This document shows positions 1 through 64,000 of a stretch of DNA of 64,000 bases, one piece after another. Under the pieces are notes generated by a model. It worked only from the letters and a program-made list of their open reading frames with translations. It did not search any database and was not told the origin of the DNA. This DNA comes from a virus: IMG/VR virus record IMGVR_UViG_3300005264_000002, positions 12,087 to 76,086 of that record; one strand, given 5' to 3'. The translations under genes and the position numbers were made by a program. Position 1 is the stretch's first letter. The number at the start of each line of letters is the position of its first letter.

Positions 1-1148
1 TGAATTACAGCATGATTATAAGGGATGATTATATGTTCAGGTGAAACTCTTTTCTCTTTTGTGTCAATATGAGCAATTAAAAAAGAATTGGTCCATTTAT
101 CTCTATGAGGGATATATTCAACATTTGTTACTGCCATACATCCAGTTTCTATCCAGGAGCATTTTCCCATAACTAAATTAGTAAAAACTTCTGTTGATGG
201 CCTATGACAATGACCACTTGTTCCAGACATTCCATATCCTAGATCTTTAAAGTGGCCAGCAACAAAGCAATCATAATAAACTCTATAATTTTGTTTTAGT
301 TCATTTTTTACATCATTTTTAGAGAAAGCAGCTAAATCTAATTTGCATATCATATTGATTTGATACTTATCAAGTCCAAAGACATCCGATAATGATAGGC
401 CCATTACATCAGATAATATAACTCTTAGATTAGGAGTCTTTTCAGATAATAGATTTAATATCCTCCATTCATGATTCCCTAATATAAAATCTATTTGAGA
501 ATTTGGACATAATTCCCTTAATGGAGCAAAGATATTTTTCTTAACATAATCAAATCTTTCTACAATTTTCAATTGTCTAACATCTTGAGAGTATCTTGAG
601 CTTTCGTAGCAATCAAAAACATCACCATTTAAGACAATGACATCAGGTTGAATTCTTGCACAAGTATCAATAAATATAGATAAAACAAATTCATCACAGT
701 CAATGTCATGAAAGTCTGAAGCAGAGATAATTGTTTTATATCTATTTTTATTCTTATTTAGTTGATCAAACTTATTATGATAAGGAAGGACTTCTGTTTT
801 ATAAAAGTTTCTAATTTTATCTAAATGAGCTTGTTTAGCAATATCTCTTTCTAGTTGATGTTGTTTTCTTGACAGTTTTAATCCTGCTTGTCTCTTGAAT
901 TCTTCAAAAGTTCCAAAATATCTATTCCAGGTGGAATCTGAATATTTTCCGTTTGCTCTATAAAAGTTTCTTGAGATTGATTGTAGGGGATATTTTTCTT
1001 GGATTCTTCTGAGGTCATTAGTGCATTGTTCTGGAGTAGCTGAGGGGATAAACTTTTTTGTCTTTTCTGATAGTAGGGCTTTTTGTTGAGTTGTTAATTT
1101 TTGTTGTTTTTTGACTTTCTTCTTTACCTTTTCCTTGGCCTTAGTCAT
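1..1148 (-). CDS. Calcineurin-like metallophosphoesterase with basic/helical N-terminal domain (3' end outside the window)
   Basis: Missing from the ORF track because it runs off the edge. Manual translation from ATG 1148 (AAGGA SD upstream): MTKAKEKVKK...YFGTFEEFKRQAGL...SDFHD...NGDVFD...LGNHE...SGHCHR, i.e. the DxH, GDxxD, GNHE and GHxH motifs. Confidence 0.85.
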   Translation of the reverse strand, partial: MTKAKEKVKKKVKKQQKLTTQQKALLSEKTKKFIPSATPEQCTNDLRRIQEKYPLQSISRNFYRANGKYSDSTWNRYFGTFEEFKRQAGLKLSRKQHQLERDIAKQAHLDKIRNFYKTEVLPYHNKFDQLNKNKNRYKTIISASDFHDIDCDEFVLSIFIDTCARIQPDVIVLNGDVFDCYESSRYSQDVRQLKIVERFDYVKKNIFAPLRELCPNSQIDFILGNHEWRILNLLSEKTPNLRVILSDVMGLSLSDVFGLDKYQINMICKLDLAAFSKNDVKNELKQNYRVYYDCFVAGHFKDLGYGMSGTSGHCHRPSTEVFTNLVMGKCSWIETGCMAVTNVEYIPHRDKWTNSFLIAHIDTKEKRVSPEHIIIPYNHAVI

Positions 1149-1240
1149 TTTTACATCCTTTAAAAATGTTTTGTTGTTATCTAATACTTACAATGACTTC
1201 CAAAAAGGCATGGAGATTGATTCAATTACTCAAGTAAAGG

Positions 1241-1255
1241 TTGCTGTATATATAT
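1241..1255 (+). promoter_or_regulatory. Putative late promoter (TTGCTGTATATATAT)
   Basis: Same motif lies upstream of the capsid (5533), tail (13705) and tail-tip (22212) genes. Confidence 0.6.
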
Positions 1256-1328
1256 CTTACCCATCAGTAGAATCTTCAAGAGTTGTAAATATTGAATAGA
1301 TTTAAATTTCATTCAAAAGAGGATTCAA

Positions 1329-4022
1329 ATGTTTAACAGATTCGTCAAAAAAAATAATGCAGATAAAATTCTTCCTTCTCCAGAATCTCAAGAATTAAAG
1401 AAAATGAGGATTGAAGTTGATGAGCTTCAAATCAAATTAGATGATGAGTATGAAGAGTCATTGGCCCTAGACAATTATTACACTAAGGATACATTATCTA
1501 GCTCACATGCTGGAAGTTCAGCTAATTATGATGTAGTTGATGAGGATATCGATTTAAGGACTCTCCAAGCTTTATATGCTTCTGAAGGATGGTTTTATAT
1601 TGTTGTTCAGGCAATTACTAAAGCTATAATCTCCCTCCCTATGAAAATGGAAAAGAAGAAAATCACCAGTGAAGAGGTTGAATTGCCTAATGGTGATACT
1701 GAAGAAGTTAAGAATGAAATTTGGGTAGAAGCTAATGGAGAACCTGAATTTGATCTTTTTCAACATCCTAATGATATGCAGGGAGCATTAGAATTCTTTA
1801 TGTTAGTTATCATTGATTTTCTTACTCTAGGAAATACCTATATATGGATTGATAGGGGAGAAGGTGGAATTGAAGTTGATAGACCAACGGCAAGACTCCA
1901 AGAGGCAATGAGAAGACATGGACATGGTATAAATGGAATCTATAGAATGAATGCGTCCCTTATAGAACCATTAATAGAAGATAAAGAGTTTGGAATATCT
2001 GCTTATGGCCTAATGTCAGCAGAGGGATATATAAGATTTGAAGCTAGTGAAATGCTACATATTAAAATGCCTCATCCTGGTAATGCTTTTATTGGATTGT
2101 CCCCAATTGTTCCTGTTCTTAAGAATGTTTTAATAGATAGATTTACCAGTGAGCACATGATTAGATTCTATAAGCAAGGTGCTAGACTTGGTGGAGTAAT
2201 TAAAACATCTAAGAAGTTAACTAAAAATCAAATAACCAGATTAACTAGAAATTTTGAATCTAAGTTTTCGGGTAAAAAAAATCACCATAAAACTCTTATC
2301 CTTCCTGAGGGTATGGAGTATGAAATAATAGAGGCCAATCCAGGTGAAACATCCCTCATTGAATTTAGTAAATTTAATAAAGAACCTATTCTTAGCACTT
2401 ATTCTGTGCCTCCTGTTCGAGTTGGTCTTTTAGATGGGGCAACTTATGCAAATGCACTGATTCAAGATAAGTCCTTTTGGGAAAATGCTGTTAAACCTGT
2501 AACTATGCTTTTACAGGATGGCTTTAGTAATTCAGGCAAGATAATTAAAAGAGAGAGAAGATTAAGAATTCGTTGGGATCTTTCAGATGTTGAAGCTCTC
2601 CAAGAGAATCTAAAAGATAAAGTTGAAATAGGTAAAGGATTAGGCGAAAGTGGTTGGTCAATTGATGAAATTAGAGAAAAACATTGGAAGCTAACTAAAT
2701 TAGGAGGAGATAGAGGAGGAAATCTTATCCCATTAGTTGAGAGGACTAAAAGGCCAGAAGGATTTAGGAATTTACAATTATCTGCTCCTGGGACTGAAGA
2801 AAAAACTCAGCCGGCCAATGCTCAACCAGATCAAGAAACGGTTAGTGATGTAACTCCTACAGATCAGACTTTTGAACAAAGAGTTGGAGAGTTAACATCA
2901 ATTAATATTGCTTCTGGGCTTTCTCCTGCAATAGCTGCTCAAGAAGCTGTTACTAGAACATTAGCAGAAGGATTATTACCAGGAGTCTCTCCAGAAGTCT
3001 CTACTGTTGAAAATAATGAAGATCCTCAAAATGATACATCAACTAATGAATCGGAAAATGATTCCGAAGCAGAAGAAAATGAGGATGGAGAAGATAAAAC
3101 TGATGGAGAAGATGAACCAAATAAAATTCTTTCTCTTCCTGGTATGGATCAAGACACTCTCCAAAATACAGTTAAGGCCCTAACTGGTGAAGGTGTTGAT
3201 GGATTAATTAAAGATAAATTTGAAGAGACTAAAAGCACTTTTGGTAGAATGGAGAAAATCTTTCAAGAAGCTGCGAAATCTATTGTAACTGATAAGAGTG
3301 GAAGGATAAATAAGCGTAAACATCTAATAAAAAGCTTAAGAAATAAAGCTGATGGAGATGATGGACTCCCAACAGGGAAAGATATTGCTAAATTTGCTGA
3401 AAAAGAAGCTTCTGATCATCCAAGTTCAGTTGACATTAAAGCAATGGAAGTCGGCCATTCAAATACAATAACAACTCATTCTTTGACTTTTCCTAATGAA
3501 GAGGCTTTAGAATCCATAGAATCAGAAGCAGCTAAGAAAATTGTAGGGATAACTGACACAACTAAAGATCAAATAAGAAGTGTTATTGCTGATGCTTTTA
3601 GTCAACAGGCCACTCCTCAACAATTGGCCGATATGATTTCAGATAAGTTTTCTCAGATAATGACTTATAAGGGTCGAGCAATGACAATTGCTAGGACTGA
3701 AACTCTTTCAGCAGTTAGTGAAGGTCAAGAGATAAAAAAGAACCAATTTCTTGAAGAACTTCCAGAATTATCAGATGAGTTAATGAAGGCCTGGATGAAT
3801 GCAAATGATTCCGATGTTAGGGATAGCCATATCAAAACAGGAGATGAGGGGCCGATTCCTCATGATGAAAAATTCTCTAATGGTCTTATGCATCCAAGAG
3901 AAAGAGGGGCCAAGGCCAAAGAAGTAGTTAATTGTCGATGTACAGTTATTTATTTCCATAAAGCAGAACAAGAAGAAATTGAGGAAACTTTAGCTGATGA
4001 TTTAATTCCATCAATAATTTAA
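1329..4022 (+). CDS. HK97-family portal protein fused via an acidic linker to a MuF/SPP1 gp7-like head morphogenesis domain
   Basis: Portal motifs (GNTYIWI, GLSPI, FYKQGARLGGVI, YSVPPVRVG, ATYANA); C-terminal RAMTIARTET...W...D.DVRDSH...NCRCT is typical of MuF. Confidence 0.9.
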   Translation: MFNRFVKKNNADKILPSPESQELKKMRIEVDELQIKLDDEYEESLALDNYYTKDTLSSSHAGSSANYDVVDEDIDLRTLQALYASEGWFYIVVQAITKAIISLPMKMEKKKITSEEVELPNGDTEEVKNEIWVEANGEPEFDLFQHPNDMQGALEFFMLVIIDFLTLGNTYIWIDRGEGGIEVDRPTARLQEAMRRHGHGINGIYRMNASLIEPLIEDKEFGISAYGLMSAEGYIRFEASEMLHIKMPHPGNAFIGLSPIVPVLKNVLIDRFTSEHMIRFYKQGARLGGVIKTSKKLTKNQITRLTRNFESKFSGKKNHHKTLILPEGMEYEIIEANPGETSLIEFSKFNKEPILSTYSVPPVRVGLLDGATYANALIQDKSFWENAVKPVTMLLQDGFSNSGKIIKRERRLRIRWDLSDVEALQENLKDKVEIGKGLGESGWSIDEIREKHWKLTKLGGDRGGNLIPLVERTKRPEGFRNLQLSAPGTEEKTQPANAQPDQETVSDVTPTDQTFEQRVGELTSINIASGLSPAIAAQEAVTRTLAEGLLPGVSPEVSTVENNEDPQNDTSTNESENDSEAEENEDGEDKTDGEDEPNKILSLPGMDQDTLQNTVKALTGEGVDGLIKDKFEETKSTFGRMEKIFQEAAKSIVTDKSGRINKRKHLIKSLRNKADGDDGLPTGKDIAKFAEKEASDHPSSVDIKAMEVGHSNTITTHSLTFPNEEALESIESEAAKKIVGITDTTKDQIRSVIADAFSQQATPQQLADMISDKFSQIMTYKGRAMTIARTETLSAVSEGQEIKKNQFLEELPELSDELMKAWMNANDSDVRDSHIKTGDEGPIPHDEKFSNGLMHPRERGAKAKEVVNCRCTVIYFHKAEQEEIEETLADDLIPSII

Positions 4023-4078
4023 AAATATATGAAAATCAAAGTTGTAAATATGTTGTAAGTATCAATTAAGAGGAATTT

Positions 4079-4969
4079 ATGTTTAAAAAAAATAAATCGT
4101 TTATCCGTAAAAATACTAATCCCCAAAACATGAAGCGTTTGGATTGTCCTATCGTTTGGGATGCTAAAAGCATTAAGAAAAATGCTAGTGGCAAATTAAC
4201 AATTAAAGGATATGCCAATACAAAAGATCGTGATCGTGTTGGTGATGTAGTTCTTCCTGAAGCATTTGCCAAACAATTGTCTGAATTTATGGAGAATCCC
4301 ATTCTTCTCTATATGCATGATTGGGATCGTCCTTGTGGGAAGGTCATTAAAGCTGAGATTGATGAGAAAGGATTATTGATTGAAGCAGAAATAACCAATG
4401 CAAAATCAGCAGAAGACATTCGAGAAATGGTTAAAGATGGAACTCTTAAAACTTTTTCTATCGGATATAATGAACTTGATGCAGATTGGGACAAAGAAAC
4501 TGCAACAAATTATGTTAAAGAATTAGAATTATTAGAGATATCAATTGTAACCATTCCTTGTAATACCCAAGCAAAATTTGAAGTTAAACCAGATGATAAT
4601 GAAGAAGAAGCGGAAGATGATAGCGAAGGGAAATCTGCACCTAAAAAAGTTAAAACTTCTGATGATGTGATTGTTGAGCTTAATGATACAGCTTATGATT
4701 TTATTGTTGAAAAAATCAATAATTCGATTAATGAAGGGAAAACCATTACTAAAAATCTTATGAAAGAATTTGAGATGGAATTTTGCTCAACAAAAAAAGG
4801 AAAAGTGGCCCAAACAAAAGCTGTTATCACTGAAGATCAAGCTGAGTTTATGTCCCAAATGCTTAACATGATGGAATCAAATGAAGAAGTCGATTCTGAA
4901 TTAATAATAGATATTTCAAAAGCTTATGATCATTTGAAAGATAATGAATCAGACTTAATAGAAAAATAA
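4079..4969 (+). CDS. HK97-family prohead protease
   Basis: IKGYA..DRVGDVV, LYMHD, FSIGY, LLEISIVTIPCN motifs; position after portal. Confidence 0.92.
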   Translation: MFKKNKSFIRKNTNPQNMKRLDCPIVWDAKSIKKNASGKLTIKGYANTKDRDRVGDVVLPEAFAKQLSEFMENPILLYMHDWDRPCGKVIKAEIDEKGLLIEAEITNAKSAEDIREMVKDGTLKTFSIGYNELDADWDKETATNYVKELELLEISIVTIPCNTQAKFEVKPDDNEEEAEDDSEGKSAPKKVKTSDDVIVELNDTAYDFIVEKINNSINEGKTITKNLMKEFEMEFCSTKKGKVAQTKAVITEDQAEFMSQMLNMMESNEEVDSELIIDISKAYDHLKDNESDLIEK

Positions 4970-4999
4970 TTAACAATATTTTCATAGGAGAAAATTATT

Positions 5000-5509
5000 A
5001 TGAAACTAAAAAAGAAGGCCCTAAAAGATCTAGTTCTTAAATTACGTGGAAAATCTGTTGATCCAACTCCAGAAGATGAAACCAAAACTCCAGAAGAAAT
5101 TGCTGCTGAAGAGGCTGCAAAAGCTTGTGATGAAGATGATAAAGAAGAAGACGATAAATCTGTTGATTCAACTGAAGAAAATACAGAAGACAAAGTTGAT
5201 GTTGAAGGAGATGAAGAAGATCCTGCAATGGGAGCTTTAAAAGTTCTTACTGAAAAAGTTGATTTGATGATGGATGGCCTGGCAACTGTTTTAGAAATGC
5301 TTGAAGGCTCTAAGGCTGAAGATTCTGAAGAAGAGGATTCTGAAGAAGATGACATGGATTCAGAAGATGAAGATAAAACTGATGATGAAGATTCTAAAGA
5401 TGAGGATGAAGAAGATAAAACTTTGGATGAATTATCTGATGAAGAAGCTTTAAAAGTTCTTGAAGATCTTGATGAGCAACTTGAAGAAATAGAGGAAGGA
5501 GCCGTTTAG
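5000..5509 (+). CDS. Highly acidic protein, probable scaffold/internal head protein
   Basis: D/E-rich, lies between protease and capsid, AGGAG SD. Confidence 0.55.
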   Translation: MKLKKKALKDLVLKLRGKSVDPTPEDETKTPEEIAAEEAAKACDEDDKEEDDKSVDSTEENTEDKVDVEGDEEDPAMGALKVLTEKVDLMMDGLATVLEMLEGSKAEDSEEEDSEEDDMDSEDEDKTDDEDSKDEDEEDKTLDELSDEEALKVLEDLDEQLEEIEEGAV

Positions 5510-5532
5510 GCTCCTCTCTTAGTTATAAATTG

Positions 5533-5547
5533 TTGGTGTATATATAT
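5533..5547 (+). promoter_or_regulatory. Putative late promoter (TTGGTGTATATATAT)
   Basis: Identical 15-mer at 13705; intergenic, upstream of capsid. Confidence 0.65.
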
Positions 5548-5603
5548 CCTGTGAAGTGAATATGCTAAAAATTGTTGAATAAATATCTAAGGAGAAAAGA
5601 CAA

Positions 5604-7019
5604 ATGAAACCTGAATTAAAAAAAGCTATCCTTGAAGCTAGAAAAACTCTTAAAACAGCTAAAGCTAACGCTGCTTTCGCAACTAAAAAGCCAGGGCAAA
5701 CTGGAACTAAAGGTTCAATGCCAGAAGTTGCCAAGAAATTTCTTGGAAAATTTTCTTGTAAATCTTTCCAAGAATTGATGAAAGTTGATACTTCATCTAA
5801 GAAGTTTTCTTATCTAGGTGATGAAGAAATAGAGAGAGTAAAAGGTCTTAAAGAAAGCGTAGATACTTGTGTTATCGCTGCTGAACTAATTAAATTTGTT
5901 GAGAGTGACGGTAAAGATCGTTCAGTAGCAAAGAGCGATGTTAAAAACTCAAAATATTATCAAGAAGAGCTACTTCCTCAGCTTAAAGCTTTTGGTATCG
6001 ATTCAGGTGATGATGGTTATGAGTGGATTCCTGAAATGGTATCAACTTCTTATATCGATGAATTTAATTTGGATAGAAAAGTTTCTGGACTTTTCCAAGA
6101 AATCCGTATGCCATCAAATCCTTATCGTTTTCCTGTTTTAACTCAAGGTGCAATTGCTCGTAGAGTTGGAACTGTTACAGCTTTAAGTCCTTCACAAGCT
6201 TTCAAAACTGATAAGACAATCCTTTTTGAAGCTGTGAAATTGACTAATCAATATGAGCTACCAGAAGAGTTGAATGAAGATTCTGCTCCTGATATCGTAA
6301 AAGTAATCAGACAAGAGCTTATTGAAGGTCAAGAAAAAGCAATTGAAATTGCAATCCTTGAAGGGGATACTTCTGATCCTCATCAACATTCTTTTTCTCA
6401 ATTGGCTGATCTTCCTGCTGGTACAGCTCTTGGAGCACTTCCAAATCAAGATGATTCTCCAGAGCGTGTTTTCGATGGTCTAAGAGTTAGAGCTTTGGCC
6501 GCTGGTGCTACTGCAATTGTTGACGCTGGTGCAAACACTCTTTCAGAAACAGAAATGAGTGAAGCAAGAGCTAAAATGGGCAAATTTGGAGTAGATCCTT
6601 CTCAACTTGTTTGGCTTTTTGGTCCAAAAGGATACAATCAAGCTCTACAACTTGATGATGTAAGAACTCTTGAGCAGTATGGGCCAAAAGCTCCTGTTCT
6701 TACTGGAGAGCTTGCAAAATATGAAGGTGCTCCAGTAGTTGTTTCTGAGTATCTAAGAGAAGACACAGACGCAACAGGTGTTAATGGTGCAGTTCCTGCT
6801 AACAACATTAAATTATCTGTTATCTGCGTAAATAGAAAGAGATTCTTTGTTGGATTGAGAAGAGGACTTCAAGTTAAAGTTGAGAATAACAGAACTCAAT
6901 ATGATGTACTTGACATGGTATCTTTCCAAAGAAAAGCTTTCCAAGCTGTTCTTAAGGCCGATGGATCAAATTATGCTGCAGAAAGTTCAGTATCTTTGAT
7001 CTACAATATCGGAGCTTAA
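5604..7019 (+). CDS. Major capsid protein (HK97 fold)
   Basis: GYEWIPEMVS..I, ELPEELNEDS, AILEGD, YEGAPVVVSE motifs; strong SD; followed by a terminator. Confidence 0.9.
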   Translation: MKPELKKAILEARKTLKTAKANAAFATKKPGQTGTKGSMPEVAKKFLGKFSCKSFQELMKVDTSSKKFSYLGDEEIERVKGLKESVDTCVIAAELIKFVESDGKDRSVAKSDVKNSKYYQEELLPQLKAFGIDSGDDGYEWIPEMVSTSYIDEFNLDRKVSGLFQEIRMPSNPYRFPVLTQGAIARRVGTVTALSPSQAFKTDKTILFEAVKLTNQYELPEELNEDSAPDIVKVIRQELIEGQEKAIEIAILEGDTSDPHQHSFSQLADLPAGTALGALPNQDDSPERVFDGLRVRALAAGATAIVDAGANTLSETEMSEARAKMGKFGVDPSQLVWLFGPKGYNQALQLDDVRTLEQYGPKAPVLTGELAKYEGAPVVVSEYLREDTDATGVNGAVPANNIKLSVICVNRKRFFVGLRRGLQVKVENNRTQYDVLDMVSFQRKAFQAVLKADGSNYAAESSVSLIYNIGA

Positions 7020-7048
7020 TAAAAAAGCTGGGCGATTGTGTTAAACCT

Positions 7049-7081
7049 AAAAGGGGAGGGGTCAAATCCTTCCCTTTTTTT
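7049..7081 (+). terminator. Intrinsic terminator after capsid
   Basis: AAAAGGGGAGGG-gtcaaa-TCCTTCCCTTTT hairpin followed by a T-tract. Confidence 0.8.
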
Positions 7082-7093
7082 GTATAGGAGAGA

Positions 7094-7330
7094 ATGATGA
7101 TTAAAATAATTGGTGATTTAAATAAAGCAAAAAAAGCTCTTGGAACTAATGTAGAACTTTATAATGGTCAATTACTTAAAGGTAATGAAAAAAAGATGAA
7201 AGCTCTTTGTCAAAAATATCCTAATTTATTTTCTTGGGAAGGAGATGATTGGTCGGCCAATATGAAGAAAGCTCCATCTAAAAATAAAATGATGGATAAA
7301 TCTAAAGCAAAATCTAAAAAAGTTAAATAA
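7094..7330 (+). CDS. Small Lys-rich protein after capsid
   Basis: AGGAG SD, basic C-terminus. Confidence 0.7.
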   Translation: MMIKIIGDLNKAKKALGTNVELYNGQLLKGNEKKMKALCQKYPNLFSWEGDDWSANMKKAPSKNKMMDKSKAKSKKVK

Positions 7331-7361
7331 AGGGGCCGGCCCTTTACCATAAGGGGTTAAT

Positions 7362-8216
7362 ATGGCCGTAAAATATGCTAAAAAATTGCAGATGTTTAAC
7401 TCTCATGTTCTCCAAACCAGGGAGAATTTTGGGGGTCAAGCTTTTTCTGATTTTGAATTAGTTACCGGATCTCGTTTAGTCTGGGCCTTATCAATTAAAA
7501 CTATTGATCCTGGAGCTTCAATAGTTGTTAACATTAAGAATGGATTTACTAGAGATTTTCCTTTTGAAACTATTTTAAATATTACAGGAAATGCTGCTGG
7601 ATTCTATAAAAAAGTTTTAACAGATACACATAATTTATTTGATGTAGATGTAACAGTTGTTGGAGGAAATGCTACCTATGCTTTAGGCGTTTCTATTTCA
7701 GACAATGCTCTAACTACCAGGATTGAAAACGCTGAAATTGCTGTTGATTTGAATCATATCCTTCAATCAAATGGAGAGTATGATTCTGTTAGAATTGGAG
7801 ATGGGGTTGAAGAATTAGAAATTAATCCTGATGGATCTATTAATGTAAATATTGTTAATACTTCCGTTGTTCCAGAGATAGTAAGGCCAGTTTTCAATAA
7901 AATTACTAGCGTAGTAGATTCAATAAGAAGTTCCATTGTTTCTCATACTGCAAGTTTAACTAAACAGACTTATCTTCAATTTATATCTGTTAGCGGAAAT
8001 AATATTGCTGATTATGAGCTGGAAATTAATAGCAGTGTAATTGATGAGAGGAATACTTATTTTGGTGGCCCATTATCTGAGCAATTTGAATTTAACGCTT
8101 ATTCTGAAAATGGGATGCTAATTACTCCAGGTCAGAAAATAGAAGTATTTTCTACTCATTATCGATCAGATTTAGGTGATTTTAGCTCTAGGATACAAAT
8201 ATTGGAAGTTGGATAA
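7362..8216 (+). CDS. Putative virion (head decoration/fibre) protein
   Basis: Beta-rich, located in head module; function inferred from context. Confidence 0.55.
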   Translation: MAVKYAKKLQMFNSHVLQTRENFGGQAFSDFELVTGSRLVWALSIKTIDPGASIVVNIKNGFTRDFPFETILNITGNAAGFYKKVLTDTHNLFDVDVTVVGGNATYALGVSISDNALTTRIENAEIAVDLNHILQSNGEYDSVRIGDGVEELEINPDGSINVNIVNTSVVPEIVRPVFNKITSVVDSIRSSIVSHTASLTKQTYLQFISVSGNNIADYELEINSSVIDERNTYFGGPLSEQFEFNAYSENGMLITPGQKIEVFSTHYRSDLGDFSSRIQILEVG

Positions 8217-8244
8217 AATTGTATATATAGAACAGGAGGGGATT

Positions 8245-8421
8245 ATGAGTTTAGAGAAAAAGAAAAAAGAAGCTGAGATAATGCGTATGAGATCCAATAT
8301 CTTAGATGCAGAAGTTCAGATTGAAGAGAGAAAAGAAGAAATCCAAAGAATTGGAAATAAAATAGAAACTTTTAACAATAGAATAGAAGTTCTTGAAAAA
8401 GAACTTATAAAGGGGAAGTAA
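8245..8421 (+). CDS. Small coiled-coil protein (start revised from 8176 to ATG 8245)
   Basis: GGAGG SD before ATG 8245; heptad pattern; preceded by TGTATATATA. Confidence 0.7.
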   Translation: MSLEKKKKEAEIMRMRSNILDAEVQIEERKEEIQRIGNKIETFNNRIEVLEKELIKGK

Positions 8422-8422
8422 A

Positions 8423-9232
8423 ATGAGTGATAATAAAAGAGGCCTACCTGTTAGAACCCAAGAAGATCCTGACTTAAAAGTCCAGGTGAAACTTGTTGAT
8501 TATGATACTCCATCTCAAGGGATGGAAGTCGATACTGATAAAAATGCACATGTTGAAGTTCATGGAAATCAGCCAACAACAAATAATGATATAGCTCTTC
8601 AATTATCTGAAGAGGGAAGAGTAAATGGTAATGGTGACTATGATGTGTCCACCAACACAAAGCCTGCCTCTTGTGCTCCAATTATGCATGATAGGAAGGA
8701 TACCGCTGAGACTCCTTCAGAGACAGATCAAAATTTGCGTCCTACTGGTGTAACTTATGATAATGGTGTTGATGAAACTATTGTCGCTCAAGATGTTGCC
8801 ATTAGAGATGAAGATGGTGTCCCATATTCTAAAGATAATCCAATGCCTGTTGCCCTTGAAGAGTCTGAAGGTGAAGAGATCCATGATTATTTCGAGCATG
8901 TAGATGTTGTTAAAAATGGTGCAACATCTACTCATACATTTTCAGTAGTAAATGGTAAAACATTATCATTAGATCAAGTTCTTTGTGACGGTTCATTAGC
9001 TCATTCAATGAAGTTAGAAATTGGCGATGGTGGAGCTACTGAAACATTTGTCTCAAAAGCAAATAGATTCGCTTCAGAAGCCAATGATAATGCTGATGTT
9101 GAATTTAAAAGATCATTAAAAGTTATTGGAACTGTAAATAATACAACAGTAAAAGTGACAGTAACAAATAGAGATAAACATGATGATGTCTCTATTTACA
9201 CGACTATTGTTGGATTGCTACATAATACTTAA
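8423..9232 (+). CDS. Putative virion structural protein
   Basis: Tightly coupled in head operon; beta-rich C-terminal domain. Confidence 0.55.
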   Translation: MSDNKRGLPVRTQEDPDLKVQVKLVDYDTPSQGMEVDTDKNAHVEVHGNQPTTNNDIALQLSEEGRVNGNGDYDVSTNTKPASCAPIMHDRKDTAETPSETDQNLRPTGVTYDNGVDETIVAQDVAIRDEDGVPYSKDNPMPVALEESEGEEIHDYFEHVDVVKNGATSTHTFSVVNGKTLSLDQVLCDGSLAHSMKLEIGDGGATETFVSKANRFASEANDNADVEFKRSLKVIGTVNNTTVKVTVTNRDKHDDVSIYTTIVGLLHNT

Positions 9233-9243
9233 GAGGCCTTAAA

Positions 9244-9618
9244 ATGGGTGATGCAACTAGAGAAAAGGCCAGTACCACTAATAGGATTATTGGCCCCAAT
9301 GAAGATAATGAAGCTCTTGTTAGTGATAATCAGGAGCTTCATATTCGTGACACTCATGACAATGGTGGTTTAGATGCTATTATTGATCTAACAACTACTC
9401 CAATTGAAGGGAAAGTTGGAGCTACTACAAAAACAGAAAGAAAGTATGTAATAATGGAGGCCCTAGACACAAATGTCGTTTGGGGCTTTTCTAATACTAC
9501 GCAATCTTTCGATTTATTTAAAAATCAATTGATTATGGTTCCAGTAGGACCAAATACAGAAGTTTGGTTTAAAATGAAATCTAGTACAGGTCAAGTTGCT
9601 TTTGGGGAGTTAAGTTAA
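9244..9618 (+). CDS. Hypothetical protein, probably virion-associated
   Basis: ORF with SD, TAATG-coupled to next gene. Confidence 0.6.
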   Translation: MGDATREKASTTNRIIGPNEDNEALVSDNQELHIRDTHDNGGLDAIIDLTTTPIEGKVGATTKTERKYVIMEALDTNVVWGFSNTTQSFDLFKNQLIMVPVGPNTEVWFKMKSSTGQVAFGELS

Positions 9619-10124
9619 TGGCCGGTCCTTTTACAACTCCTGTTGCATTTTCTACTCCATTCCTTTCTGAGCCTGAAAGAAGCAATGGTTTTGTATCTAA
9701 AAATGTTCAAGAAGCAATTGAAGAATGTTTAGCTTTGGCCTTAGCTAATGATAGATTCTTGGTATTGGCAAAATATAATGGTAAGGCAAATATAGGAAGA
9801 CACCTTGAATTTTATAGTAGGATCAGTAGCGATGATGCACCATTATATATGAATGGTGGTGCTAATATTTTGGCCATAATAGGAGCAACTACCGCAGCTA
9901 ATGCAACATGTAAAATTGGTTTTTTTGATAAAAATGTGAGTGAAACTGTACCACTTTATGAGATTGAATTTAGTAATGAAAAGAAGGTTGAATACTTAGG
10001 TTCTGTCTTAGTGCCGTTATTCACAATTGATGCATCTGGAGAATTAGTCGTAAGAGTGACTTCAGGCTCAATAAATAAACCACACTTACAAGTGACATTT
10101 AGTTCAAATGTTAGTTCTCCATAA
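9618..10124 (+). CDS. Putative fibre-like virion protein
   Basis: GFVSKNVQEAIEE segment resembles phage fibre shaft motifs. Confidence 0.5.
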   Translation: MAGPFTTPVAFSTPFLSEPERSNGFVSKNVQEAIEECLALALANDRFLVLAKYNGKANIGRHLEFYSRISSDDAPLYMNGGANILAIIGATTAANATCKIGFFDKNVSETVPLYEIEFSNEKKVEYLGSVLVPLFTIDASGELVVRVTSGSINKPHLQVTFSSNVSSP

Positions 10125-10138
10125 TAAAGGATTTTTAA

Positions 10139-10825
10139 ATGAGTAAAATAATTCATAATCTATTAGAAGAATCAAAAACCTATGGAGGAATGATTATTCC
10201 AGCTAGTGAAAGTTATCTAATATCTGAAGAAGAGCTTAGAGGTTTTCAAAATGATATTAATCTTCATAATGCTATTAATGCAGAAATAGCTGAAGTAGTT
10301 TTAGAGGACTCAAATGCTCCAGGTATTTTTCTTTCTGGAGTAAATGGTATCCGATTTTTGTTATCAAATATGGTTATAATTACAGAGACTCCAGCAGCCT
10401 ATCCTTTTAAGAAAAAATGTTTAGAGTCTGGAAATAAACTTTTTAGAAGAAAACATGGAATTAAAGAAACTATTCCAGCAAATAGCTCAGAAACCCTTTC
10501 CATTATTGTTCCTTATAATAATTGTAAGATTGATGAATTAGAAATCGTTAATGGGAAAATTGGGGATACTGTTGATTTAAAAGTTTATGATACTCCTGAA
10601 GGACTTATCCAAATGAGCATGGGAGTCCCTCCAGAACAGATTATTCCTTCAAAAATGCTTAATCAATTTGGATTTGGAGCAAATATCTGCGAAGGTTACT
10701 ATAAAGATAAGTCTGACTATGATGCGGATTTAATTAAAGACTTAAAAGTTGAAGTAACTTATTATAATAATGGTGATTCAGATTTAGTAATTGGAGCTAA
10801 CTTTATACTCCATCAAATAGTATAG
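10139..10825 (+). CDS. Hypothetical protein, probably virion-associated
   Basis: ORF with AAGGA SD in structural operon. Confidence 0.6.
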   Translation: MSKIIHNLLEESKTYGGMIIPASESYLISEEELRGFQNDINLHNAINAEIAEVVLEDSNAPGIFLSGVNGIRFLLSNMVIITETPAAYPFKKKCLESGNKLFRRKHGIKETIPANSSETLSIIVPYNNCKIDELEIVNGKIGDTVDLKVYDTPEGLIQMSMGVPPEQIIPSKMLNQFGFGANICEGYYKDKSDYDADLIKDLKVEVTYYNNGDSDLVIGANFILHQIV

Positions 10826-10826
10826 G

Positions 10827-11540
10827 TTGATAATGAAAGTATTAAATTTTATCATAAATATTTTAAGTAAAACTATTGGAGAATGGCATTTTCCTTGGGT
10901 TGATAAAAAATTTAACCTTAAAGATTATTTTCTGATTGAGGGCCAAATTAGAAAATTATCTTCTCCTTTTGTTGTAGGAGTAGTTAAGACTAATGGTCAT
11001 GGATCAAATTTGTTAATTAGATTCGCTCAATTATTTTCTAAAGATGCAAGAAAAAGAAAAGGTGAAATTACTCATGCATTAGCTCATATTGGAATCTATG
11101 ATGGGTATAAGCATAGAGTTGTTGAATCTTTAGGTGATGGGATAAGAGAACATTCTCTATTGGAATCTATTGGTCAAAGAGATACTGTAATTTTAAGGCG
11201 GCCAAATCCAAAATTTTTAAATCCAACATTATGCAATCATGCCATTGATTATATTAAAGAGGTGGCCAAAAGAGATGCTTTCAATAATATCGAGTATGAT
11301 AATGATCATGACTATAAAACTATCCCAATAGAAGATATTATGGATTACACTAATACTAAGAATCTAAAATTAGATTGTAGCGAGACAGTAATGCAAGCTC
11401 TTGAGCATGGTTTTAGAATGACTGGCCAAGTTAGTATAATCAAAATGGTTAAGAGAGGAGGAAAGCTTACCTGGATACCAGCAGATATACTTTTTTCTGA
11501 TCTTTTTATTACTATGTATGATTCAAGAAAGGAAAAGTAA
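10827..11540 (+). CDS. Permuted papain-like NlpC/P60 (YiiX/YaeF-like) hydrolase
   Basis: His before Cys: ITHALAHIG...VVES...YD...LDCSETV...PADI. Confidence 0.75.
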   Translation: MIMKVLNFIINILSKTIGEWHFPWVDKKFNLKDYFLIEGQIRKLSSPFVVGVVKTNGHGSNLLIRFAQLFSKDARKRKGEITHALAHIGIYDGYKHRVVESLGDGIREHSLLESIGQRDTVILRRPNPKFLNPTLCNHAIDYIKEVAKRDAFNNIEYDNDHDYKTIPIEDIMDYTNTKNLKLDCSETVMQALEHGFRMTGQVSIIKMVKRGGKLTWIPADILFSDLFITMYDSRKEK

Positions 11541-12694
11541 TGGCAGAATATCAAACACTCCTTAAACCTAATGCTTGGATAGATCCTCTTTCGTTAGCGG
11601 ATCATTTAGATATTAAGCATATAAAAATTGACGTAATAGCAAATAAAGCTGAGGTTAATATCCAGGATATTTTATGGCAAGCAATTCTTGGGGGAATTGA
11701 GGGAAATGATTATTCTGTTGAATATACAATTGGAGCTGTTGCAGGATCGGAGGTTGTTTCAACCGTTGCTAATAAGATAGTTATTCAAATTGAAGATGGA
11801 GTTTCTTTAAATAGTCAGATAAAAATAGCATTTGATGCTTTTGTTGTCGCTAATCCTTTAAGTATCGCTTCAAATATTTCTGCTAGTATCGTATCAGACC
11901 TCTCTCCTAATGGGGTTGTTGCTACGCCTTTAATTGGAGGAACTAATCCGGATTCAGAACATGCATCAACTCTTAGAAAATTAGAAAGATTTATTAATAG
12001 AGCTTGTTCCAGAATTGAGCAATATATTGATACATCAGCAATGGCCAAATGTTTCCAGGAAGATCTAGACGCAAATAATTCTAATGTTATTGTCCCTACT
12101 CATTGGCCAGTTAAAAGAATTCATGAAATTAAAATAGATTTTAATCGTCAATTTTCATCTTTTACAAAGCTTCTTCCAGAAAATTATTTCTTAAGAGGAA
12201 CTCCCGATAGAAATAGAAATGACCAGGAAGGAGAAATTTCTGAAGTAGATATGTGTACTCAAATCCTTAATGGAAGTGTTGATATAAATTTAATCGGGAA
12301 TGATATTGTTCTTAGAGATGATAATGAAAGATTTATTGTTGGAAGGATATTTGCAGGATCTTCTTTAGGTTCGATTAGAGTAACTTATGACGCTGGTTGG
12401 ATTGTTGGAAAAGAATCATCTATTGATGAGGATACTGGAACAACTGTTTTTAATTTTTCTTTTATCCCTGATGATTTGGAATATGCAGCAACTCTTCTTT
12501 GTGAATGGTGGTATTTCCAAAGAGATAGGAAAGATCTTGGGATTACTTCCAAAGGTGTTAGGGGAGAAAATTATTCCAAAATCGAAACTGGAATGCCAAG
12601 TGAAATCCAAGATATCTTAGAAGCTTATAGAGATTTTTCTTTTGGTCAACACAATACACCTCAAAGAAATATAATGCTGGATATTGATTCATGA
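11540..12694 (+). CDS. Head-tail adaptor (HK97 gp6/SPP1 gp15-like) carrying an inserted module
   Basis: LADHLDI...LERFINRACSRIEQY, IRVTYDAGW, IPDDLEYA, MPSEIQDILEAYR. Confidence 0.8.
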   Translation: MAEYQTLLKPNAWIDPLSLADHLDIKHIKIDVIANKAEVNIQDILWQAILGGIEGNDYSVEYTIGAVAGSEVVSTVANKIVIQIEDGVSLNSQIKIAFDAFVVANPLSIASNISASIVSDLSPNGVVATPLIGGTNPDSEHASTLRKLERFINRACSRIEQYIDTSAMAKCFQEDLDANNSNVIVPTHWPVKRIHEIKIDFNRQFSSFTKLLPENYFLRGTPDRNRNDQEGEISEVDMCTQILNGSVDINLIGNDIVLRDDNERFIVGRIFAGSSLGSIRVTYDAGWIVGKESSIDEDTGTTVFNFSFIPDDLEYAATLLCEWWYFQRDRKDLGITSKGVRGENYSKIETGMPSEIQDILEAYRDFSFGQHNTPQRNIMLDIDS

Positions 12695-13185
12695 AATTAA
12701 GCCTTTATACAAATGCAGATTTAGTTGTCCGTCAAATGGACAAAGATGCAGCGGCCATTAATAAGGCCATGCAATTTGCTATGTTTAGGGCCGTATCTAT
12801 TTTAGAAGCTGAGATTAAACAAAATATTAGATCAAGATCTGGTTTGCGTGTTAGGACAGGAACTCTTCTAAATTCGATTCAACATCACATATTTATCGGG
12901 AATGGGAGAGTTGAAGCAGAAATAGGTCCAAGAAATGTCCCTTATGCTGCGATTCATGAATTTGGGGGAACTATTCCTTCCAGATTTGTTAGTCCAGTAA
13001 GGAAAAAGGCCTTAAGATTTTTTGATAAAAGTGGAGTCCCAAGATTTTCAAAAGGTCATACCATTCCAGCAATTACTATTAGACCTAGACCATATATCGC
13101 TCCTGCTGTTGAAGCTACTCAAGATAAAATAGCTGAGACTTTTGGAGTATTTATTGAAGAAGCTTTAAAAATGAATGTAGGATAA
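12691..13185 (+). CDS. Tail completion/neck protein (HK97 gp10 / Mu gpG-like)
   Basis: RTGTLLNSI, YAAIHEFGG, IRPRPYIAPA motifs. Confidence 0.85.
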   Translation: MKLSLYTNADLVVRQMDKDAAAINKAMQFAMFRAVSILEAEIKQNIRSRSGLRVRTGTLLNSIQHHIFIGNGRVEAEIGPRNVPYAAIHEFGGTIPSRFVSPVRKKALRFFDKSGVPRFSKGHTIPAITIRPRPYIAPAVEATQDKIAETFGVFIEEALKMNVG

Positions 13186-13188
13186 AAT

Positions 13189-13698
13189 ATGACAAGCTTA
13201 ACACAACCAGAAGTACAAGAAATCGATAGTCAAATCTCAGGCATTAGATCTAAGCGTGGTCGAATAATGGAGGGGTTAAGATTAATTTTTGAACAATCAA
13301 TTAAAAGATCAAATGGATATACTGTTGATTTAGATGAGGCAACTTTTATAATTAGAGGTTGGCAAGATAGAACAAAAGAAACTACTCCTGTTATTTATAT
13401 TGTTGATGATAACCAGAATCGTTCAAGAAATGCTGGATGTTTAAGGAATTATGATTGGGTGATTCAGCTATATGTTCATTATCATGGTGACAATTTAATT
13501 GAATTTGAAGAATTTATTGCTGATGTTGAAGAATGTATTGATGATAATAATACTATTGCTCAACAAATTAATAAAATGGAAGTTGAAAATATTATTTCAG
13601 ATGGACAATTATTTGCTTCTGAAGATACGGCAGAACATCATTTGGCCCAAATTACTCTTGGGATAATTTACACTCGTAAAGCAAGGAATCCACGTTAA
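13189..13698 (+). CDS. Putative tail terminator
   Basis: Size and synteny between the gp10-like gene and tail tube. Confidence 0.6.
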   Translation: MTSLTQPEVQEIDSQISGIRSKRGRIMEGLRLIFEQSIKRSNGYTVDLDEATFIIRGWQDRTKETTPVIYIVDDNQNRSRNAGCLRNYDWVIQLYVHYHGDNLIEFEEFIADVEECIDDNNTIAQQINKMEVENIISDGQLFASEDTAEHHLAQITLGIIYTRKARNPR

Positions 13699-13704
13699 AA
13701 ATCA

Positions 13705-13719
13705 TTGGTGTATATATAT
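13705..13719 (+). promoter_or_regulatory. Putative late promoter (TTGGTGTATATATAT)
   Basis: Identical to 5533-5547; intergenic. Confidence 0.65.
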
Positions 13720-13760
13720 TCTGTAAACCTCATATCACTACAAAATGGGAAGGAACAGAT

Positions 13761-14372
13761 ATGTCACATTATAGATCAAATTCACACATACAAAATCGAC
13801 TACTTAAAATTGAAGATATTTTTCCTGTAAGAGTCTCTGAAGTTCTTGCCTCATTAATTGAGCAAGATTTAACTTTTACAGCAAAAGCTGGAACTGGAGA
13901 GCAAGGTAATTTAATAAATATCATTTATGTAGCTGGAGCCGTAGCTGGAGCTGAAGTTGTTACTGTTGTTGGGAATAATATCGAAGTTCAAATAGAAGAT
14001 GGTGTTTCTGATGCAACTCAAATTAAAGCTGCTCTTGATGGAGAGCCTCTTGCACTTGCTACAATCACAACTTCAATAAGTGGAGTTGGAGCAAATCCTC
14101 AGTCTGTTTTTACTCCTGCTAAGTTTCTTGCTGGTGGAGTTACAGAAATACCTGGTAAGCAAAGATCTTTTGTTTTTCGGCACTTAGCAACTGATGTAAG
14201 AGTTGATGGAAGAGAAATGACCAGTGTTGATTTTCAAGCAAATGGTGGTTTAGATATTACTTTTGATGCTGGTGGATCATCTTTTACTGTCGTTAAAGCA
14301 GATATAACAATTATTAATCGTTTAAGAACTAAGAGATATCTCGTAGATGCCTCTGCAGTTACAATAGTTTAA
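13761..14372 (+). CDS. Virion-associated protein, about half of which is the shared inserted module
   Basis: aa ~27-128 align closely with the insert in the tail tube protein. Confidence 0.7.
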   Translation: MSHYRSNSHIQNRLLKIEDIFPVRVSEVLASLIEQDLTFTAKAGTGEQGNLINIIYVAGAVAGAEVVTVVGNNIEVQIEDGVSDATQIKAALDGEPLALATITTSISGVGANPQSVFTPAKFLAGGVTEIPGKQRSFVFRHLATDVRVDGREMTSVDFQANGGLDITFDAGGSSFTVVKADITIINRLRTKRYLVDASAVTIV

Positions 14373-14381
14373 GGATAAGTC

Positions 14382-14696
14382 ATGAGTAAAGGTAAATATT
14401 TCTTAAAAACTTTAGAGAAAGCAATTTATGCAAATGAAGCTTTTCTTAATGATGAGAAAATTGAGCTTGTAAGTCCATGTTGTGATGGGAATCGAGTCGC
14501 TCATGCTGATGGGGATTTTGTTTGTGATAAAATTAAAGTAGTTCTTAAAGGCAAAAAAAGAATCGCTTATTTTTTTACAGCACCTATTCTTGATGAAGCT
14601 CCTGCTAAGGAAAAACCTGTTAAGAAAAAAACAGCTAAAAAAGTAACCAAAAAAACAGCTAAAAAAGTAACCAAAAAAACAGCTAAAAAAGTATAA
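14382..14696 (+). CDS. Small protein with histone H1-like (KKTAKKVT)n tail
   Basis: 24-nt tandem repeat at ~14625-14692. Confidence 0.7.
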   Translation: MSKGKYFLKTLEKAIYANEAFLNDEKIELVSPCCDGNRVAHADGDFVCDKIKVVLKGKKRIAYFFTAPILDEAPAKEKPVKKKTAKKVTKKTAKKVTKKTAKKV

Positions 14697-14708
14697 GGAA
14701 GGATAATT

Positions 14709-16286
14709 ATGAGAAATCTTAATTCACGTTCATTTGAAGTTTTAGGAGTTGACCAAAAAATTTGGTTGTCTCAAGAAACTGGAGGATATGGAGAGGCTGC
14801 GACAGGGGGCCTAATCCCTGATGAGACAGGAGCAATCGAACACATAACTGCTGATGTCAAATTTGATATTCCTAGAGAGGATTCTGCAGCAAGATCAGGT
14901 AGATCTTTAGTTACTCGATTGAGTGGAAAGATCAATGTAGAATTTTCTTTTGAAAGCTATATTATTCCTGGTACTCCTGATGCACTTGGGAATCCAACTT
15001 TTCCTCCTACTCATGCTTTTATTCTTTCAGCTTTTGGAGATGTTGATACGTCTAATCCTGCTGAAATCGTTTATAAGCTTTCTAGGTTAAATGATAAATC
15101 TTTCAGACTTATTGAAGAAGCAACTCATTACGCTAGGCTTACTACTGGTTGCGTAATTGATACGGTGACTTTTTCTCTCCCTGGAGATGGGAAAGCTCAA
15201 TTTAAGGCTGATGGATTTGCTCAGAATTCTTTTATAGCTGGTGAAGGTAATTTGTCTCAAGCTATAACTGGTGTTGAGCAATTGGCCCAATTAATAGAGC
15301 AAGATTTAACTTTTGATGCCAAGCCAGGTTCAGGAATTAATGGAAATCTTATCAATATTATTTATATTGCTGGTGGTGTTGCTGGATCTGAGGTTGTTAC
15401 TGTTGTTGATAATGATATTGAAGTGCAAATTGATGATGGTGTTTCCAGTGCTCTTGAAGTTAAAACTGCTTTAGATGGGAATATTGATGCAGCAGCCTTA
15501 ATTACCACAACTATAAGTGGTGTCCCTGGTGGTTCACAGTCAATATTTACTCCTGCTAAATATCTAGTAGGTGGGCTTGGAACTAATGATATCAAAGTTG
15601 GAGATGGTGAAGGCAACAGATATGAAGTTGGAGCTTTAATTGATATTATCCAAGGTGTTGATGGCAACACAATCATAGAATCTCAAAGAGAAATCACTGT
15701 TGTTTATGATATCACGAGTCCTAATGCTGATATCATAACAGTTGGTGGAGCTGCTCTTGCTGCTTCTGTAATTGGAGATTTTGTTATTGGCCATGCTCCA
15801 GAAAATTATGATCCAATAACTTCTGAAAATGCTCTTTTAGGTTTAAAGGGATCTTTTTCAGTAGCAGGATATCAACTTTCTGAATGTGAAATGATTACTG
15901 CTGAAATAGCAATAGCAAATAATTATACTAAGAAAGATTTCATTTATGGAACTAATAAAATTTGTGGATATATCCCTGATAAAAGACGTTCTGTAACTTT
16001 GAAAGTAGATGTTCTTTTGAATAAAAATAACTTCTCTTTCTATATGAGAAATAAGAAGTTTGTTGCTGAGAATGTGACTTTGACTCTTGAGCCAAATGAT
16101 ATTCCTGCTCCATCTTTCGCAAGTTCTGTGGGAAGGACTTTTGAATTTAATCTTCCAAAAGTAGAGTTTAATATTCCGTCTATTGAGAATCCTGGTGATT
16201 CTTATGTGACTCTAAGCCTTGAAGGTGTAGCTTTGGCAACATCTACAAATAGCTTAGATGATGAAATGACTCTTACCATTAAGTAA
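14709..16286 (+). CDS. Major tail (tube) protein with nested accessory insertions
   Basis: Tube-like motifs (GCVIDTVTFSLP, EIAIANN, KRRSVTLKV, FEFNLPKVEF); followed by terminator, chaperone and tape measure. Confidence 0.8.
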   Translation: MRNLNSRSFEVLGVDQKIWLSQETGGYGEAATGGLIPDETGAIEHITADVKFDIPREDSAARSGRSLVTRLSGKINVEFSFESYIIPGTPDALGNPTFPPTHAFILSAFGDVDTSNPAEIVYKLSRLNDKSFRLIEEATHYARLTTGCVIDTVTFSLPGDGKAQFKADGFAQNSFIAGEGNLSQAITGVEQLAQLIEQDLTFDAKPGSGINGNLINIIYIAGGVAGSEVVTVVDNDIEVQIDDGVSSALEVKTALDGNIDAAALITTTISGVPGGSQSIFTPAKYLVGGLGTNDIKVGDGEGNRYEVGALIDIIQGVDGNTIIESQREITVVYDITSPNADIITVGGAALAASVIGDFVIGHAPENYDPITSENALLGLKGSFSVAGYQLSECEMITAEIAIANNYTKKDFIYGTNKICGYIPDKRRSVTLKVDVLLNKNNFSFYMRNKKFVAENVTLTLEPNDIPAPSFASSVGRTFEFNLPKVEFNIPSIENPGDSYVTLSLEGVALATSTNSLDDEMTLTIK

Positions 16287-16294
16287 TTTTCTAT

Positions 16295-16323
16295 AAAAGG
16301 GGTCTAGTTTTAGGCCCCTTTTT
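16295..16323 (+). terminator. Intrinsic terminator after tail tube gene
   Basis: AAAAGGGGTCTA-gttt-TAGGCCCCTTTTT hairpin. Confidence 0.8.
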
Positions 16324-16403
16324 ATCTGTGACTCCCCGAAGTGGTATATATGTTATGAGATGGCGAACCAAAAACATATTAATCATAACTTAAGGAGTTA
16401 AAA

Positions 16404-16871
16404 ATGTCTTTGAAACGCTTAAACCCTAATTCTATTTTTAAAATTTGTTCTACTCAAGATCCTGCTATTGATAAAGAGGCAACAGGAGAAGAGAATTTAA
16501 CGAAATATTCTGAAACTCACGATATAGCTTTGCTTAAATTCGTTGAAGGGAAACTTCCTACAATTTTTCATGTAAAAAATATTTCTCCAGAAGATGAAGC
16601 TGAAATCCAAGAGGATCATTATGTTATCCAAATGCCAGATCTCGACAAATTAGAAGGCGAAAAACTTAAAAAAGCAAAACCATCAGTAAAACAGGTTAAA
16701 CAACAACAAATGTTTATGAAATATTTTAAAGCTGGAGTTAAGCATATTGAAGATGATGGGAAGATTGAACCAACATTCACTCCAGGAGAATGGCCATTGT
16801 CAATTCAACAAGAGATCGGTGGATATATTATGATCAAATCTGCTTTAGGAGCAGAAGAAAAAAAGTCTTAA
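16404..16871 (+). CDS. Tail assembly chaperone (gpG analogue)
   Basis: Lies between tube and tape measure; ends in slippery A_AAA_AAG. Confidence 0.8.
   Translation: MSLKRLNPNSIFKICSTQDPAIDKEATGEENLTKYSETHDIALLKFVEGKLPTIFHVKNISPEDEAEIQEDHYVIQMPDLDKLEGEKLKKAKPSVKQVKQQQMFMKYFKAGVKHIEDDGKIEPTFTPGEWPLSIQQEIGGYIMIKSALGAEEKKS
16859..16865 (+). promoter_or_regulatory. Programmed -1 ribosomal frameshift site (A AAA AAG)
   Basis: GAA AAA AAG TCT TAA in frame 0; the -1 frame is open to 17248; AGGAG at 16847-16851. Confidence 0.85.
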
Positions 16872-17248
16872 CTGTCATGATGGGGCTGGCATTAGATCAA
16901 AATCAAAATGTCAAATTAGATTGCTCCAATTGTGACTTGGGACTTCAAAATTTAAGGAATTGCGGTGGGAGGTTTAGAGAGAAGTCTAGATCTCCTATTA
17001 GAGTAAATGAAGAAATTTATTGGATATGTCCAAGATCTTTGATTTTTAATAGGAAGGTAGAAAGTCAACTCTTCAATCTCTATATGACTTGTAAGGACAA
17101 TAATGTTTTTCCTTATGGAGCAGAGCCGCTTAAACAAACGTCCTTTTGTTTAGATGTGTTTAAGTTTTTAGATGGAATTTTAAGTGAATATCACGCCAGA
17201 AAAGACAAAGAACACAAAGCTAAAATGGAGAAGGCCAATAAGATTTAA
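16865..17248 (+). CDS. gpT-like extension of the tail chaperone (fusion ~281 aa), Cys-rich
   Basis: The track ORF 16790..17248 is the -1 frame; contains CSNC..NC...CP. Confidence 0.75.
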   Translation, partial: VLTVMMGLALDQNQNVKLDCSNCDLGLQNLRNCGGRFREKSRSPIRVNEEIYWICPRSLIFNRKVESQLFNLYMTCKDNNVFPYGAEPLKQTSFCLDVFKFLDGILSEYHARKDKEHKAKMEKANKI

Positions 17249-17260
17249 TAGGGAAATGAG

Positions 17261-20200
17261 ATGGCAATTGAAAGGGAAATAAGTGTAAATGTTGTTGGTA
17301 CGGATGAGAATACCAGCAAAACGATACAAAAAGTATCTCAGGCTATAGCTAATCAGCTTGTTAAGGCCACTGCAGCGGCTAATGCTCAATTCAAGCAGAT
17401 GGAAACCAATACAGATAAGACTAATCAGGTTCTCCAGCAAAATCACAAAGCGGCTCAAAAAGTATCAGAACAAAATCAAATGATTGCAGAAAGTCTTGAA
17501 GAAATTAAAGGCAAAGAAGGCATCATTGCCACTATTACATCATCTATGGAAGGTCTTGTTAAAACTGGACTAGGTATAGCTGGAGCTTTTGCTGGGGTAG
17601 TCGCAATTGATAAAACCTTTATTCCTCTTAATGCAATCATGGGGAGCTTAACCAATACTATGATTGGTGCTCAAAATAGAGCTGCTGCAATGTCCACAAT
17701 GTTTAGGCAAACAGCCTCCAAGACATCAATCTTAACTCAAAAATTCAATCAACTAAAATCAAATGGCATTGATGTTATGATCAAGGGATTGAATGTTGGG
17801 AAGACAGCTCTTACCAATACAAGGGCAGTACTTCAAAATTTTACATTCTCTGCTAAAGCATCTGGAGTTATCTTAGCTGGAACCTCTAAAGCCTTTCTAT
17901 CTGCGTCTAAACATACAGAATTATTTGAAAAAGGATTGGCTGGGACTGTAGTAAGAGCATCATTGGCCGGTGCTGCTTTTAATATGTTGGGGATCAACTT
18001 ATTAAGATCAGATAGTATTTTAGGAAAAATGGCAGGAGTAACTCTAATAGCATTAGCAGCCTCTTTGGCCGGTGCTGTCTTTGTCGTTAAACAATTATTG
18101 GCCGCAGTCGGTGGATTGATTCAAAGTATCGGTGACAATTTAACCGCTGCAACTGAAAAGCAGATTGAATTATTTGCTAAGGCCGAAAAGAATACTTTTG
18201 CTTTTACTCAAACTGTTACCAGTTATGCTGAATCGGCGGAAGATGCGGCTGCTCAAACAAATATGTGGAATAGCTTTATTGCTGATACGAGTGCGGCAAC
18301 AGGAGAAACAACAGACTCTCTTCAAGCGTTAGTAGCTGAGACAGTTGCGGCGACAGAAGCAGCTCATCTTAATGAAATTCAAATGAAAGAATTAATTAAT
18401 AGAACAATTGATCTTTCAGAAAGAGCTCATAAACCAGCAATGGATACATTAGTCGCATTGATTAATGGAATGAACGGAGCTGGTCAGTCTGTTATCTCTC
18501 TTGGATTGCATATGAGCGAATCTGCTATCCAACATTCTAAGTTAAATGCAGAAGTAAAAAAGAACTTCAAAAATCTAAGCGATTCTGAAAAGGCTCAAGC
18601 TCGATTTGCTGTACTTATGGAGCAAGCAGGGAAGGCTGCTGGATTTGCTTCTAATAATGCAGATCTTTATAGTAAGTCAGTTAAGCTTCAAGAAAATGCT
18701 CAAAAAGAGCTTAATGCTGAACTTGGTAGGGGTGCAGCGATCATTAATGGCCAATATAGATTTGGTCTGGCCACAGTCACTAGAATGATGACAAATTTTA
18801 TCAAACCTATTCTTCCTGCTATTGGATTCTTAGAAGCATTAGGAGGACGGTTCCTTCAGGTTACAGGATTTATCACTAAAAATATTTTGATAGTTGGATT
18901 TGCAATTAGTACATGGAAAGCTTTCAATATTTTATTGGCCAAAGGTGTTGCTGGTGGAGTATTTGCTCAACAATTACCATTTCTAAATAAATCTATACTC
19001 CAAATTGTGGCCAGTCTTGGAGCAACTAATGCAAATTTAGGAAGTCTCAAAGGTGTTGCACAAACAACTTTTCAAATCCTTAAATCTCAATCTCTAAATG
19101 CAGTCAAATCAATGCTTGGACTTGAAGCTACTGCTAAATTAACAGCAAAAACTTTTTCTACTCAATTAGTTAAAGGATTAAAGGCTGCAGGAAAAGGTGT
19201 ATTGCAATTTGGAAAAAGACTTTTAGTATTATTAGCGAATCCTATTGTCATTAAGTTTGCCCTTATTTCTGCAGCAATCTTTTTAGTAGTTAAAGCTCTT
19301 CAGAAGATTGAAGAAAGAACAGGCATATTTTCAAAGGTATGGGAAAAATTCTCTGCTCAATTCGCTGGGTCTTCTGAGATGTTTCAACCTGTTTTAGATA
19401 TTTTGAAAAAGATAGGAGACATCTTAACGACTGTTATTGGAGCTGCAGTTAAGTTTGTCGCTGCTGCTTTATCTGTTTTTATTGGAAATATATTAAGAAC
19501 TGTTAAAGGTCTTATGTTGCTCTCAAATGTACTATCATTTATGTTGCCTGATGCAATGGTGGCCAGTGCTGAAAGTTTAGAGTCAATTAATAAGCAAATA
19601 GATGTTTTAAATAAAACAGCGAAAGATTTTGCAAAAGAAGGAGCCGCTGATCTATTAGGAATCTTTGTTTCTTCAGCAGAAGCAGCAGATGGTGCAATCC
19701 CAATGGTAAAAGATTGGACTAAAGAATTAGCCAGTGCAGCAGCCGGTGTTGGAAAAATGGAGGAAAAAGCTAAAAAGGCTTTTGAGGCAGTTAAAGATTT
19801 TACTCCTAAAATCAATATGGCCCAATTCCAAAAAGAAACAGCTCAATTTGATACCGCTCTAAAAGGATTAAAGAAAAAACTTGAAGCTCAAAAAATTGTC
19901 TTAATCAAAGCAGGAGCAAATGAAGAAGAGATTAAAACAGTAGAAACTAGGATTTCCCAGACAACAGAAGCAATTAAAGGACTTCAACTAAGATCTGCTA
20001 AAGAAATTCGATCTGCAAGACTTAAAATTGTAGAAACTGAATTAACATCTAGAAAAAATAAAATTTTTACTGTTGAGCAAGAAATTAAACAAATGAGACT
20101 TGATTTTGCTAATGAAACTAGATCACAAGCTATCGAAATTGAGACTCAAAGGATATTAGAGCAAAGGAATCTCGCAACAGATGCAGCCAAGGAAGGGATA

Positions 20201-21406
20201 AGCGTTCGTCAAGCTGCGATTCTTGAAGCAAATAATGTTGAGTTAGAAGCTTTTAGAAGCGGTCTTCAAGCACAAAGTGACTTAGCAATCAATATGGAGA
20301 CTCAAAAGGCCTTAGAATTGGCAAATATTAGAGCTGGAGCTTTAGCTGGAACTCCTGCAGGAGCAGGGGCCAGTGAAGATGTTGAGACATTACAAGCTAA
20401 AGTAAAACAGGAGCAATTGGCCCAATTAAGGGAAAATGATCGAATCTCTGAGCAAGAACATCAGCAAGCATTAACTCAGATTAAAATAAGTCAAATGCAG
20501 GCAAGAACTGAAAGAGAAATTGAGCTGCAAAACAAAAGATCTGAAGCACTAGGATTAACTGAAGCAGGGTTAGAATCTCGTTTAGCTCAAAATGACATAG
20601 TTTTCCAGATGGAAATGGAGCAAATGAGACTCCAGAAAGAAACTATATTTGAAAATGAAGTCCAATTTCAAGAATCAATGAAAGAAATGGAAATTCAGAA
20701 TCAAATAAGCAAATCTGAAACTAGACAGAGATTTATTCAAGAAGAGATTGATCAAAATATTAAGAAAAAAGATAGTTTCGCTGTTTCTTTAGCTCAAATT
20801 CGATTAGCTCAGGCCAAACATGGCCAAGTAATGGGAACATTATTAGGAGTTCAGCAAACAGCAGAATTTAAAGGAGTTCAAGGAGCACTTAGCAATCTAG
20901 CTACTTTAAGAAATTCTAAAGGGAGAAAAGAATTTGAAATTGGAAGAGCTGCTGCTTTGGCAGGAGCCGGTGTAAATATCGCCCAGGGAATAATTGCTTC
21001 ATTAGCTCCTCCTCCAATTGGTGCTGGGCCATTAATGGGGCCAATTTTAGCTGGAACAATTGCCGCTGCTGGTGCTGTTCAGATGGCCCAGATTAGTGCT
21101 CAAAAATATCCTGGTGGACAGGCCGATCAAGGTATGGATTCAATTCCAAAATCATTAAATGGTAAATCTTTTATCTTATCTGCAGGAGAAAGAGTTGTTC
21201 AGCCTGAAGCAAATAAGAAATTAACTTCTTTCTTAGATCAACAAGAGAAATCTGGTGGAGGAGGGAATATTTTCCATATTCATATTGGATCTGTTGATAG
21301 TGATGATAGAGTTGAGCAAGTTGCTCAAAGAGTTAAGAGTATCATTAGAGAAGACTCTGAGAGAGGTGAACCAATTATAAGTGCTAGGGGAGTCGTTAAT
21401 GAGTAA
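17261..21406 (+). CDS. Tail tape measure protein
   Basis: 1381 aa, Ala/Gln-rich helical with hydrophobic segments; C-terminal LSAGERVV motif; follows chaperone. Confidence 0.92.
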   Translation: MAIEREISVNVVGTDENTSKTIQKVSQAIANQLVKATAAANAQFKQMETNTDKTNQVLQQNHKAAQKVSEQNQMIAESLEEIKGKEGIIATITSSMEGLVKTGLGIAGAFAGVVAIDKTFIPLNAIMGSLTNTMIGAQNRAAAMSTMFRQTASKTSILTQKFNQLKSNGIDVMIKGLNVGKTALTNTRAVLQNFTFSAKASGVILAGTSKAFLSASKHTELFEKGLAGTVVRASLAGAAFNMLGINLLRSDSILGKMAGVTLIALAASLAGAVFVVKQLLAAVGGLIQSIGDNLTAATEKQIELFAKAEKNTFAFTQTVTSYAESAEDAAAQTNMWNSFIADTSAATGETTDSLQALVAETVAATEAAHLNEIQMKELINRTIDLSERAHKPAMDTLVALINGMNGAGQSVISLGLHMSESAIQHSKLNAEVKKNFKNLSDSEKAQARFAVLMEQAGKAAGFASNNADLYSKSVKLQENAQKELNAELGRGAAIINGQYRFGLATVTRMMTNFIKPILPAIGFLEALGGRFLQVTGFITKNILIVGFAISTWKAFNILLAKGVAGGVFAQQLPFLNKSILQIVASLGATNANLGSLKGVAQTTFQILKSQSLNAVKSMLGLEATAKLTAKTFSTQLVKGLKAAGKGVLQFGKRLLVLLANPIVIKFALISAAIFLVVKALQKIEERTGIFSKVWEKFSAQFAGSSEMFQPVLDILKKIGDILTTVIGAAVKFVAAALSVFIGNILRTVKGLMLLSNVLSFMLPDAMVASAESLESINKQIDVLNKTAKDFAKEGAADLLGIFVSSAEAADGAIPMVKDWTKELASAAAGVGKMEEKAKKAFEAVKDFTPKINMAQFQKETAQFDTALKGLKKKLEAQKIVLIKAGANEEEIKTVETRISQTTEAIKGLQLRSAKEIRSARLKIVETELTSRKNKIFTVEQEIKQMRLDFANETRSQAIEIETQRILEQRNLATDAAKEGISVRQAAILEANNVELEAFRSGLQAQSDLAINMETQKALELANIRAGALAGTPAGAGASEDVETLQAKVKQEQLAQLRENDRISEQEHQQALTQIKISQMQARTEREIELQNKRSEALGLTEAGLESRLAQNDIVFQMEMEQMRLQKETIFENEVQFQESMKEMEIQNQISKSETRQRFIQEEIDQNIKKKDSFAVSLAQIRLAQAKHGQVMGTLLGVQQTAEFKGVQGALSNLATLRNSKGRKEFEIGRAAALAGAGVNIAQGIIASLAPPPIGAGPLMGPILAGTIAAAGAVQMAQISAQKYPGGQADQGMDSIPKSLNGKSFILSAGERVVQPEANKKLTSFLDQQEKSGGGGNIFHIHIGSVDSDDRVEQVAQRVKSIIREDSERGEPIISARGVVNE

Positions 21407-22211
21407 TACGCAAGGAATAAGCTTTTTATATGAATTTGATTTGGGAAACAAGCATGTTGATGATCCTGCTCAAAATATTTTATCAGTAACCTCTACGGCT
21501 CCAGGTGATTTTGATCCTGCGAACATGACAAGTGAAGCAACAAGAGAAAGATGGCGATCTTCAGGGGTATTGGTAACTCAAGAAATTGTATGGAAAGCAG
21601 AACAAGCATCTAATATTGATACCTTTGCTATCTTAGGACATAATTTTTCTGAGGATGCTGTTATCCAATTACAAGCGAATATTTCTAATAATTTTGCTGC
21701 TCCTCCAGTTACAATAAATATCCCTTGGAGAAAAGAAAATATTGTTTGGTTAAATGAGCTTGGTGGAGAATATGAATATTATAAGATCTCTATTCTTGAT
21801 CCAACAAATCCATGTGGATATATTGAAATTGGAAGAGTTATTGGAGGAAGAGCATTTACCATAACTAATAATGAAGATATTAAAGATGCATTTAATATTG
21901 GCAAAAAAGATATGGCCGATCAAATGAAGACAGAGGGATTTTTTAGACAGTCAAATCAAAGGATAAAGGTTAGAACTTTATCAGCTTCATTTGCAAAATT
22001 AGAAACCAAATTAGGACTATCTAACGAAAATTTCTTAGGACTCAGGGAAATGTTCGATTATGTTGGTGAGACTGTTCCGTTACTAACAATCCTTGATCGA
22101 AATAATCCTGATCTTTTTACTGCTTGGGGACAATTCGATTCGATCCCTTCAGAATCGTTTACAACTAACGAATTTATGACATCTTCTTTTAAATTTAGTG
22201 AAGTTTTCTAA
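21399..22211 (+). CDS. Distal tail-like protein (start revised to ATG 21399)
   Basis: Immediately after tape measure; AILGHNF and YIEIGRV motifs seen in tail-tip proteins; GGGAG SD. Confidence 0.6.
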   Translation: MSNTQGISFLYEFDLGNKHVDDPAQNILSVTSTAPGDFDPANMTSEATRERWRSSGVLVTQEIVWKAEQASNIDTFAILGHNFSEDAVIQLQANISNNFAAPPVTINIPWRKENIVWLNELGGEYEYYKISILDPTNPCGYIEIGRVIGGRAFTITNNEDIKDAFNIGKKDMADQMKTEGFFRQSNQRIKVRTLSASFAKLETKLGLSNENFLGLREMFDYVGETVPLLTILDRNNPDLFTAWGQFDSIPSESFTTNEFMTSSFKFSEVF

Positions 22212-22224
22212 TTGGTGTATATAT
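22212..22224 (+). promoter_or_regulatory. Putative late promoter (TTGGTGTATATAT)
   Basis: 13-nt match to the 5533/13705 motif; intergenic. Confidence 0.6.
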
Positions 22225-22272
22225 TAAATAAGCCAATCAAAACTATCCCAATATTAGAAGAGAGAATATAGT

Positions 22273-24711
22273 ATGTCACAGAACATATTCAAAAATCCAT
22301 TTGTATCATCTCCTCCAACTTTAACAGGAGCATCAGTTGGAAATGGGACATTAACGATAGATCGTTTGACTCATTTCACAATAAACCAAGATTATACTGC
22401 TGTTTGTACAGCGATAACTCCTTTTACTGTTTTTAAAATTATTGGAAGTTTAGATGGATCTGTTGGAGTTGCTGTTGTTGGGACTCAATTCTATGATCAA
22501 GATCTTAAGGTTTTCTTAACTATTAATCAAGGTCCAACTACTTTTCAAATTGGTGATACTTTTGAATTTACTCTTGATCAAGGGACAGATCTAAATAGAG
22601 AAAATATTGATTTATATGATGAATTACCTCAAAAGAATTTTGGGGTAGGTGTTCCAGGCTCAATATCTGGTGATTATAATATCAGATTAAATACTACTGG
22701 AATTGATGCTTTTAGAATTATCCAAGACTTAAAATTCACTTCTAAAATCTCAGGTGCAGAAGGGAATGAAATTTCTATAGAATATCTTGCTGGATCTGTT
22801 TTGAGTCCTGCATCATTAATTATCCAAGATTTAACTTATACTGCTTCACCAGGTGAAGCTGGGAATGGAATATCAATTCTATATACTCAATTCACTCCTG
22901 GAGTTGCGGCCACTAGAGATGTTCAAGATATTAATTGGACAGCAGATAATATTGGGGTAAATGGAAATTATATTTCAATGGTTTATATTGGTGGAGGAAC
23001 TGCTGGTTCTGAAATTGTTAATGTAACAGGGACAGGAACAGGCGGCGATCCATATATAATCACAGTCACTATTGAGGATGGAGTTTCTTCCGCTGATCAA
23101 ATTAGATTGGCCGTTGGACTTCATGGAGTGGCTGGACCGCTAGTTGATGGGATTGCTCTTGGGACAGGATTAGAGCCTCAAAGTATTCAAGCTCAGATCT
23201 TTCTTTTAGGTGGATTAGATCCAATTGGTGACGCTGGAAATGAAGTTGTCAATGTAGTTGCTCTTCAGATTGAAGTTATTTTAGAAAGTGGAGTTTCAAC
23301 TGCTCAAAATGTTTATGATGCTGTTTTTGCCTCTCCTGCTGCTTTAGCATTAGTTACCCCTACAATTTCAGGGACTCCAGCTACAACTCAAACTGCCCCT
23401 GTTGCTGAGGCAAATTTAACAGGTGGAGCAGATGATGTTGGATTACCAGGATCAGAAGTTGTCAATGTATCTGACAAGGCCATTGAGGTCACTTTTAATG
23501 ATGGATTATCTACTGCTGATCAAATTAAAACAGCAATTGAAGGAGATATTGATGCTAATGCCCTGGTTACAGTAACTATTGAAGGTGTTGGGGCCAATTT
23601 CCAAGACTCTCCTGTTGTTAGAACATTTCTTAGATCGGGACAATTGGCCGGGACTTTTGCTTTTAACTCTGAAGAGTTAACCGTTCCTGGTTCTTTTTTT
23701 GAAGGTAATGCCAATATTTTAGCAAACAATCTTAACCTTCAAAATGAATTAAATGTTGAAGGAGAGTCCGAATTTAGAGGAAAAGTTAAATTCGATGATG
23801 CTATTCCAGCAAATAATTCAGGTCCATTAATCGAAAATAATCAAAAAACAATTAATAATCTTATCCAAAATGGAAAAGTTTTTCTTCATACAGTAAATGA
23901 TGAAAAAATGGAGTGGTCAGATCCTGCTGGGACATTAACGCTTTTAGATGACATTAATATTGTATTTTGTGAAACTAATATTGTTAATACAATTCTAGCT
24001 ACTGATGGGCCATTTGTTATTGCTGATGGTGAGCATTTATATGTGACAGTTGATAGAGAGAATAATGTTAATCTTACGACTACAATAGCTTCTACTGTTC
24101 CAAATAGTCCTAATGGAGAAAATATTTTTAGATTAGTTTCTAGGGTAGGTGATTCATTAGTCTGGTTTGATAATACTCTTCAAACTGAAGGCAAGAATAT
24201 TAGAATAGGTGAAGGTGGAGCTGGTGGAGTTGGCTATCAAGAAAAGTTAGGAAATGGCGATGGAGCAGTTACAGCTTTTGGCCCTTTAACTTTTATTCCA
24301 TCTTCTGAAAAATCCATTCTTGTTTTTTCAAATGTTATTAATTTTGTAACAACTGATTGGACATATAATGTAGTCCAAAATCAAATTGACTTTATAACAC
24401 CACCTCCTTTGGGAGCAGAAATTTATGTCTTTTATTTAACAGAAGGTGAAACTTTATCAGTTCCTACTCCAAGTGGAGTAGAACGTGTTGAATATAGAGA
24501 TATAACTTTAGCTGAAGAAACTGCCAAACAATTGACATTAGCAAATCTTCCTGCTGAACCAACTAAAGTTAAATTAGATATTATTGGTGGATCAGCTCAA
24601 AGATATACGGTTGATTTTATTGTTACAGGAAGCATTTTGTCATGGAGTGGTTTAAGACTTGATGGAGTCTTAGTTGAAAATAGTGAAGTAAGGATAAATT
24701 ATTATTCTTAA
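22273..24711 (+). CDS. Modular virion fibre/appendage protein with three self-nested copies of the shared module
   Basis: Three N-halves followed by three C-halves (22702-23643); two small C-terminal beta domains. Confidence 0.75.
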   Translation: MSQNIFKNPFVSSPPTLTGASVGNGTLTIDRLTHFTINQDYTAVCTAITPFTVFKIIGSLDGSVGVAVVGTQFYDQDLKVFLTINQGPTTFQIGDTFEFTLDQGTDLNRENIDLYDELPQKNFGVGVPGSISGDYNIRLNTTGIDAFRIIQDLKFTSKISGAEGNEISIEYLAGSVLSPASLIIQDLTYTASPGEAGNGISILYTQFTPGVAATRDVQDINWTADNIGVNGNYISMVYIGGGTAGSEIVNVTGTGTGGDPYIITVTIEDGVSSADQIRLAVGLHGVAGPLVDGIALGTGLEPQSIQAQIFLLGGLDPIGDAGNEVVNVVALQIEVILESGVSTAQNVYDAVFASPAALALVTPTISGTPATTQTAPVAEANLTGGADDVGLPGSEVVNVSDKAIEVTFNDGLSTADQIKTAIEGDIDANALVTVTIEGVGANFQDSPVVRTFLRSGQLAGTFAFNSEELTVPGSFFEGNANILANNLNLQNELNVEGESEFRGKVKFDDAIPANNSGPLIENNQKTINNLIQNGKVFLHTVNDEKMEWSDPAGTLTLLDDINIVFCETNIVNTILATDGPFVIADGEHLYVTVDRENNVNLTTTIASTVPNSPNGENIFRLVSRVGDSLVWFDNTLQTEGKNIRIGEGGAGGVGYQEKLGNGDGAVTAFGPLTFIPSSEKSILVFSNVINFVTTDWTYNVVQNQIDFITPPPLGAEIYVFYLTEGETLSVPTPSGVERVEYRDITLAEETAKQLTLANLPAEPTKVKLDIIGGSAQRYTVDFIVTGSILSWSGLRLDGVLVENSEVRINYYS

Positions 24712-24745
24712 TATTGTAAGTATAATCTAAAAGGAGATTATAGAA

Positions 24746-25804
24746 ATGGCCAAAATATTAAAAGAGTGGATTGCTGATGATGCTGTCGATGGAACTAAAT
24801 TTAAACTATTAAATGATCAGAGCCTTAAAGCAAGGAATAATACTGATACTGATGATGTAAATCTATTTAAATTAAATACATCTAATGAATTAGAATTAGC
24901 TTTACAGCCAAAATTTGCTTCAGATCCTACAGTAGATAATGATTTAGCAAGAAAAAAATATGTTGATGATGGTCTTGACCTCAAAGAGACAGCATCAAAT
25001 AAAGGTGCAGCTAATGGATATTGTTCTCTTGATGCAAATTCATTAGTCCCTCTTACAAATATTCCTCCAGCAGCTCTAGAGAGATTAGCAGTTGTTGCTG
25101 ATGAAGCTGCTAGGTTCGCTTTGACAACCGCAACAGTTCAAAATGGAGATACTGTTAAACAAACAGATACTGGATTAATGTATTTTATTAAAGATGATAC
25201 AAATCTAGATAATGCTTCAGGATATGAAGTATATACAGCAGGAGCAGCTTCTTCTGTTGCTTGGTCTGGAGTAACTGGAACGCCAACAACTGTTGCTGGT
25301 TATGGGATTACAGACGTTGATGATGTTGCGAAAGCTGCAGCCGTTGCTGATTCAATTACTGAGGATGTTACTGATGTTGCACCTTCTCAAAATGCTGTTT
25401 TTGATGCGTTAGCTCTTCAGGCCAAAATTGCGGATTTAGCTTCTACTGATAATGGTAAAGGAGCCTCTACTGTTGGTGTTGAAGATTCTGGAGCAAAGTT
25501 TACTGCTACTGATGTTGAGGGAGTTTTAGCAGAACTTCAAGATAATATTGATGGGGCCGTCGGCTCAACTAATGGCAATGAAGTTAAAACATTATCTGCT
25601 GGTGATATTTCTAACGGATATGTTGATTTAGCTCAAGAAGCAATTGCTGCTTCTGTTATGGTTCAACCTGTTGGTGGGATTATGCAAGAGCCAGGAGTTG
25701 ATTTTACTCTATCAGTTGTATCAACAAAAACTAGAGTAACTTTTGCTGGTGATTTATTAGAGCTAGTTGAGAATAATAAAGTAATTTTTTATTACGAATA
25801 TTAA
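24746..25804 (+). CDS. Fibre-like virion protein
   Basis: DLARKKYVD, KGAANGYCSLD, FTATDVEGVLAEL fibre-type motifs; C-terminal small beta domain. Confidence 0.7.
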   Translation: MAKILKEWIADDAVDGTKFKLLNDQSLKARNNTDTDDVNLFKLNTSNELELALQPKFASDPTVDNDLARKKYVDDGLDLKETASNKGAANGYCSLDANSLVPLTNIPPAALERLAVVADEAARFALTTATVQNGDTVKQTDTGLMYFIKDDTNLDNASGYEVYTAGAASSVAWSGVTGTPTTVAGYGITDVDDVAKAAAVADSITEDVTDVAPSQNAVFDALALQAKIADLASTDNGKGASTVGVEDSGAKFTATDVEGVLAELQDNIDGAVGSTNGNEVKTLSAGDISNGYVDLAQEAIAASVMVQPVGGIMQEPGVDFTLSVVSTKTRVTFAGDLLELVENNKVIFYYEY

Positions 25805-25816
25805 TAAGAGTTTTAT

Positions 25817-26062
25817 ATGAAACTGAATGGTTTATTTATTGATCCTGATATCTTTAAAATAAACACCGCTGATGGTGATGGGGTAACGGTTATTTACACT
25901 TTAACCAATACCCCTATTGGCGTTGGAGCTTTATGGGTATATGTAGATGGGATTAAAAGAACTTGGACACAAGATTATACCATCTCAGGTAAGGATGTAA
26001 CTTTTGTTACTGCTCCAGCTTTAGGGCAAAAAATTGAATTTAATTATATAAAGAAGGATTAA
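25817..26062 (+). CDS. Stand-alone small beta-domain virion protein
   Basis: GDGVT..YTL...VYVDGI....DYTISG..VTFVTAP..G.KI..Y, similar to domains at the ends of the two preceding genes. Confidence 0.7.
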   Translation: MKLNGLFIDPDIFKINTADGDGVTVIYTLTNTPIGVGALWVYVDGIKRTWTQDYTISGKDVTFVTAPALGQKIEFNYIKKD

Positions 26063-26065
26063 GAC

Positions 26066-28207
26066 GTGGCCGGGAAACTTCAAAATCAAGATCATAAAAG
26101 TGAAGCTGAATTAATAGCTCTTGGTGCTACTAAGACATCTTTATTAAATACCGATAAAATATATTCTCCAAAAAACGCAGATGTTTTGGAGACTGTAATT
26201 CGTAAGAATAATTATTTGGCCATTGTTGATCCTACTGTTGATAACGATATTGATGAGAATTATGAGGTTGGATCGAAATGGGTCAATACTGTTTCTGGAA
26301 AGATTTTTACTTGTGTTGATAATGCTGATGGAGCTGCTGTTTGGTCAGAAGGTGGATCTGGTGGTGGTGGAAGTTTAGATATATTCTATTCTGAGGACTT
26401 TGAAGGTTCTGTTGATGCCTCTAGCTTTACTAAAGGAAATAATTCTACCTTTTTAGGCGGTGGAGTTTTTGATGGGGATTTAGAAGATGAAGAAACTTCT
26501 CCTTTATCGAAAACGAAATCATTGAAATATACGATGGGATCAAGTTCTACAGGTGACTATTGGGCCTCTCCTGTAATTGATATTGATGAAAAACAAACAA
26601 ATAATGAAACTGGTTGGCACTTATATTTTACTTCAAATATTACTGATGGAGATATAAAATTTGTAGTTTATGATGTAACTAATAGTAAAATCTTAAGCTC
26701 AACCTTAGATATATTTAAAACAAGATCTGGAGCAACTAGATTCTCATTGAAAGCTTATATTCCAGATGGAGTTACTCAAATTCGTTGGGGTTGTCATGTT
26801 GTCACTGGAAATAGTGGAAAAGTTCTTTTAATTGATGATGTTGAAGGGACAATGAATCCTTTTATTTATAAAGATTTAATTAATACTCAAACTCTTTGGT
26901 TAGATACTCGGGCAGGAGATGGATCTGCGACATCTAGAGTCCCTTATTATACAAATATTAGAGAGGAATCTGGTGGTGGACTATATACATTTGTCAATAA
27001 TTCAACAGATGGTTTTATTTTAACTGCAATTAAAGATATCCCATTTTTTTCTATTTCAGCAAACTTTAAAACAACAACTGCAGGACAAGCTGGTTGGATT
27101 TCTAGAGATGGAAACCCTGCTTCTGCATCTCAAACAGATGATAAAATAGCTGCTTATTCTAATAATAATTCATCTAACACAACATTAACTCATACATATA
27201 ATGGGAAATTAAATGCTGGAGAAACTATCTTTATTCAATATACTGGAACTGCTTCTAGTAACAATAACTGGAATATTTCTGTTTCAGCAGTAGCTGAAAC
27301 TGCATCGGTTATTTCTTCTTCTATAGGAGCATCTCAATATATCACACATGATGGAGCGTTTAACTCTCTAATAAATAATGCAGGAGAGATTGAATTTAAC
27401 ACTTCTAACTTATCTTATATTGGGGATGATATCCTTACAATTGAGGATGATTCTGGGAACACTCGAACAAAATTTATAAATAATAATGGGTATAAAGTAA
27501 TTGTAAACGTAGATTTATCCGGTGTTACATTTAATAACAACCAAAACCCTGTTACTTTTTATATAAACGGATCTGAAATATCCAGAGGATCTGCTGTAAA
27601 TTCGGGTACGTATAATAAAAGTCACTCTGCTACTCTAATTCTTGAAACTGGTGATTATCTAACGGTAGGTACTACTGGAACTACGGTTTCTACCTCCGAC
27701 GCATTATTTCTTAATTTAACGGCCCAAGCTGACAAAGCTACTCCAATTATAGCTCCTCTGACTAGAACTTGCTATATTAAGGATGTGAAGTCTTCTGGAA
27801 CAAATGGCGGAACTTTTACTGCAGGAGCATGGCAAACAAGAGATTTCAATGACCTTTCAGGCGATACTAGTTTTATTACATTAGATTCAAATCAGATTAC
27901 TATATATCCTGGAAAATATCTTATTAGAGGATCTGCACCAGCGCACCAAACATCTAGGCATAAGGCAAAATTGAGAAATATCACAGATAGTACAGATGAT
28001 ATAATAGGATCTACTGAGTATATTAATCCAACTTACTCTATCCAAACACCTAGTTTTATTTGTGGAATGCTTGAATTAACTGAAAAGAAAGTATTTGAAT
28101 TACAGCATAAAACCGAAACAACCTCAACAACTTTCGGTTTTGGTGTAGCTTCTGGTTTTACGGTAGATGAGATTTATGCTCAATTAGCAATAACAAAATT
28201 ACTATAA
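26066..28207 (+). CDS. Tail fibre / receptor-binding protein
   Basis: DPTVDND...YEVGSKWVN...AAVW anchor, Gly hinge, several beta-sandwich segments, C-terminal GGTFTAGAWQTRD domain. Confidence 0.75.
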   Translation: MAGKLQNQDHKSEAELIALGATKTSLLNTDKIYSPKNADVLETVIRKNNYLAIVDPTVDNDIDENYEVGSKWVNTVSGKIFTCVDNADGAAVWSEGGSGGGGSLDIFYSEDFEGSVDASSFTKGNNSTFLGGGVFDGDLEDEETSPLSKTKSLKYTMGSSSTGDYWASPVIDIDEKQTNNETGWHLYFTSNITDGDIKFVVYDVTNSKILSSTLDIFKTRSGATRFSLKAYIPDGVTQIRWGCHVVTGNSGKVLLIDDVEGTMNPFIYKDLINTQTLWLDTRAGDGSATSRVPYYTNIREESGGGLYTFVNNSTDGFILTAIKDIPFFSISANFKTTTAGQAGWISRDGNPASASQTDDKIAAYSNNNSSNTTLTHTYNGKLNAGETIFIQYTGTASSNNNWNISVSAVAETASVISSSIGASQYITHDGAFNSLINNAGEIEFNTSNLSYIGDDILTIEDDSGNTRTKFINNNGYKVIVNVDLSGVTFNNNQNPVTFYINGSEISRGSAVNSGTYNKSHSATLILETGDYLTVGTTGTTVSTSDALFLNLTAQADKATPIIAPLTRTCYIKDVKSSGTNGGTFTAGAWQTRDFNDLSGDTSFITLDSNQITIYPGKYLIRGSAPAHQTSRHKAKLRNITDSTDDIIGSTEYINPTYSIQTPSFICGMLELTEKKVFELQHKTETTSTTFGFGVASGFTVDEIYAQLAITKLL

Positions 28208-28217
28208 AGGAAATATA

Positions 28218-28979
28218 ATGAGCCATTACGATAATGAACGAAATAATGAAATAGCTGCAATTAATGAATTATTAATTGATGATTGTTTCTTTTCATTGCT
28301 TGATAGATTAGTTGATTTTTCAAATATTCCCCAAAATGAAGCTCCTTATCTTTTAAGTGAAGATGAAGAGCTATCTTATTATGAAAGAATAACTCTTCAT
28401 GAATCTTTAACTTTACCTAGTTCTGATGATTTTGATGCTGAATTTATAATTTATAAGAATGAATTAATTCAAGAAATCAATAATCGTTATGATGAATTAG
28501 AACGAATTTATAGTATTACTGAAAGATATAATGCTATTGAAGATATTAGGGGAGCTATTAATGAAGCTGGTTTAGATGAATCTATTCCAAATGTTAAAAT
28601 AGAATTAAAAAGAATTATTAAAGAAAATGATATAACACAATTAGAATTACTTGAAAATTCAGGAGCAGCTTTTATAGGTAAAGAAGCAATTAAAGCTCAA
28701 AAAATAGTAAGAAAAGAAAAAGGTAAAAAAGCAAGAATGCTTTGCACTGACATATTAGATTTAATGGCCGGTTTTAATTTAGAAAGAGAGCTTACTTCTG
28801 AACAAATTAACGAACTAAAAACTACTTTCGCAGCAATAAACGGATACTTAATGAGTAATCAACCTTGGGCCGCAAAAGTTCTTATTGATGCCATTGAACC
28901 AGATGATGTCTTAGTTACTGCTGAGATTAAGCAAGCTATATTGAATGAATTTACTGAATCTGGATTACCAGGATTTTAA
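28218..28979 (+). CDS. Hypothetical helical protein (possible fibre chaperone)
   Basis: Directly follows the fibre gene; SD present. Confidence 0.5.
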   Translation: MSHYDNERNNEIAAINELLIDDCFFSLLDRLVDFSNIPQNEAPYLLSEDEELSYYERITLHESLTLPSSDDFDAEFIIYKNELIQEINNRYDELERIYSITERYNAIEDIRGAINEAGLDESIPNVKIELKRIIKENDITQLELLENSGAAFIGKEAIKAQKIVRKEKGKKARMLCTDILDLMAGFNLERELTSEQINELKTTFAAINGYLMSNQPWAAKVLIDAIEPDDVLVTAEIKQAILNEFTESGLPGF

Positions 28980-29003
28980 TTGATAAAACTATAGGATATA
29001 AAG

Positions 29004-29342
29004 ATGGAGAAGCAGGCCTTTCAATTGTTGATGAACAAACTCCAGGGAATTGATCGCAGATTAGAAGAGGGAGATAAAAAATTCCATGAATTCCATCTTA
29101 CTCTTCAGGAAAATACAAAAGAATTAGCTGAACATGTTAAAGGATCAATTGCGACGAACAAAAGATTAGAGATTGTAGAAAATAAAATGCCAAATATTGA
29201 AAAGCATGTTTCATTTATGCAAAAATTTGGCAAAATAATTGGCCCATCTAAAAGAAAAATCGCAGGGGTATTAGCAGCAATCTCTTTATTTTTTGGAATC
29301 GTTAAAGTTATCGATTATTTAAAAATGAAGAATATATTATGA
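29004..29342 (+). CDS. Coiled-coil protein with one C-terminal TM helix (holin/XhlA-like architecture)
   Basis: Heptads followed by IAGVLAAISLFFGIVKVI. Confidence 0.5.
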   Translation: MEKQAFQLLMNKLQGIDRRLEEGDKKFHEFHLTLQENTKELAEHVKGSIATNKRLEIVENKMPNIEKHVSFMQKFGKIIGPSKRKIAGVLAAISLFFGIVKVIDYLKMKNIL

Positions 29343-32300
29343 GCTGTAATCAAAATGGAACTTTCAGATATTTTTATACAGGGAATCAAGTTGGGAATCT
29401 CAATTTTGTAGGAGATTTTAATTTTGTTGCTGGTGGGATTTTAGGCTCAAATATTTCTGCTGGTGTTATTGCTCCCGTTTTCTTCCCCGGTCGTCCATCA
29501 AGATTCCCTTGGAAAGAGTCCAATGCTACTTTAAGTCAAGAATTATTAGATGCTTGCCATTATTTTATCGATTTACAATGGATAGCGGATATTCATTTAA
29601 CTGATGATGTTATCTTAAGAGCATCAAATAGGAATATCTATGTCGAAGATATTGATGGATTGCCCAGATTTTATGAAGCAAGAGCATCTAGGGCACCAAA
29701 ATTAAATGTTACTTCTGGAGAATGGCTTAATCCTAATTTTGAAATAGGGGATATGAAGATCACTCTGAACAATAGGGATGGATTTTTCAACCAATATATG
29801 CCCCAAGGTGAAAATTATGTCCAATGGATAGGGGCAAGAGTCGTTATTAAGATAGGATTTGGAGAAAAGCTATCTAATTACCATGATGTTTTTGAAGGAT
29901 TCATTCCAGAAAAAAAGGGACTCGTAACATCAGATCAAGATATAACTGTTAGAGCATATGATAGATTTGATAGGGATGAGATTCCTATTCCTGCAAGAAA
30001 TTATGATGAGACTAATTATCCTTTTATCCAGCAAGATTTTAAGGGAAAGAAAATCCCTCTTGTTTATGGAGATTGGTCAACAGATGTAAATGATACAGGA
30101 GAAATTCCTGCTGCATGTACAAATGCAATTGATCCTGATGCTTTAGTTTATAATTTTAAAATTTCTGATACTTCTCTGAGGGAAATTGGGGATGTTTATT
30201 TAAACAGAGGGAATAGGAAAGCTGGAGATGAAGGCCCAATTAAATTCATTGAACCAGCAGTTTTTAAAGATGCTCCTAATGGAGAGTTTGAAATTGATTC
30301 AAGGATTCCTTCATTAAGCGAAAACTATACAATTCTAAAAGACAAAAAAGCTGGAACAGGATCTGGATTAAATCTAATTATCTCTGAAACTTCTGAACTT
30401 AATTTTATTGAAGCAGGAGTTAGTGTTGGTGATTTGGTTTATAAGGATGCTGATAATATCCCTGCTATTGTTGATGATGTTCAAACAGGACAATTAACTC
30501 TTACTGGAGGTAAAACTTTTAATCCAGAAGATAATTTTAATATCCTTACAGACAAATACAAATATAAGAAAGGAGATAAAATTGTTGTTCTTTGTAAAGG
30601 GAAAGATATTAGAACCATCTCAACTTTCAGGATTTCAGACTCAGGATTAACATCTTCTACTCCAAGGGCCTTGACTGTAACTTTAAGAAATAGTTTTTGG
30701 ACAGCAGATAACACTCTCCAAAAATTATATGAGATATCATTTGAGGGTAGAATCCTTAAAGAATATAATTTTACAGATATTTCTCCAGACATTACAGAAA
30801 TAACAGGATTATCAGAACAAACAGACAATACTCTTTATATTTTTGATCGTCCTTTATCAAAAATTTATCGCTTTTTATTAGAAGATGAAATAGTTGGACT
30901 TGAATTTGATACCAGTTTTGTTTCTGGCCTAGGAAGTCTTTTAGTAGATGGAAGAGATATCTCTATTGATGATGGTAATTTATTGACCGTTTATGATAAT
31001 GACAATGGGCAATTTTATAGAATCAATATCTTTTTTGGTGGTGGTCCAACTTTAGACGCAACATTTAATAAAAATGTATTTGAAGTAAATGCAACAGATA
31101 TTCTTGGAATATCAATAGACAATAATAATAATGAAATGGTTGTTGTTGATAGGAGCACTTTAAAATTTTATCGAGTAGATCCTGCAATTGGAACTTTTAT
31201 TTCTTCTGTTGATCTAAGTAATATTGCAACAACATTAGATTATCCTGTTGGGATATCTTCTTTCCAAGATGGGACAATTTTTGTTTTAAATAGATCAGAT
31301 CGAAGTGTTTATAATTATAATGAATTCTCTGATGCTAATGAAAATCCAGGCTTTATTTCCAGAGATCTATTACAAAATTATGCTGGGAGAACTTCTTTTG
31401 ATTTTGATTTAAGATGGAATGAGACTTCAAGAGAGAGCTTAACATATTTTTCCAGAGTTTATATTGATTCTAAAGTTAATGTAGTAAGTTATCTAAATAA
31501 ATTTCTTCAAGAATACAATGCAATGGTTCATAATAGATTTCAAAAGTATTCTCTTTTCCATATCGAATTTAATAATTTTAAAACTGATGGGAAAGCAATA
31601 AAAGAAAAGGATATTAAATTAGGAAGCTTTAAGCCATCAAAAGAATTTAATCAATACTTTAATTCCTGTATCTCTGAATATTCAGAGTTTCCATACTCTT
31701 CTAGTAAATTAGAGAGTGACACTTACATCTCTCCATTAGGAATTCAATTAGCAGGGAAAGAGGTATCTAAAATATTAAAGTTTCCATCAGTATATAGGAG
31801 AGAAGATCTTGATAAATTGATTCCTCTCTTTGTTCGTTTGGCCGCTGCAGAACCAGAATTCATAGAATTAACTGTAGGATTTAGATTCTTATTCGCTCAG
31901 TTAGCAACTTTTTATAATATAAATTATCATGATTTTGATTGTCAGCTTGGAAAAACAGTTAGTGGAAGAAGGTTCGATAATATCCCTGCCTTTGTCAGAA
32001 AAGCAACTTTTGATCTTGATACTTTAGCTGTTGGATTAAAGTTGTGGTCATTAGGAACAACTACTTTTGGAGACTTTACACCGGAAGGAGTTACAGCAGG
32101 AGGCCAATTTGATGATATTGTTTTAACCAATCTAGGTACTCCAGGATATATTTCACCAGTTGGAGAAATTACAGGAGATGGAGCGAATTTTGTAAACCTG
32201 GCCGATGTTGATGGTGATGATGCTGAAAGTAGGCAAAATGTTGTAACAGGATTGGCATGGCCAGCAACGGCCATTATTGACATTATCGATAATTCTACTC

Positions 32301-32617
32301 AATTAGTTGTTGAAACTAAAACAATTGAATCTGTATCAGGTAGTTCAGTTTTTTTTACGGAGCCGATAGTAACGGCCATTGTCCTTCCTTCTAAAAATGC
32401 AGCAGGATTTTATAATACTGGTCATACAATAAAATATTCAACATTTGACAAGGTGAATAGTGATCAGCAGACAAAACATGTTTATTTTTGTTCACCAGAT
32501 GAAGGATATCCATCTACAACAACAGAAGAAATTGAAGAGCAAAGAGCAGGAAAGCATGATTTTTCTAATGGAAGAGTCCCCTATTTGCTTCACCCTGTTG
32601 ATTTTGTTCAGAACTAA
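29339..32617 (+). CDS. Central tail-tip/hub protein with inserted beta-propeller
   Basis: ITLNNRDGFF and GKKIPLVYG tail-tip motifs; five propeller-blade-like repeats at ~30660-31330. Confidence 0.7.
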   Translation: MSCNQNGTFRYFYTGNQVGNLNFVGDFNFVAGGILGSNISAGVIAPVFFPGRPSRFPWKESNATLSQELLDACHYFIDLQWIADIHLTDDVILRASNRNIYVEDIDGLPRFYEARASRAPKLNVTSGEWLNPNFEIGDMKITLNNRDGFFNQYMPQGENYVQWIGARVVIKIGFGEKLSNYHDVFEGFIPEKKGLVTSDQDITVRAYDRFDRDEIPIPARNYDETNYPFIQQDFKGKKIPLVYGDWSTDVNDTGEIPAACTNAIDPDALVYNFKISDTSLREIGDVYLNRGNRKAGDEGPIKFIEPAVFKDAPNGEFEIDSRIPSLSENYTILKDKKAGTGSGLNLIISETSELNFIEAGVSVGDLVYKDADNIPAIVDDVQTGQLTLTGGKTFNPEDNFNILTDKYKYKKGDKIVVLCKGKDIRTISTFRISDSGLTSSTPRALTVTLRNSFWTADNTLQKLYEISFEGRILKEYNFTDISPDITEITGLSEQTDNTLYIFDRPLSKIYRFLLEDEIVGLEFDTSFVSGLGSLLVDGRDISIDDGNLLTVYDNDNGQFYRINIFFGGGPTLDATFNKNVFEVNATDILGISIDNNNNEMVVVDRSTLKFYRVDPAIGTFISSVDLSNIATTLDYPVGISSFQDGTIFVLNRSDRSVYNYNEFSDANENPGFISRDLLQNYAGRTSFDFDLRWNETSRESLTYFSRVYIDSKVNVVSYLNKFLQEYNAMVHNRFQKYSLFHIEFNNFKTDGKAIKEKDIKLGSFKPSKEFNQYFNSCISEYSEFPYSSSKLESDTYISPLGIQLAGKEVSKILKFPSVYRREDLDKLIPLFVRLAAAEPEFIELTVGFRFLFAQLATFYNINYHDFDCQLGKTVSGRRFDNIPAFVRKATFDLDTLAVGLKLWSLGTTTFGDFTPEGVTAGGQFDDIVLTNLGTPGYISPVGEITGDGANFVNLADVDGDDAESRQNVVTGLAWPATAIIDIIDNSTQLVVETKTIESVSGSSVFFTEPIVTAIVLPSKNAAGFYNTGHTIKYSTFDKVNSDQQTKHVYFCSPDEGYPSTTTEEIEEQRAGKHDFSNGRVPYLLHPVDFVQN

Positions 32618-32632
32618 AACGGATAATAACTT

Positions 32633-33736
32633 ATGACAATATCAACTCCAGTTTTAAAGCCTAATATTATCCAAAAAATTGAATCAGATTTTGGATCAAC
32701 AATTTCTGCTTTTATTTGGAAAAAAGTTTTACAACATCAAATGTGGACCAATAGGTCCATTCCTGTTGGATCAATATTATCATTTTTTGGATCTCAATTA
32801 CTTGCTAGGACTGGCCCATTTGATGAATTAATCCCTCAACCAGATTCATCATTTTGGCAATGGTGTGATGGGGCGGCCATTATCAATCCAAATTCTCCTT
32901 TATTGGGGCAAAATACACCAGATTTTAAAGAAAAATTTCTTAAAGGATATGGAACGTTAGGAATCCTTGGGGGTCAATCTACAATCAATTTGCAGCATAA
33001 TCATAGTGGAATTACTCAACTTGAAACAGATAGATCTAATGAAGAAAATGTTGATGATGGAGGTGATCATACAAGTGGGAGTCATCATACACATCCTATT
33101 AGTAATAATTGGTCAACGTCAGAATCAATCATTCCTCCATATACAGAAATCCAATATTATATAAGAATTGATGGAGGTCCAGGAAGTTCAACTCCATCTT
33201 TAGATGATACTATTCCAACAACTTTTGGAAGTCTTATTAATGATCAAATCACTGAATATGCAAAAATTCTTTCTCAAGAGCTTGCGACAACAATTCATTA
33301 TAATTCTTTACTCTTAAACACAATAATCCCAATTGGTTCAGTAATCCCAATTATGACAAACATTCCTGGTGTTCCTGCACCAGATCTTAATATTTTTCAA
33401 GAATGTGATGGATCAGAAATTACTAATGAAAACTCTCCATTAAGATCTATTGGAGGAGAAAATAGATATGTTCCTAATTTAATTGAACATTATCTTAGAG
33501 TACCTTCTACTTTTGGATTATCAGGACAGAATGGAGGAGTAAATGATTCGACTCTTTTTGCTCATAATCATGGGGGAGTTACAGGATATCAAGAAAATGA
33601 TGAAGATGGAGATCCTTCAGGGGATGAATTTATGGCCGCAAGAAGACATAGGCATGGTATCAATTCAGATTTAGTTAATCCATTAAATGTTGAGCCTCCA
33701 TATTTTACAGTAAGATTTTTTATGAGGATTCAATAA
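32633..33736 (+). CDS. Protein with two tandem tail-collar domains and HxH motifs
   Basis: IP.GS...CDG...P......FL.G...HNH...HxH...PPY occurs twice. Confidence 0.8.
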   Translation: MTISTPVLKPNIIQKIESDFGSTISAFIWKKVLQHQMWTNRSIPVGSILSFFGSQLLARTGPFDELIPQPDSSFWQWCDGAAIINPNSPLLGQNTPDFKEKFLKGYGTLGILGGQSTINLQHNHSGITQLETDRSNEENVDDGGDHTSGSHHTHPISNNWSTSESIIPPYTEIQYYIRIDGGPGSSTPSLDDTIPTTFGSLINDQITEYAKILSQELATTIHYNSLLLNTIIPIGSVIPIMTNIPGVPAPDLNIFQECDGSEITNENSPLRSIGGENRYVPNLIEHYLRVPSTFGLSGQNGGVNDSTLFAHNHGGVTGYQENDEDGDPSGDEFMAARRHRHGINSDLVNPLNVEPPYFTVRFFMRIQ

Positions 33737-34272
33737 TGAGCAATATTATTATTCCCCCAATTTTTACAGAATATCATGAAGAAGAATTAGATCTTTTATC
33801 TCCTGGGAATGAAGAATTGATTCGGAAAATTGCAATCAATAATAATTTCTTAATGAATTTATTACCATTAGGATCAATCCTTTGGATTGATATTAATAAA
33901 CCAGGAGGAATTGGTATTCCAAATACTAATGTATTTCAAGAATGTGATGGATCTGAAATCACTAATCCCAATTCTCCACTAAGAACTATTGGAATATTTC
34001 CAAGATTTACTCCAGATCTCAAAAATAAATACCCAAGAGGGGCCAATAGTATTGATGCAAATAGTTCAGGTGGAACTCATAATCATAATCTAACTCATAA
34101 TCATGGAGGATATACTGGTGGAGGCGGTGGCGGTGGAGCTGGCATTGAGAAAAAGGGCGATAGAAGATATGCTGTATTTCATGAACATACCATTTCTGGC
34201 CAATATGCTAATCCTACCTTTATCGAGGCACCTAAATTTGTTTATTTTATAGCTTACATAAAAATTATATGA
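33736..34272 (+). CDS. Single tail-collar-domain protein with HxH motifs
   Basis: LPLGSI..FQECDGSEITNPNSPL..PDLKNKYPRG..HNH..HEH. Confidence 0.8.
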   Translation: MSNIIIPPIFTEYHEEELDLLSPGNEELIRKIAINNNFLMNLLPLGSILWIDINKPGGIGIPNTNVFQECDGSEITNPNSPLRTIGIFPRFTPDLKNKYPRGANSIDANSSGGTHNHNLTHNHGGYTGGGGGGGAGIEKKGDRRYAVFHEHTISGQYANPTFIEAPKFVYFIAYIKII

Positions 34273-34273
34273 G

Positions 34274-34654
34274 GTGAATATGTCTAAGACAGAAACAGAG
34301 AAACCAGTAAAAACTCCTAAAAAAATAATGAATAGTGAAGTCAGTATAACTCATGCGATTATCTTGTCTCATGATCCATATTATATTATGGCCCACAATG
34401 AAGAATCGGCGATAGAAGTTTCTGAAAAGTATGGTAGTTCTTGTATTGGAATTATCGTTGCTCCAAAAGGCTTATCAATGAAATCTATTCAAAAGAAAAC
34501 GATATTAGCAGATATAGAGATTAAAGCACTTCCTCTTTATTCTGTCTCTGATGATGGAATGACTGTTGAAGAAGTCATTGGCTCAGAAGATGAAGTAGAT
34601 TTTGATGAAGAAGAATTAGACATTTTAAATATCAACAAACCACTTGGAGAGTAA
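34274..34654 (+). CDS. Hypothetical protein
   Basis: ORF with GAGGTG SD (likely start ATG 34280). Confidence 0.6.
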   Translation: MNMSKTETEKPVKTPKKIMNSEVSITHAIILSHDPYYIMAHNEESAIEVSEKYGSSCIGIIVAPKGLSMKSIQKKTILADIEIKALPLYSVSDDGMTVEEVIGSEDEVDFDEEELDILNINKPLGE

Positions 34655-34655
34655 A

Positions 34656-34817
34656 ATGAGCAACATTAAATTATATGAATTCTTTTTTAAACGACATTTA
34701 AAAGTAAAAGAAAAATATGAAAGAATGATATCAAATGATCATCCTGATTCATTCTTAACAAAAAAAACTATGGAATTAAATGAAAGATTGATGCTTTTAT
34801 TTAAACCTACACTTTAG
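34656..34817 (+). CDS. Small hypothetical protein (53 aa, below track cutoff)
   Basis: GGAG SD; MSNIKLYEFFFKRH...KPTL*; fills the gap up to the convergent helicase. Confidence 0.5.
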   Translation: MSNIKLYEFFFKRHLKVKEKYERMISNDHPDSFLTKKTMELNERLMLLFKPTL

Positions 34818-36252
34818 AAATCTTTACTCCAAACTCTTTTTGATAAATTCTCTTTCTTGCATTAGAATGTTTTTTTGTTGTCTTATGTCCATCATCAAAT
34901 GCATCAACAACAAATCCAACTTCTTGATGGAATCTTTGAGGTTTTCTGACTACTCTTCCAGTATTTTGCATAACCCTAGTTTTAGATTTCTCTCCAGAAC
35001 CCAGGACAATTGCTCCAGCTTCTTTAGTATCTATCCCCTCACCAATAACAGAAGTCCCAATTAAATTTGGAATCTCTCCTCTGTTAAAAGCTTCTACTGT
35101 TTCAAAATTATGTTTTTGTCCAAGTTCACCATGAATAAAAGTAGAGCCTGGGATAATATCATTAAAAATATGTCCATGCTCTATGTTCTTAACTAAGACT
35201 AAAGTTGGGATTTTTTGTTTATGAGACATTAAAATGGCAGATTTTCCAAGTTTTTCATTTCTTTCATCATGATGGACAATCCAATTAGGATAAATATCTT
35301 TAGTATAATCTAATCCTTTTTTATATTCATCCCATGGATCATTATCTTCAGGCTCACCCCATGGGACATCCCCATGCTGATATTCTTTAGGGACAGGAAT
35401 GTCTCCAATATTATGAAAAATAGGTTGAATAGGTAAAATATATCCCTTTTTTATTGCATCAACTACAGAAAGAGAATAAGTTTGATTGGCCATGATGCAA
35501 TCTAATAAAATCTGTTCATTTTTTGAATTTCTAAAGTTAGTGGCCGTTTGAGCAAATTTATAATATATATCCCCAAAAAGCTTTTTATCAATCATTCTTG
35601 CAGTTTCACAAGCTTCATGATGCCATTCATCAAAATAAACACAATCAAAAAAAGAAAACATTTCTGGTGAACAATTTTCTAATGCATCTAAATTTGCAAT
35701 AGAAACAGGCTTATTATTCCCTAATTTATCAAATATCCCTACATTATCTTCTCCAAAACATGCACATAAATACAAATATATTTGTAATTTAAGAGTTAAA
35801 GATGGAACAACAACCAAAGTATTAACCCCTAATTGTTGGATAGTATCTTTCATTGATCTTGTCTTCCCAACTCCTGTCGGCAACACAATTATTCCTCTTC
35901 CAGCAGGGGAGTTTAATAGAGATTTTGTTGCTAATATTTGATCATCATAAGCAACTGGTTCACTTATTAACTGAGATAATTTTAAATATCCTAGATCTGG
36001 AATTATTCTTGGATCAATAATATTAACTGGAACACCATGAGTTTGACATGAAATAAAGACTCTTTTGGCCAAACCTGTTGAGAAACTGCCATCAGACTCT
36101 ATAAGTGAAGTCCTGGCATAATCCCAATTTTTTGATCTAAAATATTTTTGCATATCATAAAATGAAACATCTTTCCTTATTTTCTGAAAAACAAAATGTG
36201 GAATATTCTGAAGATATGATACTGAGTTTCCGATTATAATTTTAGAATTCAT
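34807..36252 (-). CDS. SF2 DNA helicase (UvsW/XPB-like)
   Basis: LPTGVGKT, DEWHH, TAT, GEGID, QNTGRVVR motifs. Confidence 0.9.
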   Translation of the reverse strand: MNSKIIIGNSVSYLQNIPHFVFQKIRKDVSFYDMQKYFRSKNWDYARTSLIESDGSFSTGLAKRVFISCQTHGVPVNIIDPRIIPDLGYLKLSQLISEPVAYDDQILATKSLLNSPAGRGIIVLPTGVGKTRSMKDTIQQLGVNTLVVVPSLTLKLQIYLYLCACFGEDNVGIFDKLGNNKPVSIANLDALENCSPEMFSFFDCVYFDEWHHEACETARMIDKKLFGDIYYKFAQTATNFRNSKNEQILLDCIMANQTYSLSVVDAIKKGYILPIQPIFHNIGDIPVPKEYQHGDVPWGEPEDNDPWDEYKKGLDYTKDIYPNWIVHHDERNEKLGKSAILMSHKQKIPTLVLVKNIEHGHIFNDIIPGSTFIHGELGQKHNFETVEAFNRGEIPNLIGTSVIGEGIDTKEAGAIVLGSGEKSKTRVMQNTGRVVRKPQRFHQEVGFVVDAFDDGHKTTKKHSNARKRIYQKEFGVKISKV

Positions 36253-36257
36253 AAGAC

Positions 36258-36290
36258 ATTATACGTTTCTGAAAGAAGAATATCTTTTTT
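36258..36290 (-). promoter_or_regulatory. Phage promoter class AAGATA-N17-TATAAT (helicase; leaderless)
   Basis: Minus strand reads AAAAAAGATA-N15-CGTATAAT-N5-ATG. Confidence 0.75.
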
Positions 36291-36339
36291 TATTTTTAGG
36301 CTATGCGTTAAGAAGATTTTGGGTATAGTATGGCCTTTT

Positions 36340-36560
36340 TGGTAGGAGTTGAGCGAAGCGAACGACAAATACTATTAATATTTATTCAAATTTATATAAT
36401 AATTAATGAAAATCCGAGCGGTAACACCCGAGAGATTTTCGGTCTAACCCTAGGGGATATTTGGGTTAGCCTAACTCGCTTAACGCCCCTGATTGGGGCT
36501 ACTCGTTATCACGTAGTGGAGTTGAGGGAGGTAACGACCGAACGACTAAGACTATTAAAA
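36340..36560. other. Candidate replication origin / structured nucleic-acid element
   Basis: CpG-rich intergenic island between divergent helicase genes, with repeated G.A hairpins, an AT-rich tract and several inverted repeats. Confidence 0.55.
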
Positions 36561-36567
36561 GAATCCG

Positions 36568-36595
36568 ATTATATCGAGCGGCCGCGATTTGTCAA
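36568..36595 (-). promoter_or_regulatory. Consensus sigma70/sigmaA promoter TTGACA-N16-TATAAT
   Basis: Plus strand has ATTATA at 36568-36573 and TGTCAA at 36590-36595; A/T tract upstream. Confidence 0.7.
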
Positions 36596-36625
36596 GTTTA
36601 CCGCCGAGAAAATTAAAATAATAAA

Positions 36626-36659
36626 AAAAAAGATATTTCCTCCAGATTACACGTATAAG
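36626..36659 (+). promoter_or_regulatory. Phage promoter class AAGATA/CGTATAA (dnaB operon)
   Basis: AAAAAAGATA-N16-CGTATAAG variant. Confidence 0.65.
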
Positions 36660-36687
36660 ATATCAAAACAACCAAGGAAGCATAAAA

Positions 36688-38094
36688 ATGGAATTAAGAT
36701 TTAATTTTGATGATAATTTTCAGCAAGGGATTCTCCAGTTAATAATTCAAGATCCTCATTTTTGTCAAAAGGCATTAATGTATGTTCGTCCAGAATATTT
36801 TAAAAACTCTTATTATGGATATTTTTTTAAAACCTTTAAATTTCTTTCAGAAAAATATGACCGGATAGATGATCTTCATATTCAGAATGAGCTCTTAAAA
36901 TTTGATGAAGAAGATCAAGAAAAATATAACAGGATATATGCTGATATAAAAAATCTTAATGGTGTTCCTAGAGATTTTCAATATATTAGGAATAACCTTA
37001 AAAAGTTTATTCAAAAAGCAACTACTTGGCATATTAACCAAAAATTAGTCAAGGCCCAACATAAAGATCCTGATGAATTATTCAAAATGATCCAAAAAGA
37101 TATCACAGCATCAGCTATGGTAAATTTTGAAGAAGATGATTCAATGAGTTTCAACGATTTAAGAAAGGTCATGAAAGAATCAGCGGAATCAGTTGGGGTA
37201 TTATTGCCACTAGGGATTCCTATTATTGATGCTGCACTAGGAGGAGGAGTTGAAAGGGAAACTTTGACTCTTGCTTTAGGTGGAACGAATGTTGGGAAGT
37301 CAATTTTTCTTATTAATGTTTGTTATCATTGGTTAACTCAAGGATTTAAAGTCCTATATCTTAATCTTGAGGGGAGAAAAATACAGCCTCTATTAAGACT
37401 TGGGGCCAGGGCGTTACATGTTCCTTATGGAAGAGTCAGGAATCATGATCTTACAGATGAGGAATGGGAGCGTTTTAATAATTTTAAAAAACAATATGGT
37501 GAAAATTTAAGAATTAAACATGTCGCAGAGTTTGGATATACTGTTGAAGAATTTACTGCATATTGTAAAGATTTATATAAAGAATTTCCTTTTGACGGAA
37601 TTGTTGTCGATTATGGCCAGCTACTTCAAACAAAAGAAAAGTTTAGGGATCTAAGACATAGACAAGCTCACGTTCATCAATGCCTTGATGGACTTGCTGG
37701 GATGTTCAAAGCAGCATGTTTAACCGTTGCCCAAGGAAACAGAGAGGCCCAAGGTAAAAATGATCAAGGTTTTAGATTACTTAAGAAAGAAGACATTTCT
37801 GAATGCTTTGAGATCACTCGTAAGGCTGCAACAATCTTTACTCTTAATCGTTCAGAGCAAGATGAACAAGCAGAAAGAGTTAGAATCTTATTAGATAAAC
37901 AAAGGGATGGAGAGAAAGGCGTTATTGCTAACTGCAAAACAAACATGGCCTACATTGCTTATTATGGATCTGAAGAAGAAGGATTAGGATTTTTATCTCA
38001 TGAGGAATATGAAAGCAATCAAACGAATATTCCTGCTTATATTCCTGAAGAATCGAATCCAACATCTACTCCAGAGATAACTAATGGTAATTGA
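36688..38094 (+). CDS. dnaB: Replicative SF4 (DnaB-like) helicase
   Basis: GGTNVGKS, YLNLE, IVVDY, TVAQGNR, LDKQRDG motifs. Confidence 0.92.
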   Translation: MELRFNFDDNFQQGILQLIIQDPHFCQKALMYVRPEYFKNSYYGYFFKTFKFLSEKYDRIDDLHIQNELLKFDEEDQEKYNRIYADIKNLNGVPRDFQYIRNNLKKFIQKATTWHINQKLVKAQHKDPDELFKMIQKDITASAMVNFEEDDSMSFNDLRKVMKESAESVGVLLPLGIPIIDAALGGGVERETLTLALGGTNVGKSIFLINVCYHWLTQGFKVLYLNLEGRKIQPLLRLGARALHVPYGRVRNHDLTDEEWERFNNFKKQYGENLRIKHVAEFGYTVEEFTAYCKDLYKEFPFDGIVVDYGQLLQTKEKFRDLRHRQAHVHQCLDGLAGMFKAACLTVAQGNREAQGKNDQGFRLLKKEDISECFEITRKAATIFTLNRSEQDEQAERVRILLDKQRDGEKGVIANCKTNMAYIAYYGSEEEGLGFLSHEEYESNQTNIPAYIPEESNPTSTPEITNGN

Positions 38095-39202
38095 TATTAA
38101 AGCGATCCTTCAAGATAAGGGTATTGGTTTTATCGAAAATTCTGACAACTATATTTTAAATAGTTGCCCTGCTTGTAATGGAACACATAAACTTTATTTA
38201 TCTAAAAAAGATTATCGATGGATCTGTTTTAAATGTATGGGGTCAGCAGAGGGAGATGGTGTTGATCTTGATAAAAATGAAGGGAAAGGAAATCTTTATG
38301 CTATTTTAAGATTAATTGGATTTTCTCATCATGAAGTAATTGAGATTATAGGTGGAAGCAATTTTTCTTATATTGATGATTTTGAATTTCAATCAATTGA
38401 AAGCAATAATTCTCAAGACAAAACCAATGAAGTCCCTGAGATTATGCTCCCTTGGTATTTTTTTAAGCTAGATGGGACAGAAAGTAATATCTTAGAATAT
38501 GAGGAAGCATATAAATATCTTCTTTCCAGGAATGTGAATAATATTAATCTAATTAAGAAGTTTGATCTTCATTATTCCCCGATGAATAAAAGAATCTTTT
38601 TCCCTATTAGGAAAAATTACCATACGATCATTGGATATCAAGGAAGAGATATTACCAATCGACATAAATCAAAGCATTACAAATGTATGAATCAAGATTG
38701 TTCAATGAGACATAACCCTTATTTTTCAGGAGAGCATGAGGCTCCAGAATTTTGTCATAAGTGTGGCAATAAATTAGAGCTTTGGCATTACCCTAAAATG
38801 CTAAACAGTAATAACTTTCCTAAAAAACATATTTTTATGAATGAGCACCTTATTAATTGGGAGAAACCAGTTACTTTAGTTGAAGGCCCATTTGATTCAA
38901 TTAATACTCCAAACTCTTTGCCTTTACTTGGGAAGTTTTTAAGTAAATATCAATCGGATCTACTTTATAAAAATTGCAAAGAATTAATTTTATATCTTGA
39001 TGGTGATGAATATGGAGTAACGGCCAGTCAGCAAATTTATCATGAGTTATCACCATTTATCCATAATATCAGAGTCGTTCTTTCCAATGATATAGAAGAT
39101 CCAGGGCAATTTTCTTATCAAGATAATCAAGAAAAAATCAATTCTTCTCTTTCTTTTCCGGAATGGGCTCAAAAAAAAGATATTTTTTCTCTTTACATTT
39201 AG
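38084..39202 (+). CDS. DNA primase (Zn ribbon + TOPRIM)
   Basis: CPAC..CFKC, GYQGR, LVEGPFD, LYLDGD motifs. Confidence 0.9.
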   Translation: MVIDIKAILQDKGIGFIENSDNYILNSCPACNGTHKLYLSKKDYRWICFKCMGSAEGDGVDLDKNEGKGNLYAILRLIGFSHHEVIEIIGGSNFSYIDDFEFQSIESNNSQDKTNEVPEIMLPWYFFKLDGTESNILEYEEAYKYLLSRNVNNINLIKKFDLHYSPMNKRIFFPIRKNYHTIIGYQGRDITNRHKSKHYKCMNQDCSMRHNPYFSGEHEAPEFCHKCGNKLELWHYPKMLNSNNFPKKHIFMNEHLINWEKPVTLVEGPFDSINTPNSLPLLGKFLSKYQSDLLYKNCKELILYLDGDEYGVTASQQIYHELSPFIHNIRVVLSNDIEDPGQFSYQDNQEKINSSLSFPEWAQKKDIFSLYI

Positions 39203-39256
39203 TATTGTTCAATCAACAATTTTATTAAATCAATAATTAATTGCCTTAAACATGGA

Positions 39257-39841
39257 GTGTGTATGGGAGCATTAGCTAATGAAGCTGAATTTTTTAAGCA
39301 TGATGGAATGATCAAAAATTTTTACTATTCAAACCAAACCCTTTTTAACCATCCGGCCCTTTCTCTTGATTTGGATGATGTCCTGCAAGAGATGAGAGTT
39401 TTAATCATTAATGCTATTCCTAAGTATGATGCATCAAAAGGAGCTGCACTATCTACATATTTATATATGCATTTGAGTGATAGACTTAAAGATCTTAAGG
39501 CAAAAATAATAAGAAGATCCAAATTTCATGCTGGATATACTGAGGATTTAATTTTAAGCAATAGACAAGATAAGCAATCGGATGTTGACTATAAAATAAA
39601 TTATTTATCCTTTAAAAATATTCAAGGTGAACATACAAAACAAGATACATTAGCTGATTGCATTGATGTTAAAATAATTTTAGAGCACTTAAAAGAAGAT
39701 GATCGAAAACTTTTTGTAGATCGATATCTATATGGGTATTCTTTCTCAGAACTACAAGAGCGTCACAATAAATCTAATACATATATTAATAAGAAATTAA
39801 GAAGAATCGATACAATTTTTGAAACTTTGAGATTTCAATAA
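39257..39841 (+). CDS. Sigma70-family RNA polymerase sigma factor 1
   Basis: DLDDVLQE..I..AIPKYDASKGAALSTY region 2; C-terminal RYLYGYSFSEL region-4 HTH. Confidence 0.8.
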   Translation: MCMGALANEAEFFKHDGMIKNFYYSNQTLFNHPALSLDLDDVLQEMRVLIINAIPKYDASKGAALSTYLYMHLSDRLKDLKAKIIRRSKFHAGYTEDLILSNRQDKQSDVDYKINYLSFKNIQGEHTKQDTLADCIDVKIILEHLKEDDRKLFVDRYLYGYSFSELQERHNKSNTYINKKLRRIDTIFETLRFQ

Positions 39842-39845
39842 GAAA

Positions 39846-39877
39846 AAAAAGATAAAAACAATTCTAACACGTATAAT
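39846..39877 (+). promoter_or_regulatory. Phage promoter class AAGATA-N17-TATAAT (leaderless)
   Basis: AAAAAGATA-N15-CGTATAAT-N5-ATG. Confidence 0.75.
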
Positions 39878-39882
39878 ACTTT

Positions 39883-40239
39883 ATGAGAAAAATTAAAAAC
39901 TATATTACTAGAGATGTTTTTTTAACTAAGATTTATAATGAAGGTGTTGCTGATTTTGAGGAACTGCATCATTTTGCTTGTAATATTAATGAACCTGTTA
40001 GAGATTTTTCTTTGATTGTTGATCTTGTTAAGGAAGCGGAAAAACAAGGTATTCTCTATAAAAAGCATACTAAAAGCATGAAATTATCTAGCTACTATAA
40101 AAACTTGAGATGGTATATGGGGCGGTTAGAAAGAAAAGGTAAAATAAAAGGATTTACTGGTGTTGTGGGAAGACCAAAGGGAGCTAAGAGTCTCGATAGA
40201 GGACTTTTAGAATCTATACAGAACTTATTAGGTAGTTAG
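39883..40239 (+). CDS. Putative DNA-binding protein
   Basis: Basic, winged-helix-like pattern plus GRPKG; has its own promoter and terminator. Confidence 0.55.
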   Translation: MRKIKNYITRDVFLTKIYNEGVADFEELHHFACNINEPVRDFSLIVDLVKEAEKQGILYKKHTKSMKLSSYYKNLRWYMGRLERKGKIKGFTGVVGRPKGAKSLDRGLLESIQNLLGS

Positions 40240-40276
40240 CGATCTTTCGCTAATTTGTTTTCTTGGGATTGGTCTT

Positions 40277-40317
40277 GATTGGCCCTGAGTTTGATCTCTC
40301 AGGGTCGATCTTTTTTC
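40277..40317 (+). terminator. Intrinsic terminator
   Basis: GATTGGCCCTGAG-loop-CTCAGGGTCGATC followed by TTTTTT. Confidence 0.75.
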
Positions 40318-40349
40318 TTCTCTCATCCACTTCATCCGTATAATAAGGT

Positions 40350-43300
40350 ATGGAAAACTTTAAATACGCAAATTTACATCATAAAACGCATTATTCTTGT
40401 GGAATTGCCATAGGAACTTGTGAAGATTCGATTCTTGCAGCAAAAAACAATGAATTATCTGCTTTGGCCATTACTGATTATTGCTCAATATCTGGTGCAT
40501 TAGAATTTCTTAAAGAAGGACAGAAGCAAGAATTCCCTGTCATTGTCGGATCAGAAATTAATTATGTTGATGAATGGAATCAAATATTTAATATCGTTTT
40601 ATTGATTAAAAATAATGTCGGGTATCATAATTTATGTAGGTTGATTACTTACGCTCATCAAAATGCACAAAAATATAATAAACCAGCTTGCCTTCTTTCA
40701 GATCTAAGAGATTTTTCAGATGGGTTAGTTTGTTTAGCTGGTGGAGCATTAGGCCCATGGTCCCAATATTGGATTAAAAAAGATATGATCGACTCTCCCA
40801 AGGCTAAAATAGAGGAGCTCTTAAATATTTTTAAGGATGATTTTTATCTTGAATTTAATCAGTCTAATCAAATGTATCAATGGGATTCAAAACATAATGA
40901 GTATATCCAAAAATATGATGATAATCCTCATAAGTTTGCAAATAAAGCATTAATTAAATTTTCTGATGAGACAGGGATAAAATGCATAATAACATCAGAT
41001 TCTTATATCCCAAATGAAGAAGATAAAATCCTTCAAGATGTTGTTGTTAGGACTTCTCCAAAAGGAAAACAAGGATTTTATTTTAGGGAGACACGCCCAA
41101 TTTTAAGATCTGAAGAATTAGAAGCTAGAATTGCTGTTGAGCACATTGGAATTAGTCATAAGCGACTAGGAAGATATTTTTCAAATACATTAGAAATTGC
41201 TGAGAAATGTCAAAATCCTATAATCAAATTTAAAGATCAGGTTGTTCAGTTCCCGATAACCACACACACAATGCATCAAAATGGGATGGATAAAAATGAT
41301 CTTTTATGGGAGATCATACGTTCAAATGGGCGTATTGATCTCTCTAATAAAGAACAAATGGACAGACTTTCTTACGAGATCAAGGCCATTAAAGATAATG
41401 GAAGGATAGATTTATTAGATTATTTTTTAGTTGTTGAAGATTTAGTTCGAGCATGTAGAGATAATGGAGTAGTTGTTGGGCCAGGAAGAGGATCAGGAGC
41501 AGGATCTTTATTAAATTATGCTTTAAAAATCACTCATTTAGATCCATTAAAATATGGGTTACTGTTCGAGAGATTTATTTCAGAGGGTAGAATCCAAAAA
41601 GGATCACTTCCAGATATTGATTTGGATTTCTCAGATCAAAAATGGGCAAAGAATTATCTTGGTGAAAAGTATGGATGGGATAGAGTCATGCCTATAGGTA
41701 CTTTCCAGACGATGCAAACAAAATCTTCAATAAAAGATGCTTTTAAATTATTCTATCCTCATATTGAATTCAAAGTAGTTAATAAAATTACAAATAAATT
41801 TGGTAAAAAAGATGAATCTGAAACAGAAGTAGAATTTTTTCAAAGATCTCTTGAATCTGATGAATCTATTAAGATTGATCTATTTAAAACTTTTCCTAAA
41901 GCTGGAGAGTGTGTTGAAAGATTAATTGGATTCAATCGCCAAACTGGAATTCATCCATGTGGAATAGCCATTACTCAAGATAAGCTTGAAGGTATCGCAC
42001 CAGGGAGAAGCTATAAAGATAAAATGTCTTTAGATTTTGATGGGAATACTTGCGAACAGGCAGGAGTTATAAAATATGACATTTTATCATTATCAACTCT
42101 TAAGTATATTGGAACAGCAGTAAAATTAATAAAAGATAGACATGATATTGATATAGATATTTATGAACTCCCAACAGAAGATCCTAAAGTCTGGAAAGCT
42201 TTTGATCGTGGACAGACTGATGGAGTATTTCAATTTGGAAGTAATATTGCTAAAGGGATCTTAACAAAAGTTAAGAGTAAAAATCTTGAAGATGGGTCCA
42301 TGGTTACTTCAGTGGGAAGGCCAGGACCAATGGCCAACGATCAACACTTAGAATTTATAAAAAGATCAAATGGAGAACATGATTCAATCCCTCCTCATCC
42401 TAAACTTGCTGAAGTCCTCAAGGAAACTTATGGGATTATGATCTATCAGGAGTCAGTTATGAAGGCCTCTCAAATTCTTGGAGGATTCTCATTAGCTGAG
42501 GCCGATGATATTAGAAAGGCAATGGGGAAGAAGAAAAGAAAAATTCTAATCCCTTATAAGAAGAGATTTATTGAGAATTGTGTTCGATATTATGATCCTG
42601 ATGGGGGAAAGTATCGAGATTTTGAATTAGATCAGATTGCTGATGAGGGAGGGCACACAGATATTTCTCCAGAGCGTGCAGAATATCTTTGGCATTTAAT
42701 GGAAACCTTCTCAGGTTATGGATTTAATAAGTCTCATGCGGTATGTTACGCTTATATTGGATATATCTGTCAATATTTAAAGGTATATTATCCTCTTGAA
42801 TGGTGGTGCTCTTGTCTCCATCATTCAGTAAGCAAACCAGATAAGTTTTCAGAATATTTTCAAGCAGCTCAAGATCTTATTCTTCTCCCTGATATTAATC
42901 ATTCAACTAATAATTTTTATATTCGAGGTGATAAGATTCAATTCCCATTCAATTCTATCAAAGGTGTTGGAGTTGTAGCTAATGCTGAAATTGAAAAGAA
43001 TAGACCTTATACATCTATAGATGATTTTTATAAAAGAGTTTATAAAAGGGTGATCAACAAAGGTGTTTTTGAAAAACTAATATTTGCAGATTGTTTTCAG
43101 TCTTGGGGTAATTTCCAAGATATCCTTAAACATTATTATGAAGAATTGAGAGGTGAAAAAATCCCTGAAAAATATTTGCATTTAAATAAAGAGCAAAAAC
43201 TTAACTTAAGGGCCAAGGCTTTGGATTTTATTGTCTTGGATTATTATGATATTTATCCTGATGTTTTCAATGATCCGGATTTTTTAATTAGACTGGAAGA

Positions 43301-43607
43301 TTTGAAAAATACTGATCAAGGGCAAAAAGTCAAAATTGGCGGTAAGGTTACAGAAAGAAAAATCATTACAACTAAAAGAAAAAAAGAAAAAATGGCCAAG
43401 ATAGTTATCCAAAACGGAAGGGATACCGCAAGAGTTACAATCTGGCCCAAAGAATTTGCTCATTATGATTCTAAAATACAAATTGAAAATGTTGTCAAAA
43501 TTGAAGGAACGATTGATTATTTTAATAATCAACCTCAAATTTTATCAACTCATATATTAACCTTAGAAGAGGCCCTAAGACAAAAGGCCCAATGGAGTTA
43601 CAAGTGA
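40350..43607 (+). CDS. dnaE: DNA polymerase III alpha subunit (family C)
   Basis: PHP domain (HHKTHYS, AITD), GPGRGSGAGSL, LLFERF, PDIDLDF, YGFNKSHA, C-terminal OB fold. Confidence 0.97.
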   Translation: MENFKYANLHHKTHYSCGIAIGTCEDSILAAKNNELSALAITDYCSISGALEFLKEGQKQEFPVIVGSEINYVDEWNQIFNIVLLIKNNVGYHNLCRLITYAHQNAQKYNKPACLLSDLRDFSDGLVCLAGGALGPWSQYWIKKDMIDSPKAKIEELLNIFKDDFYLEFNQSNQMYQWDSKHNEYIQKYDDNPHKFANKALIKFSDETGIKCIITSDSYIPNEEDKILQDVVVRTSPKGKQGFYFRETRPILRSEELEARIAVEHIGISHKRLGRYFSNTLEIAEKCQNPIIKFKDQVVQFPITTHTMHQNGMDKNDLLWEIIRSNGRIDLSNKEQMDRLSYEIKAIKDNGRIDLLDYFLVVEDLVRACRDNGVVVGPGRGSGAGSLLNYALKITHLDPLKYGLLFERFISEGRIQKGSLPDIDLDFSDQKWAKNYLGEKYGWDRVMPIGTFQTMQTKSSIKDAFKLFYPHIEFKVVNKITNKFGKKDESETEVEFFQRSLESDESIKIDLFKTFPKAGECVERLIGFNRQTGIHPCGIAITQDKLEGIAPGRSYKDKMSLDFDGNTCEQAGVIKYDILSLSTLKYIGTAVKLIKDRHDIDIDIYELPTEDPKVWKAFDRGQTDGVFQFGSNIAKGILTKVKSKNLEDGSMVTSVGRPGPMANDQHLEFIKRSNGEHDSIPPHPKLAEVLKETYGIMIYQESVMKASQILGGFSLAEADDIRKAMGKKKRKILIPYKKRFIENCVRYYDPDGGKYRDFELDQIADEGGHTDISPERAEYLWHLMETFSGYGFNKSHAVCYAYIGYICQYLKVYYPLEWWCSCLHHSVSKPDKFSEYFQAAQDLILLPDINHSTNNFYIRGDKIQFPFNSIKGVGVVANAEIEKNRPYTSIDDFYKRVYKRVINKGVFEKLIFADCFQSWGNFQDILKHYYEELRGEKIPEKYLHLNKEQKLNLRAKALDFIVLDYYDIYPDVFNDPDFLIRLEDLKNTDQGQKVKIGGKVTERKIITTKRKKEKMAKIVIQNGRDTARVTIWPKEFAHYDSKIQIENVVKIEGTIDYFNNQPQILSTHILTLEEALRQKAQWSYK

Positions 43608-44179
43608 AAGATACAGTTCAAAAAGATAAGCAACCATTTGAAAATTTTGAAGAATTGCCATGTGATATTATTGATCAAAAAGCTTATGATCAAGAGATTG
43701 ATGGAGAAACAAGGTGTTCTTTAAGTATTCATGTTGAAGTTTTGATAGGGAAAAATCTTGGAGAAGACTTTCAAGAAGCAGTCAATAAATTAGGTAAAGC
43801 TATTGTTGCGAGAACAACAAAAAGAGGGACAAGATTTTATGCTGGAGATATTGAATATAATCCTACTACTGGGATAATTAGTTTTGATGCTGGGACTGTG
43901 ATTCCTGATTATATTGTAGATGGATTCAAGCATTATTCTAAAAATAAACTTGGAACAACTTTTGCAGATTTTTGTTTTTTAAATTCTGAAGGGACTAAGT
44001 TTTTTACGAAAGATCAGTGCTCAACTCCTTTCAGAGATGATGCTACTCCAGGAGATTTGACTTGGGTTCTTCCAGCTAAATTTGTTGATGATATGGTTGA
44101 AATGATGAGCATAATGAATAATCTTATATTGGCCGGAACAATGGAAGAATCAATTTTATATGGTCCATTTTTAAATTAA
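43592..44179 (+). CDS. Hypothetical protein
   Basis: Long ORF overlapping the dnaE end. Confidence 0.6.
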   Translation: MELQVKDTVQKDKQPFENFEELPCDIIDQKAYDQEIDGETRCSLSIHVEVLIGKNLGEDFQEAVNKLGKAIVARTTKRGTRFYAGDIEYNPTTGIISFDAGTVIPDYIVDGFKHYSKNKLGTTFADFCFLNSEGTKFFTKDQCSTPFRDDATPGDLTWVLPAKFVDDMVEMMSIMNNLILAGTMEESILYGPFLN

Positions 44180-44210
44180 AAAAGATAAAAAAAGATCATA
44201 CACGTATAAT
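44179..44210 (+). promoter_or_regulatory. Phage promoter class AAGATA-N17-TATAAT (SSB/recA operon)
   Basis: AAAAAGATA-N15-CGTATAAT. Confidence 0.75.
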
Positions 44211-44253
44211 GTAATTACCAAGAAAATAAAGACTGATTACCAAGGAGAATTAA

Positions 44254-45435
44254 ATGGAAGAGCAACAGAATTATTTTGGTTTTGATGATGATATGTTTCA
44301 AGGAAACTTCGAGAAACTAGAGAAGTATAAATTTAGTAATGGGATTCATAAAATACGTTTTTTACCTCCATATGAAAAAGGGACACTTTATTTTAAGGTA
44401 GATCTTCATTGGGGATACACTGATCAAAATGGTCAAACCTATCCTGTAAAATGTGTTGGCGAAAATATTTGTCCTATCTGTCAAGAGTCTAAGAGAATCA
44501 AAGCTCAGTCTGATGAAATGATGGCACATAGTCAGGGAGATCCACAAAAAATAGATGAAGCTAAAATTGTTGCTAAAAGAGCAAATGATATAAAAAGGAA
44601 GCCAACTTATATTTATCAAATCTTAGATTTTAATGGATCACATAAACAAATTAATTTTTCTTATAAACAGCATATGTCAGTATATGGAAAGATTAGATTT
44701 TTTTGGAATGAGAGAAAAATCAATGTGACTGATCCAAATAGGAACATGATTGTTTATGTTGATCGTCAAGGTAAAGGTAACCAAAGCACGTATAACGTTG
44801 AAATTTTAGAGGAAAGTATTAAAAAAATTGATATGCCTAAACTTGCTCAACTTCATGAATTACATAAAGATCAAACAGTTGAGTCTCTTGCAGAGATTGT
44901 TAAAACAGGATTCCTCCCTACCAACAAAAAGAAGGATGATCAGGCCACTAATAATTTTCATGGCTCTAGCAATCCAGTTGGAGAGCCTCCTTCATATATG
45001 ACTGATGTTCCTCCTCAAGAAAATTCTTATCCTCCACATAATTCTCATCAACAGAATAGTCAGAATTATAATTATCCTCCTAATAATTCTCATCAACAGA
45101 ATAATCAGAATTATAATTATCCTCCTGGTGATTCTCATCAACAGAATAGTCAGAATTATAATTATCCTCCTAATAATTCCCAACAACAGAATAATCAAGG
45201 GAATCAGAACCAGGGGGTTAATTTCCAGAATAGAATGCAAAATCAAGTTGGTACGCCATCTCATAGTACCACTGAGGGAGTTGCAGGAACATCCCAACCT
45301 TCCCATGGGAATCCTGCTTCTTCCTCTCCTCATACTACTCAGACTCCAGCAAACAATGTTCAGATGAATAACAATCAACAACAAGCTATCAATGAAACTG
45401 TTGGAGCTTTTAATGTTGATGACATCCCATTTTAG
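44254..45435 (+). CDS. Single-stranded DNA-binding protein (gp32-like) with Q/N-rich linker and DDIPF tail
   Basis: KIRFLPP...H...C....CPIC, DP, GKG..STYNV motifs; ends in DDIPF; upstream of UvsY-like and recA. Confidence 0.8.
   Translation: MEEQQNYFGFDDDMFQGNFEKLEKYKFSNGIHKIRFLPPYEKGTLYFKVDLHWGYTDQNGQTYPVKCVGENICPICQESKRIKAQSDEMMAHSQGDPQKIDEAKIVAKRANDIKRKPTYIYQILDFNGSHKQINFSYKQHMSVYGKIRFFWNERKINVTDPNRNMIVYVDRQGKGNQSTYNVEILEESIKKIDMPKLAQLHELHKDQTVESLAEIVKTGFLPTNKKKDDQATNNFHGSSNPVGEPPSYMTDVPPQENSYPPHNSHQQNSQNYNYPPNNSHQQNNQNYNYPPGDSHQQNSQNYNYPPNNSQQQNNQGNQNQGVNFQNRMQNQVGTPSHSTTEGVAGTSQPSHGNPASSSPHTTQTPANNVQMNNNQQQAINETVGAFNVDDIPF
45028..45195 (+). repeat. 45-nt tandem repeat (~3.7 copies) encoding YPPxNSHQQNxQNYN
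   Basis: Read directly in both DNA and protein. Confidence 0.9.
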
Positions 45436-45444
45436 GAGGTTACC

Positions 45445-45882
45445 GTGGAATCTATGAAAAAATATTTTAATAAAGAAGAATTTCTCGCTGTTAATAATGA
45501 AAACTTTTCTTATGTCAGGAGTGGAGCATCATTACTTAAAAGGCCAGAACAAATGGGGATGGGGGGCATTCCCTTTGCTGAAGCGGAACAGCTCTCCTAT
45601 ACCTTTTTGGATCTTATTAATAAATGTTCTGATCTAATGTTAGGATTGGCGGCCTCTGCTGCTGATGCAAAAAGTCGTTATAAAAAGGCTCATGCTTTAG
45701 CATTTTATCGAGCAGATGGAAGAGTCAAAGATAAAGAGTTTGCTGCTGATATGGATGATACTTATCAAAGAGAACATACTAATCATAATGATTTAAGTGA
45801 TCTTTTTGAATATCTAAAAATGAAGCGTGAAGATTTTGATAAGTCACATTATTACTATAAACAAATGTTAAAAAGGGATTAG
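45445..45882 (+). CDS. UvsY-like recombination mediator
   Basis: ~145-aa helical protein between SSB and RecA; call rests mainly on synteny. Confidence 0.55.
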   Translation: MESMKKYFNKEEFLAVNNENFSYVRSGASLLKRPEQMGMGGIPFAEAEQLSYTFLDLINKCSDLMLGLAASAADAKSRYKKAHALAFYRADGRVKDKEFAADMDDTYQREHTNHNDLSDLFEYLKMKREDFDKSHYYYKQMLKRD

Positions 45883-45884
45883 AT

Positions 45885-47018
45885 ATGGCAAAGAAAAAAG
45901 AAACACCAGAACAAATTAAAAGGAATCGGCTTTTTGGAGATCTTTGTAATAGTGAAAATACATATCAAGCATCTACTATTTGTAACGACTTAGCGTCGAT
46001 AGTACCCCAAAGAAAACCTTTTCTTTCATCATCCCCTTCTCTTAGTTGGGGATCTGCTGTTGGGATGGAATTTGGGACAATGGAACTCTTAATCGGAACA
46101 AAATCATCTGGTAAAACTATGATTGCGTTAGATCGAATTAAAAACATTCAAGCAACCGATCCAGAGATAGTTTGTGCTTTTGTTGATGCTGAAATGGATT
46201 TTGAATTTCAATCAACTATTAGATGGCTAGAATCTAATGGAGTTGATACAGATCGCTTGCTAATTAAGCGTGAAGTTAATATTGAAAAAATTTGGGACTG
46301 GTTCTTAAACGATGTTCAAACAGCTTGCCGTGATAATGGGGTTAAACTTGGCGGTATTGTTATGGATTCTATTGCAGCTATGGGAGTTAAAGAACTTCCT
46401 TCTGACCTTAAGAAGATTGGAAGCAAAGGTAAGGGTGGATTCCAAATGAATAAGCAGGATTATGGAGCAAAAGCTAATTTTCTCTCCAGGAATCTATCCT
46501 TCTTTAGACAGTTTGTCAGGCAGTATAGGCCATTTGTGACATTCATCAATCAAGCTAGAATTAAAGGCCAAGATCAAGTTGGGAATGATATCTATACAAC
46601 CAACGGAGGAGAAGCCTTTTATCATGAACAACAATATAGATGGTTCATTGAAAAGCTAGATGGTAAAAATAGTGTCATAACAGCAAATGGGACAGCAGAT
46701 CAATTTGGTAATGAAGTTCCAATTGGACATAAAATTCGTTGGATCTGTGAAAAGAATAAGATGGGAGAAGGGCTTGGCCGCAGGGGTGTAGCTGATATCA
46801 TTTATATGAAAGGTCTTGTTAATCGAGAGAAAGAGATCGTTGACCTTGGAGCTAAATTGGGAATTATTGAACAAGGTGGTGCTTGGTACACTTACAATGG
46901 AGAGAAGTTCCAGGGGGCTGAAGCATTGGCCAAAGTTTTTAAAGAAGATGCTAATGAGTACAATGGTCTTTTCGCTAAAGTTATGATGGATGCAAGCAAT
47001 TCTCAAAGGTATTCATAA
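45885..47018 (+). CDS. recA: RecA/UvsX recombinase
   Basis: GTKSSGKT, FVDAE, IVMDSIAA, FINQAR, EKNK, QGGAWYTY motifs. Confidence 0.92.
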   Translation: MAKKKETPEQIKRNRLFGDLCNSENTYQASTICNDLASIVPQRKPFLSSSPSLSWGSAVGMEFGTMELLIGTKSSGKTMIALDRIKNIQATDPEIVCAFVDAEMDFEFQSTIRWLESNGVDTDRLLIKREVNIEKIWDWFLNDVQTACRDNGVKLGGIVMDSIAAMGVKELPSDLKKIGSKGKGGFQMNKQDYGAKANFLSRNLSFFRQFVRQYRPFVTFINQARIKGQDQVGNDIYTTNGGEAFYHEQQYRWFIEKLDGKNSVITANGTADQFGNEVPIGHKIRWICEKNKMGEGLGRRGVADIIYMKGLVNREKEIVDLGAKLGIIEQGGAWYTYNGEKFQGAEALAKVFKEDANEYNGLFAKVMMDASNSQRYS

Positions 47019-48013
47019 TGATTAAGTTTATTGCTACCAGTGATCTTCATGGTAATTTAAAAAATCTTGAACCTTTTAAGATAGTTGTTAGAAGGGCATT
47101 GACTGAGGCTAGAAAACATCAATGTCCATTCTTTATTGGAGGGGATCTTAACGATACCAAAGCCATTTTGCGGGCCGAGTTTGTCCAGTTCCTAATAGAA
47201 AGTTTTTTAGAATATTCTGATGTGCAGATTATTGTTTTAGTTGGCAACCATGATCTTGTTAATCATCATAGCAATATTGAACATTCATTAGAATTTCTTA
47301 AGAACCTTCCCAACGTTAAAGTTATTGATACCTCTCAGGAAGTTTTTTCTGGATGGTATGCAATACCCTATCATCATAGAAATGAGGATATCTTGGAACA
47401 ACTCCAGATTGCAAAAGACAAAGGATATCGTAAGATCCTCTTTCACCAAGGGATAATGGGAGCAAAACAATCTGAATATATTCTAGATAAATCTTCAATA
47501 TCATTAGAAGATCTAAAAGGTTTTGATAAAGTCCTAACTGGCCATTATCATTCTTATCAAACATTAGGAAATGCTGTTTACCTTGGCTCCCCATTCAGTG
47601 TGTCATTTGCTGAAGCGAATCAAGATAAATTTATTTGGTTAGTTGAAGACAATGAAGATTTTAAAATGACTCCGATTCGTCCAGGAGCAAGAAGTCATAT
47701 CCAAATTGTTTGGAACGAAGGTCAAGAAAATGTTATCCCTCAAATAAATAAGGATGATATTTTAAAGATTGTCGCAAGAGGAACTAAAGAATTCTGTTTA
47801 TCTATCAATAAAGAAGATATTAAAAAACAATATAATATTGAGAACTTACAGATTGTTACTGAGATTGCTCAGACACGAAAGAAAAGAGTTGATGCTTCTA
47901 GTATTCATAAACCAATAGAAGTTATTGATGGATATTTAGAATCAGCAGAGACTTCGCTAAACAAGATTGAACTAAAAGAATACTTGGGGAAGGTGTGTAA
48001 TGCAATTACTTGA
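47018..48013 (+). CDS. SbcD/Mre11-like nuclease
   Basis: SDLH, GGD, GNHD, FHQ, GHYH, YLGSP motifs; adjacent to SbcC. Confidence 0.9.
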   Translation: MIKFIATSDLHGNLKNLEPFKIVVRRALTEARKHQCPFFIGGDLNDTKAILRAEFVQFLIESFLEYSDVQIIVLVGNHDLVNHHSNIEHSLEFLKNLPNVKVIDTSQEVFSGWYAIPYHHRNEDILEQLQIAKDKGYRKILFHQGIMGAKQSEYILDKSSISLEDLKGFDKVLTGHYHSYQTLGNAVYLGSPFSVSFAEANQDKFIWLVEDNEDFKMTPIRPGARSHIQIVWNEGQENVIPQINKDDILKIVARGTKEFCLSINKEDIKKQYNIENLQIVTEIAQTRKKRVDASSIHKPIEVIDGYLESAETSLNKIELKEYLGKVCNAIT

Positions 48014-50228
48014 TGCTAAAGCAAAAAACTTCTTATCATTTTTGGATTTTTCTTATAATTATTCGGCCCAAGGCTTAACAAATATTGATGGTGAAACAGG
48101 AGAAGGGAAATCTACTTTTATGGATATTCCTTGCTATGCTTTTTTTGGGAAAACATCTAAAGATCTTAAGGCCGACGAAGTTATTAATTGGGATACTAAA
48201 AAGAATTTAGAAGTCCATTTCAGATTCAAAAAGGAAGATGGAATATATGAAATCCATCGTTATCGAAAACATAAAGATCATGAGAATGATTTCTATCTAG
48301 TCAATCCTTCAGGCGAAATGGTTCGGGGAAAAGATTCCAGAGAAACTCAAAAAATCTTAGAGCATCTTCTTGGATTTGATTATGAAATCTTTAAGAAGGC
48401 CATTTACTTTGGCCAATTTGATAATACAGATAAATTTCTTTCTTCTACTGATAAAGAGAAAAAAGATCTAATATCTACTATTTGTGATTTATCTGCTTAT
48501 GATGAAAAGTTAGATCTAGTTAAAGCTGAGATCAAAGAAAATGCAGAATACTTATATGACATTCAACAAAAGCATAACATCCTTGAGCACTCTCATGAGG
48601 CCATTGATAAACATCTTTGTTCTACTGGTGAATCATTAGATAGATGGAATGAACAACAGAAAGAAAAGTGTGACAATTTAAAGCAGCAGTTACTTGATGC
48701 TGATCTTTCTATCCAACAAGAGATCGGAGATCTTGGAGACAAAATAGTAGAATGGGAATCTGAGAAAGACAAACGATTAGCTCAGATAGATGCTGAGATT
48801 AAAACTTGGGATGATGTTCAAAAGGAGAAGATTCATTCATTAGAACAAGAATCTCAAAGATGGATTGATAACCAAGAATCTTTAATCCGTACAATGTCCC
48901 AGGATATTCCTAAACTAGAAGATGATTTAAAAATAGCAAAAGATGAATATACTCAAGCTTGTTCTGAACCTGAGCAGGATCTTTCAGAAAAAATTAAGGA
49001 GATCGAACAAAAAATATCTGATCTTAAGCTTAAAGAAAGAGAGGGAGATAAGATTTATGCTCATCAACAACATTTAGAAGGATTAAATGTCAATCTTAAG
49101 CAAATTATTATTCAAGAGAACAATAAGAAAAATGAAGGGATTGGATCAGAATGTCCTCATTGCTATCAAGAGATCACTGGTGAGGCAATTGATAAAAAAA
49201 TCCAAGGACTTTATGAAGAAGGTAAAAACCGTAAGACTGAAATTGATAATTGCCAGACTCAAATCAATCAAATCAATGAAGATATGCTAATCATAAAAGA
49301 ATATACTGCTGAACTTAAAGATATCAATGAGCAACAAAGTCAGCAAAGAATGAGATCCATGAATCTTAGAACCTTAAAAGATCGAATGGATGGACTGAAG
49401 AGAAGCCTTGATACTAAAATTGATAGCGTGGAGCGTGAGAGAGAGCGTGGAAATCCAATGAGGTTATCTATTGAGACAGCTAACAATGAAACAAATCCTA
49501 ATAAAGCTCAAAAAGGATTCATTGAATCAGAAATGAATCCCCATATTGCAGAATTAAATGTCGCAAAGAAACGGACGAATCCTTATCCAGAAATGCTATC
49601 AGCAGCAACTAAAGAACAAAATCCTTATAGAGATCAAGTAATTAATCTTGAGAATGATTTAAAAGAAAAAGGATTAAAGCTTAGAGGATATCAATCTGAT
49701 ATTAAAAAGATTGACCATCAGATTCAACTAGGAGAGTTTTGGAAAGCTGGCCTTGGAACTTATATTAAATCAATGTTAATGGATTCTTTCCTTGAACAAT
49801 TAAATATTCAGGCCAATGATTATTTAGAAACTCTTTTTGATGGAGTCTTAAAGATTCAATTAACTTCTGTTACCGAAGGGAAAAAGGGAGTTAAAGAAAA
49901 GATTGACCAAAAGATCTTCAATGGTAATCATGAATGTTCTTACGATGCTCTTTCAGGTGGGGAAAGGTGTAGGATATGTTTAGCCGTGAACTTGGCCATA
50001 AGTGACATTACATGTAAATCTCTAGGTGCTTCATTCTCTCTATTAATGCTTGATGAAATCTTTACAGGGTTAGATAATGCTGGGAAGACTCAGACAATGA
50101 AACTGTTAAAAGAACTAGAGCCAAGATTTGAAACAATATTAGTTATTGATCATACAGAAGAATTTAAATCATTATTCACTAATGTTATTACTGTCAAAAA
50201 AAGAGGCGGTATTTCAATAATTGTATAA
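48000..50228 (+). CDS. SbcC/Rad50-like ATPase
   Basis: GETGEGKS, CPHC Zn hook, LSGGE, LMLDE, IDH motifs. Confidence 0.92.
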   Translation: MQLLDAKAKNFLSFLDFSYNYSAQGLTNIDGETGEGKSTFMDIPCYAFFGKTSKDLKADEVINWDTKKNLEVHFRFKKEDGIYEIHRYRKHKDHENDFYLVNPSGEMVRGKDSRETQKILEHLLGFDYEIFKKAIYFGQFDNTDKFLSSTDKEKKDLISTICDLSAYDEKLDLVKAEIKENAEYLYDIQQKHNILEHSHEAIDKHLCSTGESLDRWNEQQKEKCDNLKQQLLDADLSIQQEIGDLGDKIVEWESEKDKRLAQIDAEIKTWDDVQKEKIHSLEQESQRWIDNQESLIRTMSQDIPKLEDDLKIAKDEYTQACSEPEQDLSEKIKEIEQKISDLKLKEREGDKIYAHQQHLEGLNVNLKQIIIQENNKKNEGIGSECPHCYQEITGEAIDKKIQGLYEEGKNRKTEIDNCQTQINQINEDMLIIKEYTAELKDINEQQSQQRMRSMNLRTLKDRMDGLKRSLDTKIDSVERERERGNPMRLSIETANNETNPNKAQKGFIESEMNPHIAELNVAKKRTNPYPEMLSAATKEQNPYRDQVINLENDLKEKGLKLRGYQSDIKKIDHQIQLGEFWKAGLGTYIKSMLMDSFLEQLNIQANDYLETLFDGVLKIQLTSVTEGKKGVKEKIDQKIFNGNHECSYDALSGGERCRICLAVNLAISDITCKSLGASFSLLMLDEIFTGLDNAGKTQTMKLLKELEPRFETILVIDHTEEFKSLFTNVITVKKRGGISIIV

Positions 50229-50247
50229 CTATATCATGGAGGACACT

Positions 50248-50637
50248 ATGAAATTTAAAAAACTTATTCTTATTTTCTTATTGCTTACTTTCCCTCTCGT
50301 AGTATTTGCGAATGCTGCTGTTCAAGTTCTTTCTTATGAAGAATTTTTTGCCTTTGTTTTCAATAATATAGGAGAGTTTAAGGGGGCGACATCTCTTGGA
50401 GTAACTTTTTTAATTGTCCAAATCTTAGTTAAGTTATTTGAAACTAAAGTCGGGGCTTTGATTGGTAAATGGAAACTTACAATAGTTGCCTTTCTTACTT
50501 TGATAGTTGGGACATTAGGAATGTCAATCTCAACTAATGTTAGTATCGTGACAGCTATCTTTTCTTCTGCTAATCTAGTTTTATTACAGGCCTTTGGCCA
50601 TCAAGTTTATAAGCAATTTTTCATTAAGGAAGACTAA
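50248..50637 (+). CDS. Membrane protein (signal peptide plus ~3 TM; holin-like); start revised to ATG 50248
   Basis: GGAGG SD; MKFKKLILIFLLLTFPLVVFA followed by hydrophobic helices. Confidence 0.6.
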   Translation: MKFKKLILIFLLLTFPLVVFANAAVQVLSYEEFFAFVFNNIGEFKGATSLGVTFLIVQILVKLFETKVGALIGKWKLTIVAFLTLIVGTLGMSISTNVSIVTAIFSSANLVLLQAFGHQVYKQFFIKED

Positions 50638-51587
50638 TGAATCATTTTAATACTTTGTTCTGCTTTTTTATCCTCCTAATATTAGCTTCATGTGGAAGTA
50701 AACTTAGAAGAGATCATGGGGCCATTGCTTTTAATTCAAACTTTTATAGTGCTGAGTTTAAAGCATGTGGAGAAATTCATCATGGGGTTGCATCTTGTCC
50801 AGTAGAAGAAGGGATGCTCTTTAATGATGTAAAATTACAGATCCAAGGTTACAGTTCAGGGACGATCAAGATTAGTTCTGAGGGTTGTGATCTGTCTCAA
50901 GACGTATTCAGATATGAAAATAATGATCTGATTGGTATCGAGATCTTGGGGAAAGTAGAGCAAAGTTGTTTCATCCAGTTTGTTGTCCAGCCTGAGTATT
51001 CTGAACGGCAGACGCAGGATTTGGTCCTAGAGGATTTCAAAGGGGCCATTTATCTGAAGAAAACCAAGCAGTCATGGACTGCACTTACTAAGGGAGTAAG
51101 GGTCAAACAGTTTAATACATCTAAGTGGGCCATTCCTTTTCAGGATGGCCCTGATGTTAGAGCAGTATTTATTTCAGATAGATGCGATATCAATTATGAT
51201 CAAAGACTAAAGGTTATAGATAATAAAGTAGAATTAGATTTGAAACAATTATTCCCCAAAATAACTGATGATGTTCAAACATGTATTTTATCAGGAGCAT
51301 TAATAGGAGAATCTAAGAAAGTTAGATTATCTTGGCTCATTTCAGTATATGATGAAAAGTATCAAAGACTTCCTATTCCTAAGGTCAGATTTAAAAGAAA
51401 GAAGATCCGTATTAGTGGAGATCTAAATACATCTATTATTTCATTAAATCGTAAATATAAAATTGACAAGAAAGCTAAATTCAAATTTAATAAGAGTAAG
51501 AAAAATATTGTAAGATTACTTACAGTTAAAGGAAGATCTCGAATAGGGATCTGGAATCCAAAAGAGCGAAGATTTTTATGGAAGTAA
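50637..51587 (+). CDS. Lipoprotein
   Basis: Hydrophobic stretch and lipobox LAS-C; several Cys; basic C-terminus. Confidence 0.7.
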   Translation: MNHFNTLFCFFILLILASCGSKLRRDHGAIAFNSNFYSAEFKACGEIHHGVASCPVEEGMLFNDVKLQIQGYSSGTIKISSEGCDLSQDVFRYENNDLIGIEILGKVEQSCFIQFVVQPEYSERQTQDLVLEDFKGAIYLKKTKQSWTALTKGVRVKQFNTSKWAIPFQDGPDVRAVFISDRCDINYDQRLKVIDNKVELDLKQLFPKITDDVQTCILSGALIGESKKVRLSWLISVYDEKYQRLPIPKVRFKRKKIRISGDLNTSIISLNRKYKIDKKAKFKFNKSKKNIVRLLTVKGRSRIGIWNPKERRFLWK

Positions 51588-51853
51588 ACCCCGATTGGAT
51601 TAAGATGATTGAAGGGATTCTTAGTGGAGGATCTACTGCTAATATCATTAAGGGAATATTACTTCTTCTTCTTGGTGTAGGCTTTTTCTTTATTAAAAGC
51701 TGGATCAAAAAGCAAAAAATTAAAGTTGCACGAGCAAAAACTCAACAACAAAGACAAGACCATCAAACTCAATTAGATCAAGAAACCAGAGTTATTTCCC
51801 AAGATACTCAAAACTCAGAAGAGAGGATAGAAGATATTATTAATGGGGAATGA
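51578..51853 (+). CDS. Single-TM coiled-coil protein
   Basis: GILLLLLGVGFFFI followed by a Q-rich helix. Confidence 0.6.
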   Translation: MEVNPDWIKMIEGILSGGSTANIIKGILLLLLGVGFFFIKSWIKKQKIKVARAKTQQQRQDHQTQLDQETRVISQDTQNSEERIEDIINGE

Positions 51854-51856
51854 TGT

Positions 51857-52465
51857 ATGGGTAAAATTGTAGTAGGATTAGATCTGTCAACCAAGACAGG
51901 TTATTCAGTTTTTGAAGATGGAAAGCTAATTGATTATGGTCTAATCACTCTCCCTGATGACTTGAAGAGTGATTGTAAACATCCAAACTATCCATATAAT
52001 TTTATTAATTCTTGTGAATATTTGGCCGATCAAATAAGGAATAATGTTCTTATTGCTAATATCCCTGACAGAATTATCATAGAAGAAACCTGTTGCTCCA
52101 GAAATGTATTCGCTCAGAAACAAATCGAATGGCTGCATTTTTGCTTGCTAAATAAAATTGAAGAGTTATCCTGGAATCCAAAGGTTTTTTACCTAGGATC
52201 AAATAAATGGAGATCAATTCTTAAGATTATTCAGACTAAAGAAACCAAAAAGAAAAACAAATTAGTAAGGGAAGGAAAGGCCAAGGGAGTTATTAGGAAT
52301 AAACACCTTAGCGTTTGGAAGATCAATGCTGTTTATGAATTAGGATTTTTAATGAAGCATGAGAATGAGGCCGATGCAATTCATTTGGCCGCTGCTCATT
52401 TGCAACAACATGGAGAGTTGAAGCATGATTACAGTAAACCCTTGCAAAGTATTGAGGACAGGTGA
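51857..52465 (+). CDS. RuvC-like Holliday junction resolvase
   Basis: VGLDLSTKTGYSV, IIIEE, W, ENEADAI motifs. Confidence 0.85.
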   Translation: MGKIVVGLDLSTKTGYSVFEDGKLIDYGLITLPDDLKSDCKHPNYPYNFINSCEYLADQIRNNVLIANIPDRIIIEETCCSRNVFAQKQIEWLHFCLLNKIEELSWNPKVFYLGSNKWRSILKIIQTKETKKKNKLVREGKAKGVIRNKHLSVWKINAVYELGFLMKHENEADAIHLAAAHLQQHGELKHDYSKPLQSIEDR

Positions 52466-52631
52466 TGAGATAGAAACCCCTAAAGGGCCAGCAACTATCC
52501 ATTTTCTATATGATAAAAAAGGAAAACAACACTTTGATTTGGCCATGAGATTGATTGATCATCTCAAGGTTAAGGTAAAAACAGGTACCGTAACCGTATA
52601 TCCATATCAGATATACTTAAAAGGAGAATAA
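52425..52631 (+). CDS. Small hypothetical (SH3/KOW-like) protein
   Basis: GGAG SD; LRTGDEIETPKGPATI. Confidence 0.5.
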   Translation: MITVNPCKVLRTGDEIETPKGPATIHFLYDKKGKQHFDLAMRLIDHLKVKVKTGTVTVYPYQIYLKGE

Positions 52632-52635
52632 AATT

Positions 52636-53259
52636 ATGTCACTAGAAGAAAGCAAAGAATCAGAATCTTCAGAGATTGAGGACGATCAACCAAAAATGGA
52701 TGAACCAAACAAACTTGCAGAACAAACTCCCAAAGGAGCAGTTAAATCTTTACTGAGAAAATTTGAGACTAAAATGCAGGAGAAAATTAAAGGTAATTTA
52801 ATAAATCTTAATTCTCAAATAAGCAACATTCACTCTTCTCTATTCTCCCAATTAGATAAAAAATATGGGGGGATGTATAAAGTCCTCATCAATACATTCC
52901 TTACCAATATTGAGTCTAAAATCTATAATGCAGAAGTATCAATAGAGGCCATCAAAATAATTGTTAAAGAGCAGCTTGTTCAGATACGTTCAGATATAGC
53001 AGACAGTACAGCTAAAGATTTTATTGGGAAAGCGGCATTTGATGAACAGTTTAATAATAGATTAGATGTGTTAAGATTAGAAGTTCACAAGGAAATAGAA
53101 GAGGCCAAGAAGCCTAACACTCCAAAACCAGAAGAAGGATCTAATGAGCCAAAAAAAGATGGGGATCGTCCAGAAGATAAAACAAAAGATAACAAAGAAA
53201 CCGAAGCAGACAAAGACAAAGACAAAGACAAAGACAAAGTATCGGACAGCTCCAACTGA
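52636..53259 (+). CDS. Hypothetical protein with DK-repeat tail
   Basis: AAGGAG SD. Confidence 0.65.
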   Translation: MSLEESKESESSEIEDDQPKMDEPNKLAEQTPKGAVKSLLRKFETKMQEKIKGNLINLNSQISNIHSSLFSQLDKKYGGMYKVLINTFLTNIESKIYNAEVSIEAIKIIVKEQLVQIRSDIADSTAKDFIGKAAFDEQFNNRLDVLRLEVHKEIEEAKKPNTPKPEEGSNEPKKDGDRPEDKTKDNKETEADKDKDKDKDKVSDSSN

Positions 53260-53437
53260 TGATCTTCAATGGGCCAAAGAGATAGTTGATAATGTATTCT
53301 ATCCAACTGTTAAAAAGCAATTGGAGCATCTAAACAGCTATCTCTATAAACAAAGAAAGATGAGAGCTGGGATAGAAATACAATGGTTTTTTGATCAAGA
53401 AGATCATGTCTTTCATAAAGAAAAAGAATCTGAATAA
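53144..53437 (+). CDS. Hypothetical protein overlapping the upstream gene by 116 nt
   Basis: AAGGA SD before ATG 53144; only ORF covering 53260-53437. Confidence 0.55.
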   Translation: MSQKKMGIVQKIKQKITKKPKQTKTKTKTKTKYRTAPTDDLQWAKEIVDNVFYPTVKKQLEHLNSYLYKQRKMRAGIEIQWFFDQEDHVFHKEKESE

Positions 53438-53458
53438 TAAATACAATGGAGGTATTTT

Positions 53459-53857
53459 TTGAAAACAAAAATTTTAGAATTCCCTAGACCTAAAAAGAAA
53501 CCTGAGATTATAGAAGAAGAGATCAATAAGATACTATCTAAGTATAATCTCTTCTATGCTCATCAAATGGAAAATTCTGATAGTGGGAAGATAGTTGTTA
53601 GCTTATTATTAAAAGATTACGATCCAAAAGCAGAATCAAAAATCCAAGTAAAAGTATTTAGAAAGAATAAAATGAAAGAAATTGAAGCCGAAGCAAATAA
53701 ATTTATGTCAAAGAAGACGACTAGAGTAAAATTCTTTAGTCAGTCATTTTCAAGCAATACGGTTACATCATTAGTTTTCCATGAAGTTGCAAATAAATCC
53801 AAAAAAATAAAAGATCAAGATAAAAAAGATGCTCCAACTCCTGAAGGAAATGCCTAA
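53459..53857 (+). CDS. Hypothetical protein
   Basis: GGAGGT SD before TTG. Confidence 0.65.
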   Translation: MKTKILEFPRPKKKPEIIEEEINKILSKYNLFYAHQMENSDSGKIVVSLLLKDYDPKAESKIQVKVFRKNKMKEIEAEANKFMSKKTTRVKFFSQSFSSNTVTSLVFHEVANKSKKIKDQDKKDAPTPEGNA

Positions 53858-53880
53858 GTATAGGTTATAGGAATTGTTAA

Positions 53881-54471
53881 ATGTCTAAGGAAGGAAAGAT
53901 TTATAAGCTCCTCCACTCTATTTCTAACGAAAAGAAGGAGGAGCTTGGTTTTAAGATGGAGTCTCTTATTAAAGGAGATCTGGCGTATATTGTTAATAAA
54001 TATATCGTTAGGTATTCCTATGCTGTAAAGGCAACATTCGGATGGGATGAAGATGATTTGATGCAATATATCAGGATGGCCCTTTGGAAAGGAGTAGCAA
54101 CCTATGATCCAACAAAGAGAGCTAAAGAAGTAACTTATCTATCCAGGATTTTAGATTATGCTTTTGCTAATCTTGCCAAAAAATGTAATACAAAAAAACA
54201 TTCTCTATCTAAACTATATTTCCCAGATCAACTATTTATCACCGAAGATCTAACTATTGATGAAACTGCTGAAGATTGGTTACAATATGCAAAATCCTTT
54301 TCAGCAATTAAAGATCAAATTACTAAGAAAGAAATGAAAGTGTTAGTCAAACATTTATTAATGGATCAAGACATTATGGAAATTGCAGAGAGTCTTAGTC
54401 TTAAAAGATCAGATGTAATCAAAATTATTAAAAATCTTAGAGATAAGATGGAATTAACATTAGGATTATAA
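53881..54471 (+). CDS. Sigma70-family RNA polymerase sigma factor 2 (possibly late)
   Basis: DEDDLMQ..RMALWKGVATYDPTK..KEVTY region 2; EIAESLSL region-4 HTH. Confidence 0.85.
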   Translation: MSKEGKIYKLLHSISNEKKEELGFKMESLIKGDLAYIVNKYIVRYSYAVKATFGWDEDDLMQYIRMALWKGVATYDPTKRAKEVTYLSRILDYAFANLAKKCNTKKHSLSKLYFPDQLFITEDLTIDETAEDWLQYAKSFSAIKDQITKKEMKVLVKHLLMDQDIMEIAESLSLKRSDVIKIIKNLRDKMELTLGL

Positions 54472-54472
54472 A

Positions 54473-54868
54473 ATGGATATACATTTAAAAGAAATCTATA
54501 TTAAAAAAAATAGTAGGAATGCAATCCTCATTACTCCAGATAATCATAAAGGTTTAGTTGTTCAGGTAATTCGATTTTCTACTCAGCTTAAACCCAATGT
54601 AAATAATGAGCTAGTTGAACATAGAGTTAGATATGCTTTATGGACAAAAACGATATCAACAATAGATGATCATATGTTGGCCAACTTAGATATTAATCCA
54701 ATGGCCCCACTTAAGCCTAAAGATGGGAAACAATTTAAAAATGAGATTAATAGAACGATAGAAGAGGCCAAGTCATATCTAAGTAAGATTGAAGTTCTTG
54801 ATACAATGATTAATGGTTCAATGACTGATTATCTTAGTCAAAACCAGGAAATTAATAAGGATCAATAA
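54473..54868 (+). CDS. Hypothetical protein
   Basis: Coupled ORF between sigma factor and terminase. Confidence 0.6.
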   Translation: MDIHLKEIYIKKNSRNAILITPDNHKGLVVQVIRFSTQLKPNVNNELVEHRVRYALWTKTISTIDDHMLANLDINPMAPLKPKDGKQFKNEINRTIEEAKSYLSKIEVLDTMINGSMTDYLSQNQEINKDQ

Positions 54869-55560
54869 TGGTAAGCAAGAGGCCTAAGTTTGGTTTTATC
54901 TCAGACAAAGTTATGAATGACATGACTGAAGATTATATTGTCAATAAAAAGACTTTGAAAGAGATTTCTAAAACATATCAAATTGCTTTAAGTACTGTTG
55001 GTTTAATTTCTAAGAATAAAGAATGGAAGAAAAGAAGAACTAACTGGGACAATAAGAGCATAAAAAAGGCCACAACTTTAAGAGCTCATTCTGCTAATAA
55101 AATTATTGGTTGGATGATGGATATCCTTGAGAGACATTCTTATAACTTATTCCTCAAATCAAAAGGTATCACGCCCAAAAACCATATCCCCATTGATACA
55201 GTAGAGGAAGCATATAAGGCCATGGGATATATGGATAAGATTGCTACTCAGATTAAATCAGCAAGAGAGAATCTCGTTCCAGAGAAGATTGAAATTGATG
55301 CACCAGGATTAAATTGGGAGAATGCCATAAAGGAATTAGACCAAAAGCAAATCAAAGGTATCCAACAATTGCAAGAATGGGAAGCATCAAGGAATCCTGC
55401 TATCAAAGAAAAAGAATCAGAAGATATTTTTGATGCTCAAACTCCTTTAATTGATGGGCCAAAAGATGAAGGAATAATCTTTGAAGGACTTGATGAAGAT
55501 AGTGAGAGTGATATAAATGATGTAGGTGATGATTCTCCAATTGGGGGAATCCTTGATTAG
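54868..55560 (+). CDS. Terminase small subunit (putative)
   Basis: N-terminal HTH (TLKEISKTYQIALSTV...W); directly upstream of TerL. Confidence 0.7.
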   Translation: MVSKRPKFGFISDKVMNDMTEDYIVNKKTLKEISKTYQIALSTVGLISKNKEWKKRRTNWDNKSIKKATTLRAHSANKIIGWMMDILERHSYNLFLKSKGITPKNHIPIDTVEEAYKAMGYMDKIATQIKSARENLVPEKIEIDAPGLNWENAIKELDQKQIKGIQQLQEWEASRNPAIKEKESEDIFDAQTPLIDGPKDEGIIFEGLDEDSESDINDVGDDSPIGGILD

Positions 55561-56938
55561 TGCAAAATTCAAAGTAAATTTTCAACCTCATGATGGGCAA
55601 ACTGAAGTTATGCTTGGTGTCATGATCAATCCTAGAGCTAACGTATATACATTATGTGCATCAAGAGGATGGGGGAAAACATTATTTATAGTAGCTGCGA
55701 TTGTTATCCCTCATATTATTAAAAAGAAAAACGCCCAAGTAATGTGGGTTGCTCCTACTTATAAGATATGTAAGTCACCAGTTGACGATGTTTTCTTTGG
55801 ACTTGATGAAGAGACATTAGAAAGATTCATACCACAATTTTGTCCAGAAACAGGAATGAAATTTTGGGAATACTTCAAAGCAGATAATGAGATGCATTTC
55901 TGGAATGGATCAAAGATATTCTTTAGATCAGCAGACAATCCTGATTCAATTGTATCCAAAGGATTCTCTCTTATTATCATTGATGAAGCAGCTCTGATTC
56001 CAGAAAGCATTTTTAATGTTCAGATCTTAGCAACTGCAAGAAGGAAGGGATGTAAAATCTTTTTAATCTCTACTCCAAGGGGGAAAAATTGGTTCTACCA
56101 TAAATATATGGATGGACAAGATGCATCTAAAAAAGGCTATGTTTCTTTTAAACAGCCATGGTGGAAGCGTCCAGATTATCCTGAGATACTTAAAGAGCTA
56201 ATGAAAGATCTCCCCGATCATATCATGAGGCAAGAATTCTTTGCTGATTTTGTGGAAGATGGATCAAGTGTTCTTAAAAACTTATCAGGAGTTTTCGTTG
56301 GCCCATCAATTGAGTTTGAATCACAACAACAAGAATGGAAAGTTGAGATATCTGAAGACAGAAAGCATAAGGAGAGTTTTGTCGTTGCTGTTGACTTGGC
56401 CAAGTCTGTTGATTATACAGTAATCGTTGGCCTAGGGATTACCACAAGAGAAGTAGTTTATTACAAGAGAGTAAACAAAACTAACTATAAACATATAATC
56501 AGATACATTAAAGACGCATCAGATTATTTAGATAGTGCTGAAGTCATTTTTGATAATACTGGAGTCGGTGCTGGTTTAGCTGATTTCTTATCTGGAATTA
56601 ATGCGTATCCTTATACTTTCTCTAATGAATCTAAGAATGAACTTATAAATAATTTGATTGTTGCTTGTGATTATGGAAATATATCAATCCCTAATATCCA
56701 AACAATTAGAGGAGAGTTTGAAATATTTGAGTACTCACTCTCCAGGACAGGGAAAATTACTTATAATGCACCAGCAGGAAGAAATGATGACACTGTTGTG
56801 GCCATTGCTATGGCCAATTGGTACGCTGAACAAACTGCAGGGACAGGAGAAGTTCATGAGATAGACAGTTTTCTTCAGACAATCAATGATAATAAACGCC
56901 AAAACTTTCATCAACAGATGCTTGATGATAATGATTAA
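55553..56938 (+). CDS. Terminase large subunit (start probably TTG 55553)
   Basis: PHDGQ, SRGWGKT, WVAPTY, IIIDEAA, ISTPRG, AVDLAKSVDYT, DNTGVG, DDTVVA motifs. Confidence 0.93.
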   Translation: MISAKFKVNFQPHDGQTEVMLGVMINPRANVYTLCASRGWGKTLFIVAAIVIPHIIKKKNAQVMWVAPTYKICKSPVDDVFFGLDEETLERFIPQFCPETGMKFWEYFKADNEMHFWNGSKIFFRSADNPDSIVSKGFSLIIIDEAALIPESIFNVQILATARRKGCKIFLISTPRGKNWFYHKYMDGQDASKKGYVSFKQPWWKRPDYPEILKELMKDLPDHIMRQEFFADFVEDGSSVLKNLSGVFVGPSIEFESQQQEWKVEISEDRKHKESFVVAVDLAKSVDYTVIVGLGITTREVVYYKRVNKTNYKHIIRYIKDASDYLDSAEVIFDNTGVGAGLADFLSGINAYPYTFSNESKNELINNLIVACDYGNISIPNIQTIRGEFEIFEYSLSRTGKITYNAPAGRNDDTVVAIAMANWYAEQTAGTGEVHEIDSFLQTINDNKRQNFHQQMLDDND

Positions 56939-56942
56939 AATA

Positions 56943-56974
56943 AAAAAGATAAAATCAATTGATACACGTATAAT
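56943..56974 (+). promoter_or_regulatory. Phage promoter class AAGATA-N17-TATAAT
   Basis: AAAAAGATA-N15-CGTATAAT. Confidence 0.75.
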
Positions 56975-56987
56975 ATAATCAAAAACA

Positions 56988-57293
56988 ATGGAGAAGTTTA
57001 TGGCAACCATAAAAGATTATGAGGAAAACTTAAAACGTATTGAACATGAGATTGAACAAAATGCTAAAAATAAAAAAGGCATGAAAGAAAAGATCCAAGA
57101 TATGTTGGATGAGATCCAAGATCTTAAGGATGATGGAGCAGAAAGATCAGAGATCAGAGCGGCCAAGAATAATTTGGACAAAATGCATAAGCAACAGGAT
57201 GCTATCTCTTCTTCATATTATTGGCTAAGAGAGCAAAAAAGAACTTGTGAAAATTCTATTGCTCATTTAAAACAACAAGGGATAACAGAGTGA
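56988..57293 (+). CDS. Coiled-coil hypothetical protein (start may be ATG 57000)
   Basis: Heptad pattern; GGAG precedes 57000. Confidence 0.65.
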   Translation: MEKFMATIKDYEENLKRIEHEIEQNAKNKKGMKEKIQDMLDEIQDLKDDGAERSEIRAAKNNLDKMHKQQDAISSSYYWLREQKRTCENSIAHLKQQGITE

Positions 57294-57529
57294 CACCACA
57301 AGAGCAAATTACAAAAGTCCAACAGATTATGAATGGCTCTCCTGTAAATCTACCATCTAATGAGAAGATTGATCTTGTCTTAGATTGGTTTGGAGATAGA
57401 CCTGATATAAATTTTGACACAACTTTTGTTGAAAACTTAAGAGAATCTTTTTTTCGCACAAGACAATTAACAGAAAGACAGGAAGCAGCATTAGATAATA
57501 TTATTGATTCCTGGCATATTAAAATGTAA
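57290..57529 (+). CDS. Hypothetical protein
   Basis: GTGA overlap with upstream stop; FVENL...LTERQ..AL..I. Confidence 0.65.
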   Translation: MTPQEQITKVQQIMNGSPVNLPSNEKIDLVLDWFGDRPDINFDTTFVENLRESFFRTRQLTERQEAALDNIIDSWHIKM

Positions 57530-57545
57530 TGAAAATTGAAAACAA

Positions 57546-57671
57546 AAACTGTTCGGGGTGGCTCCCCGGTATAGCCAACAGTTTACCTTTTGCTCCAAGG
57601 TTTACGAGGGAGTTAGCATTTGAGGTAATGCATTCTGTATCTCATTATTGGCAGGGGTAAGATAAAACTGT
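57546..57671 (+). ncRNA. Candidate structured RNA / attenuator
   Basis: GC-enriched, several stems with G-U pairs on the + strand, followed by a terminator. Confidence 0.4.
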
Positions 57672-57675
57672 CACT

Positions 57676-57712
57676 AGGCCAAGGAAGATTACCATTCTCC
57701 TTGGCCTTTTTA
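57676..57712 (+). terminator. Intrinsic terminator
   Basis: AGGCCAAGGA-N12-TCCTTGGCCT followed by TTTT. Confidence 0.8.
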
Positions 57713-57736
57713 TTTACAACCAACCAAGGAATATAT

Positions 57737-58348
57737 ATGAGCGAATTAAAGTTAGTTACTCCAGAAATGTTAAAAAGATTTGTTGTTACTGATATTGAAT
57801 GTGAAAGAGATTTAGGGGAAGGAACTCCATTTAGTTTTGATGATGCTCAATATGCTGGAATAGGTGTAGCTTGTACATTAGATCAAGATGGTATGGAAAG
57901 AGATTGGATTGATGATAAGTGTGCATTTAAATATTTTGGATACTTAAGCCAGTTTCCTATCATTGGTGGATACAATGTAATCAATTTTGATTTCCCTATT
58001 ATTGGTGGAGCACTACTTGGGCCAGAGAATCAATCGGCCAAAAGATTTGTTGCTAATAATTTCAAAGGAAAGATAATTGATTTTGCCTTAGATTGTTCAG
58101 AAGCTTTAGGCCATAGAGCAAAGTTAGAAAAGATATCTATTCCGACATTAGGTGACCATAAAGAGATGGATGGAAAGAATGCTCCTAATCGTTACAGGAA
58201 TGGAAAGGTAATGGAAACCATCCAATACTGCAGAGGAGACAACAGAAGACTCCAGCAATTAGTAATGATGGCCGTAAATGGACAAGAGCTTAAATATCAA
58301 ACAAATAATGGAGTTAAAAGTTTTAAGGCAAAAGTGAAGTTAAGATAG
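57737..58348 (+). CDS. DEDD/RNase H-fold 3'-5' exonuclease-like protein (start revised to ATG 57737)
   Basis: VVTDIE, GYNVINFDFP, YCRGD motifs; AAGGA SD. Confidence 0.75.
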   Translation: MSELKLVTPEMLKRFVVTDIECERDLGEGTPFSFDDAQYAGIGVACTLDQDGMERDWIDDKCAFKYFGYLSQFPIIGGYNVINFDFPIIGGALLGPENQSAKRFVANNFKGKIIDFALDCSEALGHRAKLEKISIPTLGDHKEMDGKNAPNRYRNGKVMETIQYCRGDNRRLQQLVMMAVNGQELKYQTNNGVKSFKAKVKLR

Positions 58349-58463
58349 AGGGAGAAGGGTAATCTTAATGATTTAATATTCCATCCATGGAAACCCTTCT
58401 AATATTAATTATGACATAGATATTTAGGGAAGCAATATCTGTAAGAACATTTAAGGATCAAGG

Positions 58464-58901
58464 ATGGTCAGAGAAACAAGTGTAAAAGCTTATCAAGAGA
58501 TTAAGCTAAATGGTATTTTAACAGGACTACAATTAAAAGTTTACGAAACTCTTTTCTTTTGTGGCCCTTTAACTGGAAATGAGATGAGAGAGATTATTGG
58601 AGGGAAAAGTAATTCGGGAGTTTATATTACTAGACTCAGTGAGTTAGAAAGAAGAGGAGCAGTTCAGACTCTAAAGAAAAGAGCTTGCCAAGTTACAGGA
58701 AGATTAGCTATTGAATGGGATGTAACGAGTCACATTCCAAAAGGCAGAGTGAAGCCTATGACTAAAAAGGATAAGATTAAAGATTTAGTTAATGGGATAA
58801 CAGAGATGAAAGAATATATAAATGAGCCAATAATTCCTATCAAAAGAGAATGGTTAATTAGAAATTTAAATAAAATAATAACTAAGGTTAAGGAGTTTTA
58901 G
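58464..58901 (+). CDS. Winged-HTH DNA-binding protein
   Basis: GPLTGNE...TRLSELERRGAV...C.VTGR. Confidence 0.7.
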   Translation: MVRETSVKAYQEIKLNGILTGLQLKVYETLFFCGPLTGNEMREIIGGKSNSGVYITRLSELERRGAVQTLKKRACQVTGRLAIEWDVTSHIPKGRVKPMTKKDKIKDLVNGITEMKEYINEPIIPIKREWLIRNLNKIITKVKEF

Positions 58902-59264
58902 ATGAAGTTTTCAGAATTAAAAATAGATCCAAACCATCAATTTGTAGAGTTTGCCAAGATTGCTTTACCAGGATTAAATGAATCTGTTCTTCAGGATTAT
59001 GAGGAAGTTCATAAAGATATCCTAAAAATGATGAACGCTGATATGATTATCCCTGAGCAAGACTATCAACAATTTCTATCAGCAAATCATAATTACTTTC
59101 TCTATTTCTTTTATGGAGTCTATAAGTTATTAGATCATAATAGTGAAATGAATAAGATGTGGAGAGATCTACAAATGGCCCAAGCTCACGAAGCAATTAA
59201 ACAAATAGGTCAAACATTTAACCCTAATCATAAGGAAGATAGCAATGACAACTCAAGCAAGTAA
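58902..59264 (+). CDS. Hypothetical protein
   Basis: AAGGAG SD. Confidence 0.65.
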   Translation: MKFSELKIDPNHQFVEFAKIALPGLNESVLQDYEEVHKDILKMMNADMIIPEQDYQQFLSANHNYFLYFFYGVYKLLDHNSEMNKMWRDLQMAQAHEAIKQIGQTFNPNHKEDSNDNSSK

Positions 59265-59463
59265 TCCTGAAAGAAGAAAGAAGTGGAAAGTAAAAGTTAT
59301 TGGATGGGCAAACATGGAGAGTTATCTAAATGATATGGAAGATGATGGGTATAAAATCATGGAGATCTTTGAACAAAAGAATACTGAAGACGGTAATCTT
59401 GATGATTATTGTTTAGTAGTGGCCAAAGATCAAAAAGCTACACAAAAGAAAAGGTTCTATTAA
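59245..59463 (+). CDS. Hypothetical protein
   Basis: AAGGA SD; overlaps upstream gene. Confidence 0.6.
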   Translation: MTTQASNPERRKKWKVKVIGWANMESYLNDMEDDGYKIMEIFEQKNTEDGNLDDYCLVVAKDQKATQKKRFY

Positions 59464-59465
59464 TC

Positions 59466-59966
59466 ATGGAAAATATAAACATTGGATCGATATACAATTA
59501 TAAATCTAAAGAATATATGGTTAAGAATATTATCGCTCACAAGAAGAGATTCTTATTCTGGAGTTGGTGGGCAAGTCTAGTTATTTATTGTTCATCATAT
59601 GGTAAGGAATACTCAAGAGATATTAAAGAATTCAAAAAGAGATTTTATCCTGGAGAGTTGCCTCCACTACCTAATTGTAGATCAAGTGTTTATATGGCCA
59701 AAGAGACATCAACAAAAGGAACAACCTTGTCTCCTGGTGAAAGAATTGTTCCTCCTCTAGTTTCATTTGATTATGCTTTTAAGGGAGCAGAGAAGACAAG
59801 TATAATAGTTTCCATCCCTTCAGGATCTAATATAGATATTGAACAAATACAAAAAGCAATAGACAATCTTAATAAAGGGTCAAGAGATCCTCAAGATATT
59901 ATCTTTACTCCAAAAGAAGAGGAAGAAATAAAAGAGTTACATAACAAATTATCTAAGGAGAGTTAA
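59466..59966 (+). CDS. Hypothetical protein with DUF1653-like N-terminus (start revised to ATG 59466)
   Basis: IGSIY.YK.KEY.V...LVIY....KEYSRDIKEF..RF pattern. Confidence 0.5.
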   Translation: MENINIGSIYNYKSKEYMVKNIIAHKKRFLFWSWWASLVIYCSSYGKEYSRDIKEFKKRFYPGELPPLPNCRSSVYMAKETSTKGTTLSPGERIVPPLVSFDYAFKGAEKTSIIVSIPSGSNIDIEQIQKAIDNLNKGSRDPQDIIFTPKEEEEIKELHNKLSKES

Positions 59967-60491
59967 ATGTTATTCAATTCCTATATAGACGCAAGGATGT
60001 TCTTTCAGAGGAATAAAAACTTCTTAACAGAAGAAAAGCTACTTCAAATGATAGAAGGATTAAAAGAGTTAAGAGGAAAGGAAGAATTCTTAGTTCAAAA
60101 AATACACATAAATGATTTAATAATAGATGCAGAACATCAAATAGATTTAATTAATAACCCTGAATTGCTCTTACATATCCAAAAGGAGGAGAGAAAAGAA
60201 AAAGAGAGAAGAGCAAAATCTAATCCATATCATCCATTAACACCACAAGAATCAATTAAACCTAAAGAATTAAAATTAAAAGAAAGTATCAATAATAAAT
60301 ATAAAGACAAACCATTCATTTTAATTATCAATAATATATCAGATGAAATAAATTTATTAAGCAAAATAGAAAAAGAAGCGGTTAAGCAAGTCAGAGAATT
60401 AGCAGGAAATAATAAAACTAAAATGGCAAAAGTATTAGGAATATCCATTAAAGGAACTTACGATAAAATAAAAAGGTATTTCTCAAAATAA
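59967..60491 (+). CDS. Protein with C-terminal Fis/NtrC-type HTH
   Basis: LSKIEKEAV....AGNNKTKMAKVLGISIKGTYDKIKRY. Confidence 0.75.
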   Translation: MLFNSYIDARMFFQRNKNFLTEEKLLQMIEGLKELRGKEEFLVQKIHINDLIIDAEHQIDLINNPELLLHIQKEERKEKERRAKSNPYHPLTPQESIKPKELKLKESINNKYKDKPFILIINNISDEINLLSKIEKEAVKQVRELAGNNKTKMAKVLGISIKGTYDKIKRYFSK

Positions 60492-60522
60492 AAAAGATAA
60501 AAGGAATTCATACACGTATAAT
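60491..60522 (+). promoter_or_regulatory. Phage promoter class AAGATA-N17-TATAAT
   Basis: AAAAAGATA-N15-CGTATAAT. Confidence 0.75.
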
Positions 60523-60567
60523 GTTTTATTCAATCAATAATATTTTTTACTCAAAAAGGAGAGTTAA

Positions 60568-61080
60568 ATGAAAAAAGTAAACAGAAAGCCAATTACAAAA
60601 CTAGCACCAAAAAAAAATAAGGTCTTAGGCAAAGCAAAAGAATCTACTTCCAGACCAGGAGGACTTAAGGCGGTCAACCAAGAACTAGCCGATAGATTAG
60701 AGCAATGCGAAAAGGATCTTAAAGCAAGCCAGGATAAGGCAATATCATTAATTAATGATAATAAAACCAAATCTTTTCTATGTGAAGCATTAAAGAAAAT
60801 AACAAAAGTATTAAAAGAGCTAAAGAAAGATAAAGATCATCTTCAAAGAACATGTGATCTCTTATCAAAACAAAGAGGCGAAGCGTTAGATAATTTAGCA
60901 ATGGCCGAAGCTTATATCCAAATATTGCCAGATGAAAAGAAAGAAGATTCTGAAGATGAGGATGGTGAAGAAGAAAATAACGGAAGTCAATCAGTAGTAA
61001 TAAAAGGAACACTATCATCAGTAAAAGAAAAAGAACTTAAGAAATTTTTAGATAAATTAATACCTAAAAAAGAAGAATAA
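60568..61080 (+). CDS. Coiled-coil hypothetical protein
   Basis: AAGGAG SD. Confidence 0.65.
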   Translation: MKKVNRKPITKLAPKKNKVLGKAKESTSRPGGLKAVNQELADRLEQCEKDLKASQDKAISLINDNKTKSFLCEALKKITKVLKELKKDKDHLQRTCDLLSKQRGEALDNLAMAEAYIQILPDEKKEDSEDEDGEEENNGSQSVVIKGTLSSVKEKELKKFLDKLIPKKEE

Positions 61081-61226
61081 TCATTAAAATTGAGTGAGAA
61101 TAAGATAAAGAATCCATTATATCTAATATTTTATCCTCACTCAATAATAATGTGTCTAACCTATTGAAATTACTACGACTAATTAAACTAAGTATAATAA
61201 GAAAAAAAGTGTAAAAAGGGACAAAT

Positions 61227-61481
61227 ATGAAAAACGCTAAATACTATCTAATAAGTTACTATGCAAGATTACCAAGAGGAGGATTTGGATTCTCTAATAC
61301 TTATTATCATGTACCAGCAGATAAAGAGTTTGATGTGAGACTATTTGAGTTACAGATGGCAAGTGAAACAGGATTAAAGCCTAACGATCATTCTATTATC
61401 TCCAGAATGCCAGTAACAGTAGAAGAGTATAATCACAATTTAGATCAGAGCAATAAAGAGATATATAATAAGCATAGTTAG
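61227..61481 (+). CDS. Hypothetical protein
   Basis: SD-led ORF. Confidence 0.6.
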   Translation: MKNAKYYLISYYARLPRGGFGFSNTYYHVPADKEFDVRLFELQMASETGLKPNDHSIISRMPVTVEEYNHNLDQSNKEIYNKHS

Positions 61482-61497
61482 AAGAGATAGAGGGAAG

Positions 61498-61872
61498 ATG
61501 AAAACAATTACCAATAAAGCTATTGAAATGACAGAAGAATGGATAAAAGCATTAGAAGAATCAGTATCCAAACATTCAACAGACAAAGAGCTCTTAAAAA
61601 TATATAAAGAGAATCCCTCCTTTCAGCTCTTCATACAGGAAATGATGAAAGATGAGGTAAACCATCAAGATGAAATTGAAAAGCTTAAAAGCGAAATTAA
61701 GGGCCTTGAAACAGAACAAGAACAACTTAATGATTGTATCAATGGTTGGATAGATCAAGTAACTCAATATCAACGTCAATTAAAAAGACATTTTGAAATA
61801 ATGGTAAGGCAAGGAACCAAAGATGGATATGTCTATAAACGAACAAAAGAACTAATAGAGAGGTATTTATGA
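61498..61872 (+). CDS. Coiled-coil hypothetical protein
   Basis: SD-led ORF. Confidence 0.6.
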   Translation: MKTITNKAIEMTEEWIKALEESVSKHSTDKELLKIYKENPSFQLFIQEMMKDEVNHQDEIEKLKSEIKGLETEQEQLNDCINGWIDQVTQYQRQLKRHFEIMVRQGTKDGYVYKRTKELIERYL

Positions 61873-62207
61873 TTTCATTTATTCTAACAGGAATAGCATT
61901 AGTATTATTAACCATCTTATTATTGATTCTATCAACAGGAATGATAACAGATGAACATCCTCAATTAGATATCTTTCAAATGCATCATGGGTATTTAATT
62001 CTCCTGGCAATTATCCCTAATCTATGGATACAAATACCAGCTATAATTATCGGGCTTGATGATATCTATCAACACGCTAGACATTTGGGGGGAGATGTAT
62101 TGTATATTTCTCCATTGAAAAGATTGTTTTATTCAACAAAATTTGGTAAATCAAAGATCGTTCAGAGAATAACTAATTGGTTTGATAAATTACTAGGGAG
62201 TCAATAA
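61869..62207 (+). CDS. Membrane protein
   Basis: GAGGT SD; hydrophobic helices; HHGY and DDIYQH motifs. Confidence 0.65.
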   Translation: MISFILTGIALVLLTILLLILSTGMITDEHPQLDIFQMHHGYLILLAIIPNLWIQIPAIIIGLDDIYQHARHLGGDVLYISPLKRLFYSTKFGKSKIVQRITNWFDKLLGSQ

Positions 62208-62380
62208 TGGAAAAGTTTTGTATTTGGTATTTAATTATCTGTAATGCTAGTTATTTGGTCATCAATGCAATTAACCATGGGAAGCCTAGGAATGAGAACT
62301 ACGACATTGAAGTAGCTTTTATTATTGTTTTATTAAATTTCTTTATCTATCAGGCCCTTGGCATCTTCAATTACCTATAG
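62207..62380 (+). CDS. Small two-TM protein (57 aa, below track cutoff)
   Basis: TAATG coupling, GGAG SD; MEKFCIWYLIIC...HGKPRNENY...FIYQALGIFNYL*. Confidence 0.6.
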   Translation: MEKFCIWYLIICNASYLVINAINHGKPRNENYDIEVAFIIVLLNFFIYQALGIFNYL

Positions 62381-62385
62381 GACAG

Positions 62386-62613
62386 ATGATGACTAAAGAG
62401 ATATTCAATCCCCTAAATAATCAAATAAATGACATAATGAAGAAAGCTAAACTCTCAGCATTAAATAAAAGAGCAGACGTTTATACTGAAGATATGATTG
62501 AATACTTAAAAGATACTGATTTAACTGGCCAATGGAATAAGGATTCATTAAAAGCAATATCAATTTTTATGAAGACTGCATATAAGGCAGGATTTAAGGA
62601 GGCATTAAGATGA
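62386..62613 (+). CDS. Hypothetical protein
   Basis: SD-led ORF with AYKAGF motif. Confidence 0.6.
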   Translation: MMTKEIFNPLNNQINDIMKKAKLSALNKRADVYTEDMIEYLKDTDLTGQWNKDSLKAISIFMKTAYKAGFKEALR

Positions 62614-63074
62614 AAGAACCACAATTAGGACAACAAGTTAAAGATATCATTACAGGATTCTCCGGAGTGGTAGTTGCTAAAACTAGATATCTTCATGGAG
62701 TATGCAGAGCATCAGTTCAACCAAGAGACTTAAAAGATGGAGGTATCCAAAAAGAACAGGACTTTGATCTTAATCAATTATCAATAGTAGATGAGGAAAT
62801 CGTTCACATTGTTCCAGAAAATGATCCAGTAGTATCTATGGGAGACAAGGTTTATTGCTCAATGACAGAATTCCAAGGAATTGTTTGGGCCATATGTACT
62901 TATATTAATGGATGTAGAAGAATGGGAGTTGCCCCTAAAGTAACTAAAGATAATAAAATAGAGAATCAATGGTTCGATGAAGGACAATTAAGAATACTAA
63001 GAAAGAACAACGTTCCTCAGGGGCCAACAAATACAGGTGGACCTAAGCAATCAATCAATGACTCATGGAAATGA
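62610..63074 (+). CDS. Protein of two tandem SH3-like repeats
   Basis: LGQQVKDIITGFSGVV..YLHGVCR..VQP..FD vs MGDKVYCSMTEFQGIV..YINGCRR..VAP..WFDE. Confidence 0.7.
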   Translation: MKEPQLGQQVKDIITGFSGVVVAKTRYLHGVCRASVQPRDLKDGGIQKEQDFDLNQLSIVDEEIVHIVPENDPVVSMGDKVYCSMTEFQGIVWAICTYINGCRRMGVAPKVTKDNKIENQWFDEGQLRILRKNNVPQGPTNTGGPKQSINDSWK

Positions 63075-63128
63075 TTCCAAGTATAATTATTATTTCTCTC
63101 GTCTTATTAGTTATTTATGGAGAGTTAA

Positions 63129-63701
63129 GTGGATAAAACATTAGAAAATCTAAGAAAGTCTTATACTACTATTCCTCTTTTCTCTCCACCTCCTTCAGAT
63201 TCATTCATAAAAATTAAAGATAATAAAATTGTTTTAGCTCCTGGCACGTATAATATAAATGCTAATAATAGATCTGAAACAATAACAGTAACAAAGGAAA
63301 CAAGTATGTCATATGATGCAGAGAGCACTCCATTAAGTAGAGAAGATTTAAATAAGGCATTAGAAGCAGCAAAAGGATCGGATATGAATATCTCTGAATC
63401 GTTACAGCAAACTAAATTAAAGTCAGAGCAAAAAGAGTTAATCAATGAGCAATGGGATCTCCAGGATGCTATCAATGCCAACATGCAAAGGATAGATAAA
63501 CAAGATCAAGCAGCTAATAAAATCCTTAAAGATCTTAAGCCAGGGGAAGAGATATCAGTAAAAGATATCAAGAAAGTATATGGAAAGGGATGGAAGAAAT
63601 CTCTTGCCTGTACTCCTTTAGCTGGCCAAGTAGATAAGAGAGATAAGAAGAAAGCTAAACAAATAAAGAAGTCAAGGAAACTTAACAGGAGAAGGAAGTA
63701 A
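63129..63701 (+). CDS. Hypothetical protein
   Basis: GGAG SD before GTG; basic C-terminus. Confidence 0.6.
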   Translation: MDKTLENLRKSYTTIPLFSPPPSDSFIKIKDNKIVLAPGTYNINANNRSETITVTKETSMSYDAESTPLSREDLNKALEAAKGSDMNISESLQQTKLKSEQKELINEQWDLQDAINANMQRIDKQDQAANKILKDLKPGEEISVKDIKKVYGKGWKKSLACTPLAGQVDKRDKKKAKQIKKSRKLNRRRK

Positions 63702-63997
63702 TGGATGATTATGTTTGTTCAATGTGTGGAGAGTCAATTGAGTTTGATGAAACTAACGTTATCCCTTTTTCCTGTTGTGGATGTAAACCTAATCTAAAGA
63801 CTAAAGAAGTCCCTGTAAATATTACTCAAGAAGAATATGATCGGGGGATCAAAGCTTATCTGTCTAGTAAATTTGAGGAGAAACTTACAGTATCCAAACC
63901 TATCCCCGTAAAGGAAAATTGTGGGTCGTGTCAACACTGGATGAAAAAGGGAGATTGTCCAAGAGAAAAGGTGACAATGAAAGGTGAAAGCAATTAA
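63701..63997 (+). CDS. Cys-rich hypothetical protein
   Basis: CSMC, CCGC and CGSC..W..C motifs. Confidence 0.6.
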   Translation: MDDYVCSMCGESIEFDETNVIPFSCCGCKPNLKTKEVPVNITQEEYDRGIKAYLSSKFEEKLTVSKPIPVKENCGSCQHWMKKGDCPREKVTMKGESN

Positions 63998-64000
63998 AAC

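What the first reader, a model, noticed from the sequence alone, without database searches (positions are those of the whole stretch)
11639..23643. One ~100-aa module inserted in-frame into four different virion proteins (six copies)
Seen: consensus A.LI.QDLTF.A...G..GN.I.I.Y.AG..AG.EVV.V....IEVQIEDGVS.A.QIK.A.......AL.T..ISG.....Q......L.GG. It occurs in the head-tail adaptor (11639-11947, between the first two gp6-like helices), the 203-aa protein (13839-14144), the tail tube (15276-15581, apparently inside another accessory insertion) and three times in 22273..24711. The copies at 13839 and 15276 are still similar at DNA level (e.g. GAGCAAGATTTAACTTTT and GTTGTTACTGTTGTT are shared), implying recent spread. 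Known: the terminal L.GG.D signature resembles the insertion domains of contractile sheath proteins, yet no sheath gene is evident here. Inference: a loop-insertable surface module with adjacent N and C termini has spread over the neck, tail and fibre. It would be a non-Ig counterpart of promiscuous Ig-like decoration, for adhesion or shielding, or a protein-level selfish insert.
Basis: partly seen in the sequence, partly recalled or inferred. Interest (0 to 1): 0.8.

Follow-up and report, generated by a model that had tools for sequence, protein, structure and literature searches.

The report
Self-nesting sheath-like decoration domain in siphophage
A roughly 100-residue surface domain, folded like the outer domain of contractile-tail sheath proteins, has been spliced in-frame into loops of the neck adaptor, a small tail protein, the tail tube and a tail-tip protein of an uncultured non-contractile phage, and in the tail-tip protein it is inserted into itself three deep. 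It belongs to a large unnamed family that is gained and lost in many phage structural proteins.

Summary
An HMM built from three copies finds six modules in four genes and nothing else in the window.

The copies are real in-frame indels. Syntenic relatives have adaptors of 252-269 aa against 351-384 aa, and tubes of about 415 aa against about 525 aa. The 203-aa protein is a roughly 95-aa protein plus the module, and other lineages carry the module at a different site in that same protein.

The three copies in 22273-24711 are nested (N N [N C] C C), not tandem. AlphaFold2 with a 56-sequence alignment gives pLDDT 95.8. The nine best structural matches out of 48,161 chains are all tail sheath proteins (Z 7.8, 7.2, 6.0), and the best three align to the sheath's exposed insertion domain. 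Sequence links to Pfam PF17481 fall below its threshold. The genome has no sheath gene.

The family is large: 1,488 clusters at 50% identity, about 57 host-protein groups, and nesting up to eight deep. It has no name, no Pfam model and no BLAST-detectable relative in 50,697 GenBank phage records.

Function was not tested. The most likely role is an exposed, dispensable decoration for adhesion or bracing. "Recent spread" is overstated. The same scan noted this stretch twice on this genome and found it on no other DNA.

The parts
11540..12694 (+). Head-tail adaptor gene (384 aa), host protein 1
   Evidence: PF24163 HCP 27.8 bits (cut-off 27) and phrog_442 head-tail adaptor E=2.4e-09. Orthologues without the module are 252-269 aa.
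11639..11947 (+). Module copy in the adaptor (aa 34-136), inserted after the first N-terminal helix. This is the most divergent copy.
   Evidence: HMM E=4.1e-43, though this copy was part of the seed. It is a clean indel against L010, L012 and L013 adaptors.
13761..14372 (+). 203-aa protein: a conserved small protein of about 95 aa just upstream of the tube gene, plus one module. Host protein 2.
   Evidence: [quoted passage not shown]
13839..14144 (+). Module copy in the small protein (aa 27-128), at insertion site 1
   Evidence: L009, L027 and L038 orthologues carry the module at a different site, about aa 70. This copy nests within the tube-module clade.
14709..16286 (+). Tail tube gene (525 aa), host protein 3
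   Evidence: PF18906 Phage_tube_2 31.7 bits (cut-off 27) and phrog_290. L012 and L013 orthologues without the module are 416 and 415 aa.
15276..15581 (+). Module copy in the tube (aa 190-290), at the N-terminal edge of a second accessory domain of about 90 aa that all orthologues keep
   Evidence: On the rooted tube tree, its absence in L012 and L013 is a secondary loss.
22273..24711 (+). 812-aa tail-tip protein, downstream of the tape measure and the 276-aa protein and upstream of the minor tail and fibre genes. Host protein 4.
   Evidence: No Pfam or PHROG family. Neighbours are tail genes. All orthologues keep the N N N C C C cassette.
22711..22794 (+). N-half of the outermost module (aa 147-174)
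   Evidence: In the model it forms three strands, like the N-half of a complete module.
22810..22893 (+). N-half of the middle module (aa 180-207)
22909..23217 (+). Innermost, contiguous module (aa 213-315)
   Evidence: HMM E=1e-12. Model residues 71-176 align to sheath chains 9gb1 (Z 7.8) and 3hxl (Z 7.2).
23227..23427 (+). C-half of the middle module (aa 319-385)
   Evidence: HMM E=3.4e-10
23440..23640 (+). C-half of the outermost module (aa 390-456)
   Evidence: HMM E=2.2e-12. Sheath hits with 86-90 aligned residues span model residues 1..323.

Best explanation
The module is an independently folding domain of about 100 residues: three strands, then strand-strand-helix-strand-strand. Its fold matches the exposed insertion domain of contractile tail sheath proteins, and it is probably a distant homologue of that domain. 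Its N and C termini lie next to each other, so the whole domain can be placed in-frame into a surface loop of another protein without disturbing the host fold. In this non-contractile phage it has been placed in the neck adaptor, a small protein encoded next to the tube gene, the tail tube and a tail-tip protein. In the tail-tip protein it has been inserted into its own strand3/strand4 loop twice over. That gives an out-and-back stack of three domains whose two ends return to the host protein. Lineages gain and lose it, and at least one copy here (in the small protein) appears to derive from the tube copy. Shown: the repeat, the indels, the different insertion sites, the nesting, the fold match, and the size and anonymity of the family. 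Inferred: that the copies are exposed on the outside of neck, tail and tip. Also inferred: that the module acts as a non-enzymatic, dispensable decoration. I think the most likely role is low-affinity adhesion to cell-surface polymers, with contacts between neighbouring subunits as the second choice.
For: Repeat significance. In-frame indels against syntenic orthologues. Two insertion sites in the same small protein. Two sites in PF18906 tubes, plus presence in an SU10-type adaptor, a bona fide sheath and other virion proteins. About 57 host-protein clusters among 306 unique carriers. Loss within the tube clade, which shows the module is dispensable. Copy history. Fold: AlphaFold2 pLDDT 95.8, pTM 0.78. 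The nine best of 48,161 chains are all sheath proteins; 9gb1 scores Z 7.8 and 3hxl Z 7.2 with 21% identity, both over the exposed insertion domain. Foldseek's list is also enriched in sheath proteins. Weak but full-length PF17481 hits occur in 6 of 21 homologues, best E=2e-4. The only PDB sequence hit is 3hxl, at the same region. Nesting: N and C counts are equal in 57 N N N C C C proteins and about 23 N N C C proteins. P0131 equals an L027-type single-module protein plus exactly 102 extra residues, which form a complete module inside the outer one. Sheath hits span model residues 1..323 with only 86-90 aligned residues. Exposure and dispensability of the corresponding sheath domains are described in PMC3004832, PMC6088184 and PMC9230969.
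Against: No binding or localisation data exist. The family has no cultured representative. I could not inspect model coordinates or the predicted error matrix, so the pairing of the outer N and C halves rests on alignment ranges, comparative indels and geometry. Homology to the sheath domain is weak at sequence level: below the Pfam cut-off (22.2 against 31.4 bits) and hhalign probability 3%. A Z of 7-8 is in the range the tool itself calls common. No conserved polar patch was identified that would mark a ligand site. Most invariant residues are Gly, Ala, Val, Leu or turn residues.
Confidence: 0.7

Rival explanations
1. The module is a structural brace. Copies on neighbouring tube, adaptor or tip subunits contact each other or the host protein and stiffen or stabilise the virion, rather than binding the cell.
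For: Extra sheath domains have been proposed to cement neighbouring subunits (phage 812 domain II, quoted in PMC9230969). The module is conserved at 40-68% identity between hosts, which could reflect a common contact surface.
Against: It is lost cleanly in close relatives without compensating changes. It works in about 57 unrelated host contexts. In pyocin-type and T4 sheaths the surface domain is reported not to contact other subunits (PMC6088184; PMC3004832).
Confidence: 0.2
2. The module is a docking system. Modules on the neck, tube and small protein bind the module stack of the tail-tip protein or other fibres, holding them folded along the tail until host contact.
For: The structurally corresponding outer domain I of T4 gp18 binds the retracted long tail fibres, and mutations in it block retraction (PMC3004832). 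The same module sits on both the tail shaft and a tail-tip protein in this genome.
Against: There is no evidence of homotypic binding. Relatives keep the tip cassette while lacking the module on tube and adaptor (L012, L013), so the tip cassette does not depend on shaft copies.
Confidence: 0.07
3. The module is an ancient core part of these proteins that some lineages have deleted, not an insertion.
For: On the rooted tube tree, the module-free tubes nest inside module-bearing ones, so absence there is a loss.
Against: The same small protein carries the module at two different sites in different lineages, and not at all in others. PF18906 tubes carry it at aa 25 or aa 190. The closest homologue of the L017 sheath lacks it. 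The Pfam and PHROG models of the hosts match the flanking sequence on both sides of it.
Confidence: 0.02
4. The module is a selfish insert, such as an intein-like or homing element, that spreads for its own benefit and is removed or is neutral.
For: In-frame, precise boundaries and many host genes.
Against: No Hint, intein or endonuclease family matches any copy. The junction residues are not splicing residues, read directly. The module is 100 residues of strand and helix with no nuclease. Third codon positions are strongly diverged while the protein is conserved, which indicates selection on the protein.
Confidence: 0.01

Closest known systems
Exposed insertion domain of contractile tail sheath proteins (Pfam PF17481 Phage_sheath_domII; DSY3957 3HXL residues ~93-180; phiCD508 9GB1 ~98-203)
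   Same: Fold: the three best structural matches (Z 7.8, 7.2, 6.0) and the nine best overall are sheath proteins. Size is about 100 aa. Both share an N-terminal strand-A-x3-G-x2-GN-x-I motif and a C-terminal L-x-GG end. Both are inserted in a loop with adjacent termini, lie on the surface and are dispensable, and both occur in 'Russian doll' nesting (PMC3004832, PMC6088184).
   Different: The window's hosts are not sheath proteins and the genome has no sheath gene. Scores are below the Pfam cut-off and the profile-profile match is weak and covers the N-half only. The C-half has its own conserved pattern (G-x-E-V-V ... D-G-V-S-T-A-x-Q-I-K). It is promiscuous across about 57 host groups. It nests in itself. 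In the one true sheath that carries it (L017) it is additional to the canonical domain.
Ig-like decoration domains of phage structural proteins (Big_2, I-set, FN3; Fraser et al. 2006, cited as ref. 72 in PMC9230969)
   Same: An accessory domain scattered over unrelated virion surface proteins, gained and lost between close relatives, non-enzymatic, with weak adhesion as the presumed role (PMC9230969).
   Different: Different fold: it contains a helix, and its best structural matches are sheath domains rather than Ig domains. No Ig-type Pfam hit. From my own knowledge, Ig-like domains are usually added at a terminus, sometimes through a frameshift, whereas this module is inserted into internal loops.
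Out-and-back domain topology of flagellin, hook proteins and T4 gp18
   Same: The chain leaves the core, builds successive outer domains and returns, so each outer layer is an insertion in the layer below (PMC3004832; flagellin comparison in PMC9230969).
   Different: In those proteins the layers are different folds. Here the same domain is recursively inserted into its own loop: three deep in the window, eight deep in P0006.

Membership tests
Pfam PF17481 Phage_sheath_domII | Sequence score at or above the curated gathering cut-off (31.4 bits) | tested here: not met
   The window copies give no hit at E<=1. The best homologue (P0140) scores 22.2 bits, E=2e-4, covering profile positions 3-97 of 98. 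6 of 21 members have weak hits.
Pfam PF17481 Phage_sheath_domII | Fold of the exposed insertion domain in solved sheath structures | tested here: met
   Model residues 71-176 against 9gb1_1 98-203: Z 7.8, rmsd 3.0, 96 aligned. Against 3hxl_A 93-180: Z 7.2, 21% identity. Against 9ezm_A: Z 6.0. Ranks 1-9 of 48,161 chains are all sheath proteins.
Pfam PF17481 Phage_sheath_domII | Profile-profile homology to canonical sheath proteins | tested here: inconclusive
   hhalign of A4 against A5: probability 3%, pairwise E 0.015. Only module residues 1-38 align, to sheath 89-125, which is the right region. The PDB profile search finds only 3hxl, E=1, at chain 88-119.
Pfam PF17481 Phage_sheath_domII | Resides in a tail sheath protein next to PF04984 and PF17482 | tested here: not met
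   The hosts are an adaptor, a tube, a small protein and a tip protein. The record has no PF04984 or phrog_23 match. In the L017 sheath the module sits upstream of the canonical domain as an extra.
Ig-like phage decoration domains (Big_2, I-set, FN3) | Match to an Ig-type family model | tested here: not met
   No such Pfam hit at E<=1 in the four window proteins or in 10+10 homologues.
Ig-like phage decoration domains (Big_2, I-set, FN3) | All-beta Ig sandwich fold | tested here: inconclusive
   Each module has one or two helices in the model. No Ig-domain chain is among the listed structural matches, but absence from a list does not exclude a fold.
Ig-like phage decoration domains (Big_2, I-set, FN3) | Promiscuous, patchy presence on virion surface proteins | tested here: met
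   About 57 host clusters. Patchy among syntenic relatives.
Inteins / Hint-domain protein-level inserts | Hint or endonuclease domain and splicing residues at both junctions | tested here: not met
   No Pfam or PHROG hit of that kind. Junctions read have no Cys/Ser/Thr plus His-Asn pattern.
Head-tail adaptor (PF24163 HCP / gp6-like), host of copy 1 | Family score at or above the cut-off in the non-module part | tested here: met
   PF24163 27.8 bits against cut-off 27, at residues 302-366. phrog_442 E=2.4e-09, at residues 148-364.
Tail tube PF18906 Phage_tube_2, host of copy 3 | Family score at or above the cut-off in the non-module part | tested here: met
   31.7 bits against cut-off 27. phrog_290 E=2e-10.

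The most novel reading that the evidence does not exclude
The module is a shared docking surface. Copies along the neck, tail shaft and small protein hold the module stack of the tail-tip protein (or other fibres) against the tail until host contact. The structurally corresponding outer domain of T4 gp18 holds the retracted long tail fibres in this way. Recursive self-insertion would then be the means by which phages tune the length of an out-and-back stalk (three modules here, eight in P0006).
Probability: 0.08. Interest if true: 0.85.

Novelty: new variant of a known kind. Interest (0 to 1): 0.7.

Why it matters
Accessory domains on phage surfaces are known mainly from the Ig-like families. 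This finding adds a second large family that has gone unnoticed: 1,488 clusters at 50% identity, no Pfam model, no name, no cultured phage.

It has three unusual properties. It links the outer domain of contractile sheaths to proteins of non-contractile phages. It enters internal loops rather than termini. It can be inserted into itself repeatedly, giving stacks three to eight deep. That last property is a rare protein architecture and raises folding questions, because the two parts of the outermost domain can lie about 700 residues apart.

Its tolerance of roughly 57 host contexts suggests it could serve as a natural, loop-insertable display scaffold. A family model would also improve annotation of many "hypothetical" virion proteins in metagenomes.

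Tried and rejected
- Single-sequence AlphaFold2 of the cassette was useless (pLDDT 41). The run with a 56-sequence alignment was needed.
- A phmmer search of one module against PDB sequences gave only a chance hit.
- Foldseek against the PDB gave no match at E<=0.001, although sheath proteins led the list.
- tblastn of the tube, of P0005 and of P0004 against 50,697 GenBank phage records found nothing.
- The search for related loci with P0002 alone found no relative. With A1 it failed for lack of a conserved stretch. A4 worked.
- hhalign against canonical sheaths was weak.
- An Atlas search with the non-module C-terminus of P0002 gave no lead, so the function of the small host protein stays unknown.
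- Six literature searches found no earlier description of this module outside sheaths or of self-nesting. The library is incomplete, so this is weak evidence of absence.
- The intein or homing idea was rejected: no such domains or junction residues.
- "Recent spread" was rejected on third-position identity.
- I considered a covariation test of which N-half pairs with which C-half. I did not run it, because 57 nested sequences give too little power.
Full report
**Setting.** The window is bases 12087-76086 of a 76-kb IMG/VR virus record estimated to be 91% complete. The finding lies in a same-strand structural gene block:
- adaptor, 11540-12694
- tail-completion protein, 12691-13185
- a 169-aa ORF
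- the 203-aa protein, 13761-14372
- a 104-aa ORF
- tail tube, 14709-16286
- two overlapping chaperone-like ORFs
- tape measure, 17261-21406
- a 276-aa protein
- the 812-aa protein, 22273-24711
- minor tail and fibre genes

The record has no match to the sheath families PF04984 or phrog_23, and the gene order leaves no room for a sheath gene. The phage is therefore non-contractile.

An HMM built from the three single copies scores only the four named genes among all six-frame ORFs. The copies in the 812-aa protein were not in the seed and score 1e-12, 3.4e-10 and 2.2e-12. The best unrelated ORF scores 0.68. The whole record holds the same eight pieces and no more. Splitting the model into an N-half (about 30 aa) and a C-half (about 68 aa) shows one N and one C in the adaptor, the small protein and the tube. 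The 812-aa protein has the order N N N C C C.

**The copies are insertions, and they are also lost.** Five syntenic IMG/VR relatives were fetched through the tube protein, and more through the module.
- Adaptors are 351-384 aa with the module and 252-269 aa without it. Tubes are 519-532 aa with it and 415-416 aa without it. In both cases a single clean gap separates well-aligned flanks.
- The 203-aa protein is the orthologue of a 94-107-aa protein present in L010-L013, with the module inserted after about residue 26. In L009, L027 and L038 the same small protein carries the module after about residue 70. Two sites in one orthologous protein mean at least two independent insertions.
- A second group of PF18906 tubes (L018 type, 491-501 aa) carries the module at residues 25-120 instead of 190-290.
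- On a tube tree made without the module columns and rooted on that second group, the two module-free tubes nest inside module-bearing ones (97/96 and 96/95 support). Their state is therefore a secondary, precise loss.
- A module tree places the small protein's copy inside the tube-module clade, next to the window's and L010's tube copies (98/93). It was probably copied from the tube lineage. The event is not recent: DNA identity is 68.6%, third-position identity is 52.9%, and only 39 of 69 identical residues use the same codon.

**Fold.** A single-sequence prediction failed. With 56 orthologous and analogous N N N C C C sequences (A3), AlphaFold2 gave pLDDT 95.8 and pTM 0.78 for residues 140-466 of the 812-aa protein. 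Each N-half is three strands with a short turn helix. Each C-half is strand, strand, helix, strand, strand.

An exhaustive structural comparison with 48,161 PDB representatives put nine tail sheath proteins in ranks 1-9. The innermost, contiguous module (model residues 71-176) aligns as follows:

| Chain | Protein | Chain residues | Z | rmsd (Å) | Aligned | Identity |
|---|---|---|---|---|---|---|
| 9gb1 | phiCD508 sheath | 98-203 | 7.8 | 3.0 | 96 | 10% |
| 3hxl | DSY3957 | 93-180 | 7.2 | 3.1 | 87 | 21% |
| 9ezm | Halogeometricum sheath | 88-208 | 6.0 | 3.1 | 94 | 12% |

Foldseek's weaker list is also led by sheath chains. Z values of 7-8 are not decisive on their own. The exclusive run of sheath proteins agrees with three sequence-level observations:
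- Six of 21 family members have weak PF17481 hits, best E=2e-4 over profile positions 3-97 of 98.
- The only PDB sequence hit of the family profile is 3hxl, at residues 88-119.
- hhalign aligns module residues 1-38 to the same sheath region, at low probability.

I conclude that the fold similarity is established and distant homology is probable. Membership of PF17481 is not met.

One IMG/VR locus, L017, encodes a true sheath (phrog_23 E=1e-53; PF04984 and PF17482). It carries the module, at 58% identity to the window's copy, as an extra insert immediately upstream of its canonical outer domain. Its nearest homologue lacks the module. The module is therefore a mobile relative of the sheath domain, not the sheath's own domain.

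**Nesting.** Four lines of evidence favour module-in-module insertion over separate N and C arrays.
- N and C counts are equal in 57 N N N C C C and about 23 N N C C proteins of the sample.
- The innermost N and C form one sheath-like domain in the model. Several sheath chains align 86-90 residues, about one module, over a model span of 1..323. That span can only be the outermost N plus the last C. Other small domains align over 37..217 to 50..241, which corresponds to the middle pair.
- P0131 equals an L027-type small protein with one module, plus exactly 102 further residues. These begin and end with the module's own terminal motifs and lie in the strand5/helix loop of the outer module. This second self-insertion site shows that a whole module enters as one block.
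- Linkers of 4-6 residues on both sides require adjacent termini, the same property that allows loop insertion elsewhere.

I could not view the model's coordinates, so I put nesting at about 85%. P0006, from another metagenome, has eight N-halves followed by eight C-halves.

**Family size and status.** The profile finds 1,488 cluster representatives at E<=0.001 and 658 at E<=1e-10 among 1.84 billion. In the word-indexed database, named hits are called "hypothetical protein" or have no name. None has a Pfam domain over the module.

After masking the module, 306 unique carriers fall into about 57 groups. This is a rough count by single linkage. The groups include gp6-type and SU10-type adaptors, two tube groups, a sheath, "virion structural proteins" and fibre-like proteins.

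BFVD structural matches are uncharacterised proteins of uncultured phages. GenBank phage records give no BLAST hit. GTDB genomes give 11 loci, all in metagenome-assembled genomes. Six literature searches found no description.

**Mechanism.**
- *Shown:* a compact domain with adjacent termini, added to and removed from loops of virion proteins without loss of the hosts' family signatures.
- *Inferred from established structures:* sheath outer domains face the solvent and are not needed for assembly (PMC3004832; PMC6088184; PMC9230969). The insertion point in the adaptor lies between its N-terminal helices. The insertion point in the tube lies beside another accessory domain. The copies are therefore most likely displayed on the outside of neck, shaft and tip.
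- *Function:* the module has no catalytic-looking residues, and its invariant positions are mostly Gly, Ala, Val, Leu or turn residues. I favour low-affinity adhesion, as proposed for Ig-like and extra sheath domains, over bracing.
- *Docking:* this role is possible by analogy with T4 gp18 domain I, which binds retracted fibres. It is weakened by relatives that keep the tip cassette but lack the shaft copies.

**Verdict.** The finding is real and was read largely correctly. It is a new, large, unnamed family of loop-inserted phage decoration domains with the sheath outer-domain fold, notable for recursive self-insertion. Function remains untested.

Noticed in passing
window 14382-14696 (+): A 104-aa ORF between the small protein and the tube gene ends in a lysine-rich tandem repeat (KKTAKKV-type units). 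L011 has a shorter counterpart, and L010's small protein also has a K-rich tail. No family match.
   Followed up: no
window 16404-16871 and 16790-17248 (+): Two ORFs overlap by about 80 nt directly upstream of the tape measure gene and are conserved in all relatives. Their position and layout fit the tail assembly chaperone pair usually joined by a programmed frameshift. No slippery site was examined.
   Followed up: no
window 15582-15845 (tube aa ~291-378): The tube has a second accessory domain of about 90 aa immediately after the module. All orthologues keep it, including those that lack the module. The core is about 415 aa, roughly twice a typical tube protein.
   Followed up: partly
window 12200-12290 and ~12400-12445 (adaptor aa ~222-250 and ~288-302): The window's adaptor has two further short lineage-specific insertions relative to its orthologues. 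L010 shares the second.
   Followed up: no
P0006 (969 aa, Logan metagenome contig): Eight N-halves followed by eight C-halves of the module, which would be an eight-deep nest spanning about 800 residues.
   Followed up: partly
L017:5673-7475 (IMG/VR 3300037264_002906): A true tail sheath protein carries the module (58% identical to the window's copy) as an extra insert just upstream of its canonical outer domain. The nearest homologue, P0232, lacks it.
   Followed up: yes
P0131 compared with L027:4786-5415: A module is nested in the strand5/helix loop of another module. This differs from the usual self-insertion site, the strand3/strand4 loop.
   Followed up: yes
P0022 (407 aa) compared with window 22711-23640: A small-protein homologue carries a whole N N N C C C cassette. 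Its junction motifs resemble those of the tail-tip cassette, and it is 40% identical to the window's cassette. The triple nest may move as a unit.
   Followed up: no

Follow-up and report, generated by a model that had tools for sequence, protein, structure and literature searches.

In proteins, repeats nearly always expand in tandem. Ig-like decoration domains of phage virion proteins are appended or arranged in tandem and are not self-nested, and the chains of flagellin and the hook-associated proteins follow a hairpin topology (D0-D1-D2-D3-D2-D1-D0). The module described here is similar to the Ig-like decorations as a small beta-rich module that a single phage carries on different structural proteins (adaptor, tube and tail tip), and by this comparison it would presumably be surface-exposed and dispensable for assembly. 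It is similar to flagellin in that the chain runs out and back, with outer domains made from two distant segments and an uninterrupted tip domain; however, the levels of flagellin are different folds, including helical bundles, and neither homology nor polymerisation is indicated for the nested module.

Nested domains as such are known from sheath proteins and from cyanobacterial RNA polymerase. In the sheath proteins of contractile tails, the protruding domain is an inserted one and may in turn carry a further insertion, an arrangement termed Russian-doll in PMC6088184, with citation of Aksyuk et al. (2009, 2011). The nested domains of sheath proteins have different folds and their host is the sheath core, whereas here a module lies within itself, in virion proteins of a non-contractile siphophage. 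In the SI3 of the cyanobacterial RNA polymerase beta' subunit, sandwich-barrel hybrid motif domains reach up to six nesting levels (PMC13114784; PMC10895346). As in the present case, a small beta domain is recursively inserted in its own kind, repeatedly in the order A1-B1-C-B2-A2, and gives an elongated arm (PMC13114784; PMC10895346). However, SI3 is unrelated in fold, host protein and biology, and its nests branch and mix different depths, while the module shows a clean AnBn series of 1-8 levels and can be split at either of two sites, and its length clearly varies between close relatives; at eight levels, the module goes deeper than the six of the RNA polymerase case. Self-nesting of this module appears to be undescribed.

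Repeat units of the tail-tip gene and uninterrupted copies of the module

The window analyzed is a stretch of 64,000 nucleotides of viral DNA (IMG/VR record IMGVR_UViG_3300005264_000002). Its plus strand contains a gene for an 812-aa protein, P0001 (22273-24711), which was placed in the tail-tip/baseplate region on the basis of its position in the gene order; 91 homologues were found. The gene is immediately 3' of the tape measure gene (17261-21406) and of a gene of 276 aa that occupies the position of the distal tail protein. This gene order alone suggests a siphophage tail-tip hub or Tal (gp27-like); gp27-like hub domains gave no Pfam/PHROG match in P0001, and the fold of residues 10-102 matches FlgL/FlgK/Wzc-type domains, not hubs. 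The whole protein was not assigned to any Pfam or PHROG family, neither profile search giving a usable match. Furthermore, tblastn against the INPHARED phage collection gave zero matches, phmmer against PDB sequences gave matches at chance level only, and Foldseek with the full 812-residue model gave nothing at E <= 0.001, its best rows corresponding to other domains.

P0001 has an N-terminal domain (aa 1-143; 22273-22701, plus strand), which is present in all orthologues and has many invariant columns, and a C-terminal part (aa 462-812; 23656-24711, plus strand), whose length varies among orthologues. Residues 10-102 of the N-terminal domain are beta-rich and resemble D2 of FlgL/FlgK and the periplasmic domain of Wzc (VIA Z 8.2-8.4, 82-83 aligned, rmsd 2.7). 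FlgL/FlgK-like matches were also observed among the Atlas structural neighbours. In the C-terminal part, residues ~650-729 form a small jellyroll similar to the N-terminal domain of T7 gp17 and to XD2 of CBA120 TSP4, and residues 733-812 form a beta-sandwich.

Between both parts, residues 144-461 very probably consist of three copies of a ~105-residue surface domain, nested at the same loop, related to the sheath protruding domain and forming a rod that points sideways. A self dot-plot, which the preliminary description had proposed, together with unit extraction, shows the order A1 A2 A3 B1 B2 B3, with A units of ~34 aa and B units of ~71 aa that add up to a module of ~105 aa. All units are encoded on the plus strand. 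A1 (aa 144-177; 22702-22803) is the N-part of the outermost domain, D1, and shows a strand-strand-short helix-strand pattern; its assignment is based on unit extraction, profile HMMs, the AlphaFold2 models and the superposition of D1 on a contiguous sheath domain. A2 (aa 178-210; 22804-22902) is the N-part of the middle domain, D2, according to unit extraction, profile HMMs, co-variation and structural alignment, and A3 (aa 211-243; 22903-23001) is the N-part of the innermost and uninterrupted domain, D3, according to profile HMMs, structural alignment and BLASTP. The C-part of D3 is B1 (aa 244-318; 23002-23226), with a strand-strand-helix-strand-strand pattern, as assigned by structural alignment and BLASTP. 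B2 (aa 319-389; 23227-23439) and B3 (aa 390-461; 23440-23655) are the C-parts of D2 and D1, respectively, both on the basis of co-variation, structural alignment and BLASTP. Consecutive A units, and consecutive B units, are joined by linkers of 4-8 residues. Splicing gives 106 aa for A1+B3, 104 aa for A2+B2 and 108 aa for A3+B1, in agreement with the previous estimate of three times ~105 aa. The insertion point is located after the third strand of the module, between ...Y..G and G.(A/P)G.EVV, and confirms that each copy is inserted at the same Y..G/.G.EVV loop.

Three other virion genes of the window contain the module as a single uninterrupted A-B copy of 105-106 aa on the plus strand: the head-tail adaptor gene (11540-12694; HCP / gp6-like; module at 11642-11959), an ORF of 203 aa (13761-14372; module at 13842-14156) and the tail tube gene (14709-16286; Phage_tube_2; module at 15279-15593). 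The spliced P0001 domains are collinear with these copies and share 36-49% identity with them. The independent copy at 13842-14156 was used as BLASTP query against P0001 to assess significance. The full-length module matched aa 218-318 (E 9e-13), its C-part matched aa 391-456 (E 1e-11) and aa 321-393 (E 1e-9), and its N-part matched aa 146-176 (E 3e-5), so that, as judged from sequence, repetition of the module in P0001 is far above chance. At E <= 1e-3 the module was found in 317 sequence clusters, and an IMG/VR scan returned single copies for the most part. In the P0001 gene itself, DNA repeat and tandem-repeat searches found residual similarity only (83% over 40 nt between B1 and B3, and 79% over 28 nt between A1 and A2), with no junction signal left at the DNA level.

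Pairing of the units and fold of the module

The preliminary description placed a module nested three-deep at 22702-23643, with the first, second and third N-halves paired with their respective C-halves (N1-C1, N2-C2, N3-C3), that is, A1 with B3, A2 with B2 and A3 with B1. Profile HMMs, mean-field DCA, an AlphaFold2 model and superpositions on sheath domains bear this out. Co-variation was analyzed by mean-field DCA on 82 three-level orthologues. Among the top 100 A-B couplings, 27 joined A3 and B1, 29 joined A2 and B2, and 15 joined A1 and B3, which makes 71 nested couplings versus ~33 expected. In the same set, the crossed pairing A1B2 plus A2B3 accounted for eight couplings, versus 44 for A1B3 plus A2B2. 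Off-pattern top couplings are located at linker junctions (210-317, 208-318 and 175-384), as predicted by the nested topology. A parallel pairing (A1-B1, A2-B2, A3-B3) was also considered and was rejected on co-variation, linker lengths and mirror patterns.

The AlphaFold2 model of residues 135-467 has a pLDDT of 96.3 and a pTM of 0.80, although it is not fully independent of the DCA since both use overlapping information; in the model of whole P0001, pLDDT is >90 across the nested region. Domain pairing in the model was deduced only from where each alignment starts and ends and from how many residues are aligned. On this basis, the contiguous 110-residue phiCD508 sheath domain (residues ~96-205) superposes on model residues 76-181, corresponding to D3 (Z 7.8, 96 aligned). 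The same sheath domain superposes on model residues 7-325, corresponding to A1 plus B3 of D1 over a span of 319 residues (Z 8.2, 95 aligned, rmsd 2.8). The matches for D2 are weak (Z 3.6 and 2.3); that with T4 gp18PR has a Z of 3.6 and spans model residues 41-255, with 86 residues aligned at 20% identity. D1 and D2 thus show a discontinuous domain-insertion architecture according to alignment spans, anti-diagonal co-variation and splices of 104-108 aa. Units A (34 aa, three strands) and B (71 aa) are not ordinary tandem repeats, because they are parts of one domain and their numbers are coupled.

As judged from its predicted structure, the P0001 module is distantly related to the domain that protrudes from the sheath proteins of contractile tails. 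PDB matches of the model were 9g8s_e (Z 8.2, 95 aligned, rmsd 2.8), 9gb1_1 (Z 7.8, 96 aligned), 3lml (Z 7.5-7.6, 20% identity) and 3hxl (Z 7.1, 21% identity), and no other fold was found at Z >= 5 among the 48,161 chains searched. The match was exposed only by VIA alignment and by folding the nested region by itself. The model has the fold of sheath domain II (PF17481), as represented by T4 gp18, Lin1278 (3LML), DSY3957 (3HXL), phiCD508 and phi812, with Z of 7.1-8.2, 87-96 aligned residues and 16-21% identity. Furthermore, sheath domain II and the module share the N-terminal motif L-T-x-T-A...G-x-x-G-N-x-I-x-V. Their sequence similarity is under the Pfam threshold, which for PF17481 Phage_sheath_domII is a gathering score of 31.4 bits. 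P0001 had no match to this profile, and sub-threshold matches were found in the relatives P0028 (25.7 bits) and P0080, P0100, P0101 and P0163 (14.5-17.1 bits), spanning positions 5-97 of the 98 in the profile. The sheath core domains (PF04984 / PF17482) were found in none of the proteins that host the module, namely the adaptor, the Phage_tube_2 tube, the 203-aa ORF and the tail-tip protein.

Architectures among relatives and growth of the nest

To obtain architecture words, 212 relatives were searched with the profile HMMs of A and B, using strict or relaxed thresholds for A. Balanced words were found in 164 of the 212 with strict and in 181 with relaxed A matches. The relatives show nesting depths of 1, 2, 3, 4, 5, 6 and 8, which supports the claim that the nest can be extended by recursion: AB was found in 48, AABB in 26 and AAABBB in 76, in addition to A4B4, A5B5, A6B6 and two A8B8. 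In at least 48 proteins A is directly followed by B, as a single module of ~105 aa. Branched words also occur, such as the balanced AABABBAABB and the A(AB)(AB)B of P0078. Opening and closing halves are mostly equal in number across relatives, with a single confirmed exception, P0037 (A2B3), in which exactly one A unit of 34 aa is missing and three B units are kept. In a second lineage the module is split at a different loop, therefore the insertion site is not unique.

In sequence, AnBn represents two adjacent tandem arrays, and each of them can therefore be altered by ordinary unequal recombination. Levels would be gained or lost mainly by unequal homologous recombination inside the A array and inside the B array, and equal A and B numbers would be restored by selection. 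In two relatives, recent amplification concerned the outermost A and the outermost B units and not the complete copy in the centre. In P0080 (six levels) the units that resemble one another are the first four N-parts and the last four C-parts, and in P0172 (five levels) they are the first three and the last three. Their mirror correlations are 0.92 and 0.99, respectively, versus parallel correlations of -0.33 and -0.43; the mirror-similarity test on the eight-level P0077 was not significant (r 0.13). These outer-level amplifications and the A2B3 variant are compatible with ordinary unequal recombination acting within each array.

The preliminary description considered that a special, site-preferring duplication route was implied. 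In the one-step form of this route, a non-homologous event would place a complete module copy in the innermost module, at its preferred loop. One simple tandem duplication cannot produce the first step from AB to AABB, and the module is insertion-competent, since it sits in loops of the adaptor, the tube and other proteins; the branched word of P0078 and the fact that a single deletion of the central A3+B1 block would preserve the balance also speak for this route. Nevertheless, the newest amplified levels of P0080 and P0172 are the outermost, with halves hundreds of residues apart, and the fine-scale similarity orders of their A and B arrays differ. In addition, a natural A2B3 exists, different lineages use two different split sites, and the P0001 gene has no surviving junction signal in its DNA. 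We consider one-step insertion of every level unlikely, and a special route is at most partly borne out, given P0037, the outermost amplification in P0080 and P0172 and the second split loop. Neither B-unit trees nor unit-by-unit identities resolved the duplication order or which level is missing from two-level and one-level orthologues. Viral contigs scanned with P0080 gave no relative. The tree of the N-terminal domain shows 2-level and 1-level forms scattered among 3-level forms with weak support; phage mosaicism could be an alternative source of this scatter.

A projecting rod and its possible role

According to the nested model, the chain would go up through A1, A2 and A3 and back down through B1, B2 and B3, and every interdomain junction would be crossed by two antiparallel linkers in mutual contact, which supports the two chain crossings previously proposed. 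With two such linkers per junction, the stack is predicted to behave as a fairly rigid rod that carries D3 at the tip. The stiffness that had been proposed has indirect support only, from the pTM of 0.80 and the co-varying linkers. Since the chain re-emerges at its entry point, the rod would project sideways and would not be a spacer between the flanking domains. It would leave from the meeting point of the N-terminal anchor domain and the C-terminal part, and the main axis of the protein would not be lengthened. The term stalk therefore holds for a projecting stack, not for a spacer.

The domains could also close between subunits by 3D domain swapping, with the outer A parts of one chain pairing with the B parts of its neighbour, in which case the array would be an oligomerisation device and not a monomeric rod. 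Tail-tip proteins are usually trimers or hexamers, trans complementation of split beta-sandwich halves is possible in principle and could rescue the unbalanced P0037, and co-variation by itself does not distinguish cis from trans pairing. However, the monomer model closes the three domains in cis with high scores (pLDDT 96, pTM 0.80), and the 4-8-residue linkers with their co-varying pairs fit a cis hairpin, which makes swapping very improbable. That A and B are independent tandem arrays folding separately, an A-repeat sheet followed by three B domains, has in its favor the plain order AAA then BBB and the unequal numbers of P0037, but it is largely refuted already and almost certainly wrong, given the contiguous A+B module of at least 48 proteins and three genes of the phage, the superposition of A3+B1, and of A1+B3 across its 319-residue gap, as one domain on solved sheath domains, the clustering of A-B couplings in anti-diagonal blocks, and equal A and B counts from 1 to 8.

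The rod would serve as an antenna or decoration on the surface, and the number of levels would determine how far it reaches; single copies of the module decorate the adaptor, the tube and the 203-aa virion protein of the phage. On balance, and by a modest preference, we read these proteins as a new self-nesting family of virion decorations, with a balanced-bracket AnBn grammar of depth 1-8 in which depth 8 was reached independently through two split loops, with coupled copy-number change in two arrays, and as length-tunable rigid antennae on tail and neck proteins.

A natural series in which a domain is nested in itself at 1 to 8 levels is a rare alternative to tandem growth. It indicates that a rod with double-stranded junctions throughout can be made from an insertion-competent domain whose termini are adjacent and which has a permissive loop, and for protein design it offers a rigid, length-programmable scaffold whose tip domain lies on an uninterrupted stretch. 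It also raises an evolutionary question, that of the matched copy numbers of outer-level halves that are hundreds of residues apart. Finally, a widespread unannotated module ties the decorations of siphophages to the outer domain of the contractile sheath.

Repeat order and nested pairing in P0001

The 812-aa tail-tip protein P0001 (ORF 22273..24711, + strand) shows, by self dot-plot and unit extraction, three short N-part units, A1, A2 and A3 (aa 144-177, 178-210 and 211-243), followed by three longer C-part units, B1, B2 and B3 (aa 244-318, 319-389 and 390-461). Significance was assessed by BLASTP against P0001, the query being an independent copy of the module that stands uninterrupted in a different gene of the window. 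The whole module matched aa 218-318 (E 9e-13); searched by itself, the C-part hit aa 391-456 (E 1e-11) and aa 321-393 (E 1e-9), and the N-part hit aa 146-176 (E 3e-5). The spliced domains D1 (A1+B3, outermost), D2 (A2+B2) and D3 (A3+B1, innermost) have 106, 104 and 108 residues, respectively, and are collinear with the uninterrupted modules of 105-106 residues, with 36-49% identity. Dot-plot, BLASTP and spliced lengths bear out the unit order proposed in a preliminary description (two N-halves, a complete third copy, then C-halves 2 and 1), and its insertion point, between ...Y..G and G.(A/P)G.EVV, was also correct.

The repeats are nested according to four lines of evidence: architecture, co-variation, the AlphaFold2 model and domain superposition. 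Two database searches supplied 212 relatives, which we scanned with our own A and B profile HMMs, and 164 of them showed balanced words, with equal numbers of opening (A) and closing (B) halves (181 once weak A hits count). These include AB (48), AABB (26) and AAABBB (76), the rarer A4B4, A5B5 and A6B6 (one each) and A8B8 (two, checked by eye), tandem forms such as ABAB, and the branched AABABBAABB; unbalanced words are mostly fragments or contain 25-residue A motifs missed by the HMM. Homologues at other depths, which the preliminary description had suggested looking for, do exist, and levels 1, 2, 3, 4, 5, 6 and 8 were found.

Co-variation was analyzed by mean-field DCA on 82 three-level orthologues, counting the 100 strongest A-B couplings. 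A1 showed 6, 5 and 15 couplings with B1, B2 and B3, respectively; A2 showed 5, 29 and 3; and A3 showed 27, 7 and 3. The three nested blocks therefore hold 71 of the 100 couplings, where about 33 are expected, and nested and crossed pairing are told apart by A1B3 plus A2B2, with 44 couplings, versus A1B2 plus A2B3, with 8. The top off-pattern pairs (210-317, 208-318 and 175-384) join an up-going A-to-A linker with a down-going B-to-B linker, as the nested topology predicts.

The AlphaFold2 model of whole P0001, from a 59-sequence alignment, has pLDDT >90 over aa 140-460, with A as strand-strand-short helix-strand and B as strand-strand-helix-strand-strand. Residues 135-467 folded alone (82-sequence alignment) gave a pLDDT of 96.3 and a pTM of 0.80, therefore the mutual placement of the three domains is confidently predicted. 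Domain pairing was read from aligned residue spans and aligned lengths. The contiguous phiCD508 sheath domain (residues ~96-205) superposes on model residues 76-181, which are D3, and equally well on residues 7-325 (95 aligned over a 319-residue span, rmsd 2.8, Z 8.2), a match that in the model can only be A1 plus B3. Matches to D2 (model residues 41-255) are weak, with T4 gp18PR (86 aligned, Z 3.6) and KP1 sheath (82 aligned, Z 2.3). Superpositions and DCA agree with the N1-C1, N2-C2 and N3-C3 pairing put forward earlier, the structural match of D2 being weak, and AlphaFold2 and DCA draw on shared input signal. In the homologues P0080 (six levels) and P0172 (five levels), the mutually alike units are the first four N-parts and last four C-parts, and the first three and last three, respectively; the correlation is 0.92 and 0.99 when units are paired in mirror order and −0.33 and −0.43 when they are paired in parallel, and this pattern, read from sequence, is an independent check on nesting. 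Domain-swapped pairing of A and B parts in trans is very improbable.

Fold, genomic context and spread of the module

When the models were aligned structurally with PDB entries, essentially a single fold matched, that of the domain which contractile-tail sheath proteins expose on their surface: phiCD508 (Z 7.8-8.2, 95-96 aligned), Lin1278 (3LML; Z 7.5-7.6, 20% identity), DSY3957 (3HXL; Z 7.1, 21% identity), phi812 (Z 7.1-7.9, 93-99 aligned) and Halogeometricum borinquense (Z 5.7, 95 aligned), with weaker matches to the T4 gp18, phiKZ and P1 sheaths. A profile from 27 uninterrupted modules matched only sheath proteins among PDB sequences, and the alignment covers the motif L-T-x-T-A...G-x-x-G-N-x-I. 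No Pfam or PHROG family matched P0001; several relatives show a full-length match to PF17481 (Phage_sheath_domII) with a score below threshold, and one relative hits a PHROG annotated as "tail sheath". We take the module to be distantly related to the PF17481 domain, unannotated so far and outside Pfam's curated cut-off.

The gene content of the window, with ~33% G+C, is that of a siphophage structural module. The 5' structural genes encode a portal, a major capsid protein, a gp6-like adaptor, an HK97-gp10-like protein and a Phage_tube_2 tube protein; a 1381-aa tape measure gene and a 276-aa gene at the distal-tail-protein position lie upstream of P0001, further upstream are two overlapping chaperone-like ORFs, and minor-tail and tail-fibre genes are found 3' of it. 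The chaperone-like ORFs (16404-16871 and 16790-17248) sit between the tube and tape measure genes, at the tail assembly chaperone position; such pairs are usually joined by a programmed frameshift. The 276-aa ORF has a GTG start 26 nt ahead of the tape measure stop (21381-21406), and its sole family match is phrog_8610, of unknown function.

Our profile HMMs located three single, uninterrupted copies outside P0001, inside the head-tail adaptor gene (11642-11959), a 203-aa ORF (13842-14156) and the tail tube gene (15279-15593), so this phage carries six copies over four virion genes. The tube and 203-aa-ORF modules share 67% protein and ~68% DNA identity, far above the 36-50% of all other pairs, which suggests comparatively recent copying between these two genes.

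The module is spread over 317 representative clusters at E <= 1e-3, and viral contigs contain 113 confirmed loci, mostly single copies. Its hosts are adaptors (in this phage, P0134, and P0079 with its SU10-adaptor domain), tube proteins, giants with Baseplate-J (P0119) and small proteins of 200-300 aa. Two split sites were found. In P0001 and the 8-level P0077 it lies after strand 3, with periods of 31-34 aa (A) and 68-71 aa (B), while in P0080, P0172 and the 8-level P0124 it lies just ahead of the VSTA helix, with periods of ~56 aa (A') and ~48 aa (B'). The latter lineage has 5, 6 and 8 levels with recently amplified outer levels, and the two sites indicate that depth 8 was attained twice by different routes. 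P0078 and P0122 are branched nests; AABABBAABB reads as a host module with two tandem inserted modules, then a separate two-level nest.

Sheath proteins are the textbook case of nested "Russian doll" domains, the module's own fold among them (PMC6088184), although they nest different folds whereas P0001 nests one module in itself. In cyanobacterial RNA polymerase, the SI3 insertion nests one small beta domain recursively, to at most six levels (PMC13114784; PMC10895346). Neither self-nesting of this module nor any A^nB^n series among phage proteins turned up in a full-text literature search, which was not exhaustive.

Gain and loss of levels

The preliminary description held that simple unequal crossing-over does not give this order of units; yet in sequence A^nB^n amounts to two tandem arrays side by side, whose periods in the P0001 gene are ~102 nt (A) and ~213 nt (B). 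Either array can grow or shrink through ordinary unequal recombination. One double crossover in shifted register may also have acted, with its left junction among A units and its right among B units.

The homologue P0037 (aa 148-423), which falls inside the three-level clade of the tree, is A2B3: it lacks exactly one 34-aa A unit and keeps three B units, so it is a natural unbalanced state, and its unpaired half is either tolerated or the mark of a defective gene. The young, mutually similar units of P0080 and P0172 make up the outer levels, each with its two halves far from one another, and the fine similarity order of the A array is unlike that of the B array. The P0037 imbalance and these young outer levels favour coupled change in the two arrays, with selection for balance, as the main route. 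One-step insertion of a whole module is necessary or plausible for founding events and branched forms but rather unlikely as the main route. Neither trees nor unit comparisons resolved the order of level gain and loss.

Projection and inferred role

Since the chain exits the stack at its entry point, the stack projects to the side, its tip being the uninterrupted D3, and it cannot hold the N-terminal domain and the C-terminal part at a distance from each other. Among orthologues, conservation is high over the first 143 residues and the C-terminal part ranges from ~200 to >1400 residues, which is how tail-tip or fibre proteins look that are anchored at one end and vary at the distal one. Residues 10-102 (window 22300-22578) resemble the D2-type domain of the flagellar hook-junction proteins FlgL/FlgK and the Wzc periplasmic domain (Z 7.2-8.4 for this set, ~82 aligned). 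Residues ~650-729 (window 24220-24459) form a small jellyroll like the T7 gp17 fibre N-terminal domain, CBA120 TSP4 XD2 and a roseophage R4C baseplate protein (Z ~8.2); jellyrolls of the T7 gp17/TSP4 XD2 kind are typical protein-protein docking modules in tail fibres. As the module also stands on the adaptor, the tube and the 203-aa protein, we infer that it serves as a surface decoration or antenna, in which nesting depth would set the reach.
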